DNA of 64,000 nucleotides from Podospora anserina (lineage: Eukaryota), in contig CM030332.1 in NCBI GenBank assembly GCA_017654855.1, positions 7,564,001 through 7,628,000 on the forward strand, given 5' to 3'. The notes under the pieces are model-generated. The model was not told where the DNA came from and did not search any database. It was given only the letters and a program-made list of their open reading frames with translations. Position 1 is the first letter of the stretch. Every line of letters starts with the position of its first letter. Positions 1-64,000 of this stretch are shown here, one piece after another. A program made the position numbers and the translations under genes.

Positions 1-8
1 GCCTTACA

Positions 9-2748
9 ATGCTCTTACACATCATCCTATTCACGTCTCTGTCGAGGGCTGCTAAGGTCATGTTCACGACAGGGACAGATGTTGATGGTGTGACACGAGA
101 ACTCGCTGCAAATCGGTATCCAGCTCTCTATACTGGTGATTATGGCGACTGCATGGGCGGAAACAGTCTATTCAGCATCAGCAAATTTGATGCTGCGTAT
201 TATGCCGACAACATGACGATAGTGCTTCATATGGACGGCACTAGCAGTTTGAGGAACGAGTCCCTGATGATGCGCATTTCTGTTGACGCATATGGCGAGA
301 ACCGATTTGATAAGATCGTGAATCCTTGCAACCTCAACATTGCTAGGTGAGTCCGAATTGGCTCCGGACTTGAAAGACGTATACTTACAAACATGCAGTC
401 TATGTCCTGTTCTTCCTGATGTGCCATTCCGAGCCTGGGTAGAAATTCGTGTTGGCCCACAGCAGATAGGGGGCATACCTAACATTGCTTACGAGATACC
501 CGATTTCGAAGGCACGACTCGAGTGCAAATCTTTGCCGGCTCTGGTCAACAAGAGGCTGGATGTTTTCAAGCTGCCATGCAGAACGGGAAGAGTCTTTCG
601 CACGCGTATGTTATCGCGCCCTTCATGGGCCTTTTCACAATGGTCGCCATCATCGCCTCCTTTTCCACTGCGGCATACGGAATAAGCGTCCCTCACATGA
701 GGATGCACCACGCTCATTCGCTCTCGGTCTTCATCGTATTCGAAACCTTCCAGACGATATTCTTCTCGGGGGCACTTTCTGTCAAGTGGCCATCGATCCT
801 CGTTGCATGGTGGTCAAACTTTGCCTGGTCCGCTGGCTTCATCTACGCGCCCCCTTTTGTCCAGTCGATCAACTCTTTTGCAGGCGTCCAGGAGGAGCTA
901 GGGCACGTCGATGGTTCCGGTCCTATGATTATCAACAGAGGAGAGCATTTAGTTGACCAGATCTATGGGCGATCTCTGATGACCAGGGGCTCGTTCAACG
1001 CCACTGATCCTTGGCGGTATGAATGGGGTGGTGATCCAGTAGCCCTTGGGTTACCACTTCCAGGCACTTGGAGTGGCTTTCCTGCAACGCTGGCGGCTAT
1101 TGGAATTCCAGCTGCCGATGCCTTTGTGTTCGGCTTGCTTTGGTTTCTGATAGCCGTCGCTCTGGTCATGTTTGTCGTCATTGGTGTCAAGATCTTGTTT
1201 GAGGGTCTCGCGAAAGCGAGGCTGGTCAAAGAGGATAGGCTTGCCTACTTTCGCAGCTACTGGGTCGGATTCCTCGGCCATGCTCTGTTACGAACACTGG
1301 TCATTGGGTTCTTCATGCTTATGACCCTGGCTATTTTCCAGTTCAAAATTCGGGGCTCTGTTGGCGCGATAGCAGTTGCGGCTGTGGTATTCTTCGTTGT
1401 TTTGATGGGGGTGACGTCGCTAGTGGCGTATGGGGTCTGGTGTCGAACTCGACACGGTACTTTCACCATCACGAAGGACCGGGCTGTTTTCTACCGATCA
1501 ACGTGGCGTGTTTCAATAATTTTGGAGACCAGGATAAAGGAGCACAACTTGGAGGTCAAGCCTATCCTCAGCATCCCAGTCTACCGCCTTCGACACAACA
1601 ACCACGACGACGACTACCCTACCGTCCATCTAGATCAGCTGTACGTTAAGAGATTTGCATGGCTCACAGCGCGCTACAGACGCACACGGTGGTGGTTCTT
1701 TGCTTACTACATTACATATTCATTTGTTCGAGCAGCTTTCATAGGAGGAGCTGGGGACGTTCCTCTTGTGCAGGTTTACGGTGTACTGGCGCTTGACATA
1801 GTCAACCTTGCCATCAGCGCTATCTCAAAACCCTTCGAAGGAACTCGAAACACGGCTATGGGTGTCTGGGTACTCGGCCTTTGCAAGATATTGACCACCG
1901 GCATCTCGATTGCTTTTCTTCCTCAGCTCAAAGTCAACCGTATCATCACGACTGCGCTCGGGGTAATCATCATTGTGATCCAGGGTTTCACTACCGTTGC
2001 CTTGATCATCTTGATTATCTTGAGCGCCCTTTCTTCGAGGCTTTCGCTACTACGGAATCAAGAAGAGTTCACGCCACGATGGCTCGACAAGGTTCGCATC
2101 CGTTATTTTGAAAAGATGCAGACAAAGGCACAAGACAGATGGAACCCCCCCAGGGGACTGGTCTCGAAGGATGATGAGATAAAAGGACCAACAACACCGC
2201 CATCGCCACACTTTTCCGTCACTGGTGTTCGACGTGGCTCTAAGATCGAAGATGACTTTGACGGCAGCACTGTATACAATTCGCAACAGTCGCTCCGTGA
2301 AAAAGGAAGCGACCAATCCTTGACCGAGCAGCCTCGTGGCCGTCACAGCCAGGCTGGTAGTGCCAGATCTCGGCTGAGTACGGGGAGTCTGCCTCGGACG
2401 GGTCGTGCGAGTCGCATGTCGTGGTCTTCAAGAGAGTGTGCGGATCCGGCTTTGCTAGAGCGGCCGGATAGTACTCTCGCCAAACGGTTGAGTGGAATCA
2501 CTTTTACCGTTACACCAAACGATGGCAGTAGCATGATGACCAGGGACAATGCCAGGGTGTCGGGTGAATCGACCACCTCTCACGTCCGACCGCAAGCCAG
2601 CTACCGCAGCTTCAGGTCACAGTCCACGTCGAGGGCGTCGAGTATCCATGAGAAGGCCAGCACTCCGACACCGACCCGGGAGACGTTTGGGTTGCCGGCG
2701 CTCACTCGTCCATCGACATTGCCAGAGGCTGCGGAACCAGACGAGTAG
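9..2748 (+). CDS. Flavin carrier (FLC)/TRP-like membrane channel with N-terminal ML-like domain; intron 347-398
   Basis: Signal peptide, then ML-like region (YYADNMT...AYGE...NPC). The GTGAGT..CAG intron joins ORF 9-350 to ORF 340-2748. WSNFAWSAG motif, multiple TM helices, S/R-rich tail. True start may lie at or just before the window edge. Confidence 0.85.
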
Positions 2749-3657
2749 TCTTGCAAGACGATACTTCTTCAAATTAGGATGGTTGTAATAATGTCACGGC
2801 AACAGCGTCACGGACTTTTTCTTGTCTCTCGTTTATGAGTCAGTGTTGAATAGAATTCTGGGGGTCTTTGATCATGATTTTCTTGGGAGGAATCTTGCAT
2901 AGTGGGTGTTTTGGCGTCTTCCTGGGCAGGTACAACTTTACACTTTACATCTTTTTGCAAAATCCAACATTTTTTCCCACTTACTCTCAATCCTCGTGAG
3001 AACAAACATCAACTCCCGAAAACAGCTGCCCCCCAGAGAGGAATAACATAGTCCCCTGTTGTTTCCCGCGGGTTGGGTAAGCCTGCGTCATCCGTTTAGC
3101 GACCCCGCTTCAACTCCCGAGCCCCTCCACGGTCCCCTCTCGCAGTCCCCGAATGCCCCACATGAAGGGCCTCAGATCAGTTGGGTTTGTTTGCTCGGTC
3201 CCAATTGTCCGGGCTTTCGGTCCTTACATCATGGGGGTTGTCACTGCTTTGGCGGGTTGTACCATTGGGTGATGGGGAGTCGGGATTCTTTACCCAAACT
3301 CCTTGAAACTAGCTTGGTGATGGCTGGGTTGGTCTGGCTCTTTTCGGTTCTGGATCCCCGGGTAAGTAAAGAGCTTACAAGGTCATGAGGTGATGGTTAG
3401 TCTGATTAGGAGATGATTGTATAAGAGCCGGTGGGTGGATATATATGGGCATAATTACACCACAGGGCGCAAGACAGGCGGAGGTTTTGTTGCCGGGAGG
3501 TACCTTATAAGATATAGCCTGCCTGCCGACCAAACACTTTTCCATTCCTCTATGTCTTTCACCCATTGATATCTCTTACCTCCCCTCTGTCGCGTCTCGA
3601 CAAGCGAGAACACACACACCACCACCGGCACACCGCAAAGAAGAGAACATACGCAGA

Positions 3658-4812
3658 ATGGCGGAACCGCGCAGAGAAAACTCCGGCCCTGTCGGCCCGC
3701 CGCTTTTGGACTTGACGATTGACAACATCACGCCGAATACCATCAGGATTAACAGCCAGTCGGACGACCAGCGGTTGACGTATTTGCTGTCGAGACTGGT
3801 GACGCACCTGCATGACTTTGCGAGGGAGACGCGGCTGAGCACGGACGAGTGGATGGCCGGGCTGGAGTTTTTGATTGCTTGTGGGAAGATCTGCAGCGAG
3901 GTGCGGAATGTAGGTCGCATCTGTTTCCGACATCTGGTGGTTCAGGGAGGGCGGTAGGCAGCAAGGTATCAGGTGCTGATGTGGGGAGACAAACAGGAAT
4001 TCATCCTCCTCTCCGACACCCTCGGCCTCTCCCTCCTCCTCGACAACATCAACCACCCCAAACCCGCCGGCGCAACCGAGGGCTCCGTCCTCGGCCCCTT
4101 CCACACCCACGATGCGCCCCTCCTCGAGAACGGCGCCTCGATGACCTCCGACCCGGCGGGTGAGCCGATGCTTGCCGTTTGTACCGTCAGAGACACGGCT
4201 GGGAACCCCATTGAGGGCATCAAGATTGATATCTGGGAGACGGACAGCAGCGGGCATTATGACGTCCAGCACAGCGACCGGAACGAGCCGAGCGAGAGGT
4301 GCGTCATGCTGAGTGATGAGGAAGGCCGGTTCTGGTTCAAGGGGTTGAAGCCGGTGAGCTACCCAATCCCGCATGATGGGCCGGTGGGGAAGCTGCTGGA
4401 GAGGCTGGGGAGACATCCGTGGAGGCCGGCGCATATTCACTTCATGTTTGAGAAGGAGGGTTGGGATAAGTTGATCACGTAAGTTTTCACCTTGGCCGTG
4501 CTTTCTGGGAGGAATTGGGATGCTGATGATCAGATAAGGGCACTGTACCTTAAGGGTGACCCCTACGAGACCTCGGATGCCGTCTTTGGCGTCAAAAAGA
4601 GCCTCGTTATCGAGCTTGGCAAGGTAGACAAGGAGACAGCGGAGAAATATGGGGTCGAGGAAGGCACATGGCTGCTCAAACATGACTTTGTGCTCACCAC
4701 GCAAAAGGACACAGAGAAGCTGAGAGACGACCTGGCCAAGGAGGCGTTGGCAAAGTTGGGCTTGCATAATCTCAAGCTGGTGGATCATCTGCCTGTGCCA
4801 GATCTAGATTAA
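3658..4812 (+). CDS. Intradiol ring-cleavage dioxygenase (hydroxyquinol/catechol 1,2-dioxygenase); introns ~3910-3996 and ~4479-4538
   Basis: LHDFARE..L..DEW, EFILLSD.LG, TEGSVLGPF, iron-ligand motifs YDVQ, SYPIPHDGP, WRPAHIHF, then DAVFGVKKSL. Confidence 0.93.
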
Positions 4813-4817
4813 TGTTA

Positions 4818-6428
4818 TCAACCGGCTTTTGCTGTTTTTTGTTTCGGCTTTTTGCCCTTTGACTTTTTCCCAACCGACGGGCCAGTGTCGTTGGCTTCGT
4901 GCTCGTGGGTTGACGGTGGCTGCTTCATCAGTCGAACCACAGCATCGAAGTAACCAGCGGTGCCGCCGTATTTGTGCACCAAGGCTGGGATATCGACCGA
5001 AGAGATATCTCCAGTCCGCTTACGTCCAACGATCGCTGCGTTGCGTGTAGATGGGATCCGGAGCATTTCCTGCTCAACCTCCCAGCCGCATTCAGCTGCT
5101 ATCTCTGACACCCATCCCACGAACGAGGAGTAGGTCGAGTCGGCCTTGGTCTTGTCCTTTGGTGGCGATGCTCGGAACAGCTTTCCGCTGAGATCATGGC
5201 TGCAGCAAGGGATAGAAATGAACGGACAGTCGGAGACAGCCGCAAGGATAGGAGTCCAAGGCGTCAGCTCGTCGGCGTGGTTGGAGATGATAAATGTCCC
5301 TTTTGGAAAGACGCCATCATGGGCCTTTTGTTCGTCAAAGCCATCACCGGACCCGCCTCTGCTGACATATGTTGGCAGCAAAACCAGCTCACGAAGTGAA
5401 TCTTGCTCCTCCCCCGACAAAGACCTGACTCTGGTGCTGTACGACGCCCACGACGTTCGTGACCTAGCATCGAAGCCCCAACCGGAAAACCCTTCTTGAT
5501 TTAGAATGTGGACGAGCAGCCCATTCCCGCAGCCAACATCAACGAATCCAGGAAACGGTCCCTCGCCATACATGTCCTTCCACAGCTCGATCATGAAAGC
5601 TGCGATACAAATGTCCTCAAAGATGTGTTTTTCGGGATCCGTCTGCTCTGCCCAACCCTTGATGAGACTTCTCGCATGCTTTTGTTTCAACTTGGTGTAC
5701 GTGTCTTGCACCCGCGCTTGAGGAAGCAACACATCGTGATGGACTCTCTTCTGATAGCCCTGAACCCGGCCCTTGCCGTGCTTGTGAATGACCATGAGCA
5801 GCTGGAAAGCGGTCCGTATGAGCTTGTCAACGGTTCGGTCCTGCTCGTCAAAGAAGAGGTAGGAGAGGGAGATGGACCCGCAGGACTCTGCCGGCGTCCA
5901 TTCGTGAACAAATGCTATGCCCTTGACTACTGGGTGGTAGAAGGGCATATCCGAGGGCGTGGATACATGCGGGAGATAGATGACGAGAGTCCGCTCAACC
6001 GCCTCCCCACCAGGGTTGCTCTTGTAGATGAGGCATGTCTGGTCAAGAGGCTTGTCTCTGAGGGTGTTTCTTGGTATGAGCTTGCGGATGACATGCCGCT
6101 GGAGCTCAAACCCGACAAAGGAGGGAATGTCGGCCACGAAGGCCAGGCTATCAGCCTCGTCGGCTGGGGTTGCCGGGTTGGCGGGACCATCCTGTGCGTC
6201 GTGCAGGATATCCGCACGGAAGAGCCATGTCGAGTTGATGTTTGGATTTCGGATCAAGTTGTCCATGACACTGTCAAACACCGGAGGTCCAAACGCACAC
6301 TCGTGGCGGTACAAGGGTCGCCATGTTGCCTTTGTTGGGGTGGTGTGTGTGTTGCCGCTGCTGTGACCGGCAGCCTCGAAGATGACGGGTGGTGCGTCAA
6401 GCGCCAACTCTTCCGGCCTGAATGCCAT
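4818..6428 (-). CDS. TRM44: tRNA (uracil-O2')-methyltransferase Trm44
   Basis: NPNINS.WLFRADIL, YQKRVHHD, TDPEKHIFED, FVDVGCGNGLLV, GFDARSR, ISNHADELTPW, PCCSHD, LRIPSTRN. Confidence 0.93.
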   Translation of the reverse strand: MAFRPEELALDAPPVIFEAAGHSSGNTHTTPTKATWRPLYRHECAFGPPVFDSVMDNLIRNPNINSTWLFRADILHDAQDGPANPATPADEADSLAFVADIPSFVGFELQRHVIRKLIPRNTLRDKPLDQTCLIYKSNPGGEAVERTLVIYLPHVSTPSDMPFYHPVVKGIAFVHEWTPAESCGSISLSYLFFDEQDRTVDKLIRTAFQLLMVIHKHGKGRVQGYQKRVHHDVLLPQARVQDTYTKLKQKHARSLIKGWAEQTDPEKHIFEDICIAAFMIELWKDMYGEGPFPGFVDVGCGNGLLVHILNQEGFSGWGFDARSRTSWASYSTRVRSLSGEEQDSLRELVLLPTYVSRGGSGDGFDEQKAHDGVFPKGTFIISNHADELTPWTPILAAVSDCPFISIPCCSHDLSGKLFRASPPKDKTKADSTYSSFVGWVSEIAAECGWEVEQEMLRIPSTRNAAIVGRKRTGDISSVDIPALVHKYGGTAGYFDAVVRLMKQPPSTHEHEANDTGPSVGKKSKGKKPKQKTAKAG

Positions 6429-7600
6429 TGCGAGCCACGGCTGCTTTCTGTGTCTCGCGCTCGGGTCGTCACCGGTCGTGTATGAGGCGAATCACTGCCG
6501 TCGGTCGAGGGACAGGCTCACCTCACAGGGGTCGGCCGAGAAGGCGGCGGAGAAGCACCGAGGGGCAAAAAAAGGCTTGGCGCAGGGCCCTGGTGGTGAG
6601 CTTGTCACAGTGAACCAGTCCCCGATGGTGGCGGATGGTTTTGACATCTTGTGCCTGCTGAGCCTCTCGAAGCCTGTCTCGGGTCTCCATCATGATGGCC
6701 TATGACTGGGCTTCACCATTGAATTATGTGAGTTTACACCACTGGTGACACATCTATGGCAAACGTTACATGTCCAAATCCGGAGAAGACTGGCAAGCAT
6801 CGGGTCCCATGTCATTGATTCGCATCACCAAGTCCACCTGCCCCGCGGCCCAGCCGACGGAACGGCGGGCTTCCCGTCGATTAGTCCAGGGCAGCGATCG
6901 ATGAGTTGCAGCCGCGTTGCATTCATTCATTGACTTTGAGAAAACAGAAAACAGAAAACAATGCTTTGACGGCGCAAAAGTTTCAATACAGGTTGACTGC
7001 GCAGACCCGGAGGCATCCTGTCGTCCCTGCTCTCGTTATCGGATAGAGAATTGCTCTGGCGAAGAACGAACGAATGAACTCCCAAAACGGTGAACAGTGT
7101 TGGGTGACCAGAGCCTTGTGACGCAACATCCCACCCCTGCAATATGATATAGCGAAGTACCCCGAGGTAGACAAAGAGGCAACCTGTAGGAGGTTCCGCA
7201 AGCTTCGCTCTCCGAGGTACGCGTGCGGTACGTTTGGTGAATCACTGCCCCACCCCTTCGTAGATGGCGGTGCCTTAGTGGCCAACCCAACCAGGGCCTT
7301 TTTGCTGCCTTGTTGCCTGAAAAGACCGTTCGCCCCACCTACCCATCCTCCCTCTTCCCCTCACCTCGCCATTTCCACTCTCTTCCCCTTCTATCTACCG
7401 GACCTAATCATCATCTTGCCATCCACCGCAGCATCACCGCCCGCATACTTTCTCGGCACCCCGAAAGCTATAACTAGCCCACCCAGCACTCCCGATTTTT
7501 GACTCTGCACATAGCGAGACACTCTACAGTCGTCGGTCGCTCTCTTCCCCGTCACCAAATAAAACCCTTCTCCCAAGGACACCCCGAAAACTTCGAGTTT

Positions 7601-8315
7601 ATGTCCACCGAAATCGAAAACCTCAAGACCTACGGTACGTTCATTATCGTTCTCGCACACCACCCATTACCCGCGTTTTCGTGCCGCCAACGTTCTTGAT
7701 GGATGTTGACGGCGCGTCACCGTCATACGCAACCTCGTTCACAGCCTTGTGGAGTCACTGCCACCTGGTCCACGTCCAAAACATCGAAGCACATTGCGCC
7801 GTTCATCAAAGAAACATTGCTGACCGCCACTTGTCCTACAGATCCCTTCGCCGAAGCCGACGAGGACTCGGGCAAGACCAAACAGACCCAGGAGTATATC
7901 CATATCCGCATTCAGCGTATGTGTTTGCACTTTATCGTCACGTGGTCCTGGCCTTGAGCTGCCAACCACGTGTGAGTTCACCGACAACAAGACAAGTGCT
8001 AACATTGTCACAGAGCGTAATGGACGTAAAACTCTGACCACCGTTCAGGGTATTCCGAGCAAGTTCGACCACAAGAAGATTCTTAAGGTTGTCAAGAAAG
8101 AGTTCGCTTGCAATGGCACCATCATCAGTGACACCGAGATGGGCGAGGTGATCCAGCTCCAGGGTGATCAGCGTACCAAGATCAAGGAGTTCCTCACTGA
8201 TAAGGAGAATGGCCTCGGCCTCGATGACAAGACCATCAAGGTATGCAGCATCTACACCGTCACAACACACCGAGACAGCACGCTAACTGATACTCGGCAG
8301 GTGCACGGCTTCTAA
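7601..8315 (+). CDS. SUI1: Translation initiation factor eIF1 (4 exons)
   Basis: Spliced translation MSTEIENLKTY-DPFAEADED...YIHIRIQ-QRNGRKTLTTVQG...KKEFACNGT...VIQLQGDQR...TIK-VHGF*. Confidence 0.96.
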
Positions 8316-8968
8316 GTCCGGCATGTCACACGTGCCGTAGCTCACTTCGAGTCCCCCTCTGGGGAATACGGAGCAGCGTCTACGAAAGTAGTCACTACGA
8401 GCGCTGAGAGGACCCTTGGTTGGGTCCAGCGGCATAATGACATGATACCCCACGATGGTTACGGACGTCCTTTTTCCCTTAGCAACATTGTTGCAGGAGG
8501 TTTTTGGGAAGGGAAGGCTCTATTTTTTTGCGCGATACAGATCGTCGTTCGCTTAGGTAGTCGATTTCTGGTGGTTTTCAAAATCTCTGGAACGATGCAA
8601 GACGCAAGCCTTTCATTATGAAATCTGCGGTCTTGGGGCAATGGGATCATAAGTTGCGATAAACTTGTGCCATGACTGTCTTGATATGCCTGGTTTGATA
8701 TGTGTACGCTGCATCTGTCAACCAGCTGTGCTCGCAACGACTGCGTTGTTGTCTGTTTGAGTCTGATACATGTTGCTGTTGTGACTGATGACTTGCTGCC
8801 ATCAAATCGTATCAAGCCGAACGGGATTATCACCATGTTTTTTGCGTGTGAACAAGATCTAAAGATAACCATGACGCCAATGCTACCACATTTGCCTGAA
8901 CCATTCCCCCATTTGACCGTTTCCACAATCCCAATCTTGAAATAAGGATAGGTATAAAACTCGAGCCC

Positions 8969-9045
8969 AGAAAAGACAGAAAAAGAAACAGAAAAAAGAA
9001 ACAGAAAAAAGAAACAGAAAAAAGAAACAGAAAAAGAAAACAGGA
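8969..9045. repeat. Purine-rich (GAAAAAGAAACA)-like tandem repeat in the 3' region of the EOS1-like gene
   Basis: About 6 imperfect 12-13 bp units seen directly. Confidence 0.85.
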
Positions 9046-9117
9046 ACGGCAACTTGACAAGATCCAAGATGACTCCCTCGAAAAGTGCCCGAAATAAAAC
9101 GAAACGAAAGAGACGTG

Positions 9118-10389
9118 TTAAAGATCCCTCGTCACATTCCCATACTCCATAATCTTGAGCGCCAGCCCCGTGATGACCCCCCAGACCTGCGACAGAAAAG
9201 TGACGAGCGGGATGTCGGGATAGTCGGTGCGGTTGGAGTGCAGCTGGGCGAGGAGGGCGACCATGGAGGTGAAGGAGGCGATGGAGAAGGCTGAGATGGA
9301 GGCGCGGGTTTCCTTGCGGATGTTGATTTTGCGTTGGGTTAGGTGGTAGAGGAGGGTGAGGGTCTAAGGGACGGTCAGGTTGGTGACAGGATGGGAGAGG
9401 GAGGGGGACACGTACAGTAGATATCACTATCCAGCCTGGTAGCAGCAGACGGGGATCCTCGGAGCCGCCGGTTAGGTAGAGGACCCCCCATGTGCACCAG
9501 CCGTTTAGGGCTGATATGGCGAGGAGGCGGACGATGGTGGCTTGGGGGGTGTAGTTCAGGAGCCAGCGGGACATGAGGCAGTCGGTGAAGAAGAAGGAGA
9601 GGTAGGAGGAGGCTACGCACTGTTGGAGAGTTAGCATGGCTTCGGAGATGGGGGGGGTTTGGGTGGCAGATATACCCAAATGGTAGCGAGCAGCGTCTCT
9701 GTTATCCTCAGGCTGGTCTCAAAGGGAATGTCAAACCCCGTGGTTGGTATCCTCGTTGGCGGTACCTCTGTCGTGGGGGCAGAAGGGGGTGAGGTGCAGG
9801 AAACGGCAGAAGAAGGCTTAGATAACCTCCCAAAAGAGAACCCGTGCTGTCCGTTCCCAACGACGACATGGTTGGTGACCAGAATGGAGAAGATCATGTA
9901 GACGAGGCGGAGGACGCATGGTAGGCCGAGCCATAATCCCGGAACGATCGAGCCGAGGCGGCTGATGTAGAGGAGAATCTGCCATGGGGTTGAGATGCCC
10001 AAGACTACGGCGACGCGGGGTCGGAGGACGGACGTGGATTGGATTTGCCCGGACGAGGAGGCAACGGGGCCGGAGGATTGTGTGACAGCTCGGAGGAGCT
10101 GGTGGTGGTGGTGGTGATCGGCGGTGACGGAGGGGTGGATTATGGGCTCGGTTGATATGGCTGTTGAGACAGCCGTGGTTGTCGCAGTCTTGCTGCTGTA
10201 TGGAGGCGGGTTGTCGACATATCGAGGAGTTTGCGCCCTTGAGCGGGCGGGGGAGGTGGTCGTCGAGCCGGTGACATGAGTGGCATAGTCGGTGGTGGTG
10301 TTGCTGTTTGCGCCTGGTGCGCTATCCGCTGCTGCTGCTGCTGCTGCTGTTCGGCGCTGCTGCGCGGCTGGCATTGCGAGGTTGGACAT
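9118..10389 (-). CDS. EOS1-like ER N-glycosylation membrane protein (2 introns)
   Basis: TETLLATIW / SSYLSFFFTDCLMSRWLLNYTPQATIVRLL / LLPGWIVIST; last exon ends ...MEYGNVTRDL*. Confidence 0.8.
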
Positions 10390-11139
10390 CAAGACACTGG
10401 CTCTCTAGTTTATACCCATAGAGCAAATGGGAGTCACCTGAGAGGGGTTTCACCACTCCATGGAAAAGGCGAAAAGAGACGGGGAGAAGGCGGAGAGAAA
10501 TCTATACTTTGGTGGCAGCGGCGGAGGGGCCGGATCTTGGTAGGTTCAGATGGACGGCGGTGATGTGAATTTCGATTTTGGGGTCTATCTTTTCGCTTCA
10601 GTGCAGGTGGCTTTCTCGTCGTCAGCGGCCCAGCGATCAATGTCGCAACAAGGGGTGCTCGATGCAAGCCTCCCACGTACGATTGCTACTAGGGGCTCCC
10701 CTGGCTACGAAAGCCGGCGTTTCATTGGTCAGCATCTCTTCGAGAAGCCCAGACCTCTGGGAAGCTCCAGAGGTTTAACCTTCCGTGGTGGGGGTTGGTC
10801 TTGACTGTGGTGATAACTGATAGCGATCATTGGGTGCGCTGGACCCACATATTTTCTTCCGCGAGCGCCCGAAATTTTGAGAGCTTCGAAGCTTCCTGGT
10901 GTTGCGCTGTCGGCTACGCCCGCGCAACAGCTTCCGTTCGATCGACCGTTTCCGACGTCGCCGCCGACGAATACCGGCTCGTTACTTTATTGGTGCGGTC
11001 AACCTGGGCAACCGACAAGGCAACAAGCCGACTCATAGCACGCAGGCGGGGTGGCCATCAGGGTTGAGGTACTTCGGAAGCGGGGACCAAGAGGACGGAG
11101 GGAGAAGTTCAGGGTCAGCACAGTACGGCGGTAGCAACC

Positions 11140-12165
11140 ATGGCTTCAGTATCTAGGTTAGGACTCGGTGCCCGGGGGGGGTTGTCGTCACAGGCCTCCG
11201 CTAGGATATCACCACGCGTGGTACGCGTCGCACCAACATGTTCCTTCAGTACATCCGCTGGACTCGCCAGAAGCGTCAGGAGAGCGAACAGGGCGCCGGC
11301 GCGCGACGAGATCCGTTCCCCCTCTGCTCAAATCGCCCAACAAAAACTCAATCAAAAGGTGACATCAAATGCCATCAATGTCATCTTTCCAGGTGAGCAA
11401 GAACCAGGACTCGACCCAGTTGGAGCCGTGCTGTTTGTGCCGTAGTCTGACTTGCTCGTCTTGCTCTATCTTTTAGGCACCTTTGTCCGCCCTCCATGGG
11501 ACCAATGGCCCAAGGACTTCTCGTCCAGATTCGCCTTCTTCCGGACCTGGGTCACTGTCAAGGCCAGAGAGGCGGCGACCAAGTTCGCCATGGTTCATTC
11601 CTCGAGGCCCCGGTTCTTCAAGCGTGCCGCTCTCAAAACCAGCAACCCGCTCGCGATTCTCACAGCAAAGGGCCTCCACCGCTCCATGATGGAAGCCCTC
11701 GCCAGCGGCGACAAGGACACAATCCGCAAGGTTTGCGCCAGCAAGCTTGCTCTGCCTCTGCAGGCTACCATCGACAATCGTCCCAAGGACAAGCTGATGG
11801 CATGGGAGCTGGTGGAGTATACCAAGACGTGGTTTTATCCTACTGTTCTTTCGCACAAGCTCTCTCCCATCGAGAAGAGCAAAGATGCGCCCATCATTGA
11901 GCAAGTGGTGGTGGCCATTTCTAGCAAGCAGCGTCGGTATCAGTATGTTCTCGGGGCTGATGGGGAGCGCAAGAAGCTGGCTGGAACAGAGAAGGAGATG
12001 GATATTATTGAAAACATCGTCATTGGCTGTGTGGTTGACCCTCACACCTGGCAGCGTGATGAGTGGCGGATCGTTGGAAGCATGAAGGCGACGGACCCGA
12101 ATGAGTGGAAGGAAGAGGAACGGCTGGTCAAGATGGTGGAGCATTCGGAGGCTATGAAGAGGTAG
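11140..12165 (+). CDS. Mitochondrial Tim44-like domain protein (Mba1/mL45-like); intron ~11393-11477
   Basis: Arg/Ser-rich presequence, then Tim44-like pattern (ALASGD..IRKVC, WELVEY, EQVVVAISSKQ, WRIVG). Confidence 0.7.
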
Positions 12166-13391
12166 AGGTAACTGGGATGGCGAAATGGTCGTGTCAGTAT
12201 GCTCGAGAAGTTGTACATTACAAGATGCTCTGCTGAAAACAGGGAGCATCTAAGGCTTAGGCAGGAACCAAAAACTCTGTCTGTGTAAATTCATATTGTA
12301 AGATGTTTGTCTCTGTATCTTGAGTCTTGCTTTGAGGCAACTCTTGCAAATGGGTGCTCTGGTGTTGTGTGTCTTCTCGGACTGTGTTTGTTTTGACCCC
12401 TATTTATGGACCCACATACCCCTGACCGTCTGTGGACAGAACCAACATCTGTGTTATGTTGGGCCTCTACTTATTCCGGGCTAAAACCACAACAAATACC
12501 GTTTTGCTGTATGCCTCGGCTAGACAAATAGTCAATAAAAACACGATGCATCATAGCTCAAACCGTGGTGGTGTGAGTCCATGCTTGATGTGGCTGTATA
12601 GCAACTGAAGAAGCATTTGTGTTTAAGGCACAGGTTGTAAACCGCAATCTGCTTGTGTGATTGACCGGCAAGCTCTGAATGTTAGCTGAGTCACTGCTGT
12701 GAGATGAGAGAACCAGATCACATCAGTCATGATGAAAGGATGTGTATAAGAAGGTTTAATATCCTCCACGATCTATACTGCACTGCAGTATCAATCATGT
12801 TGATGATTATGTAGAAATAGCTCAGCCCCATGGATATAAGCCTCTGTTCTGGGTTTCCTTATCCTCCTGATTGAGTGCTATTTACAATACACCGCTACTT
12901 TGAACTTTGACATCCCAAATGGTCCCATCGCGGCTCATTGTAAAGTGCCCTTTTCGTGATCAGCCACTGTTTTTTTTGTCTCAACATTTTGATCTTCAAG
13001 TAATTTAACCGCCTCTTAATTCCGGTTGTTAGTTTGAGAAGCTAGTAAATCATTGGCAAAATGCGATGGTTATCATTACGTCGCTGCTGGGTCGCTCCTT
13101 CCTCCACAGGGTGCTCGCTCCTTCCTTCTGTGTTGCGTTGAAAATTCTTTACTCAGCTAAGGATGTGTGGCACGTGCATGTGACCCAGCAAAATGAGCTC
13201 ACTAACTTTATGAGGAAAAGTAAGGGAGGTTCAACATATCATCCCTTTGAGACATGCATGATGCAACCAACCATTTACCTTATATCTTCCCACAGCCTTC
13301 CCGTCAGCAAGTTCCGTGGGGAGGGGACCTCCTACTTCTCAATATCTTTCTGCCGCGTCGCTGTTGCTTTCAGACACTTCAGATCTACACC

Positions 13392-13952
13392 ATGGCCGAC
13401 GTCCAACAGATCCACAACACCATCAAGGCAATCGCCCATGACAAAACCCACATTTCCATCGCCCATACAGCCTATCATCAAAATGCAAGCCGTCTACGGG
13501 TTCTTCTCGATACAGTCGCCGTCCGTCACGGTTTTACCACGGGGACAGTCACAAAAGCAATGGTAGGCCCACTTGGGCCCGGCAATATCTCACCGTTGGT
13601 AGCTGGCTGGGTATATCGCCACCTCTGGAATCTCCGCCAGAGTGAGAGGATGTTGCAGGATATTATAAATCCCAGGGAATACGTCAACCTGAGATACAAC
13701 ATGGATCAGCTTCGATCCTGGACGAACACCATCCGTCGCCCACATGTCCATCAACAAAAATTGGAAGAAATTGCTAAGAAACTGAATGGGATTCCCCAAG
13801 AGCTTCGAACCCGTTTGCGCAAGGTCATCTCAGAGAATGCGAAAATCCAGCAGAGAATTGGCAGGATTGAGAATACCCCGGGTGGGGTTGATGTGGCCGC
13901 TTTGCTGGATGATTCGGACGAGGGAAGCTCCGGGGACGAGGATACATGTTAG
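13392..13952 (+). CDS. Orphan helical protein, copy A (186 aa, acidic C-terminal tail)
   Basis: Good start context (accATGg), open frame, clear paralogy to the ORF at 14504 (LVAGWVYR; Y.MDQL.SWTN). Confidence 0.75.
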   Translation: MADVQQIHNTIKAIAHDKTHISIAHTAYHQNASRLRVLLDTVAVRHGFTTGTVTKAMVGPLGPGNISPLVAGWVYRHLWNLRQSERMLQDIINPREYVNLRYNMDQLRSWTNTIRRPHVHQQKLEEIAKKLNGIPQELRTRLRKVISENAKIQQRIGRIENTPGGVDVAALLDDSDEGSSGDEDTC

Positions 13953-14503
13953 AAGAGGTGGCCTTGACAGGAAGGCAGTTGATGAGCGGTTCTGCCTATC
14001 AGAATTAAAGCTGTGGTTTCCGTCTCTTGTTACCATGATCTATTTCTCTGAATCTTGTCTTCCTCTATTTATTTATTTCTATCCACCTCTGGCAGCTGGA
14101 TAGGCTCTGTCCTGCGCTGCTGGGACGAAAGTAACCAGCTATTGATGCATCTTTGTCAATTTAGCTTTCCCTCTTTTCTTTTCGGTCAGCTGGAAAGGAT
14201 TCATCTTGCTTAGCACGTGTCAGCACAGGGATGCTCCGATAGACTCTGGAAGGGAATATGGCGTCAGGGAGTGAGGGAATCAAGTCTTGGATGTGGGGGT
14301 GCGTTAAATATAAATACTCATGTGTTCTATGACTGTCATCTTTTACGCCATCACCGCTTTCCCTGATCAACACTTTCCCTGATCAACACTTTCCCCTGAT
14401 CAACACTCTCACGCTTCTAATTTCTAAGCATCCGTCTCCCTCTCTCGCATAGTCTTTTAAGACATCCAGCATTTATTACCGACCACAGCAACTCTACAGC
14501 ACT

Positions 14504-15024
14504 ATGCCTGATATCGATGATATTCACGATGCCATTGTGACCATCGCTAGACTCAAGGTGGCCGTTTGCAGACGCCAGACACGGTACGTAGACCAATACA
14601 ACGGTTTACAGTCGATCATAGGTGGAATTTCGCGTCGATACGGCTTCTCGCCTGACTCCGTAACACAAGCTATCACCGGTCAAGTACATTCAGGAGACCG
14701 CTCCATCCTGGTAGCTGGCTGGGTCTATCGAGAACGCATCAAGTTAGCCAACAGCCGTCGACGTCTCAAGTTAACAACCGTACCCAAAGAGTGGCTGATT
14801 CTCTACAGCATGGATCAACTCGGTTCATGGACCAACAGGCTCAACCGTGAGGATGTTTCTCAACAGCGGATTGGGAACAGAATTCTCAATGTCGAACTTT
14901 CAAGGTTCAGAGAAGGATTCCAAGGGTCGAGGCAATTACCCCTGACAGAGGGCTGATTGAGGGTGGGGATATTGATACTTCAGAGGTAGATGAGACAGAG
15001 GATGATAGCTCGGACGAGGATTGA
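14504..15024 (+). pseudogene. Orphan helical protein, copy B; internal deletion/frameshift near 14870-14900
   Basis: The N-terminal frame matches copy A. The homologous C-terminus (KVQRRIPRVEAITP...EDDSSDED*) is in a different frame. Confidence 0.65.
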
Positions 15025-15189
15025 AACATGGCCAACGCAGCAGGAGAGGCAATGTACTTTTTCACAATATATATACATCTGCCCCTTATCTGTGATACTT
15101 TCAACTATAAACTTCAGAACCCGAGGGTTTCATGACATCCCGCAATTCTGCCTCGCCTTAACAACTCTATATCTTTCCACTAACATCTT

Positions 15190-15950
15190 ATTATAGCCGA
15201 CTTGCGGATGCCATCATTGCTCCCATAGGTAAGCAAATTTCTATGCATATATCTTGCTCCCAGGACACCATACCTAAATCATTCTCTCTTCCGTTCTTAG
15301 CTTTTTAGGTGGATATATCTATGCTTGCCTACCATCAGCAACATATGCGGCCTCGCACATTAAAATACCGGTCTGGAACTACCTGTTGTACTATCAGCCG
15401 GACACACTAACTAGCTTCTACAGCACCTCTTGCTCTCTAGAAGCCTATCGGATTGACCCATCCTCTTTCAAAATCTTTATATTCTAGCTCTGTTGCATTA
15501 CCTTGAGAATGAGATGCTGTCTGTTGGGTGAAACTTTTGACCTCTCAGCCACGCGTCAGGTTTTCAAACTCACTTGATCCATGTTATTGGCCCACACCAC
15601 TCACACCATTGAAAAGAGTTCGGACGATTGATGATGACTCTGATATGAGTGATCGGTCTCAACCAGTGGGTTTTCGTTGCTCAAGGTGAACTGGGCTTCA
15701 AAATCTTTGCTCTGTTGACTGGACGGCTATATACCTTAACCTTGGCTTTGCTCAGCCTCTCACGGCATTCTCTCAGAGAAAGTGACCGATCAGATCCAAT
15801 TCAACCCACACCTCCACCGGGTTCACCTCACTGTCACCTGTAATGGAACTACCCGATTTGTCCACTTTGCCCAAGGGTATTTCTACGAATAGAATGACAC
15901 CATGGAGACCAACAAAACGTCTGCATTGCAACGTCCCTTTTTATTGTCTG
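15190..15950 (+). pseudogene. Probable heavily decayed third copy of the same orphan family
   Basis: Fragments AYHQQHMRPRTL (~15327; copy A AYHQNASRLRVL), QGELGFKIFALLTGRLY (~15682; copy A VGPLGPGNISPLVAGWVY) and STNRM (~15882; SWTNRL) occur in the right order. Confidence 0.4.
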
Positions 15951-16352
15951 GCAAAGGATCCCCCGCCAAGCAACAGATACTATCTGCATCTTCCGCATCA
16001 ACAAAAGCTTTTGTGGGAAGCTAATTCAGACAACCTGCCCAGGGATTAGGCACTAATAAAAAGACGAGTTTGAGACGTCGCAACAGGTCCAGCACATGGA
16101 AGTTATCCCAGCCCGAGATTACAGAACTCACCTCGGTCGGCGCTTTGTGTTGTCAACAATCCCCAACCACGGTTGAATTATCATAGACAGTCTGGAGAAA
16201 TAAAATACACAAAAAGGCCATGGCGTAGAACCGTCTGAGGTTTCCGGCTTGGGGATGTTTCCAGAGCTCAGAATGGGCGACGCTCAGGGGCAGTACACAA
16301 CCCTGACCCCTCCCATGAAGAAGTGCATATCCCCCCTCTGTCATTCGTCTTT

Positions 16353-17029
16353 CTACGCACACCCGTCGGGGCGATTGGAGAGACACTGGGTAATACATTG
16401 AGACAATATCCCCTCACCGAGGACAACCCCAAGATCACGGCCCGAATGTCCCTCGCCGCAGTGCCCAAAGATTCTATGCGTCGCCGGAGCCAGCCAAGCC
16501 CAAGCAAAGGGCAAAACCGTCTGCCTGTTCCTACGACCGCATATATCCGTCAGTCTAGGTGTGGGATCTCTCTTGACTCAGGTCTTGATGCAACTCGGCA
16601 GGCAGACACATACCAACTAACGCAAGCTCTGGAGTAGTCTCCATAGAGGCACATAGACCGTGGCGCACGCCATTCCCAACCCTTGTGGTGGAAGAGGACC
16701 CGGACCAGCCGCTCGGTCACCTCTCTCTTCACGCCGTGCTGAGGGGAATAGTCGCATCTGAGCGTTTCATGACAGAAGGCAGGCCGGACAAAGTTTTGGT
16801 GTTGAACAGCAGGGACGGTGGTGTCGTCGATGTCGGTGTATGTTTCGATGAAATAACCATCGGCAAGCGCTTCAGTGCTATCAAGAACCATGCCGGCAGC
16901 CGCCAGTCTTGGGGCCTCGGCTGCTTGACGTGCTTGGAGGATCGCCAAGTTGAGCGAGCGAGTTGATGGGGCGGCTGCTGCCATGCTCACGCCGAGCAGA
17001 GCGGCGATGGTGTAGATTTTGGAGAGCAT
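16353..17029 (-). CDS. Small secreted Cys-rich protein (197 aa, 8 Cys); intron 16613-16531
   Basis: Signal peptide MLSKIYTIAALLGVSMAAAAP. The GTATGT..CTGAC..TAG intron gives ...PRSMCLY..ACVSW-NRQ...HCGEGHSG...QCITQCLSNRPDGCA*. Confidence 0.8.
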
Positions 17030-17317
17030 GTTTTTGGGCGGCGTTTTTGCTTGTTGGAGTTGGTGATGATGGTGCGTTTGGTGAGCAATCTTTTCAAAAG
17101 ATGTGGACAGCTTGTCAACTCATTCCTGATTTCATCCTGTGGTGGCGCGCAAGCCCCTCGAAGTTTAACATGCACACGCGCCATGGTCTTGTATGAGCCC
17201 ACAATGGCAAATGGTGTAAGCCTACGACGTAGTCGGGATAAGTTCAAAAGCCGCCACACTAGTGTACTAGAACAAGATGGAAAATGAGAGAATAGAGATA
17301 GAAAGAATAGTGACAGG

Positions 17318-17540
17318 GAGGATAGGGGCCAGAGAGGATAGGGGCCAGAGAGGATAGGGGCCAGAGAGGATAGGGGCCAGAGAGGATAGGGGCAAAAAGG
17401 ATAGAACTAGGGAGGATGGGACAGAGAGGAGAAGGATAGAGTTAGGGGAGGATGGGGCGGAGAGGAGAATGGCCAGAGAGAATAGAAGGATAAGGATAGA
17501 GAGGATGGGGACAGGGAGGACAAAGGTAGTGGTAGGGAGG
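17318..17540. repeat. 16-bp minisatellite (GAGGATAGGGGCCAGA) x4-5 decaying into a purine-rich tract
   Basis: Units at 17318, 17334, 17350, 17366 and 17382. Confidence 0.9.
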
Positions 17541-18146
17541 ATACGTGCAAAGGCACCATGGTCATGCACAGGTGAGTTGAATGACTGGAAGTGCAGACTG
17601 TGAATGGGTTCTGTGATAATTTGTAGCGTCAAGGAAGCAAATATGATGTGACAAGAGCAAAATACATAGTTCGTGTCCAGGAGAGAGGCCTCAGTCATGT
17701 CATGGCATCAAGACAGAACCACCAGAACCGCTGGTACCGCATAAACACTGTGGCGTTACAAGTACGCTATCAATCGGGCCGTGGTCCTAAGCCTTGACAT
17801 CAATATGCCCACAAAAACTTGACGTGCAGGCTGTTGAGAAGTACCAGGTTGAAACGCTGGGATCCCAGGGTGAGTGGATACTAGAGGTGTTCGGGACCGA
17901 GATGGAGGACCATTCTCGGCTAGCTTCTCTGATGTGTGCCCAGGTTGGCGAGTGACTCGGTGGGTGTAAGTGAGTGCAGTGATATGATGTCTCTGCATAT
18001 CATTTTTGACACCAGAGAGCCACAGCCTGGAAAATATAAAAGGCCTGATACTGACACTGATGGGTGATGGAGAAACTTCCCCTTGGACATCTTCTTCCAT
18101 CCAAACTATCAGAGGCCTCACAATATCTCCAAGTACGCCAGTCAAC

Positions 18147-19061
18147 ATGGAAGGTCCGAGACACAACACCGCCAACAAACGTGTTCTACTTGCCAAACTC
18201 TTGGCAGTCATCACCAAGCACAGCCATTGGCAGCGAACTTGGTCTGATCATTGCTATGTTGAGGCTCAACTTCGCCAGCACACCAACCGTATTTTCGATG
18301 GCCTTGACCTACGTCTCCCTCTGATGGAAAGTCGCCCTTCTACAGAGCCAGCCGCCCCAGTGTCCCCAAACCTCATTGATCCCTGCTTTGTTCCCCTGCC
18401 ATTGGACACAGAGAGAGAGGCAATCATCACGAACCCCTTCGCCATGCTTATGACACCGTCTCTGACCCCGCCAGGGTCGACGATCAGCTGGGATGTCATG
18501 AGCAACCCCTTCGCAGGCTTGCGGTCTTTCAGTGGCATGAGCGAAGCTGGATCTGTTGCCGATGCAGCCACCAAAAAACACACCTGCTTTCCCATGGACC
18601 TAGAAAGACCATACGACCAAGCCTTCTATCCAGAGCCACCTCTCGAGGGGCCGCCTGATCAGATTCGGCACCCTGAGCTAGATCCTGACGAAGAGCAAAA
18701 CCTTCAAGCTGCGCATGATGACGACAAGGTTTGGCAACTTCAGATGCAGTTCGTGTTCAGGGGCGAAGTGATCGAGGTATGGAGGTGGCTCGAACAACGC
18801 AGCCGTTTTCTACATCCGTCTCATATCTCCCTCCAGTTGCAGCTGGCCGTCATCAAAAGTCTCGAGGACTACCTTGTTCCGCCCATTGCCTCTCAGCTAA
18901 TGGATGCTGAGGCGGAGGCAAACGACAATCTTGCCTTGATGACGAAGGAGATCGCTGGCCTAGAGTTATCTATCGACAGAATGTCTCGTGTCTTGGATGA
19001 GCTGGAGCGGGAGGATCGGGACCCCTTTACTGAGCCCATTAGCGTTGTTCTGTTTGACTAG
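18147..19061 (+). CDS. Orphan protein with C-terminal coiled coil (304 aa from aacATGg)
   Basis: Long intronless ORF, TATAAAA at ~18035, heptad-like C-terminus ending ...REDRDPFTEPISVVLFD. Confidence 0.7.
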   Translation: MEGPRHNTANKRVLLAKLLAVITKHSHWQRTWSDHCYVEAQLRQHTNRIFDGLDLRLPLMESRPSTEPAAPVSPNLIDPCFVPLPLDTEREAIITNPFAMLMTPSLTPPGSTISWDVMSNPFAGLRSFSGMSEAGSVADAATKKHTCFPMDLERPYDQAFYPEPPLEGPPDQIRHPELDPDEEQNLQAAHDDDKVWQLQMQFVFRGEVIEVWRWLEQRSRFLHPSHISLQLQLAVIKSLEDYLVPPIASQLMDAEAEANDNLALMTKEIAGLELSIDRMSRVLDELEREDRDPFTEPISVVLFD

Positions 19062-20166
19062 ACGAGGCCGGATGAGGTCGGGTCGCTGTAACTTTTCGTG
19101 TTTCTTCCTGTACATCGATTCAGTACCGTTTCTGTCACACAAAGCCGCAAAACAAATGGGTGGGAGGAGTTACTTGGGTGAATACATACCTAGCGCGAAT
19201 ACAGATTGTCGATCTCCGCGGTGACTCGATGTTCAGATGAATCGCTCTCCCCCCCAGATGACAACCTAGCATCCTGTTTCTTGCTATCCTCTCTGGGCTT
19301 CTGGGACCACACCGGAGCTGTCGACCACTGCCATCTCATGGCTGCCTTGGCTGTCACCTGCCAGGCACCAGTAACCGATGACCCGGGGCCATGAACGCGG
19401 GACATGCGGCCGTTAACTGGAAAGGGAAGGCACCGTTGTCTCTCGGGGTTGTTGCGTGCCGTCCGGGGAAATAAGCTTTCGGTTACTGTTTCTGATCGGA
19501 ACGGCTCGAACGATGGGAGGGGCTGGAAGCCAGACTCGCCTCCTGGATGCTGCTGCGGTAGCATTCAGAGCCCACTACGAGCTGCATGGCTGCGTGTTTG
19601 GCACAGTGCGCGCTAGGTATGAGCCCCTACTCCGCACCTTTGATGTTCAGGTTGACATGGATCAGGACCTGAGAAATAGAGACTGACCGAGCTAGACTGT
19701 GATATCTCGGGACCGATGAGAGGATTCTCAGACCATCCTGAGGTCATCGAGCTTTGGTATTAGCGGGGTCAGCGACGTGTAGTCCAAACCGAGACCGTAT
19801 CCTCGGTCCTGAGAATAACGAGGCAACGCTCAAACTCACAAGGCTGTCCTGGTCAGAGTGTGACTCTCAGGGAGGAGCTTAGGCGGAAGCTCTCTTGTGA
19901 GCTCCAGCAAGCAAGTCTCCCGCCCATGGAAGAACAGCTGGGAGAAGTGCCTTGAGAAAGCCAGGGAGCTCAAGGACATGTCAGAGGCAACATCTAAGTC
20001 TACTCGTTCGACTTCTCCGCAGCTATCTATATATTCTGCACGACTTCCCACCCATGGCAACACTGACTCCCCGGATACCACAGGCTTCTACCTCAACCTT
20101 TCACACACTACTACCATTGTACAACCACAGACGAACTCAACACGACCCCTCACCTCGACACTCAAC

Positions 20167-20850
20167 ATGTTCCGTACCCTTCAGAAGATCTGCCAGGCCG
20201 CCAAAGACCATTTCCGCAAGTACCGCCAGCATCTCGACCTCGGTCGTCCGGTGCAAAAACCTCCTCCCCGCGCCATCCTTAGTGGCCCCCAGCTCGATCG
20301 GATCAAGGCTCTGATTGAGAGGGGTAACACCCAAGCTAACGCCCTCAACATCCGCGCCCGTACCCTCATCGACCTTTCCCATGCTTACCGCCGCGAGAAG
20401 GCCCGCTTGACGGCTGAGATGGAACGCCAGGTTCGCCAGATGAATCACCAGTTCTCCTTGGCTGATCTCAACCACATCATTGCCCTCTACCCAGAGGACG
20501 ACTCGACCCGCGCCGCCGCGGTTGAGTTCCACGACGTCCTCGAGTGGCTCAACAGCAACGAACGCGCTATGCGTCAAGGCCCTGCCGTCTCTGACGCAGC
20601 CTACCACATGGCCACCTGGAACCACAGCGCTCATCTCGCCGGGTTCCCCGATATGTACCCCAACTCTCTCACCATCGAGCAACTCGAGGTGGAGGCTGCC
20701 AAGGTCGAGGCAACGCTTGAGGCGGTCGAGAACAAAGTGTGGTTGATGCGCCGCGAGCTGGACAGTATCGTGGCAGTGGCTAGGTTGGTGAACGGCCTTG
20801 GTGGAAGATGGGACCCCTTTGCCCATATGCTCAAGAAAGAGTTGTACTGA
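20167..20850 (+). CDS. Orphan helical/coiled-coil protein (227 aa)
   Basis: caacATG start, strongly coding-like C-ending codons, TATA-like element ~20029, ends ...GRWDPFAHMLKKELY. Confidence 0.75.
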   Translation: MFRTLQKICQAAKDHFRKYRQHLDLGRPVQKPPPRAILSGPQLDRIKALIERGNTQANALNIRARTLIDLSHAYRREKARLTAEMERQVRQMNHQFSLADLNHIIALYPEDDSTRAAAVEFHDVLEWLNSNERAMRQGPAVSDAAYHMATWNHSAHLAGFPDMYPNSLTIEQLEVEAAKVEATLEAVENKVWLMRRELDSIVAVARLVNGLGGRWDPFAHMLKKELY

Positions 20851-22009
20851 CTTTTTCCGGAGCGTCGTGGGGCTTTATGATCTGAGCTCTCCTGGGGCAT
20901 CATGGAACAAACTCCACCCTTCCCTTTGTTTGCAGTTTTGCTCGGATACACGCTGGTTTTGTTCAAGCAACGTTGGAATTTTGCAATTGCCATGGCTTCT
21001 TGTGGTCAAAGACTTCTTTTAGGGACACAACTGGCCTTGACTTTGACTTTGAGGCCTCGCCTCTACTCGCTGGTATGACCGGCGATTCATGATCGGGAAT
21101 GACACGGATGGGAAAGGGGTTTAGAGGAAAACGGAAAAGGCATCAAAATATTGGTTTGGTTTGGTTTGGATTTCATTGCTTTTCATGGCTTTTTAATTAC
21201 AGCACAGATTGACAGCAATATCAAAAACACTTTGCTTTGGACTTTTGCTCCCTCTCATGATATGTCGTTGTTTCCGCTGGCCCCGGCTCCGAGCCCCAAA
21301 GCCTCGAGCCATCCGATCTCACCGGTGGAAAACGGGTGGCACCGCCCCAAATCACCAAGTCAAACGTCAACTGTCAAACGGTCAGCGTCAAGGGTAGCGC
21401 CATGTTCGTCCCATCCAAAACAGCCGGCTTCAATCAATGTCACAGTTGTGCCACGACAAAACGACAGAACGACCTGCAGGTGCGGAAATAAACTTTCAGA
21501 GCTACCATAAGGCTGGCTGGTACAGCAAGGGTGGCAAAGGACACCATCTCATCCGCCTCGCTACAAAATCACACCGAGCCAAGTTAGTTCCCTCTTGGGG
21601 GCTGCCAGGTGTACATCTCCTCGTCTTGACCCGAGCAGCCTCTTCTCCTCTGTTTGGAGTTGCGTAGCCAGCCTACCGGCCGTCATGCTCACCCTCATAT
21701 CGACCCATTCGGCCCGTATAAGCTGCTGCAAGGCAGTCGGGCAGCTCGGGTATCTCACTGTTTACCTACCTCTTTCTGTCTAGTATGCTACCTTTGGTCA
21801 AGTTTCATGTCTGGGCCTCCAATGCTAGAGGAGGCAAATCGCTGTCAGAATGGGGCGTGGATGTGGGCGTGGCATTTCCATTGCTTCCATGCTTTGCCTG
21901 CATAGGATACGTCTGTCCTGCTCTCCATGTCTCCACGTCTTGTCTTTCTGGTTCCTTCCTGGCCTGCATTTGAACTCCCAGCTTGCATCAGACTGCTCCT
22001 GGCCTGCCA

Positions 22010-22310
22010 TTTTTATTTATTTATTTTTTTATTTTTTTATATTTTTTATTTTTTTATTTTATATTTATTTATTTTTTATTTATTTATTTTTGATTTATTT
22101 ATTTTCTATTTATTTATTTTCTATTTATTGATTTTTTTATTTTTTTATTTTTTATTTATTTTTTTTATTTTTTATTTTTTATTTTTTATTTTTTATTTTT
22201 TATTTTTTATTTTTTATTTTTTATTTTTTATTTTTTATTTTTTATTTTTTATTTATTTGTTTATTTTTTATCTGTTTTTTTTATTTGTTTTTTTTTTATT
22301 TTTAACTTTT
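22010..22310. repeat. ~300 bp (TTTTTTA/TTTA)n low-complexity tract
   Basis: Almost pure T/A sequence with a recurring 7-mer. Confidence 0.95.
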
Positions 22311-23157
22311 TCCCATGCTTCCCCTGACAGATTAGGCATAGCACCCAGAGAAGCCCGAATACCTACGGCCGGATGGACATTCACTGCATGAAATCGCGCC
22401 GGACGGGGGAAGAAATCGAGCGGCGCCCCTTCCCTCGCCATGCAGCAGCCCACGCATTCCAGCCAGGTTTCCAGGTGGCGATGCAACTCTCAAGCTTTTC
22501 GCATGTACATGATCACATCGGGGGGAAAGAGGGGGTGGAGGTCATGCTCTGTCTCAGAATAATTGTAGGGCGCCGCGGAGGGGCAGGGGACAGGGGATGA
22601 GGGGAGGGGAAAAGGTTGACGCCACAGGACCGCATTTGATGCCAGGCATGTGATTTGGGGAGGAGGGAGACGTGTGAGTGGGGAGGGGAGCTGTGTTTTG
22701 TGGAATTGTGCTGATGGGATGGAGTGGCATAGCATAATTTGTGCCTGCTGCTGGGTGATGTGAATCAGGGGTTCAAGGGGGTGCCAAGACTTGAGGTCTT
22801 GGATGAAGCCATCACGAGATGTAATAATAACGGCAGCATGACAGGCGCTCACCTCCTCGAGATCTGGAGCACAGGGAAGAATTGGGACCGAGGCCTTGAA
22901 AAACAGCTGTAGCAAACGAATGTTCATGGTCAATTGATGCTATGTTGCCTGCCTTGCACCTTGCCAGCTCCAGGCAGGACAACCTCGGGCGAGGTTGAGT
23001 AACAACCATCGTACTCCAAATACCGATCAGCTCCCTCCCTTTCTCATATGTGCTCATCATCCTCATTATGTGCCCATCGTCCCCATTTGTGCTCACCACG
23101 CCATCTTCGCCTCTGTTCTCAACTCGCACCCACACAGACAATGGTTGTCAGTCCCTT

Positions 23158-25726
23158 TTAAAAGAACTTGCCCTTCGTCTTCGCAATGCCTGGCGCATCC
23201 GAAGAATCATCAGCAATGGCCTCATCCCTCAACACACCACTATCAACATGCTGAGTATCGCCAACAAGCTGCTGCTGGCCACCATCCACCACAAACGGCT
23301 TGTCCAACGCATCAAACCTAACCCCCTTTCTCTTCGCACTGAAGTACTGGATGCTCAATCTCAGCCCCAGCGCCCCAAAGCCCCAGAGAATACCTCCAAC
23401 AGGGGCAGCAACAAAAGCCCCAAAGCATCCCCAATCACCGGTAAACAGACCCTGCTGCAACAGCAACAGTTCGGCACCCTTCTGCGCGTCCTGGTAGTAC
23501 ACCAATCCGAAAAGGAAAACAGTGAACAAGCCTCCCAGTCCGCCAACAACCACCTCGAACCCTCTCCAGAAGTAAAACTTCTCCGACAAGCCCAGGCACA
23601 AGACCGGGATTGTCGCCGCAGAGACAAGATCCGTGATGAGGTAAATCTGCAGAATCGACGGCGCCCTGATGGCAATAACCACGACCGGCACCATGATCAC
23701 CACCACACCGGCCCTGATCCACCAAATATTCAGCCTGTTCCTGAACAAATCGTTGCTCGCCGACGTGACCATGGCAGTCTGGAAAGAGTCGAAGGCAGCA
23801 GTGCTCAGCGTGACAGACATGACAATGACGATCCCCACCACCCAGTTGGGAAGCTGCTGTAGCAGCGCAAAAAACGCAATGCCGCCGTCGACTGGGTTCT
23901 CGAGGTCATCGCCGGGGACCAGGCCAGCCCAGACGGCGACCAGGCCAGTGCAGCCGACTAGCACGAAGATGACGAGGATAGCGACGACGGCAAGGGAGAT
24001 GCCCGTCCAGAGATCACGGTCAGTTTTGGAGGCGAAGGTGCGGAGCCAGAAGTGGGACTATGGTAGAAAGATCAGATGAAGTTAGCTATTGTTCGCTGAT
24101 GTCGCTGAAGACCCAAGAAATGCCAAGATGTATGGTTGTTCACTGAGCGGTCCTTCCATGATCTTGACCCATTCTTTTACTGGTGAATTGGCATTTTGAA
24201 ACAAACAGTGGGACAACGAAGAGACAGCAGCCAAAGGACAGATGCGACTGATGCACCTACCAGGAAGAAGCTATTGGTCAACAGAGCAACAGGCAGGATA
24301 TACACCAGCTGCCACCCCAAGAGATTGCCCTTGAGCAGCCCAGACTCTTCAATCAGACTTGTGTCAATCTTGGTCTCGACACCGATGGAGATGGTTGCAA
24401 TAACAACCAAGGCCATGACCATGGTTCCCTGGATGTTGTCGGTGAAGAACGAGATCTTGAAGCCGCCCAGCGCTACACACCACCATATCGTCAGCCAGTG
24501 CATCTTCCTTTCGTCGGCGCCAACACTTACAGGTGTAGATGGTGGTGATGATGCACTCCACAATCAAGACCGGCAACCCATCAATCCCCGCCAGCATATT
24601 CACCACCTGTCCCACAGCGCTCAACTCCGAAACCATGTACAGGAACAGCGTTACCAGCGTCATAAAACTCAGGAACAACGCCGCCGCATCTCCGTACCGC
24701 TGCCTCGTCCACTCCGTCAAGACGAATCCCTGCGGGCACTTCTTCCTGATGATCGGGCCGAGCCACGCAAAGGCAAACAGAGGCAGCGCAGAGCTTAGAG
24801 CGTAGACAATAACACCTTGGACGCCGGAAATAGTCGCCAGTTGAGGGTAGGCAAAGAGGATGGCCGAACCGAGCGCTACAAATCTTTGTTTTAGTACAAC
24901 GCAGCAGGGGTGATGGGGAGGAAGGAAGGGTAGAAATTTTGGATAGCGGCAGCACGTTCCCCACGCAAGCATTATCTTGATCGAGTTATTACGGTACAAT
25001 CTCAGCTTCGTCTTTCATCGTACCATCGCCCCGTTGAAGGGGAATGGCACAAGGTCCGACTCGGCGCCCGTAGTGAGCCGCAGTCCTTTCTTACTTCCTG
25101 ATCTCCATGACTTGGCACTAATTAGGGGGAAGACTCCCCCAGGGCAACCATTTGCCAAGAGAAAAGGAGTGGCAAGAAAGAACTTGGTGAGTTTGGGTTT
25201 TTTTGAACGAACCTAATCAGCTGCCTCCGAGGGCTTGTGATGCTGTGTGTCGACCTCATCATGTCCCCCAGGATTGCCGTATTCGCTTGCTGCGGCGTTG
25301 TATTTCTGAGGCTGTCGTCTCAATGATGCTGGATTCGTGTTTTTGGCTGCCGCTGCCATTATTCTCTTTCTGTTCCTGCTTGTCCGCTGTTCACTCACCA
25401 GAAGCGATAAAGTTCAAGGCGAGCGGGACGGCTGCTGAAATGTTAGTCTCCAACCTCACTGTGACTTCAAACAGGGCGACAGAGAAAAGAATGAAAAGCG
25501 GAAAGAAAAAAAAACTCTACCAGTCTGCGTCCGGCTGCCGGCCAAGAATTCGCCCTTGGACTGGTTTCTGAATGTCCAGGCGACGCCTGTGCCGATGATA
25601 CTGATGGACTGTCAGTTTTTGACTGTACGGTACGTGACGGCTTGGGCGACTAAGAAGAACAGACAGGAAAAGCCCATATGTCACATAGACAAGGGCGTGA
25701 GACGCCTCCCAGGATGGCTGTCCCAT
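23158..25726 (-). CDS. Sodium:solute symporter-family (DUR3/urea-transporter-like) permease, likely for thiamine or a precursor; Neurospora NCU01977-type; multi-exon
   Basis: MGQPSWEASHALVYVTYG, AVPLALNFIAS-ALGSAILFAYPQLATI, KCPQGFVLTEWTRQRYG, LGGFKISFFTDNIQG, SHFWLRTFASKTD; intronic TPP aptamer. Confidence 0.88.
24946..25080 (-). ncRNA. TPP riboswitch aptamer within intron 25398-24876
   Basis: Minus strand reads CGGCTCAC-TACGG-GCGCC...GCTGAGATTGTA-CCGTA-ATAACTCGATCAAGATAATGCTTGCGTGGGGAAC-GTGCTGCCG. This gives the CUGAGA loop, P2 TACGG/CCGTA, GAUC..AUAAUGC..GCG core and P1 closure. Confidence 0.93.
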
Positions 25727-26379
25727 GGTGATGGTGGAGGTGATGCTATGATCTTGTTCTCGAGATGGGTGTGTCGTGGATGAAGTGGCGAAGAAAGTTT
25801 ACCCTTTCGTCTGTCCAGTATCAAAGTCAAATTCAACTCTCCGCGCGGAACACTGACTGAGGATCTCTCTTATACATACTGTCTTGATGGAGCAAGAGAT
25901 GAAAATTCCCCAAGCTCCTCGTGATGTGAAAAATCCCACGCTTTTAGCAGAGATTATTGCTTCCTCACAGCGCCGGTGCCGGTGTTCAATTCTGCCAGCC
26001 TTTCCACAGTCGGATTGGTTTCGTGTGTCAACAAGCTCCAAGCCACTTGGTTCCATCTTCTCCTCGGGAAAGAATGGCCCTCTCAACATTTTCTCTCATC
26101 CCCGGTTCGCCGGTTCGTGGGGGTCTTCCCGCCATCTTTTCCAAGTGTCTCTAACACTTGTCAGTGTATATTCACATGCTAATCTGTTAGCAGAGCAACG
26201 CAGTAGGTAATCGCTAAGTGATGCCAAGCCTGCAACCCGCCAGCCCCACTGCGACGCCCAGGCTTGTCACACCTGCAAGCGAACATGCTTGACAGCTGAG
26301 AGCCGGGAAATCCCTTCGGTAGCCGAGCAAATCAACGAGCATCTGTAAGCATAGCAACAATGCTCGTAAAGATAACAAA

Positions 26380-27115
26380 AATCGTCCAGAAGTTGTCCAA
26401 GTATTACACCAGCGTTTTACACAGTAAATTATATTAGGTACAAATATTCACTACACAAAGATCAAATCGTCCAAACATGATGAAAGTACCGTTTCCACGC
26501 GCAGTCAAAGTCCTCTACACATCGTGCCAGCAGTGTGCAAAATCACAATGTAGTGTTTGTTCCCAACTATCAAAAAGAATCGTCTAAGCATATCTCCATC
26601 ATTACAAAAGTAGTGCTCCTAAATATTACCAGTCCGTTTATAAACACCATAACTTCATCCAAATATTTAAATCAGCAGGCTCTCCAAACGCTATTAAAAT
26701 TGTCCAAACATCAAATCTACAATATTAATTTTAATTTTTTTTAAAAAAATAAATAAATAAAAAACTGGCCGTTAAAATCGTCCCAAGCACATTTTTATAA
26801 TCACAAAAGCAGCGCTCCTACATATCGCAAAGTCCGTTCACAAACACCATAATTTCGTCCAAGCATCAAAACCAGCAACTGTTTACGAACACACATAAAT
26901 TTTCGTCCAAATTTTGAAATCGGCATTGTTCACAAACGGCTACTAAAACCGTACAAGCATATCCTTATGATCGCCAAAGTTGCGCTTCCAAGCTCAACAA
27001 AGTACCCGTTCCCAAACACGCATAATTTTGTCCAAAACATCACATCATATCAGAACAGTGTTCACAAGCGCCATATAAATCCCGTCCAAGCACATCCCCA
27101 TGATCACAAACATAA
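26380..27115. repeat. Degenerate AT-rich tandem array (~40 bp subunits with a CGTCCAA core in ~130-200 bp higher-order units) downstream of the Rim4-like gene
   Basis: Higher-order units begin ~26578, 26776, 26947 and 27079 (AATCGTCYAAGCAYAT..ATCACAAAAG..GCTCC); GTTCACAAAC..CATAA..CGTCCAA recurs. Confidence 0.75.
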
Positions 27116-27459
27116 ACACCACCAATGTTCACCACACACAAAGTTTAGTTTTTTTTCAAAAAAAATTAAAAATAAATAAAAACAATGCAAAGTTTCCATT
27201 TAGTGATAGGGCAGCAATTTGCCACAAGGCAATGCCCTAAGAATATCTCCTTTTGTTTTCTCCCTAATTCCTCTTTAGATCCCCCTCTCACCAGCAACGG
27301 AAAGCTCCAGCCCACCAAGCAAACTTTCCGACCAAGCTATCCCAGACAAAAAGGATATTAAAAAGAAACCCCGCCGAACCGATTCACCCAGGGTATCCAT
27401 ATGACGCCGAGAGAAACCAAATTGAGCGAAGGGGAGAGAGAAGGTGGGTGTGGACGAGA

Positions 27460-30400
27460 TTACTCCTCCACGATGTCGGCGTCCGCCGGCTGGTAAAAGT
27501 ACCGAGTGTGGTTTGGGCGAGGTTGGGCACAGCTCCGGTCGGGAGCGCGCCGCTGGGTCGGCGCAAAGGCCGGGTTGGGGTTGTACGCCTGGTGATGGCG
27601 GGTCGGGGTGTTGTTGGTGATGACCGGCCAAGCGCTCATCATGCCAGGAGGGGTGTGTCCCGGGGGGTGGACCGGGAAGCTCTGGGCAAAGCTGGGCGAC
27701 ACAGTCGCCGGGTGGACAGGCATGCCGCTCATGCCAACCGCAGCGCCATCGCCGGGGATGTACGGCATTGGGGGCATGGCGGGGCCCGCGTAGCGCTGGT
27801 AATGCTGGGGCTCGTGGTGGTGGATGGGCATCTGGTGGCCCTGGTAGCCCTGGTGGCCCTGGTTGTATCCAGAAGGGCCGTTGTTGTTATAGCGGGCCAA
27901 AGCATTGGCTGTGCTGTTGGGGCCATTGTAGATCTGGCCCGTGAAATTACCACGACGAATCGCGACTTGGTCGTCGTGGTGAGGCTGAGTCTTGTTGACC
28001 TCAGTTAGCTCATTCTTGCCGATGTAGCGGGTCGCAAGACGGGTCTTGGCTACCTTTGACTGCTTGCGCTGAACAGTCAAATGCTGGCCACGGAGGACCA
28101 TGCCATCACGGTTGTTGATGGCATAAGTCGGCGTCTCCATCTTGTCGAACTCGACAAAGCAAAACTGGCGAGCAAGAGCACCTTGGTTCACAGTCAGTTT
28201 GATGTTCAAGAGCGACTCGATATGATGGACTCACCTTCTTGGTTATGGCGCTGCACCATGTTCACCTTGATGACCTCGCCAACATCGGAAAAGATCTCAA
28301 ACATCTCCTCCTCGGTGGCGTCAAGAGGAAGGCCGCCAACGTAGATGGAGCGGCGATCGAGATCGTACTGACGGAGAAATTCTGTGTCACGATCAATGTT
28401 GCTCTTGGCAGCACGCTTGCGGACATCGAACATGTCGATGTAGTAGTCAGGGAACAGGGCAACGGCCTTGTGAGTCGTCGTCAGTAAGTACAGTAAAATC
28501 CCGGATGGACAGTCAAAGAACAGGCCTACCATGCTGAATGTTTTCTTCGAGTTGAAGCTGGAGTACTCAACCAAAACGGAAGAGGGCAAATCCATGCGCT
28601 CGCAAGTGTCGTCATCAACAACCTCAATGCTGCTGACCGTTCCGAAAGTCTCCATGATCTTGCGAGCCTCATCAATCAGGATCTCGCTGCAGTCGCGCTT
28701 GTAAATTATGAAAGATCCTTTTGACCCTCAGGTCAGCAATCACGATCAACTCCTTGGCCAACGGGATCGGAACTTACGGTTGGACTTGACCATCTCAGTG
28801 CGGCAGGGGCGGCCAAAAATGGGGACGCCGCGACCTCTCTCGATCGCATCCTTGGCCTCCTCCTCCGTCGTGTATTGGACGAAAGCAAACGGCAAGTTGT
28901 TGTGATCACGGCGGATCTTGACAAACACAGTGCCAAAGCGACTGAAGGCGCGCGTAACAGCGGCCTCAAGAGCGACATCGTCGCGGGGCTCAGCTAGACT
29001 GCAAACCCATCAACGTCAGAAAAGATGTCCAGATTGCAATGTGCTGAAGTTGGGGTGTGCAGAACCTACTTGGCGACGAAGACACACGCGGTGGACGGGT
29101 AGACGTCCTGGGGGTCAATCTCAGCGCTGTTGCCAGAATCGCTGACAGACATGGCCCAGGAAACAGAGCGAGAGGCAGAGAGGGATCCAACAGAGTCGCC
29201 AGCGACCTCGACAGCCCAGGAGACTGAGCGGCGATCGGTGGGAGAGGTCGAGGCAGTGGCCTCGGCGGCAGCAGACCTGGTGGAGGTCTGAAGGACCTCG
29301 TCATCCTCCTTCAAGGCGGCGGACGGACTACATATTGGTGACAGATGTTAGTCCATTGCGTTGGTTGTTTTTGGGAGAGGAAGAGGAGGGTGAGCTGTGG
29401 GGAAGGGGTAAATAAATAGAGGGAAGACCCCTTTTTTTCTCCGCAACTCTGATCTCATCATCGGTTACGCACACCTCTCAAAGAAAGGTTAAACCAAACC
29501 GGTGTAGGAGATGAGATGGAAAGTCGGACAGAGACCCAAGGAAATGAAGGTGTAGCAACGAAAAGTGCGAGGGACTTCGAAACGGCATTTGAAACCATTA
29601 TGCTTCTCGCTGGCTCAGGACTCCTGAAGAAAACCAAGTATTTTCCTGCGGAATCTATTCTGGAAAACCCAAAGGATTCAGAGGCATAAACCTAGGCTAT
29701 TAAAAAGCCCGGCTCTAAGCCTGCTATGGAGAGGGAAATGCACCAATGTTTGGAAAGACAGATATAACTGATGACAAAGACCAGAAACACCCTACTATCT
29801 CTCTCACCAAGGGTGTGTGTGGGATGGGAAGGAAGTGATACTCCTGTTGGGAGTTTCGTTTAATAATCCCGCCCATTTTATTTACCAAATAACCGAGTAA
29901 ATATCGGTAACTCGGCAAACAGGATGGCGGAATCATCTTACAAAACCCAACTAGTGATTGCTCGAAAGGGCAAGACTCACTTGAGCCTGCTGAAAGAGCG
30001 AGAAGAGTGGTCTGGAGATGGGATGGAAGAAGGCGAAGACTTACACAATGGGAGAGCGCGACTCGGCGGCATCATCGTTGGCCTCGACCTTGCAAGCAGC
30101 ACTGGAAGATGTCAGTACATTGACCAACAAAAAAACAAAACAAGGAAGAAAGGAAGACTTCACTCGACATGTCGCCAACACAGCCGATGTCCAATGTGCG
30201 AAGGGTATGGGGTGCGAGGAACGGAAGGAAGACGTCGACGATGCCAGGCCCGCAGATCCGGAAAGAGTACCCGACTGCGAGGCCCACCAACGCCAAGGCC
30301 GAACTTGAAGGGGTGAAAAGGGGAATAAGACGCCGAAACTGAGAGGGCAAGTCCAAGCGGACAAGATCGAAAACGTACAGGGAGGCAGCGAGCGACTCCA

Positions 30401-30614
30401 TGGCGGGAGAGGAGGCGGCGGAAAAAACTATCACAAAAGAAGTCAGCCTCACAGATCATTGGTGCCGACGGAACAGGTCTCTTCACTGACTCAGCTCATC
30501 GGAGCCGGCAACGGACGAGGGCTCGCTGGCCGAGCGGGAACGGCCAGAGGCGACAGGGCTGCTCTCGACGCCAACGACAGCTTCCTCGGACCAGGTCACC
30601 GAGGGCGAGGACAT
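27460..30614 (-). CDS. Rim4-like multi-RRM RNA-binding protein with C-terminal N/Q/H/Y/G/P-rich low-complexity domain; 8 coding exons
   Basis: Reconstructed splicing gives PSTACVFVANL...FSRFGTVFVKIRRDHNNLPFAFVQYT..EAKDAI..GRPCRTE, and DRRSIYVGGLP...FCFVEF. The first RRM resembles yeast Rim4 RRM1. Confidence 0.75.
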
Positions 30615-31231
30615 CTTGAGTTCGAGTTTGTTCTGAAGACACTTTGTTAGCGACTGGTCAATTTGGATGGAGTGATGATGAACAGTTCATGTAGGGTGAA
30701 GAAGATGATGGATGGATGGGGTGGCTGACAGCAGATGGTGGTCGATGATGGTTGAGAGTGCTCAAGAGGGTCGAGGACGAGGTGGTTGTTCGAAGGAAAG
30801 GGAAGAAAGGGAAGAAAGGGAAGGAGGGCAGCAATGAAGCAGGGAAGAAACGAAGAAGTTTGCAAACGAAAAGTTGACCCAATCGATTTACAAAGCTAGG
30901 TGGTGAGTAGCCAGAATCGTCAGGCCGCTGAGATCAACCAGTCACCTTGGCCAGAGTCGTCAGGCCACAACCACCTCAGCCAGAGCCTTGAGGCCGCGGC
31001 GACTGCTAGTCGGGCGTGGAGGCCAAAAGATGAGGTCGTAGATGGAGGTGGTTATGAGAAAAGAAAGCCATCGGAGGAAAAAATACTTACTGGTTGTTAC
31101 TTCGATCGAAATATCGAAGAAGGAATGGTGAGGGAGTTGAGGAGGGTATCATCCAAGGAAGAAGTGGGAGGACGATGGAGAGAGAAGAAGAGAGAGAGCA
31201 GGAAGATTTAAACTAAATAAAATATGGGTAT

Positions 31232-31472
31232 GATGTCGTCGACAGGTCTCGGCAGTGCGGTCTGTGGGTAGGATATCGTCGACAGTCTCGGCACTGCGGT
31301 CTGTGTGTATGGTGTTATCGATAGGTCTCGACACTGTAGTCTATGGGAAGGATGTCGTTGACAGTCTCGGCACTGTGGTCTGTGGGTATGGATGTTGTTG
31401 ACAGGTCTCGACACTGCGGTCTGTGGGCAGGATCTCGTCGATGTGTCTCGACACTGCGGCCTGTGGTGGTAG
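31232..31472. repeat. ~40-bp minisatellite x6 (GATGTCGTCGACAGGTCTCGRCACTGCGGTCTGTGGGTAG)
   Basis: Six aligned units, alternating variants, differences mostly C>T and G>A. Confidence 0.9.
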
Positions 31473-32329
31473 GAACACGAGATGCCTGACGGGAGTGTAG
31501 CCTCCAAAGCAAGGTGTTCGACCTGTGCAAAGAGGAAGTACGCATTATCAAGGCTCTTAGGTCAAGGCTTTTGGTTCAGGCATCTGTATTATTTAGCGGT
31601 AACGGGTCATGGTAAAGCAGCTATTAGATCTCAAAGCAGAGAAGACTACTGGCACTAGCCAGGCAGAATACTACGCTTTGGGAGAGGAGATGATGGGGGT
31701 AAGCCAACTGACGACTGTCTGCTGGATGAGATGACTCATTCTCAAGCAAGCACTCGATTTGAAGGCAGGAAGAGAGCAAATATTCTTCTTCTCGGTATTT
31801 TCAAGGGTCTTCAGAGGTATTATTTGAGCCAGGTTTGAGTTTTCATAATGTTAGGTACGGTGATTTGGAGAAAGTGTTGTTCCTGGAAAGGGATAGAAGA
31901 AAGTGATGCCTTTGTGCTCGTTGATATCTCATTGAGTCGCTCTCATGACTAAGGAATCACATTCACGAGTCGTTCAGGGCCCTGGGTCATATCAAGAGCT
32001 TTTTAAAGCACAGGAGGTATCTTCTAACAAGTGAGAAAGACTCTCACCAAGTCTAGAAAGGTCGTGCGATGAGACGAAAGGAAGACAAAGTGGGAGAGAG
32101 ATCTTCTGGGCGTAGGAAAAAGAATAGCTTGGACGAAGTGAAGGGGGCAGTGGAACAGAAGATAGTGCGGCAAGGCGGCAGAAGAGTCTCGTGAATACGG
32201 AAGAGGAAGAGTGACACTGCTTTAGAGAGAAGATTGTGGGTGTGATTTTGCTGAAGGACAGGGCAGCATCAACCATCGACTATCAAAGCAACAACGCCAT
32301 GCTCTACATACTGTGCAGCTACCATAGGG

Positions 32330-33150
32330 GTGTGAAAATCCCGTAAAAATTCCTCAACTTTCCTGTTTACCATAAGCTTGTTGACGACATCATCCTCCAC
32401 ATAATAGGCTGGTTGCAAGGGAGCATGAAAAGTCCGTAAAAAATCCGCAACTTCCTTGTGAACGGTAAATCACAAGATGAGCTCCGTTGACCTCTTTTTT
32501 GTTGTCTCCATGCCATAATGCACAGGGTCTCTATTTCTGTCTTGGTAGATATGCTTGAGAGTTGAAGAAGCTCAAATCCTGATACATTCTTGCATATCGT
32601 CTTAAGACTTCGGTTCTCGGTAAATTGAACCCAAGGCATCTCTCTTTGCTGGGCCTGACGATGTCATGCCCACTACAGTGGACGAGCGCCAGGGGAGGAT
32701 GAAAGTCTTGTGAAGAATTCGCAACTTCCATGTGAACGGTGCTTCATTAGACAACTTATTGGCGATGTCATTCTTCAAATAATAGGCGGGTAGCATAAGA
32801 GATTGCAAAGTCTGCGAAAACTCCGCAACTTCCTTATTTACGGCACTTCAACAATGAGGCCGTTGACGATGTCATCCGCGGAAAAGTAGGCGGGTAATAT
32901 GGGAGCGTGAAAAGTCTACGAAAAGTCCGCAACTTCCTTATATATACAGTGCTTCATAAAACAATGTCGTTAATGATGTCGCTGATGATGTCGCTGATGA
33001 TGTCGCTGATGATGTTGTTTGTGTGTTGTACTCGACATAGTAGGCGGGTGTCAGGGGGGCAGGAAGAATCCGTAAAAACTCCGAAAACTCCTTATGTGCG
33101 AGGCTTGATATCAGGGCAACATCATCCTCAGCATACTTGGCGAGTACTAT
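32330..33150. repeat. ~104-bp degenerate tandem repeat, about 6-7 copies
   Basis: Core AAA.TCCGCAACTTCCTT..GACGATGTCATC..TAGGCGGGT recurs; the central cores are spaced exactly 104 bp apart. Confidence 0.8.
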
Positions 33151-33546
33151 AGAAGTAGGAAGAGAGAATTCACATCTTTGTAGCTTTATTAAGTACCAGG
33201 CTCCAGACAGCAAGTTCATGAGAATATCACACTCATTATAATGGGTGGGTACCATAAGAAAAAGGTGCAAAGAAAAAAACACCGCTTCCTGAAAATAACA
33301 CACATTGCTTCTAATCTAGGACTAAGGGCCACTTAGGGAGTGTGCTAGGGACGATAATAACCATGAAGATACCTAATTTCATCACCTCTTGACCTCGGAC
33401 CTGGGGAAAAGTCATTGTCAATTTAATCGGCTAGACGCACAAAAGGCGGGGAGGATGATGATGCCACAAGGGGACGCATGGGGAGGCTTATGAGGCAAGG
33501 GATGGCTCTCACGGGGCACTCGGAAGAAAGAAAGGTATACCATCAT

Positions 33547-33961
33547 TGTAATTTTCTTTTTTTTCTTTTGATTATTTATTTTATTTTATTTACCTTTCCT
33601 ATCCTATCTTTCCTTTCTAACCATTCTTTTCGCTTTCGGTTTATAACTAGAGCTTGTATATATACCTCTCGGTATTTCAAATTCTAATCTTTAAGGGTAT
33701 TATATTTCACAAAATAAATCACGAATTTGTGAACGAATTGATTTAAGGCTTAGGATTAAAGTTAGGCATTTGATATATAGAGGGATTTTATTACCTCTAC
33801 CTTTATTACTATTGCGATGATATAAAAAATTATAAGGCTGGAATAGGCTATAGAAATTACCGCTAGCTATCATTACGAGTCGGCCTATACCTATCCCTAG
33901 AGAGTTTTTCATAAGATCGTTACTACTACGCAGCGATGGCCCTCGGCCAATAAACGTGACA
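33547..33961. mobile_element. Probable RIP-mutated solo LTR (415 bp)
   Basis: Sharp AT/TpA-rich island bounded by TGTAA...CGTGACA (TG..CA termini; TGTCACG on the minus strand). No clear TSD. Confidence 0.5.
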
Positions 33962-36214
33962 CACACATACACACACACACGCGCACAAAAGGCGTGCGAA
34001 CCAGATCGCGGTGGGAATCATTGGAGTAAGGCAAACTAAAGAAAGCCAAAACTTCTTCAGGTGCAGAACCCTATGCAGGAGGAGATCGTTGTCATATCGC
34101 GCAGCTGGGGCAAAGAAATCTCCCCAAGAACAATGAGACCAGAACCATAAAATGACATTGAAAAGCCTTGAAACATCAGCAACTTTCCAAGAAACAGACT
34201 TCCCACACAGTACGCTAGATTACTATGTGTAAGGTAAGGGCAAGATGACGATGTGCAAGACAAGGTTATGCAATCTTTTGAGATGGGCCATTTAGTTTGC
34301 TTTGATAGAGAACCAGGAGACATCCAGCACTCCACTCTCTTGAATGGAATACATTTAATAAATCTTTACTCTTCAGCAAGAGGTAAACAGATAAAAGAGG
34401 CGTTGCGATATGAATAGTCAGCGTGATAGCATAACATGAACATAGGTATGCGGAATAACAGGGCTTGGGAGATTGCAAAAATGGCTCCAGTTGTGAGGCT
34501 TTCTTTGCAGAAATAGGGACAGGGCTTCTTGAATGAGGGAGAGCTGAAAGATCACATCTGCCCAGCAGTTCGCTGCCTACCGAACAGAGGCATCTGTCAC
34601 AAGACAGGCAACCCCTGTCCTCATAGTGGAGAGATGGGTCCGGGGATTGAACCTTAAATCAACGACCTTTGAAAGACCCCGGGACTGAAATGTGCAGAAC
34701 ACACCATCTTCCATCTTCCATCTACCAGGTAAGCTATGGATGACCTGACGCTTTTGCTAAAGAGGATGACGGCATACAGACCGGAAGTCTGGGCAGACTG
34801 ACACCGATCATGGCCTCAAAGTCATTAGACAGTTGATGCAACAACAATAGATAGAATTGAAAGAGGCAAGGCCTGGAAAGCAGGGATGTGGTGGCTTTCT
34901 TCTCTTGCCCGTTTCGACTGCTTTCATGCTGCAGGACATGCTGGTTTTTCAAACACCCACTTTCTTTGATTTTCGAAACTGGAGAACAGCAGAAGCAAGC
35001 GTATCTAGGTAAGCACATTTTCGAAATCATGCCGACTGGGTGTTGATTTGCATTTGATTCCATCCTTTTGACAACAGTTGGTGATAAAGTGGGTATGCAC
35101 GTGATCTGCACCTGAGGCGCATGTCGTAGGAGATCAACGTCACAAGGCGGCGAGGCTGAAAGTATTCCCGGTACACAGCTGCATATCCTCCATTTTGAAC
35201 CAAGAAAGCATCCAATAGAAATCGGGTGCAACAAGTCACAATGGAGGTCAGATGTAGGGCATAGCTTCTGAGTGCAGTATATAAGTATTGAAGAAACATA
35301 GGAAGGCCAGAGTGAAGAGCTCTTGGCTAATCGGAAATGGAATGCTACACAGGGACTCAGATGTTGTTGATGGGAAAGTCCAACGCAGCAAGTTTGATGC
35401 AACAACTCCAAATACTCCACCTTTTTGCCGCTGAAAGAAGATCGGCGCACCGCTGCAGTGTGTGCCTCTGTAGGTACTGGTCTGTATTACCCATCCCTCT
35501 GCATTTGCTTGAAGTAGTATTGACACTTCGTCCGAGCATACACTATTTTACGACAACCTTGCCACGATCTATGCTAGAAATTCTACATAAAGACTTATTA
35601 AACTATGGAGTTATGATCAAGGTACGAATCGATCATCTGGCATTTATGCCGAAGGGTGCGCCAAGAACTAGCGGGAAAACAATTTTTTTTTTAAAAAAAG
35701 GCCGTTTCTTACGACGATCGGGCAACATACTTCCAGTAGGCGGTGAATTCCTTAAGATGGTAAATGCTCGGACGATGCCAGTTTCACAACACTACCTACA
35801 TGAAGCCAGCAGAAAGTCCATATCACACAGCAGCCAGTCACGCACACACATAAAACCACAGCGCCCGACAACTTGGGTCCAAAGACGTTATGCCTTGGCA
35901 GTGCAGTTGAACCAATCATCGTTGAGTGGCTGAAGAGGTGCATACGGGTACCGTACCCGCGTTTCGATATCTCGCTCTCAGGTTACACACACTTTGATGG
36001 ATTCCATGCCAAGAGAAGCTGGCGTGGAAGCTGTGAGGCGTGATACAAACTAAGCAAAGCACAAAATTAGGCTAATCCTGCAGTGATGGTGCCGAGCCAT
36101 CATCCGCTTACAGTGGTGCTTTGATGATGAGAATGCGTAGCCGGTATATCTGGAGCTTATGTCACAGTATCAACTCTATTTAAGAGTTGGAATGTATTGA
36201 CAATGCTCTTTCAA

Positions 36215-36960
36215 GGCTTAAGGTGATCTTTTTCTTTGGACTGAGGTCAAGCCCAAAGTGTCGGGTATCTCCTGCATTTCTCTAGTAAGGCAAGCAGCCT
36301 TTTTGCATTGTTTGAAGCAGTCCCCGACATTTGCCTGTGTCTCTTTACAGAATTTATGAAGGTATTCTGCCCGTTCATTGGGTATACCAACTAAGGAACC
36401 GTCTGCGTCTAGGAGTAGGGAGTGGGTGGACCAGCGGACATGTAGTGAGAGTCCTACAAAAGGTGGAAAGCAATCAGATTCGTCCGAACAGATCTTTAAA
36501 AGTGAAGATATCTCTGTTTGGAAAGCACAACTTAGGTACTCTGAAAGTGAAGCTCATCACCTCCAGTTATGGGCAGTACAAGGATATTGTTGACCATTGA
36601 AGGCTTGATGGAAAAGAAAAGAGTCAAGGGACAGAGTAGGCCATAGACCAACCCTCTACCCACAGACTTGCATATAACTATTCTATGCGAATAGTTCTTA
36701 TAAGGGCTTCATATAAAGATTGACTTGGTTGCCTGATGAACATCTGTCTGACGCTCTGTCGCGAGATATTTAGGATGTGAACGCAGGAGTACTTGGCCGA
36801 AAAGACCATCGCTTCATCTCTCCTTTCTGTCGTAAAAAGAGGTATTACGATCTTGTTTAAATCACCAGTCTCCATATATTTAATGGATTGGTATATCAAA
36901 CCTTCTGAAAAGGTTGCTCACCATCCATTCAAGGACAGAAACTTGGAGTCGAGCCAGGCT
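36215..36960 (-). pseudogene. Decayed Ser/Thr protein kinase
   Basis: Ordered relic subdomains across frameshifts and stops: FLSLNGW..KYMETGDL, IKPS..NILV, FKDLFG, LSTFCRTL/HYMSAG, PYS*..ADGSLVGI, LDLSPKKKIT. Confidence 0.55.
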
Positions 36961-37525
36961 ATCCCGAGAGCAGGCCAGATTGGAGCTCTGTCAAAAACAC
37001 CAAAATGTGGCGAGATCAAAACAGAATAGTGTTGGCACGACACCGGGTGCTTTTTGGTGCTGGTGCCGCAGTGTTTGAGGTGAAGAATGGGAGGACGTTG
37101 GGTTTGATGATGGTCTGGGTTGGGGTTGAGCACAGGCAGGGCCTTGGCGCAAGAGCCCCACGTGAAAACCAAATCCGAAGCTATATGACCACCCCACTGG
37201 CGTCCCGCGCTCTGATTGCTCTGATGACGTCCTGCAAAACCCAGCAATTCAGAGCTCCAATCCCCAGAATTGGACCTCTGGAAGCCGTTGCGCCGCATGG
37301 AACATTGAGGTGCACCTCCACTCCCCGACCACCACACCCTCAGCTACCGCCATTGCGATAATGCGCATAGAAGTTTGAGCCAACCGGGCTCTTTGTGCAT
37401 ATTCAACACCACCGGCGAACATCGAGCCATTTTGTTGCCCGCACCTGGCCCTCGATATCTCTAAGCTCCCGACCCTTGTTATACATAGCCCAAGTCTACA
37501 GTGGCGAGCTAGACAATCGCCCACC

Positions 37526-38446
37526 ATGCAGACCACACGAGTCCTCCGCTACAAAGGCTTCTGGGGCCGAAGCATGGACGAGCTCAAACGTCTTTCCAAC
37601 ATCGGTACCTAACCCCCTCCAACCTCCCCACTCCCACATCATCACTAACCTCCCCTCCTTCCCCCGAACCCAGCCATAAAAATGGAAGGTGTCACCGGCC
37701 CCCAAGGTCCCCGCGAACTCTTCGACTTCCGCACCCCCTCCTCCATCGAAGACTGCAAAGTCATGTCCGACGACGAAATCGGCGGCCTCTCCACCTCCCA
37801 CCTCGACTGGATCGTCGCCCCCCCAGCCGGCTCTGTCCCCGCCTCCCAGCTCCCATCGCCCAACTCCCCCGGCTACGCCAAATTCTACGGCAACATCTCC
37901 ACCCACCTCCCAGCCGACCGACCAGATATCAAACGAACGGGGTATGCCGCGTTTCGAACACAAGACCGGCCGCGTAATCTCTTTACCAGAGGACTGTGGG
38001 ACATCGATCCGTACATCTACCTCGCATTGCGAGTCAAATCAGACGGGAGGAGTTACTTTGTCAATGTGCAGACAGAATCGATTGTACCGACGGATCTACA
38101 TCAGCACAGGTTGTTTGTCAAGAAGCCGGGGGAGTGGGAGACGGTGTTGATCAAGTGGAACAATTTCGTCAGGACGAACCACGGGTTTGTGGTAGAGCCG
38201 CAGACGGAGATCTTGAGGCAAAAGGTCAAGAGTATTGGGGTGGGGTTGACGGATAGGATACCGGGGCCGTTTGAGCTTTGTATTGAGAGGATGTGGGCGA
38301 CGAATGACGAGAGCGATGCGGATCAGGTGGTGGATGCTTCTGCTGCCGTTGCTGCGCCGGAACAGGAGGCGCCGGTGGTGGAGACGAAACAGGAGGGGGA
38401 TTTGAAGACGAAGAGGGGGGAGAAGGTTGCTTGGGGGAGTCGGTAG
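37526..38446 (+). CDS. CIA30: Complex I intermediate-associated protein 30 (NDUFAF1 family); intron 37605-37673
   Basis: KGFWGRSMDELKRL, MSDDEIGGLS, FYGNIS..LP, RTGYAAFRT, YLALRVKSDGRSYFVNVQTES..TDLHQHRL, GPFELCIERMWA. Confidence 0.93.
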
Positions 38447-38885
38447 TGTGTGCTGAGAGAAGAGGGGGATGTGAGATGGCGATAAGAGATGTGTAAATAT
38501 ACTGAATTTGTCATGGGCACAGTATGGAGAATGGGAACGGGCAAAAAGCTGATTCTACCAAATTAAGGGAACATGAAGGCAGTGTGAGACGAGAACGGCT
38601 CGGTTCATATGTTGACTGACATGTACATAAAAATCTCGAGCCAGCACTTCGCAAGACGAATATGCACTTTCCGATCTTGCCATCCGAAGTCAAATGTCAT
38701 GTCGGGTATCATCAATCTCGTCGATTATTCATAGCCACTTCCCAATGAAGCCTTTCTACACAAGATACAAACAAGAAATCATCGCCTTTGCTCCATGCAA
38801 CCAACTGATTCCTCCAAAACAAATCAGATTTGGCCTCACCCAAACGCCGTCCAGTATATGCAGAACCTCGATGCGCAAAAAAACA

Positions 38886-39150
38886 CACAAGAAAAGCACA
38901 AGAAAAGCACAAGAAAAGCACAAGAAAAGCACAAGAAAAGCACAAGAAAAGCACAAGAAAAGCACAAGAAAAGCACAAGAAAAGCACAAGAAAAGCACAA
39001 GAAAAGCACAAGAAAAGCACAAGAAAAGCACAAGAAAAGCACAAGAAAAGCACAAGAAAAGCACAAGAAAAGCACAAGAAAAGAAGAAGAAAAAAAGAAG
39101 AAAAGAAAAAAAAGAAAAAAGAAAAGAAAAAAGAAAAGAAAAAAGAAAAC
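38886..39150. repeat. Perfect 11-bp tandem repeat (CACAAGAAAAG) x18 (38886-39083) followed by an A/G-rich tract
   Basis: Counted directly. Confidence 0.97.
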
Positions 39151-39207
39151 ACGCAGAAACCCCGCTACCGTGCACTCGTCGTGTTCAAAGCCCCATGACC
39201 ACACCCG

Positions 39208-40508
39208 TTACTCCAAATCCATATCCGAATTGCTGTGGCTCTTCCCCCTATCCCATTCCCTCTGCTCACCCTTCTTGGTGTACTTGACCGAGTCAAACAT
39301 ATCCTTTTCACTTTCCTTGCCACCCCTTTCCCACTTTTTGATCTGTTCCTCTGTGAACCCGGCAGCCCGCAGTCTGTCAGCACCCTGTTGCTTCCACTTC
39401 TGCCTGTCCCGGAACAACTCCACAGCCGAGTCCCAGGTGTTGCTGCTGGACGTGTCCTGCTTAAGGATGTCATCCAGCGGCACATCGTTCTTCGGATCGT
39501 AGTCCTCCGCAAACCGGCTATCCATCGCCGCGGCGCCCCTTCTAGGAGCACCGGCGCCTCTTCCTCGGACACGAACTGGCGGCTCCGACGTTTGAGAGGG
39601 AGGTGCTGGGCCTATCAGCTCGTCCAGGGGATCGGAGTCCTCTTCGTCCACATGGCGATGCGGCCTGGAATGCCGACTGGACCGTGATTGATCTTTCTCG
39701 TCACGCTCGTCATGTTCGTGTCGCCTATGTGAATGAGAGCCACGGTCTCTACCGTCCTTCCCTGACCTCCTTCCATGCGGCCTGGAGTGATGGCGATGGC
39801 TGTCCTCCGGCTCGCTGCTGAGGGGGGAGCGATCCCGGTGTCGTCGCTCTCTGCGTTCTCTGTGCCCAGGAGAGCGGGACCGTGACCTTTCGTGCCGTCG
39901 GTGATGTGAGCGCTTTGTGTCGTCGTCAACCCTTCGGTGGGACCGTTCGAGATCTTTCTCGTCGCCATGCTTGGACTCGCGACTCTGGGAAGGCTCAGTC
40001 TTGGTTGAGGCCGAGTGGCGGTCTTTTCTGTCACTCTTCCTTTCCTTGGTGCTGTCTCGATCGCTTTTGGTATGGCTACTCTCGCCTCCTTTGCGACCCT
40101 GCAAAATGGAAGATATAGCCCCAAGTTGGCGGCGCCGAATGTCAGACTTGGTGGGGTTGAGTCGCTGTCGCTTCCTCTCTTCGACCGCGGTATGGTGGTT
40201 GAGCCGGGCTTGGGCTTCAGCGGCTTCCTTTGCAAGGAGGGCCTTGTTGTGATTCGCAGTCTCCTTTATTATGCGCCCGAGAAAATTGGTATTGGGCTTC
40301 GCCTTGTTCGCCGGCCTGGTCGTTGGGCGTACGGTCAGCATGGGTGGTCCTGATGAGATGGCCATGACGATGGAGGTTGCGGTGAAACATACTTGGAAGA
40401 TCGGAAAGCTTCGAGACCGACTGACGAGTATTTGATGGAGGCATCGCTGGCTTCCTTTGCCAACAAGCCCGCCACATAGTCATCTGTGAGTAAGGTATCG
40501 TTTGCCAT
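39208..40508 (-). CDS. Conserved fungal R/H/S/D-rich nuclear protein (often annotated splicing-factor 38B-like); 1 intron
   Basis: MANDTLLTDDYVAGLLAKEA..KYS..G, KPNTNFLGRIIKET..HN.ALL, DPLDELIGPAPP, MDSRFAEDYDPKND, GADRLRAAGF, REWDRGK. Confidence 0.8.
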
Positions 40509-41394
40509 GTTTGCCGTGTGTTCAACCTTTCCAGAATGCGAAAAGCTGACGAAGGCCATCCATCAGAGTGGGAAGGAAATAAAGAATAGAGGGCGCAAAC
40601 CCTAACAAAACAGCATTACTGATGAAGAGTAAGGCGGAAGGGAATTTTGAGGTGGTCGGTTGGCGGAGCAGGTTGCTGAGCCTCCTCGCGCATTGGGAGT
40701 TCACTGGGTGGTGTGTGCCAGACCGATCAGTTGCGGCTCAGCCAGTTGTGATCCTTATCAGGCACTTATCGCATATATCTCGTTTATCTTATCAGTCCTG
40801 CCTTGGCAACGGCATCAAACATCGTTTCTTATGCAACACCCCTTCAACCACCAGCTTTGATTTGGCCCTCTGGCCTATAAACAATGGAAGATATGTGAAA
40901 AATGAACATACACTCTTGCTATCTTACAAATGCCATCTCATCAATCCCCAGGCAAAACCGAACAGGGGTTTGAAACTCAGGTTCAATGGAACGTACTGTC
41001 ATAGCCCTGCTAAACTTGAACTGCAGGTAGGTAGCATCAGGGGACCTGTGATGCGAGGCGAATCGCCCACAAAGGTCCAGCAGCAGCGGCAACTCTGAGA
41101 ACTCTGTTTGCGGAACAAGAGAACAAACCCCAGATTCTCCAACAAAGCATGCATCGATTTCTTGATCAATGGATTGCTGCCATCGAGAACCAAAAGGTTC
41201 ATGGTCAAAGACACTTGCCCCACCTCGCACGCACTAGCTAAAGCTGAACCCCCTCTGGCCTGTCTACTGCCCAGCCCCTCAATTAGCCCCAAGACCCCAG
41301 CCAAAGTGCCAAAGGGCAGCGGGCAGCCAGCACCAGCACGGGCCAGTGCAGTAGCAAAGCAATCAAGCCATTCCATCCACAATTCTCCAGCTTG

Positions 41395-44300
41395 ATGAAT
41401 GGAGCAGTGCACCAGACTGTGAAGACGACAATGGCCGCCGTGCAGCTCGAGGCCGACGCGATCGGCGGCGAGCTGCGCCTGATCCGAGATGCTCTGAGAG
41501 ACTATCTCGACGATAAGATCCTTCTGCACAACCGCAAAGTCAAAGGCCCGACAACGAAAGGCGGACGGGAGTTTATGGAAGACATCTTGGGCCGTCTCGA
41601 TCGAGTGTCCACAGGTGTCGATAAGCAGCTCTCATCACACAACACGCCTCCGCCAGCCAGAGGCCCCGATACTCCGGTATCTTACAACTCACCAGCTTCC
41701 CATCCAGTTTTGCCACCGAACGGGCTACCAGATGATGGACCGCTGAGAAACCAGGAACAGGCATCCTCACGACAGCCTTCACAACCTCTCGCGCCATCAC
41801 TATCGCAACCCCTCCCGCCTCAGACCAATGGGAGCGGCAGCCTCGCTCCTGTCCACCATGCGGGACACCCATCTGGAGCCTCACGGGTACTCGAACCTCC
41901 GGCTGTGTCGGTGGAAGTACCCTCTAAGCCGAATACACCACCGACCCATAACTCAGAGCCTGCATCACCATCACCTGCCTTGGCCAATCAGCATCCTCAT
42001 CAGTCACAACAGCCACAGCCAGATTTCACCCCTCGGAGTCCATTGAGCCCTCAAAGTCAGACGGAGAGTAAGGATCAAGGTCAGACTGAGACACAGTCGC
42101 GAGGCAAAGCTCAGGCCAGCAAGAGTCAGACGCCACAGGACCGAGGCATCACGTTGTCAAACGGAGCCGTCTATCATGAACCCATCGTACAGCCACACGA
42201 GGCCTCACCCCTCTTTGACTGCATGTACCAGGATGTCAACGACTTGAACGAGGAGCTCTTCGAACAGTACTCAAATCACCCCGTCGTCAAGGACAGGGGG
42301 TATTTCAAGCTCCAGGTCAGGGAGTTGCCTCCGCTCCAGGTACGAAAGGTTGAGCGCCCGAGCAAAGACCACGCAACCTCGTTCCGCTATCTGGCCGACA
42401 AGCAGGGACTAGTCAAGGTCGACACGGGCAAGAAGAAACGGTTCACGCCTCCGCATCTTCCATTTCCTGTTTCGGCAAAGACGCAGTGGACTTTACAGGA
42501 ACAAAAGGAGCTCTGGAACACCTCGGCGGCGAACCCTCCCAAGGGCACACGGGGTTACATCATTGGCAACCCGCTGTTCGATGACATCGAGCTCCATCCT
42601 GGCAACAGGCTCAAATCGAGAGGCCGGACCATTCTCGAAGGCATCAACACACAATATGTGTACTTCAATTTGGAAGGACTAACTATCACCACTATGCATC
42701 GAGAAGATGCCCATGTGAGGTCGGAGAATCTCCTCCGGTCAGGCCAGCACAAGTTCTGGTGCTTTGTCAAGCCAGCCTTCTCAGACAGGTTGGAGGAGAG
42801 GATGGCGGCCGCGTATCCCGAGATGCGCCGATGCTCGCAGGCCGTCCGTCATCTCAGTCGCCACATCCCACCAGCCAAACTGGATGAATGGGGCATCGAG
42901 TACACTCTCGATTACTGCATCCCCGGCCAAGCGGTGGTCACAGAACCTGGGACGTACCATCAGGTACTGAACCTGGGTCCGAACTATGCTCTGGCGGTCA
43001 ATGTTGAGTACATGTCATCCCCCGAGGACCCTCCGAACTACCGTTTCTGCGACAGGAACTGCCCCGATCCGTTTGCCATGAAGGCTACCGACTTTGGCAT
43101 ATACGGTGATCCCAATTGCCTGGCGGCGCAGGAGGAACAAGCCAGGCTCTCTGGAGAGAGGCCAGACCAAGAGGAACAGGCCAGGATGGCAGCACGGTCG
43201 TCCATGTTTCAGTCTGCCCCAGAGCAGCCGTCACCACCATCTCAATCACCCCTAGCTGCACCCCAGCTGACGCAATCTGTCACCCCGCCGCCAGAGCATA
43301 GCTCCTCTGCCGTCTGTGAGCCATCTCAATCCGGCTTGGTGCGGCCGGAAGCACTTGTACAACGCCGCGAGCCGTCAAGCCAGCCGTTGGCGGAGCCCAA
43401 GCTACATACGTTTCAAGGTTTCCAGCCTCCGCGAGAGAGCAGTCTCGGCTCGGTCCTTCGGTTACCGTCAGAGGCGGGGATGGTGACTCCGTCTCAAACG
43501 GTTAAGCAACCCGACCCATCGCCACAGCCCCCAGCGGCCCCGCCGCCGGTAGCCGTTGAACCTGCCACAAGGACATCGGAGCCACGTCGATCACAACCTC
43601 CATCCGAACCAGCTCCTGGGTGGGATAATGCCGTGTTCCGCGCAGAACAACAAGACCTGGCACCTCGCTCACAGCTCCTGCGCCATCCAAACACTTTCCT
43701 AGACGCCTCTGCACAACCCTTCCAGACCACCCATCAGGCTGCCCCTTTCTCACATCATCATAACCTCCCTTTGCTCCCTCCACCGCGACAAGCAAGCTCA
43801 GAGCCGCTTCGGAAAACCGCAAGGCTTGTTCATAACAGAAGATCTGCACCGACGGAACCGCTATCCCCTCGCTCGGCAAAGAGACAGCGCGTGATGGAGT
43901 ACTTGCGTTTTGAGGATCCCTTCGGGGTAGATCCAGAGCCAGAGATGCCTCCGAGCTACTTCACTCATGCCAGTTCAAGTCTTGCAACGCTACTTCGCTC
44001 ATGTCAAGATGACGTGTACAACAACATTCAGTCGCAGCAGGTGTCTGGAAGACCTGGCTTTGACCGGCTGGCGCGGCTCATCAGTGACTGGAGACGTTGT
44101 GTGCGAGAACAGAACCCGACGCCGTCGGGCTTAGACCTTGTCACCAACCTCGACCGCGTTGCCGGGGAGGAGCCTGAGCTGAACACGTTCCTTGGTCGGT
44201 TCTGCAAAATGAAGCTCGCAGAATGGCTCGATGCCAAAGCTGAAGAGCAGGAACGAGCTAGGCCGGCCTTCCAGCCGGCACAGCAAGATGCTACTGATCT

Positions 44301-45201
44301 CTTGCTCCAGGAGCTTGGCTGGGCCGAAGCTGAGAGGCACACGCTGAACGACTACATCCGAGAGGGCAAGTGCTGGAAGACAATCTGCGGAGCCTACGGC
44401 GGCCTTCTCTGCGTCATTCCACCCGATCCAGCCTTTCAGCAGCTGGCTCTCTTTCAGGACCAGGTGCTGATGTTTCACCATCAGCTCAACGACCCGTTCC
44501 TTCGCGCTATGTGCGCCGTGGGCAAGACCCTACAAGGCTGCATCTGGGAGAGCCGCGAACTGCCCGCCTTTGTTTTCGAGTCTGAAGACACCATTGCCCT
44601 CTCGACCGAGGAGCTGGGGCCGATGCTCAAGCAGTACAAATACATTACGGCCAACGTCTTCAACCCTCATGCGCCATACGAATGGCCAAAGCCAGTGGGC
44701 TGGAAGGCGTCCTGGCAGTGGCCGGTGGACCCGACAGCTGTGCTCCATGAGAAGTGGTGCAACGTCTGTAAGAAGAAGAAGTCATGTCGTTGTCACGCCA
44801 GGTTTGTACCAGCCATCCCACGGGTGTCGATTGACGGGAGCAAGGGCAGCGGGGTGCGTGTTATGGGAATGTTTAGAGCTAATGACATCATCGGCGAGAT
44901 GTTGGGCGAGCTGGTGCCTCCCGGAGCGATCCCTAATCGGGAGTGGACGATGGAGTTTCGGCGTCCGGATCTTGACGATGTTGTCGTGGCTGAGCTCTAC
45001 TCCAAGGAGCAGGGCAACTGGGCGCGGGTTGTGAGGCATTCCGCCCATCCTTCCTGCGAGATTTCCATCAGGAAGATGGAAGGCAAGTGGAGGATGCTGA
45101 TTGTTGCCAGCAGGCAGCTGTTTGACGGTGAAGAGATAACTGTCAAGTACGGTCGTGGGTATCACAGGAACCAGGCCTATGGCATTGTTGAAGGGTTCTG
45201 A
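41395..45201 (+). CDS. JmjN/JmjC (KDM4-like) + SET domain fusion protein
   Basis: Single intronless ORF of ~1270 aa: EGINTQYVYF..TTMHRED..GQHKFW..YHQVLNLGPNYALAVN, then C-terminal WCNVC..CRC, GSGV..IGEMLGEL, GNWARVVRHSAHPSC, GEEITVKYG. Confidence 0.85.
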   Translation: MNGAVHQTVKTTMAAVQLEADAIGGELRLIRDALRDYLDDKILLHNRKVKGPTTKGGREFMEDILGRLDRVSTGVDKQLSSHNTPPPARGPDTPVSYNSPASHPVLPPNGLPDDGPLRNQEQASSRQPSQPLAPSLSQPLPPQTNGSGSLAPVHHAGHPSGASRVLEPPAVSVEVPSKPNTPPTHNSEPASPSPALANQHPHQSQQPQPDFTPRSPLSPQSQTESKDQGQTETQSRGKAQASKSQTPQDRGITLSNGAVYHEPIVQPHEASPLFDCMYQDVNDLNEELFEQYSNHPVVKDRGYFKLQVRELPPLQVRKVERPSKDHATSFRYLADKQGLVKVDTGKKKRFTPPHLPFPVSAKTQWTLQEQKELWNTSAANPPKGTRGYIIGNPLFDDIELHPGNRLKSRGRTILEGINTQYVYFNLEGLTITTMHREDAHVRSENLLRSGQHKFWCFVKPAFSDRLEERMAAAYPEMRRCSQAVRHLSRHIPPAKLDEWGIEYTLDYCIPGQAVVTEPGTYHQVLNLGPNYALAVNVEYMSSPEDPPNYRFCDRNCPDPFAMKATDFGIYGDPNCLAAQEEQARLSGERPDQEEQARMAARSSMFQSAPEQPSPPSQSPLAAPQLTQSVTPPPEHSSSAVCEPSQSGLVRPEALVQRREPSSQPLAEPKLHTFQGFQPPRESSLGSVLRLPSEAGMVTPSQTVKQPDPSPQPPAAPPPVAVEPATRTSEPRRSQPPSEPAPGWDNAVFRAEQQDLAPRSQLLRHPNTFLDASAQPFQTTHQAAPFSHHHNLPLLPPPRQASSEPLRKTARLVHNRRSAPTEPLSPRSAKRQRVMEYLRFEDPFGVDPEPEMPPSYFTHASSSLATLLRSCQDDVYNNIQSQQVSGRPGFDRLARLISDWRRCVREQNPTPSGLDLVTNLDRVAGEEPELNTFLGRFCKMKLAEWLDAKAEEQERARPAFQPAQQDATDLLLQELGWAEAERHTLNDYIREGKCWKTICGAYGGLLCVIPPDPAFQQLALFQDQVLMFHHQLNDPFLRAMCAVGKTLQGCIWESRELPAFVFESEDTIALSTEELGPMLKQYKYITANVFNPHAPYEWPKPVGWKASWQWPVDPTAVLHEKWCNVCKKKKSCRCHARFVPAIPRVSIDGSKGSGVRVMGMFRANDIIGEMLGELVPPGAIPNREWTMEFRRPDLDDVVVAELYSKEQGNWARVVRHSAHPSCEISIRKMEGKWRMLIVASRQLFDGEEITVKYGRGYHRNQAYGIVEGF

Positions 45202-45957
45202 GCGCGGTTTTTTAACATTTGTCAGGGACATGTTATGGTCAACAACATCAAAGGCGTGAGTGTATAAAAGGTCTAGGATTGGGAACAAGGGCGGTGGTGG
45301 AAGCGGAGTAGCGGTGTCGTTTGTGTGGCTTTTCTTTCCGTGTTCGTATCCTTCGCGCATAATACTTTCAGGGGGTCGTTTTTATCTGCAAGAAAGGGAA
45401 GGAATGGGATTGGTGGATGGGTTTTCTGCCGGAAGGGTTGTAGGCGGGCAATTGCTTTGCTACACTGTATTTGTTTCTGCTTGCTTGTCGTTCACCGGCA
45501 CATACACGACTTTGCATTGTCTTCTCGTTGCTTTTGTTACAGTTGCTGCTGCTCTGTCATGGCTACGTAACATAAAAAGACAGGTGATGTTTTGGGGGAG
45601 GGGGGGGGTTATTTATGGGTTTCCTTACGGGTCATATGTAGGTAGTTATGGGTTAGGTTCGGAAGCGCTAGGTAACGAGGTATTATGTTAGTATCCAGCG
45701 CTTGTCTTTCTGTTTGTTCTCAGGAGGAGGAAGGCAGTGAACATAATTTTGGAACTCCGTGTCTAGACTTGCATCACCACACGCAACCATCAAGGGACTC
45801 GCTCTATTTTGTCCACAAGTTTCTTCCTCCAAGCCATCAGGCAAACCTCACGCAAGCCACCAAGCCACCAAGCCACTCGGTCCATCCACCAGTCCTTCTC
45901 ACCGCACAACGACCGGACCACTTCCGACGGAGAGAGCCGTTCGGATTGTGAGCTATC

Positions 45958-45992
45958 ACATACATACATACATACATACATACATACATACA
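45958..45992. repeat. (TACA)n microsatellite
   Basis: About 8 perfect copies. Confidence 0.95.
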
Positions 45993-46154
45993 ATGCAGCC
46001 CATCGAGATTTTGGGAGGTGCGAGGGGAACACATTAATTGTCTCCGGGCCAGGAGATGTAACAAGGGGCATCATGTTTCAGCGGGGACCTTGTCATGACG
46101 GTAGGTGTGATTTACTACGTATTAGGGGTCAATCGGTTTTGTGGAGGAGAAAGA

Positions 46155-46325
46155 AAAGTTCCATTGCGAGGGGGGGAAAAAAAGGAAAAAAAAAAAGGAA
46201 AAAAAAAGAGGAAAAAAAAAAGGAAAGAAAAAAAGGAAAGAAAAAAAAGAGAGAAAAAAAGGAAGGAAAAAAAGAGAAAGAAAAAAAGAAGAAAAAGAAA
46301 AAGAGAAAAAGAAAGAAAGAAACGC
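46155..46325. repeat. A/G-only low-complexity tract
   Basis: About 160 bp of essentially only purines. Confidence 0.9.
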
Positions 46326-46663
46326 CTAAACTACCTAACCTAGTGTGTCATTTTGCCATTGCTTCTTGTCCCTAGAAGAATTTGCCCCTGTTGTTTTACC
46401 TGATTGCAATTCCGGTGACCCTCCGCTTGAGAAAAGGAAACACCATTTATTTTTAATTTTTTTGGTTAAACCGAACAGAAAGGAAGTTAAAGGGAGGGGG
46501 GTAAAGAGATGTCGAGCATGAGGGGGGTGGGTTGTGTGCATGTTGGGGGATATATTTTTTGTCTGGTTGCTGATATGTGCTGTGTGCGGAGAGGTTCGGG
46601 CATCGGAAGGCTATGTATGTCAAAGTGTCTCATAAAGACTGACTTTGGACGTGCGTGGGCTCT

Positions 46664-47973
46664 CTACATGGTCTGCTCGCAACGGTGTCAGAGGATAAGC
46701 AAAGGTGGATGTGATCGAGAAAGTAAGCCTACCTGAGAATGCTGAACCTGCTGCTGCTGTTGAGCAGCCTGGAACATCCCGGCATAAGCCATCTGAAATT
46801 GCTGCTGCTGGTATACCCATTGCGCATGAGCCTGTGCCTGGGCTTGAGCCTGGGCAGCTTCGTTCGATGCCGGTTGTTGTGCCTGAGGACCATAGTAGGC
46901 CGGCATCTGCGGGAATCCCCAGTATGGCATACCGGCTACCATACCAGGCTGGACGGGCTGGAAGTACGGCTGAGGAATGGATGGGACGGCGTAGAGATGC
47001 GGTTGAGACCAGGCTGCTTGTTGTAGTTGAAAAGCTGCTTGGGCTTCTAGAGAGATAGGGCTTTGTTGTTGTTGTTGTTGTTGTTGTTGTTGCTGCTGCG
47101 GGTGCGACCAGGCTTGTAGATGACCTTGAAGTGCTTGTTGGGAATAATACCCCGAGTGGGCTGGTTGAGGTTGTGCCGCATGAGCTACTTGAGGCTGCCC
47201 ATGATACAGGGCAACTTGAGCCTGGTGCCCCCAGGTTGCTGTCATCGAGGTGACTGGCTGTTGTTGGGGGTTCAGTTGCGCCTGAAGGTGCTGGTGTTGG
47301 GGGTGTTGCTGCGGTTGTGGCTGTCCCATCCAGCTGACTACCCCATACGGCCCCGGCTGCATCATGGCCCCGGCATTGCGAGGAGCTGCTGCGGCTTGGT
47401 ACCCCCAAGCTGCTGACTCCAACGTGTGGTTACGTGCCGGGGCCGGCACACCAGGGGGTTTATTGAGAGCCAGCGCATCTTCGTGGGTAACGATCAAGAC
47501 CCGATCACGGTCGAACGGCTTGACTATCTGCACGGCTCCTGTGCCACCAATTCTGTATCCAGGGTCATCGACCTTGATGGGACGACCCCTGTAGTGAGTA
47601 ATTGCCAGCCATCCTGCCCGAAACTGGTCAGCATGCGTTCTCTTTCTCGGCTCAACAGGAGAGGCCTTACTCTTGCAATTCTCGAACTGGCTAAAGCCGA
47701 CAATCCGCACCCAGCCCTTGTTCTTCTGTTCGCCCTGGATGCCAACAAAGACCTCTGACTTCTTATGAAGTAGAGAAAACACAAAGTTACGAAATTCTCG
47801 AGCGTCGGTTTGGTCAGGCAGCTTTCAAAAGTCAGTTAGGATTCGCATCGAAAGGGTGGCCAAGAAGAAAGAAGACTTGCATTAGAAACGAGAATGTAGA
47901 AAGGTCCACCAGCCGGGTCACCGGCTCGAACCCATACCGGAGGGGGATCAGCTGGAGGAGAAGAGATTGCCAT
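46664..47973 (-). CDS. Divergent RRM + Q/aromatic-rich prion-like domain protein; GC-AG intron 47880-47822, intron 47670-47614, short last intron
   Basis: Spliced: ...PFYILVSN-LPDQTDAREFRNFV..KNKGWVRIVG..FENCK-RWLAITHYRGRPIKVD, followed by a polyQ/Y/W/P-rich tail. Confidence 0.7.
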
Positions 47974-49814
47974 TGCGGGACCAAAACAGGCAGATATCAC
48001 CAGCAAAAAAGTGCGAACAAAGACTACAGCGAGAGAGAAGATGGAGGAGACAGGTCCTGGGCAGTCGGCCCTTCCCCCAACTTTTAGTACTCGACCCTCA
48101 TACAGGGTGGTCCCTAGGGCAAACTGAGACAAACTGTAGTGCGCAGCAAGCCACAACTCTGGAGCAGTCGGACTCGATTCCCCAAAATGACTTTCTTTTT
48201 TCTGTGACTTGCTCGCATGGGGGTGGTGGGGTCGGGTGTGTGGTCTTTGATATGGACCGTGCTTCTCGAGACAGAGGGTGGGGGGCGTCCAAGTGATCCC
48301 CCAATTGGATCTTCCCCCACAACCTTTTCTTCCCTGGCTGATCTGGCGGATCGACGCTTCCACTACTAGAAACGACTAGCCTGGCAATGTCGAGCTAGAC
48401 TTCTAATGATGGGGTCCAAACTCGGCACGACTCTCAAAAAGCAAACAAAGTGTGTCAAGCCTCTCCTACCAGAGCCTGCGGGTTTCTCTCCCCCAAGTCT
48501 GCTCCTGTTCAAACGAGAGAACGAGAGAGGCAAGCAACCCTGGAACCACCCAACTCCTCACAGCCGTGTTCGATGTGAGTGATCGAAGTGGCTGGCTACA
48601 GAATCCAATCAAGGTCGAGTCCTTGCTGCAGTTCTAGCCAAGCAGAGACACCAGCAGCCAACGGCATGACAAAGCTTCTGTCCAAGGAAGCGGGGTATTC
48701 CCAAACCGGGCACGGCCAGAGAGGCGGCTGACCAGTTTTGATTCAAGGTTTGCTTCTTCTCTCTGGGCTGAGTAGAACCCCGCGCTGGTTTGCAGCATGT
48801 GTTGTCGAGCAGCATGTATTGTCGAATTTCTTTTGTATTCCGAGCGCGCAAGAACCGGTGGTTGGGACGGAGAGTAGGATCCGACTTTGGGTAGCGAACT
48901 TGCCTGTCCTGCATCTGTGGGCCGCTGGCGGTCAGCAGAAGGGGGCCCGGGCTACGTGATAGGGTTCCAATATCTAATCTCATCGTGCAGATGGGACGCT
49001 GGATCGTCGACGGGCAGGAAGAGGATCAGTCCCCGCAAATGCCAAACTCGGTGACACTTGCATACGGATGTCAGTGAGCCGTCGAAGCTTTTTTTTCTTT
49101 CTGACTCTGGCTCAACAATCTATCCGACCGCGGGTGAAGCTTCCGATCCCTTGCCGGTTGTCGACATGTTAGGGCAGCCTAAAAGAACACAAGATGGGAT
49201 TGCCTTGCTTGTTCGAGTATGCCAGGATGACCAGTCACATTCTCCCTCCACAGTGCATGATGGCTATTGTTTTGCTGCATGCTTTCCAGCTGCCGGGCTT
49301 GCTATCAGTGTTTGCAGGCAGCAGCGGGAGATGTCTGAGGTCTCGCTGAGTTGGCGTCGAGGTCCTTCGCATTCGCCCTTGCTTCGTATCTATTTTCTGA
49401 CAATTTTTTTTTTTTTTTTGGAATGTTGTCTTGGTACAGAAACTAAGACAAAAAAGGGGGCGTGTTGTACAAAGCCCAAAGCTGATGGATGACATTGCAC
49501 AACAGGTGGAAGATCTCACGTGGGAAGTTTTCTGAAATTCCGAGGTGGATTTCCAAGAGGAATGAATATCAGGGTTAGGGTCTGGCACTGCTGCCCCGCG
49601 CTAACACCTTTTGGGGTTTAATGTCAACAGATTGCCGGCCGCGCGCTTTCGAGAGCGCATCGCGCACCTTCATGGCCAGCGCAACTCTCGAACAGAAGAC
49701 AACCACCAACCCTTTTGCAAAAAACACGACGGGACAAATTCGTTTTTTTTTTATTTTTTTGATTTTTTTTTACCAGAGATATCAGAATTTTAACAATTAC
49801 TCAAGGCCGCAAAA

Positions 49815-50747
49815 ATGGGCCGCGCCAAATCCCCAACCAAAGCGTCACCCCAATCGCTCACCCACCGCGCCAACCACGCCCTCACCCAACTCCAATCCCT
49901 CGTTCCCTCGGCCTCCTCAGCCTCGGATGAAGAATCCCCCATAACCATCATCCGCCTCTCCGCCCCGATAATCTCGTCCGCTTCTTCGTCCGAGACCCCG
50001 TCAGCAGCCCGCACCTCCGACATCTCCAACACCTCCCTCCCCCCCTCGGGCCCAACCCCCTCCTCCCTCGAAGCCGACCTCCTCCACTACAAAGAACTCT
50101 TCTCCAAACTCCGCTTCTCCTACGTCGAGCAGGTCACCAAAGAAAAGTTCATACGCGCCATCGTCGGCGACCCGCCCTTGATCGTCACGCCCCAGGAAAA
50201 CGCCGAGCTGGAAGACAGCAACAAGGTTGCCAAGGCGGAGCTGAAGGCTCTCAAGAATGAGGTGGCGGACATGGTCAAGGATCTGGAGGCGAGGGGGCGG
50301 GAGCTGGCAAAACGTTACGAGAGGGTCAAGACGGAGACTGTCCGGCTAGGGGAGCTGCCGGGACGAGTGGAGGGGTTGGAAAGGGAGATTGCGAGGTTGA
50401 AGGAGGAGCAGCAGGTTGGGGAGGGATCGAGGGCAGAGCTGAATTTGCCGCTGGCGAAGACGCTGCAGCTTGTGGGCGAGAAAAAGAGGCAGATGCAGGA
50501 GTTGGATAGGCAGTTGGAGCAGCTGAGAAATCAGGCTCCACGGAAGAGGAAGGAGGTGGAGCGGTTGCAAGGAGAGGTGGCCGGGCTGGAGCAGAAGAGG
50601 GGGAATGCGATGGCGGCGGCGAAAGAAGCGAAGAGAAGGAGGGAGGATAAGGGGGCCAGGAACGGGGTTGATGAGCTGGAGGCAAGGGGACGGTGGTATA
50701 GGGGGAGCGAGGCTGTTTTGAGGGGGTTGCTGGGGATTCAGGGGTGA
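49815..50747 (+). CDS. Kinetochore Sos7 (Kre28/Spc105-complex)-like coiled-coil protein
   Basis: LEADLLHYKELFSKLRFSYVEQVTKEKFIRAIVGDPP, long coiled coil, ELEARGRWY. Confidence 0.85.
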   Translation: MGRAKSPTKASPQSLTHRANHALTQLQSLVPSASSASDEESPITIIRLSAPIISSASSSETPSAARTSDISNTSLPPSGPTPSSLEADLLHYKELFSKLRFSYVEQVTKEKFIRAIVGDPPLIVTPQENAELEDSNKVAKAELKALKNEVADMVKDLEARGRELAKRYERVKTETVRLGELPGRVEGLEREIARLKEEQQVGEGSRAELNLPLAKTLQLVGEKKRQMQELDRQLEQLRNQAPRKRKEVERLQGEVAGLEQKRGNAMAAAKEAKRRREDKGARNGVDELEARGRWYRGSEAVLRGLLGIQG

Positions 50748-51631
50748 GTCGCGACATAAGAAGGCGATGGCTTGGAGTCTTGGGAGTTTCGGAATCGGGA
50801 TGCGGGTTAGATACCAGGTTGGGATTTGTGTCGTGGGCGCTAATGGTATATATATATCTGGCAAAAGCAGTCGTCTTGAGCATTCCACTCTGGGATATTG
50901 TAGAAAAACCATCAGCAATTGTGTATTTTCCCGGTCTTGAGCCTCAGGTCGTTTGTAGTAAATATTGCAGGGCTGTTCGCGAGAACTGGATGGGCAGGTA
51001 TACTTGAGGACTGCAGGCTTCAAGACCCAGGCGAACGTTGAATCTAAAGACAAAGCTCGCGGCTAAAGTCTAGGCATCATTCAGCGCTGGTGTGCTCTCT
51101 CGACGTCTCCTACCAGTTTCGAGAGAGGCATCCGGATAAAGTGAGCGGTTTGAGAGGGGCATCGTCACCACAAAATAGTTGACACACAGGTAGGTTGCTG
51201 AACCATGCCTTTCAGTTTGAAGGATAATCACTAGGCTATTAAAGATAGTTGATATGCCTTTAAGATGGTGAATGGGACTCTAAATATAGCAACAAAGCCT
51301 TTGAATAAAGATATTTAGAATGCCCGATAATCTATCTACCTTTTGAGGTATGGTTCATTTTTTAAAAATAAATATGGATTAACTTCACCTTTCTGTTCCA
51401 CTTATTTTGTTATTTTGTGGTGAGAGTGAGGGGGCTATGAGCACCTCAGAGGTCTGTTCCCTCCAATCAGTCAATCCACTTTTTCCATGTGGTCACACTC
51501 AAGACATCAACGTCCAAGTCTCATTTGAAGTTGTTTCAACTTGCCAACATCCTCATTTTACTTTGAATTCACCTTCCCGACATAATTCTGACTTTGGCAA
51601 GACCATTGCTGTTCAAGTTAAAAGACCAAAA

Positions 51632-52085
51632 ATGTCTCAGCTCTGGTCTTCACCCAAATCCCCTGCCACCGCTGGCCCAGTCCGCCGGTTCGGTCAGATC
51701 ATCAAGCTTAAACCCGAGCACGTTGCCAAGTACAAGGAGATCCACGCTGCCGTTTGGCCTGGTGTGTTGGAGCAGATCAAGGCTAGCAATATCAGAGATT
51801 GTAATCTATTCCTCGATGTGTTCTACACACGAGCAACCGAGATCTAATCAAACCACAGACAGCATCTTCCACGATCCAGACAGCGGAATCCTTTTCGCCA
51901 GCTTCAAGTACATTGGCACCGACTATGACGCGGACATGAAGAGGATGAGGGAGAACCCAAAGGTGAGGGAGTGGTGGAAGTTGACGCACAGCCTCCAGGA
52001 GTCTCTTGTACCGGGGGCGAAGAGCAGTTCAGACGGGGAACCGGCTTGGTGGAAAGGGGTTGAGGAGGTGTTTTACACTCCTTGA
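51632..52085 (+). CDS. L-rhamnose mutarotase family protein; intron ~51801-51858
   Basis: RFGQIIKLKPE..YKEIHAAVWP.V, YSIF, FASFKYIG.DY..DM..M.ENPKVREWW. Confidence 0.9.
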
Positions 52086-52295
52086 GAGGGCCCGTGTTGC
52101 TGAGGATTAGCTGTGAGATATCAGCTGTCACCACACTTCTGAAAAATCAAAATTCTCGCCGCTCTGATGATTTTCTTGATGTTGCATGTGTCAGTTTGCC
52201 TGGCTGGCTGCCCAATGTCGATATTCAAAGCCTACCACTTACCTAAACGCTTCTATTCTCTCGGCCCAGACTGTTGGGGGTCAGCCGTTTCACAA

Positions 52296-52995
52296 CTATT
52301 TCGACTTGCCAAAGAAATTGCTGAGGAAGTTGCCCCCGCCACCACCCCGACTGCCGTGTCTACGTGCCTCGGTCCTCATCCACTCCTCCAGAAACTGACG
52401 GTTGGCCATCTTCCTGGCATCCGTAACCTTGGTCTCGACTTGAGCCTCCTGGGCGTCGAAACTGAGAAGAGTCGGGAGGGCACTGATCATGTAGGTCATC
52501 CCCAGACCCGCGCTCATGACATCTGGCGCGTCGTACTCGACTTCGCAGTAGCCCACCCCGCCCTCAGCCTCACCGACACCGGACTCGACGAGCTCCCGGA
52601 TGAGGGGTTCTACGACTTTGCATGTTGGGCAGTACGAGGCTGTCCACATCGTCAAGAGAGGCGTCCGGGATGATGCCGACAGGAGTTGGTAGGTGTGAAA
52701 CTGGTCCGGGTTACGAACGCTACATGATTCGAGCGAACGAAACAGATTGTCAAAAGATATTCCCCCAAAGTGGTAAGGCCACTGCTCCATCGGCACCGTT
52801 GGGACATGTGGGGGAGATGCATGAGGTTACTCACGAGGCATAAACCTGGTTCTTCGCACCCACCTTGGGCGATGTCGAGAAGTGAACGCGTGAGACGGAC
52901 AGCGGCTCTTCTATGCATGCGATGACGGTCTTGTAAGACTTGGCCCGAGGGAAAAGCCGCCCGGCAAGGGTCGGTCGAAGAAGAAGGGTGTGCAT
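52296..52995 (-). CDS. Thioredoxin-like protein with probable mitochondrial presequence; 1 intron
   Basis: Exon 1 MHTLLLRPTLAGRLFPRAK...HFSTSPKVGAKNQVYAS; exon 2 WTASYCPTCKVVEP...LPTLLSF. Confidence 0.8.
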
Positions 52996-54424
52996 CCTGC
53001 TCGCTGGGGCTCCTCAATGATGAGAGACCGAGACGGGTATCATCGAGATAGCGACAAAACTGACCAAGTTTGTCAGAATCTTGTGTTTTTCATGTCTGAG
53101 CTTGACTCGCATATCGGAGCTATCAAAGAAACCGATGAGCTCATGGGACAGCTATCAGCCCCCATGCCCAACGACAGGGATCATCATTGGCCCGCAGCCC
53201 AACTTCTCGGCACTGGGGCGGGTGAGGCGGGGGGTGGCTGCCGCGCTCACAGCGGCTTGTGTGCACCACCAGATGAAGCTGGCGTCATTCTGCATGGGAG
53301 ACCTTGTCCAATGTTTTCCCATGGACCGGCAACGACCACCACTCATTGCCCGTTGCGGTCCACTGGTCAGACCATACGAGAGTCGCCTGCCGACCGACGC
53401 TTCAAGTTATTTTGCTCTCTTTGTTGCCATCTTCTGACAACCATTAGCTAGCGTCTTATTATCGACCCTGCGGGGAAAATTCGAGGTCGCAGGAGACTCT
53501 GCTGTTAGCGGGGGTCGGTGGAGTATCCGGGGAATCACAAGGGACCAAACCCCCCGCCAAGTAGCCCAACACACTCCACCACCTTTCAGAGGGACCTTGG
53601 GTGACCGTAAAGATGAAGACGTCCCGGACCATCAACAGGTGCTGATCCTTCGGGCCTCCCGTGCCATTCGTAGAGTGTCAGCAGCTGCTCTTTAGAGGTG
53701 CGTCCAACTGGCAACCCAATGGCCTATTCCCTGATTTCAACCTCTCTGCTCAACAAGCCTCTCGGTGAGGATCCGGACACAGCTGAGGACACGTCGAGAA
53801 CGACGAGACTTCACTGGTCGGCCAAGAGGGCCCGAGAGGTTCTCTCTCTCTCTCTCTCTCTCTTGATAACCAAGGGTTCTTGTCGAGCACCACCTTGGCC
53901 GTATCTTGGCACACAATCCATGTCATGATGAACCGAATCCGTAGCGGTGCAGCCTTCTTGAAGCAGTTCGCCGGCTCCACACATCTGACGCTGGGCACGG
54001 CGCGTTGTGTCTGTATATATCGACGTCGCCGCTTCCTTCCATCGCGTCCGGCGTCAGTTGATCTCCAGATCTCTCATTCTTCAAACTTGCAAGGTCAGAC
54101 CAACGACAAGCGGTCCCACTCTCCCCGCAAAGCTGCAGGCATCAAAGCCTTGCTGCTGGAAGGCGCTGCACCTCCTACCCTCCCGCCGCCTGCCCGTCTT
54201 GGAGATCAACGCGACTTGGGGGGAAGCCCTTGTTTCTGCGCTGTCTCTTGCTTGTCAACAGACGCCGTCTAATACCTCCTCCAGCTTTAGAAGACCAACT
54301 TCCTCTCTGAACCTCTTAGCCTCTCTCCCTTTATTCTTTTTTTTAACTTTTCATCCTAAAAACCACCTAAGCAGCTTCACCTGGCACGGCATATCCTTCA
54401 CCTGTTTAGACCTAGACGCTTGGG

Positions 54425-56608
54425 ATGGCAAGCAGCTCGGGGGAATCACCGCAGCGGCGAAAATGGTTTTCGCGCAATTCATCCAATGGGGAGGGTTCCG
54501 TTGAAAAAAAGGGCCCAACAAGATGGACGATGGGAATCCTGGAAGACAAGGAGACGATCGAGGTTCCAGGTATGTCCCTTACAACGGCTTTCAAGCAAGT
54601 CTGGTTGCTAACACCGCTCCTAGGCTCCGTTCTCTTGCTGGCCCCTGATCACAACGAGCCGCTCGGCTTGAGGAACGCGCCCGCAAGAACATCTCATTCC
54701 TCTATTCCTGTCGGTGTCCTTCGCCAGGTCACCGAACCACCGCCTCCGGCAGAGGACCCCAAGAAGAAGACCAAGGATGGGAAAATCATCTTGGACCCTC
54801 AGCCTGATGATTCGGCCAATGATCCCCTGAACTGGCCGGTATGGCGAAGAGACTCTTCGCTTCTCTCTCTCGGGCTCTACTGCCTCGTTGGTGGAGGCAT
54901 GACGCCCATCCTGGCCGCCGGGTTCACCGACGTTGCCAGCGATTATGGGGTAGATGTTCACACCGTCTCCCTCACGACAGGTCTGTACATGATGGGTATG
55001 GGTCTGGGCTCCGTTGTGTTCTCTCCAACTGCCATCTTGTGGGGAAAGCGGCCAGTCTACCTGTTCAGTTCCGTCCTGTTCATTTTGACTTCGGTTTGGT
55101 GTGCCTTGTCACCAAACTTCGCCTCGTTGGTGGTTGCCCGTATCCTCCAGGGTGTCTCCGTCAGCCCTGTCGAATGTCTTCCTTCCGCCACCATTGCCGA
55201 AATCTTCTTCCTTCACGAGCGCGCATTCCGCATCGGTATCTACACTCTGTTGTTGCTCGGTGGGAAGAATCTGGTTCCTTTGGTCAGCGCTGCCATTATT
55301 CAAAAGTTGGGATGGCGATGGGTGTTTTGGTAAGTCCATCAGCATGCGTGTCCTTCGAGTGCGGGACTGACGCCTTGTTCTAGGATCGTTGCCATCATCG
55401 TCGGGTTCTGCTCGGTCCTCTTGTTTCTTTTTGTCCCCGAATCTTTCTGGGACCGTGCTCCGCATCGCAGAAAGAAGTCCAGACCAAACTTCTTCCGCCG
55501 CTTCTCCTCGAGACACGATGTGGCTCACCCGGGGGCTCATGCCACCCCGGCTGTCACGCCTGCTCCGCAATCACCAATCACGGAAGCTGTGCCTTCACCC
55601 GAGCCTCCGAAAGCCGCGACCAGGGCGCAAGTCGGTTTCGCTCCGGAGCCCGAGTACCTAGATTCGGAGCCCCGCGAGAGAGCATCGCAAGACATCCAAC
55701 GACCCCCAACTGCCCAAGCCCCTCCTGCGGTTTCAGAGTCGGAAAAGCCGGTCTCCGACGGCCCAGCCTCGAGAACTCCTCACGACACCGATAGTGAGTC
55801 GCTTTCGAGCTCTCGGTCCGGGCGAGAGGCGTACACGACCGTCTTGCGCGGCGCACCCCCGAAATCTTTTGTTCAGCAGCTCAAACCCTTCAATGGCCGC
55901 CTCAACAAGGACAAGTGGCACAAGGCTGCCGTCCGGCCTCTGATTCTTCTGTCGTATCCTGCCGTGTTGTGGTCATCGATCGTGTACGCGTGCTCGGTCG
56001 GATGGCTTATCGTGATATCAGAATCTATGGCCGTGATATACCGAGAGGAAGTCTACGACTTTGACGCCCTTCAGACCGGTCTCGTCTACATCTCTCCTTT
56101 TATCGGTGGTGTCCTCGGAACTGCCGTGGCAGGCAGAGTCTCGGATGTCATTGTGAAGGCGATGGCGAGACGCAATGGTGGACTTTACGAACCCGAGTTC
56201 AGACTCATCATGGCTCTCCCCGTGGCCATCACCACGGTTATCGGCCTGATGGGTTTCGGCTGGTCGGCCGAGGTGAGAGATCACTGGATGGTGCCGACGG
56301 CATTCTTTGGCATAATTTCCTTTGGGTGCTGTTTGGGATCAACAACCAGCATCACCTTCTGCGTCGACAGCTACAGACAGTATGCCGGCGAGGCCCTTGT
56401 CACACTCAACTTTTGCAAGAACATCTTCCATGGTCTTGTTTTCAGTTTGTTCGTCACCGGCTGGCTGAGCTCGGACGGACCGAAGAAGGTGTACATTTGG
56501 ATTGGTGTCATTCAGCTTATCCTGCTGCTGTTCACCATCCCGATGTATATCTATGGCAAGCGGGCGCGCATGTGGACGGTGCGGAAGAACTTTATGGAGA
56601 GGTTCTAG
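54425..56608 (+). CDS. MFS transporter (DHA1-like, fungal); 2 introns
   Basis: PQPDDSANDPLNWP, WGKRPVYL, ARILQG, EIFFLHERAFRIG, GWRWVF, YEPEFRL, VDSYR. Confidence 0.93.
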
Positions 56609-57118
56609 GAGAGCATCGAGCGGAGAAAGCAGGAGAGGCTTCATGTCAACTTTCAAAAGGTTGGACACAGGAAATCGGAATGAGACTTTTTTTTTTTTTT
56701 TGGAGGGTTTGTTTTTTTTTTGGCGTTTTTTTAAAGACTTTCGTTTTATGACCGTATGGTTTAGTGTTACTGCATTGCATTTGCATGGCCGGTTTTTTTC
56801 TTTCTTTCTTTATGGACTGGGCTGGGGGTTTGATGACTTTTTTTAAACGGTCTGTGTTCTGGATATGATATATGATACCAACATGGCTTTAGCACTCGTT
56901 AGAAATACATTTATATGATATATGTTGTACATTTATAATCATACTATCTTTGAAGATCGTGTTGTGGTGGTGTAGGTTATCAAGGTCCCTTCTCCACTTT
57001 GATGCCCCTCTCCCCCCAACTTCTACCATCTCTTCAACCCCTCCAACATTTTTTTTTTGGGTCTTTAAACACTCCATCAAACCCGCCATCACCAGTCACC
57101 ACCATATCAACCACGGCA

Positions 57119-58016
57119 ATGTCGACCACAACCCCCCACCTTTTGGAACCCTACCTCTCCCTGCCCCGGGAAACCTCCCTCATTGTTCTCAGCTCCATCC
57201 TCGGCGCATCGACAAACTGGCTGCTGGCGCGGTACATCCACTCCTACCTCAAAACCCCCAGCGTCGAAGGCGAGCCAGAAGTCGCGGTATTGCTGGCGTC
57301 CTTCCTCCGAGACTACCCCTTCTTCCAGCAGACCCTCTCCAAGCTCTCGCTCGACCTCGACTCCGAAGCCCGAAAGGGCAGGTTCGCGTTTGTGGATGGG
57401 TTGACGGGCTTGTTTCTCCCGTCCCAGCGGTCCGGGGGGAGGTTGCAGGACGGGGATGATCTCCGGGCGGTTCAGAGACAGATCGGAGATGCCCTGGCGG
57501 GGTTGGATGCGGGGAGGAAGAGGAGGGTGGTGCTGGTGCTGGACCAGCCGGATTTCTTGGTTGCGAGTACTAGTGCTGGCGGTGGGGAAGGGGCTGGGAT
57601 CGCGGTGAGGGATGTCATCTTGGATCTGAGAGAGGTTTGTCTTCCCTTCCCGCCGCCCCCGGTCCCTCGACCCTCGTGGCCATTTGGCAAGGGAAAAAAA
57701 AAGTTTGTGGATGGGGCTGACAAACAATAAACAGAAGGTCCACAGCTGCGTCGTTACCGTGTCAGCCGACGACCCTCTCGTTCACCCTCCTGTCGCTCCC
57801 ACACCCCTCGAGACGAACCACTCCTGGTTTGTGCTGTCACTGCTTCACGAGGCGGACATGCTGTGCGCCCTGAGGCTGCTGGACACTGGCACAGCAAAGG
57901 ATGTCAGTGGGGTGGTGAGGATCACCAGTTCGAGGGATGGCGAGACGGAGGACAGAGAGTATCTTTACAAGGTTGGGGGGCATGGCGGTGCCAAGGTCTT
58001 CGAGAGGGGGCAGTAG
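57119..58016 (+). CDS. ELP6: Elongator complex subunit 6; 1 intron
   Basis: LIVLSSILGASTNWLL, VLLASFLRD, FAFVDGL, VLVLDQPDFL, LRLLDTGTAKDVSGVVRIT, EYLY.V..G..KVFERG. Confidence 0.85.
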
Positions 58017-58702
58017 ATGTCACGGTATGGCAAGTAAATGGATGAGATGCTCATGGCATGACAAGTCATTGGATGATATGGTCCAGAAAGGCATAGCAAG
58101 CACGCACACATATGACGCAAGCGAATGATGCCCAATTTTTGACAGCAAAACGGCCGCCCAAGTAGCTGAGAGCACAGCGTTCCAAGAGACAAGCGGACGC
58201 ATGGAATATGGCACGAGACGCCCAATTCCAATCATCAATCATGGACAGCACCAGAGGACATCATGAGCCAGCACCAAAGAGGTAAATACAGGAATACCGA
58301 TTTTGAACCCCTTTGCGCCCGACTCTTGGGAGCGTCTGCTGGGCTGTCCCAGTAATAACAAAGAAACACCTTCACGCCTTTCATAAACCGTCTGCCCTTG
58401 ATGCTGCTTCATCACTTCTTTTTGCTTGACTCTCGTGCCCATGGATAAACTGGTCTGGATGGTAGTTGGTTCGTCGCGAGTGCATTCGCGATTTTTGTGT
58501 GTCTGTGGTTTTATGACCCCAATTTGCCCGCCGAGATGCATACCATTTGTGATGACTGAAAGCAGCAAAGCATAAAAACCGCGAGCATGGTTTCCCCGTC
58601 CGGAATAAATTTGTGAATCCCAGCGCCCGTTTACACCGCTCGCCAAAAACGACCCGTCCCGTCATCCACGTTCCAGCCCATCAATGCCCGAAGACGACCT
58701 GC

Positions 58703-59410
58703 TTACTCGGAAGCGGTGTTGGGACCCCGCGAGCCCTTGGGGACACCAGTCTGGAAGCCGTTCTTGAACTTTCTGGAGATGGTGCTGAGGTATCTCATGC
58801 GGCCGGTGCCGGTGACCTTTCTGCGCTTAGCCTTCTCGGACCAGTTGTCTGTAATACCCCGAACGTCAGCAAGCCGTTCCCTTTTCATGCCGTCTCGAGT
58901 GTTGTTGGCAACGTACACTTGCGGGTCTTAGCAGCGGGGTAGCCGCACGAAGCGCAGGTGTGCTTCTGGTTGTGCATGGAACGGCGACTGTTGAACACCA
59001 ATGTCAATATCTATTCGTCATCCTCCTCTCGTTCCTCCTTGTCGGCAATCGAATCGTTCTCTCGTCCGGTTCGTCGATGAAGGGCTCGTGAGGACTTACC
59101 CGCAGCGTCTGCAGATCCCGTGGGTCTTGTTGTGGCTATTGATGAGAGTCAGCAATGAATTCCGCCTCACTCCATATCCCAATGTCGAAACATACCGCTT
59201 GCCAAAGCTGGAGGTACCCTTCGCTGTTGTCGAGAGTCAGCATAACCGTGACCAATCCCGTACGCAATGTGTAGATGCAAAATTTCGGCCACGGATGAGC
59301 CATCAAGGCGTCGAGGACATCGGCATCTCGAGTCGAGGATGCATTTCGATATTTCGGGGATGGGTGTGGTGTGCTCAGGTATCGCAACGGAGGGGTGGGA
59401 ACGTACTCAT
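58703..59410 (-). CDS. RPL37: 60S ribosomal protein eL37 (multi-exon; first exon ATGA)
   Basis: [63 protein letters not shown]. Confidence 0.96.
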
Positions 59411-59859
59411 TTTGGCGGTGGATCTGGAAAAATTGTCGAGTTAGAATTGAGAATTGGGGAGAAAGCTACTTCTTGGTCGATTAAACGTACCTGCGTCGTC
59501 GTCGACAAGAGGGAGCTTTGTGATGGGTTGCAGAATCTCTCGCGGTTCCGGGGTCGCGAAATTTTGGGAATCTGTGTGGCCAAGCGTTTTCCTGGTTAGG
59601 GCTGCGGGGGCCACCAGAACAGCCACACGTGGCTAGTGCGAAAACCACACGGCGCAGTTCCAGTCCGCCAAGATTTCTTCGCAGCACACATGGCCCCCAT
59701 ATTATTTCTGGGCTAACTGATAAGATAAGCATCACTCGGTCTGGGTGGAATCAGGGGCAGCAATCATCACAAGTAAATGGAAGATTGTATTCTATGGATG
59801 ATGAGTATTGGCAAACACTACGAAAAATTCCTTTTGAATCCCCCTTTTTTTTTGTTTTT

Positions 59860-62800
59860 TTAGAGCTTGAGTTTGCTGAACTCGGCGAGTGTCCGCTCGT
59901 AGTTCTCCTTGGCCGCCTGTGCATCGGCAAGCTTCTTCTTCTCAGTTGTTACGACAACATCACTGACCTTTTCGAAACCCTCGCGGTTGATCAGCTCCTC
60001 CTGCTTGGTAATTGCGACGGTGGTCTTCTGCAGCTTGGTGGTGATCTTCCTGATCTCGGCTGCGATATCTGTGATTTGGTCGCTGACCTGGAGAAGAACA
60101 ACAATCTCGGCGTTCACGACACTAACAGCGCAGCCCTTGGGGGTGGCGGACTCCTCGATAACCTCGGTGGAAGCAATGCTCCTGCCGGAGAGGGTCTTGA
60201 TGGCGTTGAGCTGCGCGCTCACCTTCTCCAAGGCGGCAGGAGTAGAAGCCACGATGAAGGCACGGCCATCACGAATGTTGTATTCAGCAGCCAACGATCT
60301 GATACCGCTAGCGCACTTGAGACCAAGCTCGTAGTCTGCGCTCTCAGCGGGGAACTCGAGAGCCGGGTCAGCCTCGGGATACGGCGCCAGGAGGATGGAA
60401 GGAGTCTCATCTCCAGCCTTCCGTGGCAGACGCTGCCAGAGCTCCTCGGTGATGAAGGGAAGCATAGGGTGCAGTAGACGCAGGCACGTATCAAGAACAA
60501 AGTAGAGGACTTGGCGGACAGAGTTGGCTTGGGCAGGGTCCGCATCTGGGCCCAGCATGCCCTTGCTGTTCTCAACGAAGATGTCGCAGAAGTCATCACT
60601 GTGTTTGGTTAGAGGCTCTGTCTGAACTTTGACCCAAGGGAAACCGTTGACTTACTAGAAGAGCGAGTACACGAGCCTGGTGGCAGTGGAGAATTGCCTG
60701 TTCGTGAGAGCCTCGTTGATGCCCTTGACGGCCGCGTTGGTACGGTGAACAATCCAGCGCTCTGGGACCGACAGAGCCGCGAGGTCAAGCTGGGCATCAG
60801 GCTTGAAGGAATCGCCAAGGTTGCCCAACACGTACTTGGAAGCTTGCCAAACCTTGTTGCAGAATCTGCGGTAGGCCGCCATGACGCGGATGTCGAAGTT
60901 AATGTCGCCACCACCGGTGGTGTACGAGAGAAGCGTGAAACGCAGAGCATCAGCGCCGCACTCTGGGATGCCGCCAGGGAACGATTGCTTCTGGTACTTG
61001 GTGGCACGCTCAACCTCGTCAGACCTGAGGTTACCTGTCAAGAGCTTCGCGTGAAGGTCCTCGAGCTTGATACCGTTGATGATGTCCAACGGGTCAATGA
61101 CATTACCCAAACTCTTGCTCATCTTCCGCCCTTCGGCGTCGCGGATCAACGAGTGGCAGTACACCTCAGTGAAGGGAACCTTGCCCGTCAACTTCAGGGA
61201 GAGCATGATCATTCTGGCAATCCAGAAGAACAGAATATCCCAGCCGGATTCGAGCAGCTCGGTGGGGAAGAACTTCTTGAAATCATCCTTCTCCGTGTTG
61301 GGCCAGCCCAAGATAGCCATGGGCCACAAGCCGGAGCTGAACCAGGTGTCGAGGCAGTCAGGGTCTTGCTCGAGGGTGTAGTTCTTGCCGGGGAACAGCT
61401 CGGCAGCCTTCTCGGCGGCCTTGGCCTTGGCCTCTTCGGCATTTCTGCCAACAACCCAGGTGGCCTTGTCTGTCTCCTCGCTGTCCTCGCCTTCAAGGAC
61501 AATACGGTACGCCGGGATACGGTGGCCCCACCACAACTGTCTGGAAATGCACCAGTCGGTGATGTTGTTGAGCCATTGGAAGTAGCTCTTGCGGGCACTC
61601 TCCGGGCTGATCTTGATCTCACCACTCTCAACGACTCTCATGGCATCCCTGGCCATGTCCTCCATCTTCACCCACCACTGAGGCGCCATGCGAGGCTCGA
61701 TAACATCCCCACTGCGCTCGCAAATGGGGATAACCATGGCGTTGGGCTCCTTCTTGACGAACAAGCCAAGCTTAGCCAACTCCTCGACAACCGTGTAACG
61801 GGCGTTGAATCTCTTCTGGCCCTGGAACATAGCGCCGTTCTCGTTGATCAAGCCGTCTTCGGTAAGGACGTTGATGAACTCAAGCTTGTGGGCGACGCCG
61901 AGCTTGTAATCGTTGAAGTCGTGCGCGGGGGTGAGCTTGACAGCACCAGTGCCGAATTCTGGGTCAACGTAGGAATCCTCGACGATGGGCATCAACCTCC
62001 GGGTGAAGGGATGACGGGCGTGCTTTCCGACAAGGTGTGCGTAGCGGGCATCACCGGGGCTGACAGCGATACCGCTATCGCCCAACATTGTCTCGGGACG
62101 TGTGGTGGCAACAGTGATGAACTCGTCTGACCCCTCAATTGGGTACTTGAAGTATGTGAGGACACCGAACTCAACCTTTCTGTCATAGCCGGGCACGTCA
62201 ATCATGGTGCGCCCGGTGATATCCTTGTTGATGACCTCCAAGGTGCTGAGGGCGGTGCGAAGATGAGTGGACCAGTTAACCAAGCGGTTGGACCTGTAGA
62301 TGAGACCCTCATCGTGAAGAGTGACAAACGCCTCCATAACGGCGGCAGTCAGGTTCTCGTCCATGGTGAAGGCCTCGCGGCTCCAGTCCATGGAGCCACC
62401 CATGAGTCTCTGGGCATTGTTGATGCGCTCATGGTATTCCCCCTTCCACTCCCACACGCGCTTTGTGAACTCCTCGCGGCCGAGATCGTGGCGCGTCTTC
62501 TTCTCTCTCTTGTACAGCATCTTTTCGACAACGGACTGAGTGGCGATACCGGCGTGATCGCAACCCGGGACCCAGAGTGTGCTGAGGCCCTTCATCCGGT
62601 TCCATCGAATAAGTGTATCTTGGAGAGAGTTGGCGAGAGCATGGCCGCAGTGAAGCGCACCAGTGACGTTCGGGGGCGGCAGGGCAATGACGAATTTGCC
62701 AGCATCAGGGGTTCGGGGCTCTTGAGGCTTGAAGTAGCCGCTCTTCTCCCACCATGAATACCATGACGACTCGACGGCCTGGGGGTTGTATGCTGAGAAG

Positions 62801-63278
62801 TGTGGGTGATCGAAGGGCTGGATCTTCTTCTTCTCGCCAGCTAGGGTCTCGTCCTTGTAGGGGGGAAGGACAGGAGTCTCGGCCTTCTTCGCCTTGGGCT
62901 TCGGGGCTTCGGCAGGCTTGTCACCGGCTTGTTGCTGTTGCTTCAGCTTGGCGGCAGCTTGCTTCGCAGCGAATTTGGCAGCCTTTTCGGCTTTGGCCTT
63001 CTCCTTGGCCTCTTTGGGCATGTCAGAATATGATCAAGGAAACGACAATGGCGGCGCTCGGCGGATCTAGACTCACCATTTTTCTTTGGCGCAGGCGCAT
63101 CGGGAGCGGCGGCCGGGGTGGTCGCCGGCGCGGGGGCTTTAGCAGCTTCGTCGGCCATTTTGGATAGTCGGTACGCTGAGGAGTGATAGGTTCGAGATTC
63201 TGGACGGAAAGAAGCCAAGGATGCTTTGAGCAGCGAGTTCCGTGTCGAACTAACCAGTCGCCACGACGAGCTCAGCAT
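59860..63278 (-). CDS. VAS1: Valyl-tRNA synthetase; two in-frame ATGs (63278 and 63158); 2 introns
   Basis: [13 protein letters not shown] (HIGH motif), [43 protein letters not shown]. Confidence 0.97.
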
Positions 63279-64000
63279 CCAGGCTCAGCGGGGGGGTCAA
63301 TTGAGTATTAAGAGGGGCGGCAGCGTGACTCTTAACGGGGGGCCTTTCATGTTGGCTGCAGGCTCTTTTTCCATATGCAAAAAAAGGTGGGGTTCCGGCG
63401 AGGATTCAACGTGTCAGTTGCGACTTGAACCATACCGTACAGAACCCTAACCCGTGTGTAGTTTTGCTTCTCTGTTGCTTTCCGCCACTACTACCCCGCG
63501 CGACCTGGCCCCAACTTTGTCTCCCAACACACAAGGCTGGCCGTCGAGTGATTCTGGAACAAATTGTAACATGGACCCCTTTTTTTTATTTTTCCAACAT
63601 GACCTCCTCAAGCGAAGTTCCAAATGCCCAAGCATTCAAGCTTCTCTTACCACAAGTTGAGAATCCCGTCCACCTGTGTGAGTCCTTACTGATAAGTGCA
63701 TAGCACAGCCCGTTGCTCCACCCCGGATTACTCAAGCAATGAGTATTCTTGCTGACTCTTTTGTGAGGCTTGTAGATTGCAATCCAACACAGAACTGTTG
63801 GAGATATGTAAAAATTCGAGAATCAGAGGCACGTGCCGTCAAAAAGGCGACCATCAAGGAAGGAATGCGGGGAATGCTTGCAAGACAGGTTGCCCCACGT
63901 ACAATTCAGCAGCTGTTCCCGGTCCTATCCGCTGCGAGTGAGTCCACTTGACCCACGCCACTTTCCAGCTCTCCCTTACCAAGACTGGCCGCTACCCTGT

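Follow-up and report, generated by a model that had tools for sequence, protein, structure and literature searches.

The gene NCU01977 of Neurospora crassa carries a TPP riboswitch, which controls the choice of splice sites by long-distance RNA pairing (Li & Breaker 2013, PMC3597705); the species alignments in that work show 17 species, and regulation of this kind has been named 'Type II' by Mukherjee et al. 2018 (PMC5882874). The DUR31 genes of Candida parapsilosis and C. albicans, described by Donovan et al. 2018 (PMC5997356), belong to clade V and, like the gene analyzed here, to the Dur31/NCU01977 orthologous group. They share with it an intronic TPP riboswitch, differing by their budding-yeast intron architecture; in Candida, splicing is regulated by thiamin, and thiamin transport has been shown. 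Fungal NMT1 and THI4 (Cheah et al. 2007, as reported in PMC3597705 and PMC5997356) feature the same class of aptamer, and high TPP also leads to non-productive mRNA. In those cases, however, the host genes serve biosynthesis and the riboswitch lies in an intron of the 5' UTR, the strands of P4-P5 masking a nearby donor.

The locus described here was found within a stretch of 64,000 nucleotides, hereafter the window. All its features lie on the minus strand, and positions are those of the window. It very probably represents a gene for a thiamin transporter of the sodium:solute symporter family, the NCU01977/DUR31 orthologue of a Sordariales-like fungus, carrying the published Type II TPP riboswitch. 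The system is already known, and was rightly recognised in a preliminary description of this DNA, where one element was misplaced; both the reading as a thiamin transporter and the NCU01977-type mechanism are in print (PMC3597705, PMC5997356).

The host gene

The gene model was established by using RNA contigs from four runs. A 69-nt intron of the 5' UTR (25811..25879, GTATGT..CAG; joint 25810->25880, four of four runs) precedes the coding part of exon 1 (25665..25726, ATG at 25726..25724), which is delimited by contig joints. Intron 1 (25601..25664, 64 nt, GTCTGT..CAG; joint 25600->25665) and intron 2 (25432..25520, 89 nt, GTAGAG..CAG; joint 25431->25521), both found in all four runs, flank exon 2 (25521..25600), defined by contigs and spliced model. 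Exon 3 (25399..25431) is 33 nt long and ends with the codons for PLALNFIAS plus a G; relatives have kept this peptide, together with the G|GT that comes after it. Past the riboswitch intron, exon 4 (24531..24875, RNA contigs) shows 77% identity to residues 60-173 of NCU01977. It is followed by an intron of 58 nt (24473..24530), by exon 5 (24261..24472, RNA contigs and spliced model) and by an intron of 203 nt (24058..24260), the joints of both introns being present in four of four runs. The last coding exon, including the stop codon, corresponds to 23158..24057 and is 65% identical to residues 245-536 of NCU01977.

The spliced model yields an uninterrupted reading frame of 543 aa, whose product can be aligned with its homologues along the whole length. 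Identity is 80.1% to homologue P0001; to the N. crassa protein P0121, it is 70.9% in an alignment of 543 columns. P0121 in turn agrees with NCU01977 as printed in the supplement of PMC3597705. By sequence comparison, the host gene is the orthologue of N. crassa NCU01977 and Candida DUR31, and its intron interrupts the same codon as in NCU01977 (NFIAS|ALGS). When exon 4 alone was compared with the SSF family (PF00474), a match with an E-value of 9.4e-4 and 18.6 bits was obtained, the cut-off being 22.8; two other exons gave no match, and most full-length homologues carry a precomputed PF00474 match.

Proteins of the NCU01977/DUR31 type carry the label 'urea transporter' in databases. The preliminary description had favoured thiamine or a precursor as substrate, rather than urea, and the orthology agrees with this proposal, as Dur31, the orthologue of NCU01977, has been shown to transport thiamin (PMC5997356). 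By analogy, the host gene most likely encodes a transporter for thiamin and not for urea; the name to be used in annotation would be that of a riboswitch-controlled thiamin transporter of the Dur31/NCU01977 type, in place of 'urea transporter'.

The riboswitch intron and its aptamer

When the distal donor S1 is used, the riboswitch intron spans 24876..25398 (523 nt, GTGAGT...TAG); its N. crassa counterpart is different in length, with 684 nt. The same intron, with GTGAGT at 25398 as productive donor, had been proposed earlier, and the borders 25398..24876 were confirmed: only the S1 junction produces the peptide NFIAS-A-LGS, which is found in 25 homologues and in NCU01977. The S1 donor (25393..25398) overlaps with a TGA at 25393..25391, which is an in-frame stop in unspliced RNA, and its context, GGTGAGTGA, is also present, TGA included, in the N. 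crassa sequence given in the supplement text. An in-frame stop is located 3-54 nt past S1 in 47 of 47 orthologous introns. The junction between S1 and the acceptor was not seen in the RNA contigs of any of the four runs (contigs drop rare variants).

An alternative donor, AG|GTTCGT, is located at 25207..25214, with its GT at 25212..25211, and equals S3 of N. crassa, where ATAG|GTTCGT is found at nt 495, corresponding to S1+249. The preliminary description had listed it as a candidate; it was placed correctly and is used in vivo, since the joint 24875->25213, linking donor 25212 to acceptor 24876, was found in contigs from four runs of four studies. In the spliced model, the resulting isoform stops after 60 aa. 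The intron is also retained, as shown by a contig covering 24849..25242 unspliced. The contigs lack five other GT..AG introns, and therefore represent transcripts. A downstream 5' splice site whose use brings a premature stop is thus present, as in Type II switches. According to the contigs of the four runs, from which rare variants are dropped, the transcript commonly formed in the laboratory is the non-productive one.

A further candidate donor, AA|GTAAGA, had been indicated at 25094. The motif is there (GTAAGA, 25089..25094), 13 nt before P1 and in the position of N. crassa S4, and no joint at this site was found in the RNA contigs of the four runs. The probable branch site, TACTAAA (24890..24896), corresponds, in the alignment, to a CT[AG]A[CT] block found in relatives.

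The TPP aptamer, the presence of which is established, occupies 24940..25081 and contains a 57-nt insert in P3; P3 itself is shorter than in the closest relatives. In a search of 901 nt, it matched RF00059 along all 105 model positions (1-105), with 43.1 bits and an E-value of 5.9e-7; the match, spanning 25081..24940, bears out the full minus-strand aptamer previously described at 24946-25080. As to the check by the Rfam TPP covariance model, which had been suggested there, the match is full-length and its score is below the RF00059 gathering score of 54.3 bits, so that a scan of the whole window with Rfam at the gathering score gave no match. When 20 orthologous loci were searched, 11 were matched at E<=1e-3, with scores between 38.1 and 49.1 bits, none of them reaching 54.3. 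All of the 11 detected orthologous aptamers being below threshold, the low score is a trait of a subfamily with a long P3 insert and without P3a. The gathering score of RF00059 misses this whole subfamily, as it is reached by none of the 12 matched aptamers (the one in the window and those from 11 of the 20 relatives' loci).

Helices P1, P2, P4 and P5 are present, together with the conserved CUGAGA and P4-P5 loop segments; two non-standard pairs are found in the match, both within P1. Among 35 orthologous aptamers, every one has standard P4-P5 pairs, and hardly any variation is found in the core. RNAalifold, run on these 35 sequences, recovered P4-P5 alone, with one compensatory pair; covariation says little, because the aptamer is too conserved. 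The 5' strand of the extended P1, GCGGC-U-CAC (25073..25081), is conserved in relatives. As in NCU01977, the aptamer is located at the 3' end of the intron, 64 nt from the acceptor, and its 25-nt 5' segment, TGCGGCTCACTACGGGCGCCGAGTC, is identical to that found in the N. crassa sequence (PMC3597705 supplement). Among 80 metagenome loci holding exon 4, the aptamer was found just upstream of this exon in 68.

The long-range pairing partner of P1

The 3' strand of P1, GUGCUGCCGCU (24945..24955), corresponds to the alpha' element and may pair either with the 5' strand of P1, with a duplex energy of -18.9 kcal/mol, or with alpha. The alpha element is located at 25344..25359; its core, AGCGGCAGC (25354..25346, intron positions 45-53), is the perfect 9-bp complement of 24953..24945. 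The alpha-alpha' duplex reaches -21.3 to -21.8 kcal/mol, ranking first among the scanned upstream positions, and both elements are paired with each other in the minimum free energy (MFE) fold of a 582-nt piece of pre-mRNA. As in NCU01977, alpha pairs with the 3' shoulder of P1, is less than 60 nt from S1 and fits the published consensus RGCGGYRRY; the segment 25359..25344 aligns with the alpha of relatives.

The significance of the pairing was evaluated by shuffling. When the upstream intron was shuffled 2000 times, an exact 9-mer complement arose in 3 cases, and the duplex energy was reached, within the first 120 nt, by 2 of 200 shuffles; no significance was obtained in a looser test, in which the alpha' region was taken as 27 nt (39 of 300). 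The same analysis was extended to relatives: in 34 of 43 distinct introns, at most 10 of 200 shuffles attained the energy of the alpha-alpha' duplex, which was no better than shuffles in the other 9. Owing to the internal repeats of GCAGCGGCAGC, the MAFFT alignment of whole introns displaces the alpha elements of two clades by 3 nt; pair counts were therefore made from anchored positions. The flank positions covary, 394 of 600 cells being paired versus 366.6 +/- 9.0 with permuted partners, a value reached in 2 of 1000 permutations. Complementarity and conservation of alpha and alpha' are thus established.

Some details differ from the N. crassa system. Alpha is GGCAGCGGCAGCC here and GATCAGAGCGGTAGCAA in N. 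crassa, and the 9 continuous pairs of the window, followed by a C.A mismatch and then by a G.U and a G-C pair, compare with at least 11 continuous pairs kept by nearly all species (PMC3597705). The distance from alpha' to the acceptor is 68 nt (24945 to 24876), as compared to a published distance that is 'commonly' below 60 nt (PMC3597705). The alpha and alpha' strings of the window gave no match in the searchable files of the Li & Breaker supplements, where species alignments are provided as figures.

The preliminary description had assigned the pairing with the P1 3' strand to AGCGG(A)CA(A)GCA, ten nt past S1. The motif AGCGGACAAGCA (25388..25377) is indeed present, as is its proposed complement TGCTGCCGCT (24954..24945); it may form 10 pairs with two bulges, and has AGCGG in common with alpha, so that it could serve as a weak second copy. 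Its duplex with alpha', however, reaches -15.4 kcal/mol and ranks sixth among the scanned upstream positions, while the MFE fold takes 25354..25346. The motif also misfits RGCGGYRRY, having an A at a Y position, and has no aligned counterpart in 15 related introns, in which the stretch from S1 to alpha is not conserved. It is therefore very improbable that the same mechanism operates through this motif: the true partner of alpha' is 25354..25346, located 34 nt deeper in the intron.

Proposed control of splicing and conservation of the alternative donor

Apart from this element, the control of 5' splice-site choice by distant pairing of the P1 3' strand, as in NCU01977, had been correctly anticipated, in agreement with the aptamer, the orthology of the host and the alpha-alpha' complementarity. 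The steps described below, at both low and high TPP, are modelled on the Neurospora work. At low TPP, alpha' (24955..24945) would form a duplex with alpha, located at 25354..25346 and thus 45 nt inside the intron. A segment of about 390 nt, which contains the downstream donors, would be looped out and S1 (25398) brought near the acceptor (24876), leading to the use of S1 and to the 543-aa transporter. At high TPP, the ligand-bound aptamer would keep alpha' within P1, preventing the formation of the loop; AG|GUUCGU (25212), a donor that is weak but conserved, would then be spliced instead, unless the intron is retained. In either case, the TGA (25393..25391) would remain in the RNA and terminate the product after 60 aa.

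A mechanism of the NMT1/THI4 type, in which an alternative donor close by is masked by the P4-P5 strands as long as TPP is absent and becomes free upon ligand binding, appears very unlikely here. A GTAAGA donor does occur in the window, 13 nt before P1, and Li and Breaker consider P4-P5 masking as a possible minor route for S4 of N. crassa (PMC3597705). The duplex between the GTAAGA region and P4-P5, however, has an energy of -6.4 kcal/mol, a value attained in 230 of 300 shuffles, and the contigs contain no joint at 25094. For the GTTCGT region, the energies of pairing with P4-P5, the 5' strand of P1/P2 and alpha' were reached by 127, 49 and 44 of 300 shuffles, respectively. All together, neither of the two donor regions (25212 and 25094) exceeds shuffles in its pairing with these segments or with the pyrimidine tract, and P4-P5 pairing of the NMT1/THI4 kind has no support in the window.

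It is also very unlikely that the aptamer is a relic and alternative splicing is constitutive, without ligand control: the four RNA runs contain non-productive forms only (contigs drop rare variants) and the aptamer scores below the Rfam threshold, but so do all the detected orthologous aptamers (11 of 11, 38-49 bits). In addition, a response to thiamin is known for the orthologues in N. crassa (PMC3597705) and C. parapsilosis (PMC5997356), and introns that cannot otherwise be aligned have conserved the aptamer core, alpha, alpha' and the donor block.

With the NCU01977-type mechanism as the preferred reading, the sole point going beyond the literature covered is the near-invariance of AG|GTTCGT. 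The 8-mer was found in 44 of 47 orthologous introns, versus 64 of 9400 shuffles, and its conservation is not mentioned in the portions of PMC3597705 and PMC5997356 that were covered. Rather than one of a set of interchangeable cryptic sites, the weak AG|GUUCGU(A) (25214..25207) may, tentatively, be regarded as a sequence-specific element that selection has maintained in the expression platform throughout Pezizomycotina. One possibility is that it serves as a dedicated 'decoy' among 5' splice sites, its weakness being preserved to let it prevail only in the absence of the alpha-alpha' loop; alternatively, it could be bound by some partner.

For annotation purposes, 25398 and 24876 are the borders to be given to the riboswitch intron. 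Several publicly available models of homologous genes run on into this intron.

The riboswitch intron and its gene

The minus-strand intron at 25398..24876 carries a published regulatory system, which the preliminary description had recognised correctly, with one element misassigned; the riboswitch intron is ordinary for a Pezizomycotina genome. By sequence inspection, the distal donor (S1) boundary reads ...ATCGCTTCTG|GTGAGTGAACAGCGGACAAGCAGG... at 25398, and the acceptor boundary ...TTTGTAG|CGCTCGG... at 24876.

RNA contigs from 4 runs of 4 studies, mapped on 22900..26300, omit six minus-strand stretches with GT..AG ends, and are therefore transcripts. Five of the stretches are ordinary introns, supported by contigs of the 4 runs (25879..25811, 25664..25601, 25520..25432, 24530..24473 and 24260..24058). 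Removal of these introns, together with the S1 junction 25399|24875, gives a coding sequence of 1632 nt for 543 aa, without internal stop. Aligned end to end, this model matches the homologous protein P0001 at 80.1% and the N. crassa protein P0121, a member of the P0016 cluster, at 70.9%. Since the 'NCU01977 gene' sequence found in the Li & Breaker supplement (PMC3597705) codes for GTGVAWTMRNQSKGDFLAGNRTQT and AIPLALNFIAS of P0121, the window's gene is, judged by sequence, the NCU01977 orthologue. For the last exon, the closest matches come from Chaetomiaceae and other Sordariales (proteins of 73-77% identity), nearly all labelled 'urea transporter' or 'hypothetical'.

The junction NFIAS|ALGS is kept in 25 aligned homologues. 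Public models P0002, P0004, P0005 and P0016 have extra residues right after NFIAS (alignment A1, columns 108-170), exactly at this junction, and therefore read into the riboswitch intron. A 398-aa N. crassa 'variant' (P0123), starting at an internal Met, is also annotated. The transcript contigs are followed, about 700 nt beyond their 3' end, by a T-rich tandem array (22010..22311; about 43 copies of TTTTTAT, or a 15-nt unit).

An Rfam scan of the entire window at gathering threshold gave no match. When 24700..25600 was scanned by E-value, the TPP model RF00059 was found at 25081..24940, minus strand (model positions 1-105, 43.1 bits, E 5.9e-7), as the only clear match, all others having E >= 0.7. 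The aptamer, intron ends and motif coordinates of the preliminary description are borne out by inspection and by this covariance-model match, though the latter is below the gathering score of 54.3. P3 carries a 57-nt insert, and the small P3a hairpin is absent. Aptamer decay is not indicated by the low score: 11 of 20 orthologous loci match at E <= 1e-3, all with 38.1-49.1 bits (the other 9 are not listed), and the core is near-invariant across 35 sequences. The gathering score misses this subfamily, window and matched relatives alike.

A purine-rich stretch (25106..25083, minus strand), including the GTAAGA donor, lies directly before P1, and a pyrimidine-rich tract (24943..24900, minus strand) follows alpha', the 3' strand of P1; the two could extend P1. 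In the whole-intron alignment, relatives have similar stretches at the corresponding places, resembling GGGAGG and CCCCTCC. The duplex between the two stretches in the window was within shuffles (71/300).

Pairing between alpha and alpha'

Li & Breaker (2013, PMC3597705) describe an element alpha, of consensus RGCGGYRRY and commonly less than 60 nt from S1, whose pairing partner, alpha', is the 3' shoulder of P1; in their account S1 use falls at high thiamin, and S2-S4 are alternative donors whose products contain stop codons. Mukherjee et al. (2018, PMC5882874) present the same 'Type II' scheme across fungi for the family of urea transporters, and DUR31, the NCU01977 orthologue, encodes a thiamin transporter (Donovan et al. 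2018, PMC5997356). Both the long-distance pairing mechanism of the preliminary description and its suggestion of thiamine or a precursor as substrate were therefore already published. The kind of system stands as that scheme (PMC3597705, PMC5882874), but the partner element does not, alpha being at 25354..25346.

The alpha' region was scanned for duplexes with 20-nt windows from 25450 to 25085. The top duplex was formed by 25358..25339 (-21.8 kcal/mol), while the site proposed earlier (25389..25370) ranked sixth (-15.4 kcal/mol). Alpha, AGCGGCAGC (25354..25346), is the exact reverse complement of GCUGCCGCU (24953..24945), and such a 9-mer complement occurred in 3/2000 dinucleotide shuffles of the upstream intron. 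At intron positions 45-53, it fits the published RGCGGYRRY rule of the NCU01977 riboswitch. The motif proposed earlier, AGCGGACAA, was rejected as alpha, since it has A at a Y position. When the first 112 nt of 16 introns were aligned locally, ATAATGGCAGCGGCAGCC of the window aligned with the alpha of the others, and no conservation was found along the stretch of the earlier motif. By rank and energy, conservation and consensus, the partner is thus alpha.

Duplex energies against alpha' were -21.3 for alpha, -18.9 for the P1 5' strand and -15.4 for the earlier site. In the MFE fold of the 582-nt piece 25431..24850, the nine alpha-alpha' positions are paired, with three further pairs on each side. 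Best-energy shuffling against a 27-nt alpha' region including a G run was not significant (39/300); when alpha' was shortened to 16 nt and the search confined to the intron's first 120 nt, the observed -21.5 was reached in 2/200 shuffles. NMT1-type masking of the donors by P4-P5 is not supported, since duplexes of the donor regions (25212, 25094) with P4-P5, the P1/P2 5' strand, alpha' and the pyrimidine tract were all within shuffle range.

Metagenome contigs were scanned using an alignment led by exon 4 (24875..24531), which returned 80 loci. An aptamer lies just upstream of exon 4 in 68 of them (nhmmer, window's aptamer as query); eight of the 12 others have less than 80 nt upstream, and four (L024, L028, L053, L074) have 365-763 nt with the look of spliced transcripts. 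A PLALNFIAS-like peptide is followed by G|GT in 54 loci, and by GC in one more (L059). The best alpha' partner in nearly all these loci lies 19-124 nt into the intron, with core [AGU]GCGG[CU][AG]G[CU].

Anchoring on GCGG/CCGC left 40 distinct alpha/alpha' pairs (L031, L032 and L075, lacking the anchor, were excluded). Core pairs are kept in 34-40 of the 40, and at each position of the alpha 5' flank 3-6 types of standard pair occur. Paired cells were 394/600, versus 366.6 +/- 9.0 with permuted partners, a value reached by 2/1000 permutations, relatedness ignored. The duplex was reached by at most 10/200 shuffles in 34 of 43 distinct introns, and lay above this limit in nine (L031, L032, L033, L036, L042, L050, L071, L075, L080). 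One clade (L031, L032, L033, L036, L079, L080) has S1 donor GTTAGT, with an in-frame TAG, alpha' GUGU(C/U)UGCCGC and weak duplexes, no better than shuffles except in L079 (7/200); in L032 the CCGC core of alpha' is gone.

The S3-type donor at 25212

The one small addition is the conservation of an S3-type donor. The sixth RNA-contig joint, 24875->25213, skips 337 nt with GT..AG ends in 4/4 runs (short side 27 letters), so that 25212, listed earlier as a candidate donor, is used. An unspliced 394-nt contig (24849..25242) is also present in 4/4 runs. Neither the 25399-to-24875 joint nor one at 25094 was among the contigs of the 4 runs; contigs drop rare variants, and their result is therefore evidence of presence only. 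In the 25212 isoform, 186 nt are retained and the reading frame closes after 60 aa, at a TGA overlapping S1.

Beyond S1, alpha, aptamer, branch site and acceptor, the whole-intron alignment of 47 sequences contains one near-invariant block, AGGTTCGTA. The 8-mer AGGTTCGT occurs once each in 44/47 introns, always between alpha and aptamer (exceptions: L029, L067 with GGTTTAT, L075), and in 64/9400 shuffled introns. The AG|GTTCGT(A) donor (25214..25207, minus strand; alignment A3, columns about 463-472) is near-invariant within otherwise unalignable orthologous introns. It is a poor match to the usual fungal donor consensus.

The N. crassa supplement sequence (PMC3597705) contains ATAG|GTTCGT, with the G at nt 495; because S1 is at 246 and product III is 249 nt longer than product I, this donor is S3, the counterpart of AG|GTTCGT at 25212. 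Single S2 or S3 mutations left regulation unchanged (Li & Breaker, PMC3597705). Conservation of the donor is not mentioned in the Results or Discussion of that paper, nor addressed by any title or abstract found.

Exon 4 is joined at ...TCTTCAG| in L053, where the genomic locus L052 reads ...TCTTCAG|GTTCGT, at ...GATCGTAG| in L028, and four nt before the conserved donor block in L024. These three and L074 resemble spliced transcripts, with S1, stop and alpha kept and exon 4 joined from the conserved downstream donor; they look like the non-productive isoform in environmental samples. L059 is a transcript-like contig, with other introns removed and the remainder of the riboswitch intron kept. 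It lacks a 46-nt piece from S1 to just before alpha (L059:190-240 vs L054:1990-2045), which looks like splicing of S1 to a cryptic acceptor, or else a genomic deletion.

Follow-up and report, generated by a model that had tools for sequence, protein, structure and literature searches.

A JmjC–SET fusion protein of Podospora anserina with a KDM4-type oxygenase half and a probably non-catalytic SET half

A single reading frame of Podospora anserina raises the question of whether one protein carries both a lysine demethylase and a lysine methyltransferase, and whether both halves would work. The frame lies in a window of 64,000 nucleotides (GCA_017654855.1, CM030332.1:7564001–7628000), which is the whole stretch of DNA analysed and from whose first letter positions are counted. 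An earlier note, made from the sequence alone, had described a KDM4-type JmjC domain joined to a SET-like domain, had read it as either an eraser–writer or a demethylase with a pseudo-SET, and had proposed an undescribed system. The protein is real but not new, both readings are still live, and for this lineage the comparative data lean towards the pseudo-SET.

One gene and a catalogued family

The coding region is, as first described, a single uninterrupted frame (41395..45201, plus strand, as are all protein features below) of 1268 amino acids and a stop codon, without introns, and its stop-to-stop frame opens at 41287. Annotated orthologs of 1268 amino acids cover 100% of it, and the annotated Podospora comata protein is 99% identical over 100% of the length. 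M13 (41431) is an alternative start candidate: the ortholog consensus N-terminus aligns from this residue, and cluster members of 1256 and 1254 amino acids are compatible with a start 12–14 codons later. In three of four public runs, from three studies and assumed (a guess) to be RNA, a lone assembled contig bridges the frame without a joint (X1, 40943..45584, no strand assigned, which covers the frame and its flanks; X2, 41088–45949; X5, 41101–45222). Depth of the frame-spanning contigs was 77–102, against 2–35 in neighbouring contigs, and X1 looks like a transcript if the guessed run type is right.

Both domains exceed their Pfam cut-offs, JmjC (PF02373) at residues 429–537 (E 8e-16, 59 bits, cut-off 24) and SET (PF00856) at residues 1151–1253 (E 9.4e-11, 42.5 bits, cut-off 22.4), so that the N-terminal part matches JmjC and the C-terminal part SET, and the claimed combination in one chain holds. 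It is far beyond chance, with 74 of 78 homologs carrying both domains, and the gene encodes one intron-less chromatin protein with both in the same polypeptide. The fused architecture is kept in Sordariales orthologs and extends to Chaetothyriales, Helotiales and Thyridiales. All named fused homologs belong to Pezizomycotina (these four orders), the metagenome proteins being without placement, and membership of the JmjC–SET family is confined to filamentous ascomycetes.

In Neurospora crassa the gene has SET-8 (NCU01973, XP_964337; P0070 in our homolog set) as its ortholog; the Podospora protein matches it at E 3.1e-236 (805 bits), and SET-8 too has both Pfam domains. A “JmjC-SET” family of filamentous fungi was defined in 2008 by Veerappan, Avramova and Moriyama (PMC2474616), whose supplements enter XP_964337 as “JMJC SET” in a SET-JMJC group, and SET is one of the domains that Iyer et al. 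2010 (PMC2938197) record as fused to JMJD2/KDM4. The proposal of an undescribed system therefore fails, because the architecture has been in print since 2008. No functional study of the family was found in the literature searched and, as far as these searches show, it has been catalogued apparently without functional characterisation.

A KDM4-like oxygenase half

The protein begins with a conserved segment (residues 1–80, 41395..41634) that has no Pfam match, with a mean identity to the query of 0.34–0.40 among 79 homologs compared with 0.12–0.24 in the linker that follows. This first P/S/Q-rich linker (residues 81–265, 41635..42189) is gap-rich and only 11–20% identical to distant orthologs. 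A second P/S/Q-rich linker of low conservation (residues 561–880, 43075..44034) leads to predicted helices at residues 885–1080, in keeping with the long linker and helical domain described earlier; identity of the linkers to three close species is 65–82%. Conspicuous in the ortholog consensus of the second linker is a conserved basic patch (residues 806–833, 43810–43893, RKTAR..KR..K(K/R)QR) which resembles a nuclear localisation signal and may act as one.

Between the first linker and the JmjC domain, residues 273–310 (42211..42324) include the FEQY..DRGYFKL stretch that had been called JmjN-like. Two observations agree with that name, namely strong conservation (0.69) and strand–helix–strand elements in the AF2 model (pLDDT 71–79), although the model is poor overall and of low confidence at residues 288–305. 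Against it, the Pfam JmjN profile found no match in the Podospora protein at E ≤ 10 and none in 40 homologs at E ≤ 1. The segment is possibly a divergent JmjN.

The JmjC catalytic domain (Pfam span 429–537, 42679..43005) aligns with KDM4D at E 2e-13, and the HRED (H435, E437), HKFW (K453) and YHQ (H522) motifs fall on equivalent positions in KDM4D and 2w2i, which bears out the complete Fe/2-oxoglutarate set claimed for it. By alignment, the Fe(II) ligands are H435, E437 and H522, 2-oxoglutarate is contacted by K453 and N445, and the methyl-lysine pocket is formed by G416, Y421, Y423 and N536. H435, E437 and K453 occur in 78 of 79 orthologs, the remaining row being gapped, and H522 in all 79. 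A KDM4-type zinc site (42832..43062) combines two residues of an insert, C480 and H486, whose aligned counterparts in KDM4D are likewise Cys and His, with two cysteines that follow the last strand, C552 and C556, whose equivalence to the KDM4 zinc cysteines is by position since the KDM4D alignment stops at 537; all four are present in 79/79. Taken with N445 and Y423, these ligand, cofactor and zinc residues are found in all aligned orthologs (78–79/79), and the Fe(II), 2-oxoglutarate and methyl-lysine pocket residues are largely kept across 49 fused representatives that belong to other classes.

The best solved relatives of the domain are KDM4D, 4B, 4A and 4C (E 1e-13 to 1e-11, or 1e-15 with a profile), and no other part of the protein is as well conserved as the JmjC block, which is 97, 96 and 95% identical in three close species. 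Structure prediction gave no confident fold for this half (pLDDT 54), and the pocket geometry is taken from sequence alignment. Because the catalytic residues are kept, the relatives are KDM4 enzymes and block conservation is highest here, the JmjC half is most likely a catalytically active, KDM4-like Fe(II)/2-oxoglutarate oxygenase.

A helical domain and an apparently degenerate SET module

For the C-terminal 389 residues, AF2 returned a confident fold (pLDDT 91.3, pTM 0.85) in which a helical domain (residues 881–1117, 44035..44745, pLDDT mostly >85) packs on the SET domain. The helical domain (~235 residues), which belongs to no known family, found no Atlas match and no structural match, the search matches spanning model residues 177–389 only; it also occurs in stand-alone relatives such as P0104 and the cluster member P0231. 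Between helices and SET lies the cysteine cluster noticed earlier as WCNVC..CRC, an AWS-like pre-SET arrangement of C1122-x2-C1125-x5-C1131-x-C1133 (44758..44793). Each cysteine is present in 79/79 homologs and in 143–144 of 150 representatives of the wider family, and in profile alignments with ASH1L and NSD the match starts within the pre-SET segment of those proteins, while the Pfam AWS profile has no match in the Podospora protein.

The SET domain (Pfam span 1151–1253, 44845..45153) is supported by Pfam, AF2 and alignments, and Foldseek and VIA match it to many SET enzymes. Foldseek recovers ASH1L at E 1e-8, and VIA gives NSD2 (Z 12.8), Set2 (Z 12.5) and EZH2 (Z 12.4). Identity to three close species is 93, 90 and 84%. 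The SET fold is real and under purifying selection.

Alignment to ASH1L confirms the motif readings proposed at the outset, with EMLGE, RVVRHSA and EEITVKY opposite EYLGE, RFINHSC and ELTYDY. Several features are kept despite the losses: GxG (G1151-S-G1153, aligned with ASH1L GWG; G1151 in 75/79, G1153 in 77/79), H1215 (78/79), E1168 and G1171 (79/79 each), and Y1252, which aligns with the last Tyr of ELTYDY (Y in 66/79, otherwise F7, C2, H2, R1 and G1). The motif II Tyr is Met1169 here and Leu, Met or Ala in 79/79. The NHxC motif, whose Asn and His touch the cofactor and whose Cys takes part in the post-SET zinc site, reads R1214-H1215-S-A1217, with Asn replaced by Arg and Cys by Ala. Its Cys occurs in none of the 79 clade orthologs, compared with 107/150 wider-family representatives. 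The Asn position holds N30, R20, T5, K5, P4, H4, C4, S4, G2 and one gap, and is the ninth most variable of 108 SET positions, flanked by the near-invariant V1213 and H1215; in the wider family Asn is found in 126/150 and Arg in 5/150. R1214 fits the substitution from which the authors of PMC2474616 suspected that the SET of JmjC-SET “might not be active”, but just 20 of 79 close orthologs have Arg there, so that, judging by these alignments, it is a poor guide to family membership.

Post-SET cysteines, which form a CxCx4C zinc motif in the SUV39, SET2, ASH1, NSD and EZH classes, are missing, as had been stated: CxCx(2–6)C follows the SET domain in 0/79 orthologs, compared with 106/149 in the wider family (query left out). 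The place of that motif is occupied by a C-terminal tail conserved in the clade (residues 1254–1268, 45154..45198, GRGY...VEGF; G1253 in 79/79, G1255 in 78/79), the last eight residues of the protein being at low pLDDT. This tail could substitute for the post-SET.

Activity does occur in some SET or PR domains that lack a canonical NHxC or post-SET. Since the NHxC Cys, post-SET and motif II Tyr are lost and the Asn position varies among protein alignments of related species, a pseudo-SET is favoured, and the domain is probably non-catalytic in the Podospora/Neurospora clade.

Proposed activity and comparison with known systems

We favour, at a probability of roughly 0.55, an active demethylase bearing a conserved, probably non-catalytic SET module. 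The core of JmjN-like segment, JmjC and zinc site would be an active KDM4-type oxygenase and, by analogy, would remove di- or tri-methyl groups from H3 lysines, K9 and/or K36. The C-terminal unit, which also exists as a stand-alone protein, would descend from an ASH1/NSD/SET2-like methyltransferase module; in this clade both the post-SET zinc cluster and the NHxC Cys are gone and the cofactor Asn is free to vary, with the rest under purifying selection. Such a degenerate SET would no longer methylate, and may instead bind a histone tail or nucleosome in a targeting or regulatory role.

A single-chain eraser–writer is a doubtful alternative, in which the KDM4-like half removes one mark (such as H3K9me3 or H3K36me3) and the SET adds another (such as H3K36me1/2) to the same nucleosome by way of a non-canonical SAM pocket that the clade-specific tail completes. 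The confidently predicted and selected SET fold, the retained GxG, H1215, Y1252, E1168 and G1171, and the kinship with active H3K36 methyltransferases are all consistent with it. Moreover, eight of 47 fused representatives keep GxG, NHxC, Tyr and post-SET, and at least five of these eight also keep the complete JmjC set, from which an ancestral bifunctional enzyme is plausible. However, the clade lacks the NHxC Cys, the post-SET and the motif II Tyr in 79/79, its Asn position is hypervariable and the Podospora protein itself has Arg there; the full set is also rarer in fused proteins than in those without JmjC (8/47 vs 46/102; Fisher p ~0.001, with relatedness ignored and three proteins classed otherwise by Pfam).

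It seems unlikely that the protein is a non-enzymatic, chromatin-bound scaffold like Epe1 or DMM-1, with JmjC and SET folds that do no more than bind partners or histone tails. The degenerate look of the SET half would suit such a role, but the Fe(II), 2-oxoglutarate and methyl-lysine pocket residues persist in all aligned orthologs and largely in the fused representatives of other classes, and a pure scaffold would not be expected to retain the whole catalytic set across such divergence. Chance read-through of adjacent JmjC and SET genes, or a decaying pseudogene, is suggested by the 320 poorly conserved residues between the conserved halves but is highly improbable for a frame open over 3.8 kb, annotated as a fusion in 74/78 homologs and in three other orders, bridged by single jointless contigs in three studies, and with both halves under purifying selection.

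The favoured reading, an active demethylase with a non-catalytic SET module, can be set beside several named systems. N. crassa SET-8 is laid out like the Podospora protein, with an N-terminal JmjC followed in the same order by the long linker, the helical domain, the Cys cluster and a C-terminal SET that lacks post-SET, and in it too Arg replaces the Asn of NHxC; it is longer (1442 vs 1268 amino acids), the linkers accounting for the difference. With the KDM4/JMJD2 proteins (human KDM4A–D, yeast Rph1, A. nidulans KdmA, M. oryzae MoJMJD2) the Podospora protein has in common the HxE...H, the 2-oxoglutarate Lys and Asn and the EGINTxYxYF pocket motif. It also carries the KDM4 zinc signature as given by Iyer et al. 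2010 (PMC2938197), an insert Cys/His between strands 4 and 5 and two Cys after strand 8. Unlike KDM4, it has a SET module in place of PHD or Tudor (no Pfam PHD match was found) and lacks a Pfam JmjN match. JmjC-SET is a lineage apart from canonical fungal KDM4, since M. oryzae has both, MoJMJD2 (JmjN, JmjC, PHD) and, according to PMC2474616, two JmjC-SET genes.

The 2008 paper placed the SET of JmjC-SET with SET3/4, without bootstrap support (PMC2474616), whereas profile and structure searches here put it nearest to ASH1L, NSD and SET2. In the AWS–SET–postSET H3K36 methyltransferases (ASH1L, NSD1–3, SET2) we find the nearest SET (ASH1L E 1e-6, profile 6.6e-11), and their AWS region is aligned by the Cys-rich pre-SET segment of the Podospora protein. 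In contrast to them, the Podospora protein has no post-SET and no Pfam AWS, reads RHSA for NHSC and EMLGE for EYxGE, and carries before its SET the helical domain that lacks a structural match. This subfamily assignment is soft, with EZH2, ATXR5 and SUVH6 within 1 Z unit. The pseudo-SETs of SET3, SET4 and MLL5 have Arg in place of the NH-motif Asn, as in Podospora; yeast SET3 reads RRSCQPN and has no activity (PMC2474616). Superposition on the MLL5 SET gave Z 10.1 (rmsd 2.5 over 101 residues), compared with Z 12.8 for NSD2, and no SET3/MLL5 chain was among the sequence matches at E ≤ 0.01 or the best 60 profile matches. Podospora keeps the His and has no PHD finger, unlike the SET3/MLL5 type, and its Arg is a trait of the lineage, not a hallmark.

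The closest comparison for the C-terminal unit is with stand-alone helical–SET proteins of Pezizomycotina, such as P0231 of Cercophora scortea (410 amino acids) and P0104 of Podospora appendiculata (396 amino acids, partial). The latter aligns to query residues 12–378 of the C-terminal unit, across helical domain, Cys cluster and SET. Stand-alone proteins without JmjC have the canonical NHxC and post-SET more often than fused ones, in the proportions given above, and such proteins are probably the source of the fused module.

One reading frame, two domains

An ORF of 1268 aa without interruption lies at 41395..45201 (+), its frame beginning, stop to stop, at 41287. Pfam detected a JmjC domain (residues 429–537, E = 8e-16, 59 bits, cut-off 24) and a SET domain (residues 1151–1253, E = 9.4e-11, 42.5 bits, cut-off 22.4). 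Both matches exceed their cut-offs, hence the claim of an earlier note, made from the sequence alone, that one ORF joins the two domains was borne out; no other Pfam family, AWS included, matched the protein at E ≤ 10. The JmjN-like segment also described there held up in part, the quoted motif being present but the Pfam JmjN profile finding no match in the query, nor in any of 40 homologs at E ≤ 1. The quoted catalytic motifs stood up to alignment: HRED, HKFW and YHQ fall on iron or 2-oxoglutarate positions of KDM4D, and EMLGE, RVVRHSA and EEITVKY pair with EYLGE, RFINHSC and ELTYDY of ASH1L. A conserved basic patch at residues 806–833 points to a nuclear role, and the product is putatively a nuclear chromatin protein.

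In a large protein collection, 78 homologs of like length were found, 74 of them with both Pfam domains. The top match was a 1268-aa Podospora comata protein (99% identity across 100% of the query), and cluster members in other Podospora species have locus tags ending in _120460. In Neurospora crassa the ortholog, scoring 805 bits, carries the name SET-8 (XP_964337); judged by protein similarity, the Podospora anserina gene is the SET-8 ortholog. A paper passage gives SET-8 as NCU01973; knock-out strains of this N. crassa ortholog exist, and one paper mentions the use of single-gene deletion mutants. The fusion is kept far outside Sordariales, in Fonsecaea (Chaetothyriales), Thyridium (Thyridiales), Tricladium (Helotiales), Cadophora and Mollisiaceae.

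Four public sequencing runs, whose RNA nature is a guess, supplied contigs that were aligned to window positions 40400–46000. A single joint-free contig covered the whole ORF in three of the four runs, from three studies (40943–45584, 41088–45949 and 41101–45222), with a depth of 77–102 in ORF-spanning contigs versus 2–35 in flanking contigs. This uneven depth would resemble transcript data, and the single contigs hint at one transcript for the gene. In X5, one of the public sequencing runs aligned to the window, a 1093-base contig of depth 1113 shares only 30 bases (45193–45222) with the window before continuing into unlike sequence; the overlap is probably a short word common to an abundant unrelated transcript or repeat.

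The neighbours are functionally unrelated and, in a eukaryote, offer no functional clue. They comprise a CIA30 complex I assembly factor (37649–38446, +, Pfam E = 2.9e-40), the Sos7 kinetochore protein (49794–50747, +, Pfam E = 2.7e-33) and two ORFs with no Pfam match. One of these, a 385-aa Arg/Ser/His/Asp-repeat ORF with SR/RS-like sequence 'HRRHERSRSRSPGHRERRERRHRDRS' (39208–40365, −), forms a divergent pair with the SET-8 ortholog and may encode a splicing- or RNA-related low-complexity protein; the other is a Gln/Pro/Ala-rich ORF with an 11-Gln run (46688–47824, −). Immediately 3′ of the gene is a purine-rich simple repeat (45767–46375, +, especially 46073–46375) that reads as a Lys/Glu/Arg-rich 'ORF' (KKGKKKRKKKEEKKK...) and is probably non-coding low-complexity DNA, not a gene; repeats also occur at 45950–46000. 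A further repeat of at least 100 letters at 38886–39083, whose short words occur more than 12 times in the window, lies in or beside overlapping low-complexity ORFs at 38631–39502.

The KDM4-like half, a probable eraser

The solved structures closest to the JmjC domain were KDM4D, 4B, 4A and 4C (E = 2e-13 to 3e-11, or 1e-15 with the family profile), with Rph1 and KDM5 much weaker relatives. We aligned 79 sequences (the query and 78 matches, FFT-NS-2), and took the JmjC residues to be equivalent to numbered residues of KDM4A. The iron ligands (H435, E437, H522), 2-oxoglutarate contacts (K453, N445), pocket residues of EGINTQYVYF and zinc-site residues (C480, H486, C552, C556) were found in every aligned sequence (78–79 of 79), and these residues are mostly kept in 49 fused representatives of other classes. 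The JmjC block is also the best-conserved part of the protein, showing 97, 96 and 95% identity with three close species compared to 65–82% in the linkers. As the catalytic residues are kept and this block is the most conserved, the JmjC half is expected to be an active Fe(II)/2-oxoglutarate oxygenase, and its likeness to KDM4 suggests di- or tri-methyl-lysine on H3 as the substrate. The AF2 model of this half (residues 255–600, 40-row alignment) was poor, with a pLDDT of 54.4, and provided secondary-structure hints only.

The zinc site and HxE together are a JMJD2/KDM4 signature in passages of Iyer et al. 2010 (PMC2938197). M. oryzae is credited in a published passage with a canonical JmjN-JmjC-PHD KDM4, and passages of PMC2474616 list JmjC-SET genes there too. 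As a canonical KDM4 coexists with them, JmjC-SET proteins would form a separate lineage, at least in M. oryzae.

The C-terminal unit and its SET domain

Residues 880–1268 were modelled confidently (pLDDT 91.3, pTM 0.85) as one unit with a helical domain packed on the SET. Foldseek ranked ASH1L first for this unit (E = 1e-8), then NSD, SETD2 and EZH, and an all-against-all structural search returned NSD2 (Z 12.8), Set2 (Z 12.5), EZH2 (Z 12.4), ATXR5 (Z 12.1) and MLL5 (Z 10.1), every structural match being confined to model residues 177–389. The sequence profile recovered ASH1L (6.6e-11) and NSD1 (5e-10), followed by NSD3, NSD2, EZH2 and Set2. Together, the Foldseek, structural and profile rankings place the SET closest to H3K36-type AWS-SET enzymes, and the four pre-SET cysteines are invariant in the 79-sequence alignment. 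The helical domain had no match in the structural search, and an Atlas query with residues 881–1120 gave no usable match.

A Pfam scan of 74 distant representatives matching the C-terminal unit found JmjC with SET in 25, JmjC only in 3, SET only in 42 and neither in 4. The writer-like half appears to derive from an ASH1/NSD/SET2-like module that also occurs alone. A kinship with SET3/4, proposed in 2008, was unsupported by sequence and profile searches; passages of PMC2474616 present that grouping without bootstrap support.

P0145, a 1058-aa relative encoded on a Logan contig of 4352 bases, has a Sir2 deacetylase domain (E = 6e-19) ahead of JmjC and SET; it may be a fusion of three chromatin enzymes or else a merged gene model. 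Eight fused proteins (P0235, P0237–P0241, P0243 and P0245; the named ones from Tricladium, Cadophora and Mollisiaceae) have, by precomputed annotation, PF28402.1 as a third Pfam family, and in this group the catalytic Tyr position is Cys (EITAFCG).

The SET cofactor site departs from the canonical pattern among the 79 close orthologs. The NHxC Asn position holds N in 30, R in 20, T and K in 5 each, P, H, C and S in 4 each and G in 2, with one gap, ranking ninth most variable of 108 SET positions, and its neighbours V1213 and H1215 hardly vary. Neither the NHxC Cys nor the post-SET CxCx(2-6)C was found in any of the 79, and Leu, Met or Ala takes the place of the motif II Tyr throughout. In the wider family of 150 representatives, fused or without JmjC, the Asn is present in 126 and the Cys in 107, and the post-SET motif in 106 of 149 (query left out). 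By these contrasting counts, it is specifically in the Podospora/Neurospora clade that the post-SET zinc site has been lost and the cofactor Asn is no longer constrained. The SET domain nevertheless shows 93, 90 and 84% identity with the three close species, against 65–82% in the linkers, and as a whole appears to be under purifying selection.

GxG, NHxC, Tyr and post-SET were all kept in 8 of 47 fused representatives versus 46 of 102 without JmjC (query left out; Fisher p about 0.001, ignoring relatedness), a comparison in which the fused label disagrees with Pfam for three proteins and some 'stand-alone' SET proteins, including many metagenome ones, may be fragments. At least five of the eight canonical-SET fused proteins also keep the complete JmjC set.

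Prior description, competing readings and known systems

Passages of Veerappan, Avramova and Moriyama 2008 (PMC2474616) define a 'JmjC-SET' family restricted to filamentous fungi, with one gene in N. crassa, one in A. fumigatus and two in M. grisea, and report none found in F. graminearum. The supplement lists XP_964337 as 'JMJC SET'. According to passages of the text, the catalytic motif bears Arg substitutions and activity 'has not been demonstrated'; the authors suggest that the SET 'might not be active as a histone methyltransferase'. SET also appears among JMJD2/KDM4 fusion partners in a table of Iyer et al. 2010 (PMC2938197), and passages of a 2022 survey (PMC9692433) leave JmjC-SET genes out as ungroupable. 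Our literature matches were confined to these three sources and a gene list; no work on the function of SET-8 (NCU01973), Pa_1_20460 or the JmjC-SET fusion was found, the Neurospora literature being covered in part. The earlier note's observation is thus confirmed and its interpretation supported in part only: its 'undescribed system' has been in print since 2008, as passages of PMC2474616 attest, and the architecture is no surprise to specialists. The gene is a real, conserved member of this known family.

Sequence comparison directly supports an apparently intact KDM4-type catalytic core, and modelling supports a conserved, well-folded helical and SET unit without canonical cofactor-site features. 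We favour an active eraser with a pseudo-SET, at a probability of about 0.55. The JmjC core would demethylate methylated H3 lysines, and the degenerate SET, from a module recognising the H3K36 region of nucleosomes, may serve in binding, targeting or regulation, not writing.

A true eraser-writer, with both halves catalytic, is unlikely but the strongest competitor. The SET-8 ortholog keeps GxG, H1215, Y1252, E1168 and G1171, the Asn survives in 30 of 79 orthologs, a conserved clade-specific C-terminal tail stands in place of post-SET, and some SET or PR domains function without canonical motifs; these points oppose calling the SET dead, and fused relatives with both full catalytic sets exist. 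Against it stand the absent NHxC Cys, post-SET motif and motif II Tyr and the hypervariable Asn site. Rather more speculatively, JmjC-SET proteins could be single-chain 'mark converters', the KDM4-type half erasing H3K9 or H3K36 tri-methylation and the ASH1/NSD-like SET giving that tail another methyl state. Members with both full sets (at least 5 of 47 fused), if no others, would behave so, and SET-8 would still methylate, its non-canonical pocket being sealed by the clade-specific tail. A scaffold with neither half enzymatic, set against the seemingly intact JmjC core, is improbable. That the ORF is an artefact of two genes or a pseudogene, set beside the open frame and the contigs spanning it, is extremely improbable and was rejected.

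A methyl eraser and a writer-like domain in one protein form a natural experiment in chromatin cross-talk. To the published description this analysis adds that the SET cofactor site has decayed in the Podospora/Neurospora clade, that the SET module is of ASH1/NSD-like origin and has stand-alone relatives, and that some fused relatives keep both catalytic sets, these being the best place to seek a genuine eraser-writer. It also adds the full set of KDM4-type hallmarks in the eraser half and the helical and SET fold as a confident unit. Canonical and decayed fused members offer a testable contrast, relevant to the question of how an enzyme can become a non-catalytic reader or regulatory domain. 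Compared with known systems, the nearest SET relatives of the SET-8 ortholog by structure and sequence are ASH1, NSD and SET2, and its JmjC half shares the HxE and zinc-site signature of KDM4/JMJD2 but differs in lacking a match to the Pfam JmjN profile.
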